This document shows positions 1 to 64,000 of a DNA stretch of 64,000 bases, in pieces. Numbering within the stretch: the first letter of the stretch is position 1; the number at the start of each line of letters is the position of its first letter. Location of the stretch: contig OZ024763.1 of NCBI GenBank assembly GCA_964016885.1, positions 12,276,001-12,340,000 on the forward strand, in the 5' to 3' direction. The stretch is from Eledone cirrhosa (taxonomy: Eukaryota). A model generated the notes under the pieces. It searched no databases. It had not been told where the DNA came from and saw nothing but the letters and a program-made list of their open reading frames with translations. The position numbers were made by a program, and so were the translations under genes.

Positions 1-29559: not shown

Positions 29560-29900
29560 CATCATTTCATCATTTCATTTTACGTCCACTTTTCCCTGCT
29601 TGCAAGGGTGGGACAGGAACTGATTCTGGCTTGATTTCTACAGCTGGATGCCCTTCCTAACACCAACCTCATTTACAGTCAGTGCTGGGTGCTTTTTTGC
29701 CGTGGCACCTCCACGACCACTTTGCAGTGGAATGATAGGGACCCCAGTCCCTATCATCTCATTTCTACAGCTGAGTAAACTGGAGCAATGTGAAATAAAG
29801 TGTCTTGCTCAAGGAAACAACACATCACCCGGTCTGAGAATGGAACTCACAACCTTTCGATTGCAAGGCCAATGCTCTAACCACTAAGCCATGTGGCTCC
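29560..29900 (-). mobile_element. CORE-type SINE with RTE tail A
   Basis: Full-length match to 52170-52511. Confidence 0.9.
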
Positions 29901-31320
29901 ATATGTCCACATACATGTATATATACATATGTACACATATATGTATATATACATATGTACACATATATGTATATATATGTTCACATATATGTATATATAC
30001 ATGTATGTGGAAATATGTATATATACATGTATGTGTACATATGTATATATACATGAATGTGGACATGTGTACACATACATGTATATATATACATATGTAT
30101 GCATACATGTATATATATATGTACACATACATGTATATATATACATATGTACACATACATGTATATATATATATGTCCACATACATGTATATATACATAT
30201 GTACACGTACATACATGTATATATATACATATGTCTACATACATGTATATATATACATATGTACACATACATGTATATATACATATGTACACATACATGT
30301 ATATATATACATATGTCCACATACATGTATATATATATACATATGTACACATACATGTATATATATACATATGTCCACATACATGTATATATATACATAT
30401 GTACACATACATGTATATATATATATGTCCACATACATGTATATATACATATGTACACATACATACATGTATATATATACATATGTCTACATACATGTAT
30501 ATATATACATATGTCCACATACATGTATATATATATACATATGTACACATACATGTATATATATACATATGTCCACATACATGTATATATATACATATGT
30601 ACACATACATGTATATATACATATATATATACATATGTCCACATACATGTATATATATACATATGTACACATACATGTATACATATACATATGTACACAT
30701 ACATGTATACATATACATATGTCCACATACATGTATACATATACATATGTACACATACATGTATATATATACATATGTACACATACATGTATATATACAT
30801 ATGTACACATACATGTATATATATACATATGTCCACATACATGTATACATATACATATGTCCACATACATGTATATATATACATGTGTCCACATACATGT
30901 ATATATATACATATGTCCACATACATGTATATATATACATATGTCCACATACATGTATACATATACATATGTACACATACATGTATATATATATATGTAT
31001 GTCCACATGTATATATACATGTGTCCACATGTATATATATACATATGTACACATACAGGTATATATATACATGTATCCACATACATGTATACACATACAT
31101 GTATATATATACATATGTCCACATACATGTATATATACATATGTACACATGTATATATATACATGTGTCCACATACATGTATACATATACATATGTCCAC
31201 ATACATGTATATATACATGTGTCCACATACATGTATATATATACATATGTCCACATACATGTATATATACATATGTACACATGTGTATGTGTACATACAT
31301 GTATATATCTGTATATGTGG
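29901..31320. repeat. ~26-28-bp minisatellite catatgt(a/c)cacatacatgtatatata
   Basis: Tandem, quasi-palindromic units. Confidence 0.95.
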
Positions 31321-31530
31321 GTATTTTCAAGCCCTTCTAATGTGTAGCCCCACATGAACCCTGTTTATAAGGTTTATTATTGTATTCTATATGCAAGCCC
31401 TTGTGGCTAATGAAGAAAGCATGATCACTGTTACTATTACTGCTGCTGCTGCTACTGCTGCTGCTGCTACTACTGCTGCTGCTACTATTTCAATTGAAAC
31501 TGATGTTCCTGCCTTTCTCTGTCTTTTCAG

Positions 31531-31647
31531 GAAGCGAACAGCCCACAAAGCTCTATCCAGATGACAGACAACTCGTTGTGTCACCAATTAGAAGAGCCTC
31601 AATCTAATGGTCCTTCTGGAAGTCTGTCAGGTGACCGCCTCAGTGAT
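31531..31647 (+). CDS. 117-nt exon of an unidentified gene (EANSPQSSIQMTDNSLCHQLEEPQSNGPSGSLSGDRLSD)
   Basis: Strong acceptor cctttctctgtcttttcag and donor GAT|gtaagt; only the phase-0 frame is open. Confidence 0.75.
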
Positions 31648-31869
31648 GTAAGTGGCCTTTTTACTTCTACCCCCACTCTACTAATCTACACTCCTTCTAA
31701 TCTACCCCCAAACTCCATTATCACACTATATTTTTCGGTTTCTTTGCTCACCCCAAACAAAACAATAAAGCCACTAGGGGTTAGTGAGAGAGGGACTAGG
31801 ACAAGACAGAGAGAACATGATTCAAGGGGAGAGATGGCGATTAATGTATATTTATATATCTATATAAAG

Positions 31870-32060
31870 TAATTGTTTCTACTTTAGGCACAAGGCCAGT
31901 AATAACCCAGTGTATTACTGGTACTTTATTTTATCGACCCCGTAAGGATGAAAGGCACAGTCAACCTCGGCGGGATTTGAACTCAGATCGTAAAGGGACG
32001 TAACTCTATGCTGGAAAGCATGGCGTCCGACCCTCTACCGATACTGCCAATCCACCGCCC
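31870..32060 (-). mobile_element. SINE family N
   Basis: Reverse complement of 50691-50880. Confidence 0.85.
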
Positions 32061-32259
32061 GTTATATATTTATATAAAGTAATAATAATAAATGTGAAGA
32101 CTAAAATCCAAAGAGGGCTCAATAAGGATAATATATATCTATCAAATATATATAAACCATAGAGCAAATATTTATTAAAATAACAAATTAAAGTTTAAGC
32201 AAAGAATCGTTGCTTTCACCCTTAACAGGATCTTCTGAAACTAGTTCCATTGCTCTCTA

Positions 32260-32458
32260 TATACTATTGGATTTCTGTGGTAAAGGCTTATCTTACATAA
32301 CTATCTCACACGATATCATATCTACGAGATTTTGATGTTATTTATTTTGAGAGCAATGCCTTAACATCAGTATGAGCAGCTGGTTACAGCTGGTTTGAAC
32401 ATAAAGAGATGAGAGTATTCTGGTCTGGCCAGATACGGCCGGTTTAAATGCTAAAGGG
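32260..32458. mobile_element. piggyBac-type MITE, left end lost
   Basis: Homologous to 28640-28820; ends gctaaaggg-TTAA. Confidence 0.75.
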
Positions 32459-33084
32459 TTAAACTTGTGAAGACGAGGCAACAAAGTGGAAAGCTCATCA
32501 GAACAATTCCCATGAAAATATTTATATAATAGGCACAGAAAGGTGACACTACAATGATGTGATGAGGATTGAAGCTAAGTCAGGACCAATAATGTTGAGC
32601 CCTTCTTAGAATCTTCTTTAGACTCTCAAGGTGCACAGCAGAAGCAACAGTACTCAATACAATGATGAATGGTAGATTTATAAAGAATTAAGATCTATAG
32701 TAAATATAGAGTAATGTAAAGGGTAAAAGGTAACAAGTGATTTCTTAACCCAGTCAACAATAGAAGGAAGGTCATATTCTAGATCAGTTGCCTTCACTTG
32801 TCAAGGTGTGTGAGTTATTGGTTAGAGTTTTGGGCCCACAATCCTGAAGTTATGTGACTCCGAGACCAGGTGACACATTGTGCCTCTTTGTCAGACACTT
32901 TATGTGTTCCCCTTAATGTAAATGGAAGGTAGACTCAATGTGACAAGGCTGGTTCCTGTGTAGTACAGCTATTGTCTATCTTATAGCATAAATGGCTGAG
33001 TATTCCACAGACACAGCTACCTATAAATCCATGGAGTAGTCCATTAGTGTAGTCCTTGTTAAATATATGCGGTAGCCTTCACAG

Positions 33085-33300
33085 TGTACTCCCTACTAAA
33101 CACACAGTATCAGCCCCTACAAAACAGTGTGGACTCATTGTGTTTTGTAGGAGCTACTCCGTGTTTTGTAGCCCCTACTAAAACACACACTGTAGCCCTA
33201 CAAAATACAGTGTAATCCCTACAAAACACAGTGAGCCCCTACAAAACATAGTGTAGCCCTACAAAACACAGTGTAGCCCCTACTAAACCTATAGTATTAG
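33085..33300. repeat. ~20-bp minisatellite gtagccctacaaaacacagt with one inverted unit
   Basis: Direct reading; tgtgttttgtagg inversion near 33140-33170. Confidence 0.75.
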
Positions 33301-33347
33301 TCTCTAACCACTCATTATCCATACATCTTTCTCCTTCTATATTTCAG

Positions 33348-33383
33348 GCTAGCTCCCCTTCTTCAACCGGCAATGGTTACCAG
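33348..33383 (+). CDS. 36-nt microexon (ASSPSSTGNGYQ)
   Basis: ctttctccttctatatttcag acceptor; CAG|gttagt donor; phase 0-0, in frame with 31531-31647. Confidence 0.7.
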
Positions 33384-33415
33384 GTTAGTATTCCTTTAAT
33401 CTTTTATTCTAGTAA

Positions 33416-33748
33416 TCTTATATTCTATTACTGGTGTCACTCATTAGACTGTGGCCTTGCTGGGGCACCACATTCTTATATTCTATTACTGGTGTCACTC
33501 ATTAGACTGTGGCCATGCTGGGGCACCACATTCTTATATTCTATTACTGGTGTCACTCATTAGACTGTGGCCATGCTGGGGCACCACATTCTTATATTCT
33601 ATTACTGGTGTCACTCATTAGACTGTGGCCATGCTGGGGCACCACATTCTTATATTCTATTACTGGTGTCACTCATTAGACTGTGGCCATGCTGGGGCAC
33701 CACATTCTTATATTCTATTACTGGTGTCACTCATTAGACTGTGGCTCA
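33416..33748. repeat. 58-bp minisatellite (~5.5 copies), SINE-derived
   Basis: Unit contains tcattagactgtggccatgctggggcac, as at 22130-22205. Confidence 0.85.
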
Positions 33749-34327
33749 TAGATTGGAATAATTATTGTCTAAAACCAATTGTCCGTATACTAAAGTTCTT
33801 GATACTAACTCAACACCACTAACTACCCCACACACTCCCAGACCTCTCACACTCCCAAACCTCCACCCTTACACTCCCAAACTTCCACCCTCACAATCTA
33901 AGACCACCCCCTCACTCCCAGACCACCCCCTCACTCCCAGACCTCCCCTCAAACTCCCTGACTTCACACTCCCATACTTCTTCCTCACACCACCAGACAT
34001 CCCACCTCATCTCCGGAACTCGCACAAATCTCACAATCACAGACCAGCCCCTCTCACTTCCCCCCCTCCTCCTCATACTCCAGACCTCCCATCACACTCC
34101 AAGACTTCCTCCTCTCACCCCCCCCCCTCACTCACCATTACCCCACCCTCACTACACCAGCCAACTCTGTAGTTCTCTCTCTAATTCATCAGATGACATG
34201 TGTAACACTGTTGACCTAACCAGTTAGCACCAGTAATTACTTAATTATTACTGTTGGCTCACAAACATCACTGCTATTATCTTCATTAACTTCTCGTTAG
34301 CATTATCTCCATAGCTTTTAAACAATA

Positions 34328-37300
34328 GCCTAACAGTGACACTAGAGGTGGGTTTGTGTGGGGCAGCTTGGCCTAACAGTGACACTAGAGGTGGGTTTGT
34401 GTGGGGTAGCTTGGCCTAACAGTGACACTAGAGGTGGGTTTGTGTGGGGCAGCTTGGCCTAATAGTGACACTAGAGGTGGGTTTGTGTGGGGCAGCTTGG
34501 CCTAACAGTGGCACTAGAGGTGTGTTTGTGTGGGGCAGCTTGGCCTAACAGTGGCACTAGAGGTGGGTTTGTGTGGGGCAGCTTGGCCTAACTGTGGCAC
34601 TAGAGGTGGGTTTGTGTGGGGCAGCTTGGCCTAACAGTAGCGCTAGAGGTGGGTTTGTGTGGGGCAGCTTGGCCTAACTGTGGCACTAGAGGTGGGTTTG
34701 TGTGGGGCAGCTTGGCCTAACAGTGGCACTAGAGGTGGGTTTGTGTGGGGCAGCTTGGCCTAACAGTAGCGCTAGAGGTGGGTTTGTGTGGGGCAGCTTG
34801 GCCTAACAGTAGCGCTAGAGGTGGGTTTGTGTGGGGCAGCTTGGCCTAACAGTGGCACTAGAGGTGGGTTTGTGTGGGTAGCTTGGTCTAACTGTGGCAC
34901 TAGAGGTGGGTTTGTGTGGGGCAGCTTGGCCTAATAGTGACACTAGAGGTGGGTTTGTGTGGGGCAGCTTGGCCTAACAGTGGCACTAGAGGTGGGTTTG
35001 TGTGGAGCAGCTTGGCCTAATAGTGACACTAGAGGTGGGTTTGTGTGGGGCAGCTTGGCCTAACAGTGGCACTAGAGGTGGGTTTGTGTGGGGCAGCTTG
35101 GCCTAACAGTGGCACTAGAGGTGGGTTTGTGTGGGGCAGCTTGGCCTAACAGTAGCGCTAGAGGTGGGTTTGTGTGGGGCAGCTTGGCCTAACAGTAGCG
35201 CTAGAGGTGGGTTTGTGTGGGGCAGCTTGGCCTAACAGTGGCACTAGAGGTGGGTTTGTGTGGGGCAGCTTGGTCTAACTGTGGCACTAGAGGTGGGTTT
35301 GTGTGGGGCAGCTTGGCCTAATAGTGACACTAGAGGTGGGTTTGTGTGGGGAAGCCTGGCCTAACAGTGACACTAGAGGTGGGTTTGTGTGGGGCAGCTT
35401 GACCTAACAGTGGCACTAGAGGTGGGTTTGTGTGGGGCAGCTTGACCTAACAGTGGCACTAGAGGTGGGTTTGTGTGGGGAAGCCTGGCCTAACAGTGAC
35501 ACTAGAGGTGGGTTTGTGTGGGGCAGCTTGGCCTAACAGTGGCACTAGAGGTGGGTTTGTGTGGGGCAGCTTGGCCTAACAGTGGCACTAGAGGTGGGTT
35601 TGTGTGGGGCAGCTTGGCCTAACAGTGGCACTAGAGGTGGGTTTGTGTGGGGCAGCTTGGCCTAACAGTGGCACTAGAGGTGGGTTTGTGTGGGGTAGCT
35701 TGGCCTAACAGTGGCACTAGAGGTGGGTTTGTGTGGGGTAGCTTGGCCTAACAGTGGCACTAGAGGTGGGTTTGTGTGGGGCAGCTTGGCCTAACAGTGG
35801 CACTAGAGGTGGGTTTGTGTGGGGCAGCTTGGCCTAACAGTGGCACTAGAGGTGGGTTTGTGTGGGGCAGCTTGGCCTAACAGTGGCACTAGAGGTGGGT
35901 TTGTGTGGGGCAGCTTGGCCTAACAGTGACACTAGAGGTGGGTTTGTGTGGGGCAGCTTGGCCTAACAGTGGCACTAGAGGTGGGTTTGTGTGGGGCAGC
36001 TTGGCCTAACAGTGGCACTAGAGGTGGGTTTGTGTGGGGCAGCTTGGCCTAACAGTGGCACTAGAGGTGGGTTTGTGTGGGGCAGCTTGGCCTAACAGTG
36101 GCACTAGAGGTGGGTTTGTGTGGGGCAGCTTGGCCTAACAGTAGCGCTGGAGGTGGGTTTGTGTGGGGCAGCTTGGCCTAACAGTAGCGCTAGAGGTGGG
36201 TTTGTGTGGGGCAGCTTGGCCTAACAGTGGCACTAGAGGTGGGTTTGTGTGGGGCAGCTTGGCCTAACAGTGGCACTAGAGGTGGGTTTGTGTGGGGTAG
36301 CTTGGCCTAACAGTGGCACTAGAGGTGGGTTTGTGTGGGGTAGCTTGGCCTAACAGTGGCACTAGAGGTGGGTTTGTGTGGGGCAGCTTGGCCTAACAGT
36401 GGCACTAGAGGTGGGTTTGTGTGGGGCAGCTTGGCCTAACAGTGGCACTAGAGGTGGGTTTGTGTGGGGCAGCTTGGCCTAACAGTGGCACTAGAGGTGG
36501 GTTTGTGTGGGGAAGCTTGGCCTAACTGTGGCACTAGAGGTGGGTTTGTGTGGGGCAGCTTGGTCTAACTGTGGCACTAGAGGTGGGTTTGTGTGGGGCA
36601 GCTTGACCTAACAGTGGCACTAGAGGTGGGTTTGTGTGGGGAAGCTTGGTCTAACTGTGACACTAGAGGTGGGTTTGTGTGGGGCAGCTTGGCCTAACTG
36701 TGGCGCGAGAGGTGGGTTTGTGTGGGGAAGCTTGGCCTAACTGTGACACTAGAGGTGGGTTTGTGTGGGGCAGCTTGACCTAACAGTGGCACTAGAGGTG
36801 GGTTTGTGTGGGGAAGCTTGGTCTAACTGTGGCACTAGAGGTGGGTTTGTGTGGGGCAGCTTGGTCTAACTGTGGCACTAGAGGTGGGTTTGTGTGGGGC
36901 AGCTTGGTCTAACTGTGGCACTAGAGGTGGGTTTGTGTGGGGCAGCTTGACCTAACAGTGGCGCGAGAGGTGGGTTTGTGTGGGGAAGCTTGGTCTAACT
37001 GTGACACTAGAGGTGGGTTTGTGTGGGGCAGCTTGACCTAACAGTGGCACTAGAGGTGGGTTTGTGTGGGGAAGCTTGGTCTAACTGTGACACTAGAGGT
37101 GGGTTTGTGTGGGGCAGCTTGACCTAATAGTGGCGCTAGAGGTGGGTTTGTGTGGGGAAGCTTGGCCTAACTGTGGCGTTAGAGGTGGGTTGTGTATGGG
37201 GGAGCTTGGCTTAACTATGGGACTAGAGGTGGGTTTGTGTGGGGAAGCTTGGCTTGTGGAGGCGCTTGGCCTAACTGTGGGGCTAGAGGTGGGTTTGTGA

Positions 37301-37915
37301 GGGGCAGCTTGGCCTAACTGTGGCGTTAGAGGTGGGTTGTGTATGGGGGATCTTGGCTTAACTATGGGACTAGAGGTGGGTTTGTGAGGGGCAGCTTGGC
37401 CTAACTGTGGCGTTAGAGGTGGGTTTTGTATGGGGGATCTTGGCTTAACTATGGGACTAGAGGTGGGTTTGTGAGGGGCAGCTTGGCCTAACTGTGGCGT
37501 TAGAGGTGGGTTGTGTATGGGGGATCTTGGCTTAACTATGGGACTAGAGGTGGGTTTGTGAGGGGTAGCTTGACTTGTGGAGGTGCTTGCCCTAACTGGA
37601 ACTAGAGGTGGGTTTGTGGGGGGCAGCTTGGCCTAACTGTGGCACTAGAGGTGGGTTTGTGGGGGGCAGCTTGGCCTAACTGTGGCGCTAGAGGTGGGTT
37701 TGTGTGGGGGAGCTTGGTCTAACTGTGGCACTAGAGGTGGGTTTGCGTGGAGTAGCTTGGCCTAACTGTGGCACTAGAGGTGGGTTTGTGAGGGGCAGCT
37801 TGGCCTAACTGTGGCACTAGAGGTGGGGGAGCTTGGTCTAACTGTGGCACTAGAGGTGGGTTTGTGAGGAGCAGCTTGGTCTAACTGTGGCACTAGAGCT
37901 GGGTTTGTGTGTGGG
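34328..37915. repeat. 43-bp G-rich minisatellite (~83 copies)
   Basis: Unit gcctaacagtggcactagaggtgggtttgtgtggggcagcttg. Confidence 0.97.
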
Positions 37916-38117
37916 GGAGGATTCTAATGTAAAAGTAGGATTATTGCAGTTGTTAGTGGTGGTGTTTAGCCCCCAGGTCAGTCCATGATGATCATCATCA
38001 TCTTTATGCTGGTGTTTCCATCGTGGCATGGGTCGAATGATACATTTTGAGGTAATGTCTAATAGTCAGATGCTCCTCTAGACACTAGCCTGTTTAGTCA
38101 CTTCTTTCGACACGCAA

Positions 38118-38695
38118 GCAGGGTACACAGGGTCATACAACACCCAGCGATACTCTGTACTTATTCTAAACAGGGTACACATGGTCATACAACACCCAGC
38201 GATACTGTGTACCTATTCTAAACAGGGTACAGATGGTCATACAACACCCAGCGATACTGTGTACTTATTCTAAACAGGGTACACATGGTCATACAACACC
38301 CAGGGATACTGTGTACCTATTCTAAACAGGGTACACATGGTCATACAACACCCAGGGATACTCTGTACTTATTCTAAACAGGGTACACAGGGTCATACAA
38401 CACCCAGGGATACTGTGTACCTATTCTAAACAGGGTACACATGGTCATACCACACCCAGGGATACTGTGTACTTATTCTAAACAGGGTACAGATGGTCAT
38501 ACAACATCCAGGGGTACTGTGTACCTATTCTAAACTGGGTACACATGACCATACAACATGCAGGGATACAGGGTACACAACTTCTTACGACACTCAGGAT
38601 ACAACACAAGGATAATGGGTACCTATTCTAAACTGGGTATACATGACTATACAACATGGGGATATAGTGTACCTATTCTAAACAGGGTACACACT
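38118..38695. repeat. 52-bp minisatellite (~11 copies)
   Basis: Unit cagggtacacatggtcatacaacacccagcgatactgtgtacctattctaaa. Confidence 0.92.
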
Positions 38696-38984
38696 TATAA
38701 AGAACACCATTGAAGCTATAACCAACAATCCAGTCATTCTTGAAGTATCTAGCACATTCTGGTTGTACACCCTCCCCTTTTAATTATAAATTAACCCATT
38801 TTAACCCTTTATTGCCATATTTCTAATGAAAGACAGCCTCCTATAAAATGTTTTTTTTTTCCATTACTTCCTTTTTTTACCCTCCCCTGTCCTGTTTCTT
38901 GTGCCTCTCATTCTATTTTCCAATGAAAGACTATCATCTGAAACATTAAAGCTCTTTCCCTAGTATATCTAGTGTTAAAGTAAT

Positions 38985-39298
38985 CACAGACCCCCTTCAG
39001 TCACAAATGACCATGGGGTTTACACCTAGAAAGTTTCCCTCCAAGACACAAGTCCGGGCAAGGTTGTTTGAGGAAGACCAGCAGACGCCCTTGTATACCA
39101 GCCTCATCCCCTCTCCACGCCACTGATGATGTCCAGGGGAAAGTGAATGGCTGATACGGCACCAGTGATGTCGTAGCTCATTTCTACAGGAAATAAAATG
39201 TCTTACTCAAGTACACAACGCATCACCTGGTCCAACAATCGAACTCACAACCTTTCAATTGCAAGCCCAATGCTCTAACCACTAAGCCATGTGCCTTC
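38985..39298 (-). mobile_element. CORE-type SINE, tail type C
   Basis: Homologous to 17986-18310. Confidence 0.8.
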
Positions 39299-39429
39299 TC
39301 TAATATATATAGTTTAGGGATTGTAACATCAAGTTACTGTAGGTTCATCAAAGTGACCACTTGATGCATAGTTTCCAGAAGGTATAATGGTGTTGTACTA
39401 AGCAGAGTATAATACTAATAATAAAAAAG

Positions 39430-39690
39430 ATGAGGTGTTAGATCTTCATTACTGTCGTGGCTTTGATTCCTGGGTTGTGTGTTGTGTTCTTGGGCAAAAC
39501 ACTTCATTTCACGTTGCTCCAGTATACCCAGCTAAAAATGAGTACCAACAATAGCTGGGGGTTTAACCCTGCGATGGACTAGCGTCCTGTCCAGGGGAGT
39601 CTTGTACTCTCAGTAGCTTCACGCCATGAAACCGGGATAAGCACCAACCAAATAAGCCTTCTGGCTTAAGACAGACTTTAGACTTTAGAG
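39430..39690 (+). mobile_element. Degenerate SINE with a Meta-like domain
   Basis: cttgggcaaaacact core; aaccctgcgatggactagcgtcctgtccagggg..gaaaccgggataagc; (gacttta)2 tail. Confidence 0.65.
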
Positions 39691-39778
39691 ATGTCAACAT
39701 GAATGGACCTGTTATTTTTATCTAAAGACATTTTTTCCATCCCGCCCGTCCCCTCAATCTATTTTATTTCTTATTCTT

Positions 39779-39814
39779 TCTTCTGATGAAGGACTAGCGT
39801 CCGAAACGTTAAGA
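39779..39814 (+). ncRNA. Minimal type I hammerhead ribozyme, intact core (element ~39687-39910)
   Basis: TCTT-CTGATGA-A-GGAC tagc GTCC-GAAA-CG-T-T-AAGA; stem I TCTT/AAGA, stem II 4 bp, palindromic AACGTT stem III. Confidence 0.8.
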
Positions 39815-40027
39815 CCCTCTTCCTGCTATATCAAGTGTTAACCTAATATATACCTGCCATATACTGTACCGATTGTGTTGCTATTTCTGTTTACCTTTTA
39901 CATATATATCATTGTACTGTGGTGTTCCCATGTGTTGTTTTTCCTCATTGACTTTTTGAATCTATGCACACACACATTCACATACACACACATATATATG
40001 TGTGTAAATATATATATATATAACACC

Positions 40028-40059
<32 letters not shown>

Positions 40060-40169
40060 TGTCCCCCCCTCCCCCAAGCTGTTACCATTGACAGCCAGCT
40101 GTGACAGCTGTTTGTTTTCTCATCCATTACATCTGATATGTTTACACATATATTAACTGTTATATTGAT

Positions 40170-40850
40170 TGGGTAGTGGTAGTAGAGGTGGCAGTGTAGT
40201 GGTGGTGGTAGTTTAGTGGTGGTACTGTGGTGGTGGTGGTAGTGTAGTGGTGGTACTGTGGTGGTGGTGGTAGTGTAGTGGTGGTGGTGGTGGTGGTGGT
40301 AGTGGTGGTGGTAGTGTAGTGGTGGTACTGTGGTGGTGGTACTGTGGTGGTGGTGGTGGTGGTAGTGTAGTGGTGCTGGTGGTGGTAGTGTAGTGATGGT
40401 ACTGTAATGGCGATACTCTAGTGATGGTAGTGTAGTGGTGCTGGCAGTGTAATGGTGGTGGTAGTTTAGTGGTGGTGGTGGTAGTGTAGTGATGGTACTG
40501 TAGTGGCAATACTGTAGTGATGGTAGTGTAGTAGTGCTGGCAGTAGTATTAGAGGTGGCAGTGTAGTGGTGGTGGTACTGTAGTGGTAGTGTAGTGGTGA
40601 TGGTTGAAATAGTGTAGTTGTGTGGTGTTACTGTAGTGGTGGTGGTGGTGGTAGTTGTAGTGGAGATAGTGAAGTGGTGGTGGTGGTGATGATGGTAGTA
40701 GTGTGGTGGTGGTGGTGGTGGTGATGATGATGATAGTGGTGGTGTGGTGGTGGTAGTGGTGGTGGTGGTGGTGTGATGATGGTAGTGGTGTGGTGATGGT
40801 GGTGTGGTGGTGGCGGTGATGGTGTGGGTGGTGGTGGTGTGGTGGTGTGA
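40170..40850. repeat. (GTG/GTA)n degenerate microsatellite
   Basis: Direct reading. Confidence 0.9.
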
Positions 40851-41459
40851 TCTACAACCTGAACTATTCATTCATCAGACACTAAACAATTTATATCAAT
40901 TTATTAATAATCTGTTATTAGTCTGTCTGTCCCCCCCCTCACTCTCTCTCTCTCCCACCCCCACTCTCTCTCTCCCACCCCCACTCTCTCTCTTCCACAT
41001 TCTCTCCCATTTACATACTCTCTATCTCCCACCCTCTCTCTTTTCCACATATTCTCTTTCCTCCTCTCTTCCACATACACATTTTCTCTCTCTCTTTCTT
41101 CCATCTGCATATTCTTTCCCTCTCTCACATTCTCTCTCATTCTCCTCCTGTCCCTCCATCACTCTCCCTCTCTCTCTCCCTAATATAATAGAAAGAGAAT
41201 AATGGAAAGGAAGAGAGAGAGAGGGAGAAAATGGCTGTGTTGCTCAACCATCAGTATATCGATATATCAATACATATCTGTCTAACCCCTTCTCTCTCCA
41301 CTCCCCCCTCTCACTCCCTCTCTCCTTTCATCCCCAATCTCACACCCCTATTCTCCTCCCCTTCTCTCTCCCCTCTCATCAATACTATTAACACTACTTT
41401 TACCACTATTAGTAGCGAGCAATTAACTAGTAACTAGTTCAGCAGTTATCCACTAACAA

Positions 41460-41962
41460 CTACACTACACCACCACTACACCAATCTCACCACCACTGCA
41501 ACACCACTACACCACCAACACACCAGCTACACCACCACTACATCAGCCTCAACACCACTACACCACCAACTACACCACCACTACATCAGCCTCAACACCA
41601 CTATACCACCACTACACCACCAGCGTCAACACCACTACACCACCAACTACACCACCATTACACCAGCCTCAACACCACTATACTACCACTACACCACCAG
41701 CTACACCACTACACCACCAGCTACACCACCACTACATCAGCCTCAACACCACTACACCACCAGCTACACCACTACACCACCACTACACCACCAGCTACAC
41801 CACCACTACATGAGCCTCAACACCACTACACCACCAGCTACACCACCATTACACCAGCCCCAACACCACTACACCACCACTACACCACCAGCTACACCAC
41901 TACACCACTAGCTACACCACCACTACATGAGCCTCAACACCACTACACCACCAGCTACACCA
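41460..41962. repeat. ctacaccacca-based degenerate repeat
   Basis: Direct reading; resumes at 42982-43055 after the LINE fragment. Confidence 0.85.
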
Positions 41963-41969
41963 ATTTTAC

Positions 41970-42982
41970 TACATGGAAGTGAAACATGGACACTTTCATC
42001 CAAACAACAAATGCTGCTTCATGGCCTCTACATTTACCTACCTGACATCTGACTTTGAAAGAAATAGATGCCAGCCTCCCACACATATCTGTCATACGTA
42101 AAAGGAGAGTAAGATTTGCTGGCCACTGCCATTGTGCCACATCGGAGGCTGTGTCCCCATTAGTGCTCTGGAAACCACAAGCAGTCACTAATAACAGGGG
42201 ACACAAGCTCTGCCATCTCGATTTGCTGGCCACTGCCATTGTGCCACATCGGAGGCTGTGTCCCCATTAGTGCTCTGGAAACCACAAGCAGTCACTAATA
42301 ACAGGGGACACAAGCTCTCCTATCTCAATTTGCTGGCCACTGCCATTGTGCCACATCGGAGGCTGTGTCCCCATTAGTGCTCTGGAAACCACAAGCAGTC
42401 ACTAATAACAGGGGACACAAGCTCTGCCATCTCGATTTGCTGGCCACTGCCATTGTGCCACATCGGAGGCTGTGTCCCCATTAGTGCTCTGGAAACCACA
42501 AGCAGTCACTAATAACAGGGGACACAAGCTCTCCCATCTCAATTTGCTGGCCACTGCCATTGTGCCACATCAGAGGCTGTGTCCCCATTAGTGCTCTGGA
42601 AACCACAAGCAGTCACTAATAACAGGGGACACAAGCTCTCCCATCTCAATTTGCTGGCCACTGCCATTGTGCCACATCAGAGGCTGTGTCCCCATTAGTG
42701 CTCTGGAAACCACAAGCAGTCACTAATAACAGGGGACACAAGCTCTCCCATCTCAATTTGCTGGCCACTGCCATTGTTCCACATCGGAGGCTGTGTCCCC
42801 ATTAGTGCTCTGGAAACCACAAGCAGTCACTAATAACAGGGGACACAAGCTCTCCCATCTCGATGTCATCTCCAGAGATTCTGGTATTGAAATCCTGGAC
42901 TTGGCAACGGCAATGAACGACAGACCCACCCGGAGATCAATTGTTGAGTCAATGTCGGCTGAGGCTGCCGGACGATGATGAC
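41970..42982 (+). mobile_element. RTE/RTE-X-type LINE 3' fragment with an internal 107-bp x7 tandem expansion
   Basis: IRKRRVRFAGHC..LVLWKP..RG..DVISRDSG..AMNDRPTRR, stop, tgatga tail; array 42114-42862. Confidence 0.85.
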
Positions 42983-56841: not shown

Positions 56842-57199
56842 TATATACACATATACATACATATATACATGTACACATACACACATAAAAAAGCGGAAAC
56901 ATTAACAACCACAACAGCAGCAAGACAAACAACAACAACACTTCTTGGCTCTCCCTGTCCCCCCCCTCCCATGCCACAAACAGCTGCCATATTTGTTTAT
57001 ATGACACAGAAATGGTTTCATTCTTATTGCTGCCATTCTGTCTATATTGGCTATGGAGTGGTAATAATAATGGTATAGGCAGTGGTATAACAGTGGTCTG
57101 TAGTGGTGTGGTGGTACTATGTGGGGTATTATGGTAGGGTGTGTTAGTGTGATGGTATGTAATGGATGTAGTGGAGTGGTATAACAGTGGTGTAGTGGT

Positions 57200-60100
57200 G
57201 TTGGGGTAGTGTGATGGTATGTGATGGTAGTGTTGGTGTGATGGTATGTGATGGTAGTGTTGGTGGTATGTAATGGTAGTGTTGGTGGTATGTAATGGTA
57301 GTGTGATGGTATGTGATGGTAGTGTGATGGTAGTGTTGGTGGTTTTGTGATGGTAGTGTTGGTGTGATGGTATGTGATGGTAGTGTTGGTGGTATGTAAT
57401 GGTAGTGTGATGGTATGTGATGGTAGTGTGATGGTATGTGATGGTATTATGGTAGTGTTGGTGGTAGTGTGATGGTATGTAATGGTAGTGTTTGTGGTAG
57501 TGTGATGGTATGTAATGGTAGTGTTGGTGGTAGTGTGATGGTATTATGGTAGTGTTGGTGGTAGTGTGATGGTATTATGGTAGTGTTGGTGGAAGTGTGA
57601 TGGTATGTAATGGTAGTGTGATGGTATGTAATGGTAGTGTTGGTGGTAGTGTGATGGTATTATGGTAGTGTTGGTGGTAGTGTGATGGTATTATGGTAGT
57701 GTTGGTGGTAGTGTGATGGTATTATGGTAGTGTTGGTGGTAGTGTGATGGTATTATGGTAGTGTTGGTGGTAGTGTGATGGTATTATGGTAGTGTTGGTG
57801 GTAGTGTGATGGTATGTAATGGTAGTGTTGGTGGTAGTGTGATGGTATTATGGTAGTGTTGGTGGTAGTGTGATGGTATTATGGTAGTGTTGGTGGTAGT
57901 GTGATGGTATTATGGTAGTGTTGGTGGTAGTGTGATGGTATTATGGTAGTGTTGGTGGTAGTGTGATGGTAGTGTTGGTGGTAGTGTGATGGTATGTAAT
58001 GGTAGTGTTGGTGGTAGTGTGATGGTATTATGGTAGTGTTGGTGGTAGTGTGATGGTATTATGGTAGTGTTGGTGGTAGTGTGATGGTATTATGGTAGTG
58101 TTGGTGGTAGTGTGATGGTATTATGGTAGTGTTGGTGGTAGTGTGATGGTATTATGGTAGTGTTGGTGGTAGTGTGATGGTATTATGGTAGTGTTGGTGG
58201 TAGTGTGATGGTATTATGGTAGTGTTGGTGGTAGTGTGATGGTATTATGGTAGTGTTGGTGGTAGTGTGATGGTATTATGGTAGTGTTGGTGGTAGTGTG
58301 ATGGTATTATGGTAGTGTTGGTGGTAGTGTGATGGTATTATGGTAGTGTTGGTGGTAGTGTGATGGTATGTAATGGTAGTGTTGGTGGTAGTGTGATGGT
58401 ATGTAATGGTAGTGTTGGTGGTAGTGTGATGGTATTATGGTAGTGTTGGTGGTAGTGTGATGGTATTATGGTAGTGTTGGTGGTAGTGTGATGGTATTAT
58501 GGTAGTGTTGGTGGTAGTGTGATGGTATGTAATGGTAGTGTTGGTGGTAGTGTGATGGTATTATGGTAGTGTTGGTGGTAGTGTGATGGTATTATGGTAG
58601 TGTTGGTGGTAGTGTGATGGTATTATGGTAGTGTTGGTGGTATTATGGTAGTGTTGGTGGTAGTGTGATGGTATGTAATGGTAGTGTTGGTGGTAGTGTG
58701 ATGGTATTATGGTAGTGTTGGTGGTAGTGTGATGGTATTATGGTAGTGTTGGTGGTAGTGTGATGGTATTATGGTAGTGTTGGTGGTAGTGTGATGGTAT
58801 TATGGTAGTGTTGGTGGTAGTGTGATGGTATTATGGTAGTGTTGGTGGTAGTGTGATGGTATTATGGTAGTGTTGGTGGTAGTGTGATGGTATTATGGTA
58901 GTGTTGGTGGTAGTGTGATGGTATTATGGTAGTGTTGGTGGTAGTGTGATGGTATTATGGTAGTGTTGGTGGTAGTGTGATGGTATTATGGTAGTGTTGG
59001 TGGTAGTGTGATGGTATTATGGTAGTGTTGGTGGTAGTGTGATGGTATTATGGTAGTGTTGGTGGTAGTGTGATGGTATTATGGTAGTGTTGGTGGTAGT
59101 GTGATGGTATTATGGTAGTGTTGGTGGTAGTGTGATGGTATTATGGTAGTGTTGGTGGTAGTGTGATGGTATGTAATGGTAGTGTTGGTGGTAGTGTGAT
59201 GGTATTATGGTAGTGTTGGTGGTAGTGTGATGGTATTATGGTAGTGTTGGTGGTAGTGTGATGGTATTATGGTAGTGTTGGTGGTAGTGTGATGGTATTA
59301 TGGTAGTGTTGGTGGTAGTGTGATGGTATTATGGTAGTGTTGGTGGTAGTGTGATGGTATTATGGTAGTGTTGGTGGTAGTGTGATGGTATTATGGTAGT
59401 GTTGGTGGTAGTGTGATGGTATTATGGTAGTGTTGGTGGTAGTGTGATGGTATTATGGTAGTGTTGGTGGTAGTGTGATGGTATTATGGTAGTGTTGGTG
59501 GTAGTGTGATGGTATTATGGTAGTGTTGGTGGTAGTGTGATGGTATTATGGTAGTGTTGGTGGTAGTGTGATGGTATTATGGTAGTGTTGGTGGTAGTGT
59601 GATGGTATAATGGTAGTGTTGGTGGTAGTGTGATGGTATTATGGTAGTGTTGGTGGTAGTGTGATGGTATTATGGTAGTGTTGGTGGTAGTATGATGGTA
59701 TTATGGTAGTGTTGGTGGTAGTGTGATGGTATAATGGTAGTGTTGGTGGTAGTATGATGGTATGTAATGGTAGTGTTGGTGGTAGTGTGATGGTATTATG
59801 GTAGTGTTGGTGGTAGTGTGATGGTATTATGGTAGTGTTGGTGGTAGTGTGATGGTATTATGGTAGTGTTGGTGGTAGTGTGATGGTATTATGGTAGTGT
59901 TGGTGGTAGTGTGATGGTATTATGGTAGTGTTGGTGGTAGTGTGATGGTATTATGGTAGTGTTGGTGGTAGTGTGATGGTATTATGGTAGTGTTGGTGGT
60001 AGTGTGATGGTATGTAATGGTAGTGTTGGTGGTAGTGTGATGGTATTATGGTAGTGTTGGTGGTAGTGTGATGGTATTATGGTAGTGTTGGTGGTAGTGT

Positions 60101-60710
60101 GATGGTATTATGGTAGTGTTGGTGGTAGTGTGATGGTATTATGGTAGTGTTGGTGGTAGTGTGATGGTATAATGGTAGTGTTGGTGGTAGTGTGATGGTA
60201 TTATGGTAGTGTTGGTGGTAGTGTGATGGTATTATGGTAGTGTTGGTGGTAGTATGATGGTATTATGGTAGTGTTGGTGGTAGTGTGATGGTATAATGGT
60301 AGTGTTGGTGGTAGTATGATGGTATGTAATGGTAGTGTTGGTGGTAGTGTGATGGTATTATGGTAGTGTTGGTGGTAGTGTGATGGTATTATGGTAGTGT
60401 TGGTGGTAGTGTGATGGTATTATGGTAGTGTTGGTGGTAGTGTGATGGTATTATGGTAGTGTTGGTGGTAGTGTGATGGTATTATGGTAGTGTTGGTGGT
60501 AGTGTGATGGTATTATGGTAGTGTTGGTGGTAGTGTGATGGTATTATGGTAGTGTTGGTGGTAGTGTGATGGTATGTAATGGTAGTGTTGGTGGTAGTGT
60601 GATGGTATTATGGTAGTGTTGGTGGTAGTGTGATGGTATTATGGTAGTGTTGGTGGTAGTGTGATGGTATTATGGTAGTGTTGGTGGTAGTGTGATGGTA
60701 TAATGGTAGT
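57200..60710. repeat. 31-bp minisatellite ggtattatggtagtgttggtggtagtgtgat (~105 copies)
   Basis: Highly homogeneous; 32-bp tatgtaat variant interspersed. Confidence 0.97.
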
Positions 60711-60875
60711 TAACAGCACCAACAACACTAGATTTAATATATACCAAATATATATACATACCTTAGCATACATATACACATTCATTGAGTTATATACACC
60801 GTCCAGTCTATATGTATACTGTAGCTAATATACATATATATATATTTATATATATATATGACCCTCCCAAAGTAT

Positions 60876-60934
<59 letters not shown>

Positions 60935-61143
60935 CATCATCATCATCATCATCGTTTAACGTCCACTTTCCACGCTAGCATGGGTACATATATATATACA
61001 CACATATATATATATATATATGTGTATATATATATATATATGTATATATATATGTGTGTATATATATATATATGTGTGTATATATATATATATGTATATA
61101 TATATATACACATATATATGTATATATATATACATATATATGC

Positions 61144-61180
<37 letters not shown>

Positions 61181-61231
61181 TATATATATACATATACATA
61201 TATATATATACATATATATATATATACACAC

Positions 61232-61345
<114 letters not shown>

Positions 61346-61725
61346 ATATAAATATATGTGTGTCTATATATGTATATGCAGTGAATGGTGTTGATGTTGT
61401 AGTAGATGTACATTGGCAGCTGCAGTGACAGCCGTGGTTACTTAGCAACGAAGGTTGTCGCTACTGTACACGTGAGAGAGGGGGGGGGTGAGCATCACTG
61501 CATTTCACTCTACCTCACACCACCACCACCACTGCCACCTCTAGTGTGTGTACCACCTACCCCAATAACATACACACACACACACACACACACTGACGGA
61601 TGTGTGTGTGTATAAATATATATATATTTGAATATGTATGTGTGCGTGTGTATATACCTGTATATATGTATATATTTGTGTGTGTATATATATGTATATA
61701 TACGCACATATATATATATATATAT

Positions 61726-62088
61726 TGTTATACTTTGGTAGGGTCATGTTGCCAATAAGAAACACACGCACCAGTTGCTTTCACTTCAATTTATTATAAA
61801 TTTATAAATTTCTGGTTGGTTGGTTGGTTCCACAACCAGATAGTTGTTTATATATAGTCATAGTTCTTTCGTCACACACTCTGTGACCTCTTCAGTGACT
61901 GGGGATTCCTTTCTTTGTTTCTGTGCCTCTCCTTTCTTCTGTCCTACGCCATTTTGTTTCTTTGTGTGTGTTGTGTGCTCAGTCTGCGCATGCGCCACAT
62001 CCGGGTGTCTGTGTGTGTTTATGTTCATTTATTTATTTGTTTATTTACATGTTACTTATTGGCAACATGACCCTCCCAAAGTATAACA
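61726..62088. mobile_element. Ginger-like (TGT...ACA) non-autonomous element
   Basis: ~34-bp TIRs TGTTATACTTTGGkAGGGTCATGTTGCCAATAAG; ATAT on both sides; orphan TIR at 60858-60879. Confidence 0.7.
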
Positions 62089-62159
62089 ATATCGGTTTCA
62101 ACACACGATTTCAGATAAAGAATCTTGCTAAACAAATTCAGAAACGAAATATATATATA

Positions 62160-62395
62160 TAGTTATGTAATAAACAACATAAGATAATTAATTCATTTAC
62201 CAGTGGTTTCTTGAAGACAGATATATCTGTCTTCAGTCGTCATAACGAAAACGACTGAAGACAGATATATCTGCCTTCAAGAAACCACTGGTAAATGAAT
62301 TAATTATCTTATGTTGTTTATTACATAACTAAAAAGCTCTGTAGCCTACATAGAGCACTCTCTTTTCCTTTGCCTTTCCTACGGAAATACTTCAT
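62160..62395. mobile_element. Fold-back element: 81-bp arms plus a unique right tail
   Basis: Arms 62160-62240 and 62251-62331 with 1 mismatch; tail 62332-62395 also seen at 4965-5025. Confidence 0.85.
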
Positions 62396-62835
62396 TTATA
62401 TATATTTGAATGTGTATGTATGTATATATGTGTGTATATATGCATATAAATATATATATTTGAATATATATGTATGTATGTATATGTATATATAAGCATA
62501 TAAATATATATATATTTGAATATGTATGTATATGTATATATAAGCATATAAATATATATATATGAATATGTATGTATATGTATATATAAGCATATAAATA
62601 TATATATTTGAATATGTATGTATATATGTATATATTTGAATATGTATGTATATGTACATATATGCATATAAATATATATATATGAATATGTGTATATATA
62701 TGCGTGCGTGTGCATATACATATATATATATGTGTATATTTGTGTATGTATGTGTATATATATACGCACACACACATATATATCGATATAAATATATATA
62801 TTTGCATATGTTTATGTACACAAGCACATACATAT

Positions 62836-62883
<48 letters not shown>

Positions 62884-62977
62884 ATAAGACTGCACTATAA
62901 TCCGCCTCCATTCCCACACCTGCGTACTTTGTATACATGTTTGTGTATGCATATATTATACACTCTACCCCTATCGT

Positions 62978-63045
<68 letters not shown>

Positions 63046-63264
63046 GCCCTTTTTGTACCCTTTACGTAATCTAGCTTCCTTCTTAACCTCGCACACACAA
63101 ACACACAGCCCTTTGGTGAGACTTCCATTACCAGTGATGGAGGCGTGTAGTAGCTACCAACACTACACTACACCTCTAGTGCAGCATGGGAGCATACAGC
63201 ATCTATTGTCTGCATTTGTTATTCAACAATGCACAATTGGCGCATGTGGCTTCATCAGCGGGTC

Positions 63265-63358
<94 letters not shown>

Positions 63359-63360
<2 letters not shown>

Positions 63361-63638
63361 CAAAGGAATTGTGGTAAGGAACCAGATGGACCATAACGTA
63401 CCAGAGTACTCAATACTTAGGGTAGTAGAGTGGGAAATAGCAAAAAGTATGACCCCGACGGCAGAGCTCAAGCCGTTTCGACGGCTATTTCAGTCTATTT
63501 GAGTCCTGAAATAGCCGTCGAAACGGCTTGAGCTCTGCCGTCGGGGTCATACTTTTTGCTATTTCCCACTCTACTACCCTAAGTATTGAGTACTCTGGTA
63601 CGTTATGGTCCATCTGGTTCCTTACCACAATTCCTTTG

Positions 63639-63640
<2 letters not shown>
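63359..63640. mobile_element. Perfect 135-bp-arm palindrome in (TA)n
   Basis: Arms 63359-63493 and 63506-63640 are exact reverse complements; 12-nt spacer. Confidence 0.92.
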
Positions 63641-63676
<36 letters not shown>

Positions 63677-64000
63677 ACATCAAACAATTACAGGGGATAA
63701 TTTGTAAAGAGTCTACACACACAGTTATGGAGGTAACATATTGAAATTTAACGATAACCTTGAATATAGATACCTGGCAATAATGATTAATCTCCTTTGT
63801 ATATATTCCATTGAAGAAATATATCTCACCATTGTGTCCCCTCTTTCTCTCTCTTCATTCCCCCCCCCCTTTTTTTTCCTTTCTTTCTCTCACTCTCTCT
63901 CTCTCTCTCTCTATCTCGCTCTTTCTCTCTATATCTCTCTTTCTCTGCAATAAGTCAGTCGTGCTCCAACCTGCAGTTCAACCCTTTAGCAATTACACTA

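Follow-up and report, generated by a model that had tools for sequence, protein, structure and literature searches.

The class of hammerhead motif considered here was published in 2014. In the accessible part of PMC4209133, the hallmarks of the minimal hammerheads carried by Penelope-like elements (PLEs) are given as an extra nucleotide, a G10.1-C11.1 pair and a palindrome, with no cleavage of the monomer and low cleavage of the dimer. The Neptune-clade EN+ PLEs, according to the available sections of Craig et al. 2021 (PMC8557442), have one ORF with a reverse transcriptase (RT) followed by a C-terminal GIY-YIG domain that holds a CxxC, a CX2-5CxxC linker, partial tandem pseudo-LTRs (pLTRs), a hammerhead near the 3' end and a targeting of microsatellites; the same sections call the function of PLE hammerheads unclear. 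For Poseidon_Ac of Anolis, the accessible account (Frangieh et al. 2024, PMC11167929) reports insertion at AT-rich DNA from an RNA that spans the pLTR junction and mostly serves as template in its uncut form. The hammerhead of that account overlaps the start codon, is protein-assisted and is not needed for insertion in vitro, and RNA-seq showed no ends at the cut. Animal non-LTR retrozymes, in the available portions of PMC7229834 and 10.64898/2026.07.22.740005, are short non-coding hammerhead units related to pLTRs, arranged as tandem repeats and mostly with canonical hammerheads.

The window, which is the whole 64,000-nucleotide stretch of Eledone cirrhosa DNA that was analysed, contains two intact motifs of the minimal kind, 16.6 kb apart. 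Both read TCTT-CTGANGA-A-GGAC-TAGC-GTCC-GAAA-CG-T-T/AAGA (the slash marks the predicted cut), and the sequence bears out the first-pass annotation in that N7 (T vs C) is their sole difference. The features of the window that belong to this family of repeats are as follows.

39687..39902, + strand: very probably the 5'-truncated 3' end (pseudo-LTR part of the 3' UTR) of a putatively Neptune-like Penelope-like element, family A
39687..39702, + strand: 5' arm of a predicted long-range RNA helix, partner 39873-39888; the 5'-end hotspot falls at the outer edge of this arm
39779..39814, + strand: minimal type I hammerhead motif, predicted cut after 39810
39779-82 with 39811-14, + strand: stem I of this hammerhead, 4 bp
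39783-89, + strand: core of this hammerhead, followed by the extra A at 39790
39791-94 with 39799-802, + strand: stem II of this hammerhead, 4 bp
39803-06, + strand: GAAA of this hammerhead, with the palindrome ACGT at 39806-09 and N17=U at 39810
39903..39910, + strand: short (TA)n tract, 3' junction of the 39687 element
56223..56520, + strand: second family-A copy, 5'-truncated but longer than the first, with a long (TA)n tract at its end
56390-56425, + strand: intact hammerhead of the second copy, predicted cut after 56421
45686..45835, + strand: older diverged copy with a decayed core near 45707, where G12 and G16.2 read A
7710..7803, + strand: older diverged copy, core near 7734, with C3 lost and G12 reading A
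38905..38984, + strand: older, heavily decayed copy with a broken core near 38920

The two hammerheads have the CUGANGA and GAAA-N-UH core with helices I and II, a G10.1-C11.1 pair and a palindrome at 15.2-16.2. C3 lies at 39783 and 56394, which puts the predicted cuts where the annotation had placed them (after 39810 and 56421). The extra A after A9 and the palindromic stem III, both pointed out in the annotation, are present and match the features listed in the accessible part of PMC4209133. The motif differs from known PLE minimal hammerheads in that N17 is U, and its stem II has 4 bp against the 7–8 bp of the Schistosoma families. The descriptor search that the annotation had proposed for type I hammerheads, with stems I and II and the palindromic stem III obligatory, finds exactly these two matches in the window (39779 and 56390) and none in 50 local shuffles, while a looser core pattern gives 10 matches against 0.75 expected. 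The Rfam hammerhead models stay below their gathering score throughout the window and leave both motifs unreported, so that they are no help for the minimal form. Single-strand folding of the motif gives z-scores of about -0.4 to -0.6, which are uninformative for a dimer ribozyme; in folding predictions, neither the monomer nor the homodimer of family A has the active fold as its minimum.

By self-BLAST, there are five related copies in the window, two intact and three decayed, rather than the four counted at first pass; the additional one is the decayed copy at 38905..38984. The two intact elements align over 229 columns at 89.5%. A length of about 220 bp, proposed for both, holds for the 39687 copy but not for the copy at 56.3 kb, which is about 300 bp long (56223-56520). 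Their end at a TA-rich microsatellite, estimated at about 100 nt downstream, is confirmed: the distance from the cut to the common 3' end of family A is 92 nt, and a microsatellite stands there in 88 of 91 unselected family-A copies from the genome. In all likelihood, the copies in the window are dead passengers.

Several other repeats occur in the window. The 39687 copy adjoins the tail of another dispersed repeat (39470-39686), which ends in a short tandem AGACTTT and matches 29758-29830, 52238-52312 and 55631-55703 by self-BLAST. Two near-identical partial tRNA-like matches on the minus strand (18654-18711 and 24358-24415) score just above the Rfam tRNA cut-off and are not called by ARAGORN; they are probably the heads of a tRNA-derived SINE. 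Long minisatellite arrays are found at 34328-37914, 57068-60710, 42113-42864 and 1878-2755, and the self-BLAST offsets indicate periods of about 43, 92, 107 and 48 or 96 bp.

A 224-bp query gave 2064 first-look candidates in the 3.0 Gb genome, among which the 39 matches scored besides the query are 93–95% identical. The 25-mer just past the cut has 3633 exact matches genome-wide, which sets the size of family A at 3,633 copies or more. In the best 30 genome matches, one 3' end is common to all 30 and the 5' ends are ragged. At least four of these 30 extend upstream into coding DNA, and there the adjacent RT/GIY-YIG ORF that the annotation suggested searching for is found. In 10-kb stretches, the upstream frame has the order reverse transcriptase, CX4CxxC linker, C-terminal GIY-YIG domain holding CxxC. 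The RT part carries the PLE-type motifs IKPADKGG, LDITSLYT, GVAMGTRMGPNYANLF and YGRYIDD, the linker reads CSRSRCNTC (of the CX2-5CxxC type), and in the GIY-YIG part a CCHH motif has its two cysteines between GIY and YIG (VVYALRCSLCKSLYIG), with conserved histidines after them. Pfam matches to RVT_1 (E=2e-4) and GIY-YIG (E=1.2e-3) both fall short of the curated cut-offs. A homolog search returned 287 animal and metagenome proteins, with up to 49% identity over 99% of the query; those named come from coral, gastropods and cartilaginous fish, and all are uncharacterised. RT and GIY-YIG are both present in intact homologs, and stand in the same order in the frameshifted family-A copies. The longest frames among the 20 long family-A loci, 687 and 579 residues, are frameshifted, and none of these loci has an intact ORF.

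Locus L034 displays the layout of a partial pLTR, 5' UTR, ORF and pLTR, a unit of ~3.7 kb that follows a partial copy of its own 3' end. A partial pLTR also lies upstream in most of the 30 loci selected by their 5' end, and partial tandem pLTRs holding the hammerhead are a feature of both family A and its sister, family B (see below). The ~220-bp element is thus very probably the 5'-truncated 3' UTR/pLTR end of an EN+ PLE of the Neptune-like kind. The family numbers thousands of copies, and its insertion at (TA)n probably proceeds by target-primed reverse transcription; its hammerhead is likely selected only in masters and is predicted to cut only as a dimer or with the element's protein. Of the two origins offered at first pass, "PLE-derived or retrozyme", the first is borne out by the upstream frame and the pLTR layout, and the second does not suit the window copies, which are solo and not tandem. 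Family A shares with the Neptune clade each of the features given above from the available sections of PMC8557442, although the likeness is one of features and not of a tree, and no intact ORF stands behind it among the 20 long loci. The Neptune-like placement follows the linker and the microsatellite targeting as described rather than an RT tree, and should be read as provisional, given that Nematis also has a reduced linker.

Family A is one more PLE family with a known motif, and the 5'-end results given below are unpublished side results. No description of family A was found in the literature that could be searched, most subscription papers lying outside it. Two further traits of the family are of note. 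At L006, L007, L022 and L171, family-A copies are often arranged in close inverted pairs, a few hundred bases apart. Close inverted pairs have been described for PLE insertions. About 200 nt upstream of the cut, the region L007:1366-1440 has a pyrimidine tract and then CAG/GTAGA, a candidate splice site in the 3' UTR. PLEs are known to keep introns in their pLTRs.

If cut RNA were the template of insertion, 5' ends would stop at or just after the cut. The first 91 anchored family-A copies on one contig were used to look at this, with one unreadable upstream and 90 retained. Run-off at the cut was rejected for family A, as only one of the 90 readable copies starts there, and the same is true of only one of the 30 family-A loci selected by their 5' end. 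Genome-wide, an 8-nt extension of the 25-mer across the cut keeps 2957 of the 3633 matches, against 3074 of 3633 for an equal extension downstream, a loss of 3.8%. Ends downstream of +25 are represented by four incidental copies, too few for a comparable profile.

The ends of family A gather instead further upstream, where 29 of the 55 copies still at risk stop 120–139 nt before the cut. The rate in this hotspot is 3.5% per nt (29 ends in 823 copy-nt) vs 0.27% over the first 100 nt (22 in 8107), a 13-fold difference. The 39687 copy begins 124 nt upstream of its predicted cut, inside the hotspot, which explains the 220-bp size class. In sequencing contigs from two runs of one sample, possibly the assembled individual, loose ends near -131 were seen in 32 and 39 contigs and weakly support the hotspot; such contigs yielded no usable ends for family B. 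The helix predicted between 39687-39702 and 39873-39888 has pair probabilities of 0.82–1.0; the folding z-score of the whole 39687 element is only -0.23, and two other upstream windows pair with the same helix arm about equally well. The hotspot may be a transcription start site in the pLTR, which is as good a reading as a helix-protected end.

A mechanism for family A can be proposed along these lines. Reverse transcription would set out from the junction of pLTR and (TA)n, 92 nt past the cut, and, as the ribozyme is complete in the inserted copies, its template would mostly be uncut or re-joined RNA. Roughly half of those that reach that far would then stop 120–139 nt upstream of the cut, at a possible RNA 5' end (either the pLTR start site or the helix-protected end), and a stop there would give the ~220-bp size class of the window. 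Uncut RNA as the main template fits what the accessible account of Poseidon_Ac (PMC11167929) reports, and insertion at AT-rich DNA and an RNA spanning the pLTR junction are alike in the two. The position of the hammerhead differs: in the Poseidon_Ac of that account it overlaps the start codon, and here it precedes the next unit's first ATG by about 350 nt.

Family B (L075-L082, L181-L308) is a younger sister PLE family, with about 70% RT identity to family A and 4343 matches to its tail 29-mer. In the 3' UTR, the two families have only a 27-nt hammerhead stretch in common; with this stretch masked, the best score of A vs B is 21, against a shuffle mean of 19. Stem II is GGAC/GTCC in A vs GGGC/GCCC in B, a compensatory change from A-U to G-C. 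The family-B hammerhead has N17 = C, giving a GUC triplet vs GUU in A, and a stem I of 2 bp, while the distance from the cut to (TA)n is 90–92 nt in both families alike. At L076, a family-B locus, identical hammerheads flank the ORF on both sides; its open frame has 938 codons, with the endonuclease part out of frame.

The 5' ends of family B show a step at the predicted cut. Among the first 30 copies anchored at +13, four begin between +3 and +13 and none in the next 250 nt. Among 101 copies anchored at +53, a sample that overlaps the +13 one and is not independent of it, 20 have their start in +1..+52 (for 10 it is in +1..+18), and of the other 81, 3 start in -52..-1 (Fisher p=0.0013, or 0.036 for 18-nt windows). 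Genome-wide, 5' junctions flanked by (TA)4 number 116 at +20..+38, 155 at +1..+19 and 31 at -22..-4; they were counted on the forward strand only, because reverse counts are redundant, with a single upstream window and with positions -3..-1 left out. After adjustment for motif retention (69, 57 and 67 of 78) and for copies at risk, the ends fall 5.2-fold across the cut and rise 1.7-fold before it. No report of such 5'-end profiles was found in the literature searched, which left out most subscription papers.

There is a somewhat better than even chance that the step has a cause other than cleavage: a transcription start near +1, an arrest of RT at the C-rich tract or the folded ribozyme, or an excess of very short insertions. 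The ends are spread over +1 to +48 with no spike at +1, the family-B stem I has only 2 bp, the hotspot of family A is itself an instance of a PLE end that can be unrelated to the cut, and cleavage is, in the accessible text of PMC11167929, dispensable in vitro and leaves no RNA-seq ends at the cut. Against this, the rate of ends climbs toward the cut, drops about 5-fold and stays low, a shape that a smooth length effect does not give. TA-like microhomology sits in the low window, so that junction bias runs the opposite way, and both B subtypes contribute short copies.

A trace of in vivo hammerhead cleavage is a tentative reading of the step, at somewhat less than even odds. About a sixth of family-B insertions would then come from self-cleaved RNA, and family A, whose GUU triplet and 6-nt palindrome could trap A14 and U17, would be copied uncut and stop 120–139 nt upstream. 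The family-B pattern of ends fits a mixture of cut and uncut templates. In folding predictions, the B homodimer keeps stem II and pairs the palindrome while the A homodimer misfolds, a contrast that lends weak backing to cleavage in B. The step also sets the inserted copies of family B apart from Poseidon_Ac, for which the available text of PMC11167929 gives no RNA ends at the cut.

Short units are a further class of family-A copy. In 14 of the 30 loci chosen by their 5' UTR (13 places), the first 250–383 nt are joined directly to a 3' piece that starts 74–140 nt before the cut and holds the last 170–240 nt. Such units occur at L061/L065, L046, L050, L054-L056, L058, L066, L067, L069, L070, L072 and L074; at one of the 13 places, three units form an array whose period is near 500–513 bp. 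The junctions are clustered but different, and family B has five 5'-to-3' joins of this kind in 101 copies. Splicing is an unlikely source, given that the junctions differ and that the common left break has no GT after it. The short units may have been copied from short transcripts, by template jumps or from circles, which would agree with the derivation of retrozymes from pLTRs in the accessible part of 10.64898/2026.07.22.740005.

These units bear on the proposal that the ~220-bp element amplifies itself as a non-autonomous unit (SINE-like, or a non-LTR retrozyme), with a short RNA that the PLE mobilises in trans. The pronounced mode of size near 220 nt would suit such a unit, as would the predicted helix joining both element ends, the short 5'-plus-3' units with their one array, and the derivation of retrozymes from pLTRs in what is available of 10.64898/2026.07.22.740005. 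It is nevertheless unlikely: the 5' ends scatter over some 20 nt and make up an unbroken series reaching between a few nt and more than 400 nt upstream, the junctions of the short units are many and varied rather than the one of a single master, and a multi-unit array is seen at only one of 13 places. Each standing alone as a truncation with the minimal motif, the window copies contain no head-to-tail tandem hammerhead units, unlike the tandem, mostly canonical retrozymes described; the likeness lies in short non-coding hammerhead units related to pLTRs and in the one three-unit family-A array elsewhere in the genome. Truncation of a Neptune-like PLE remains the preferred account of the window copies.

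Other hammerhead repeats were encountered in the loci collected, 637 kb in all, in which four further types of motif with a palindromic stem III (CGCG, CTAG, GTAC and CAATTG) occur. At L079:84-1158, three tandem hammerheads with a spacing of 311 bp and a fourth on the opposite strand form a retrozyme-like array of another family, with CTGATGA, a stem II of ATTCT/AGAAT and the palindrome CGCG. A further abundant type, with a stem I of 6–7 bp, a stem II of AGCT/AGCT and the palindrome CTAG, is found at L080 (about 5700-6800), L061, L063, L088, L105 and L171, and is in places repeated at a spacing of about 490–540 bp. The GTAC type occurs at L058, L071 and L078, and the CAATTG type at L154.

The check put forward at first pass, for excess conservation of core nucleotides or stem covariation among genomic copies, came out differently at two levels. 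Between families A and B it is positive, in the retention of the 27-nt motif and the compensatory change in stem II. Among inserted copies there is no significant excess: in 68 inserted family-A copies, 16 of 670 non-CpG core sites are off the majority base vs 245 of 7041 in the flanks (p=0.15), which is what dead copies should show. The inserted family-A copies are in neutral decay. The core is kept in 54 of 86 unselected copies, with 25 of the 86 fully intact, and the intactness of the window copies therefore reflects their youth. That the window copies are functional host ribozymes processing a host transcript is highly improbable: the intact core of two of them speaks for it, and the frequency of kept cores in unselected copies, the lack of a significant difference between core and flanks, and an active fold that is not the predicted minimum speak against it.

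If the family-B step is indeed a trace of cleavage, the mapping of 5' ends of inserted copies would let ribozyme activity in living germ lines be read cheaply from genome sequence alone. Two sister families that differ in their triplet would then serve as a built-in control, and as a natural contrast for the role of the PLE hammerhead. The short 5'-plus-3' units, for their part, suggest a possible route from a PLE to retrozyme-like arrays within one family.
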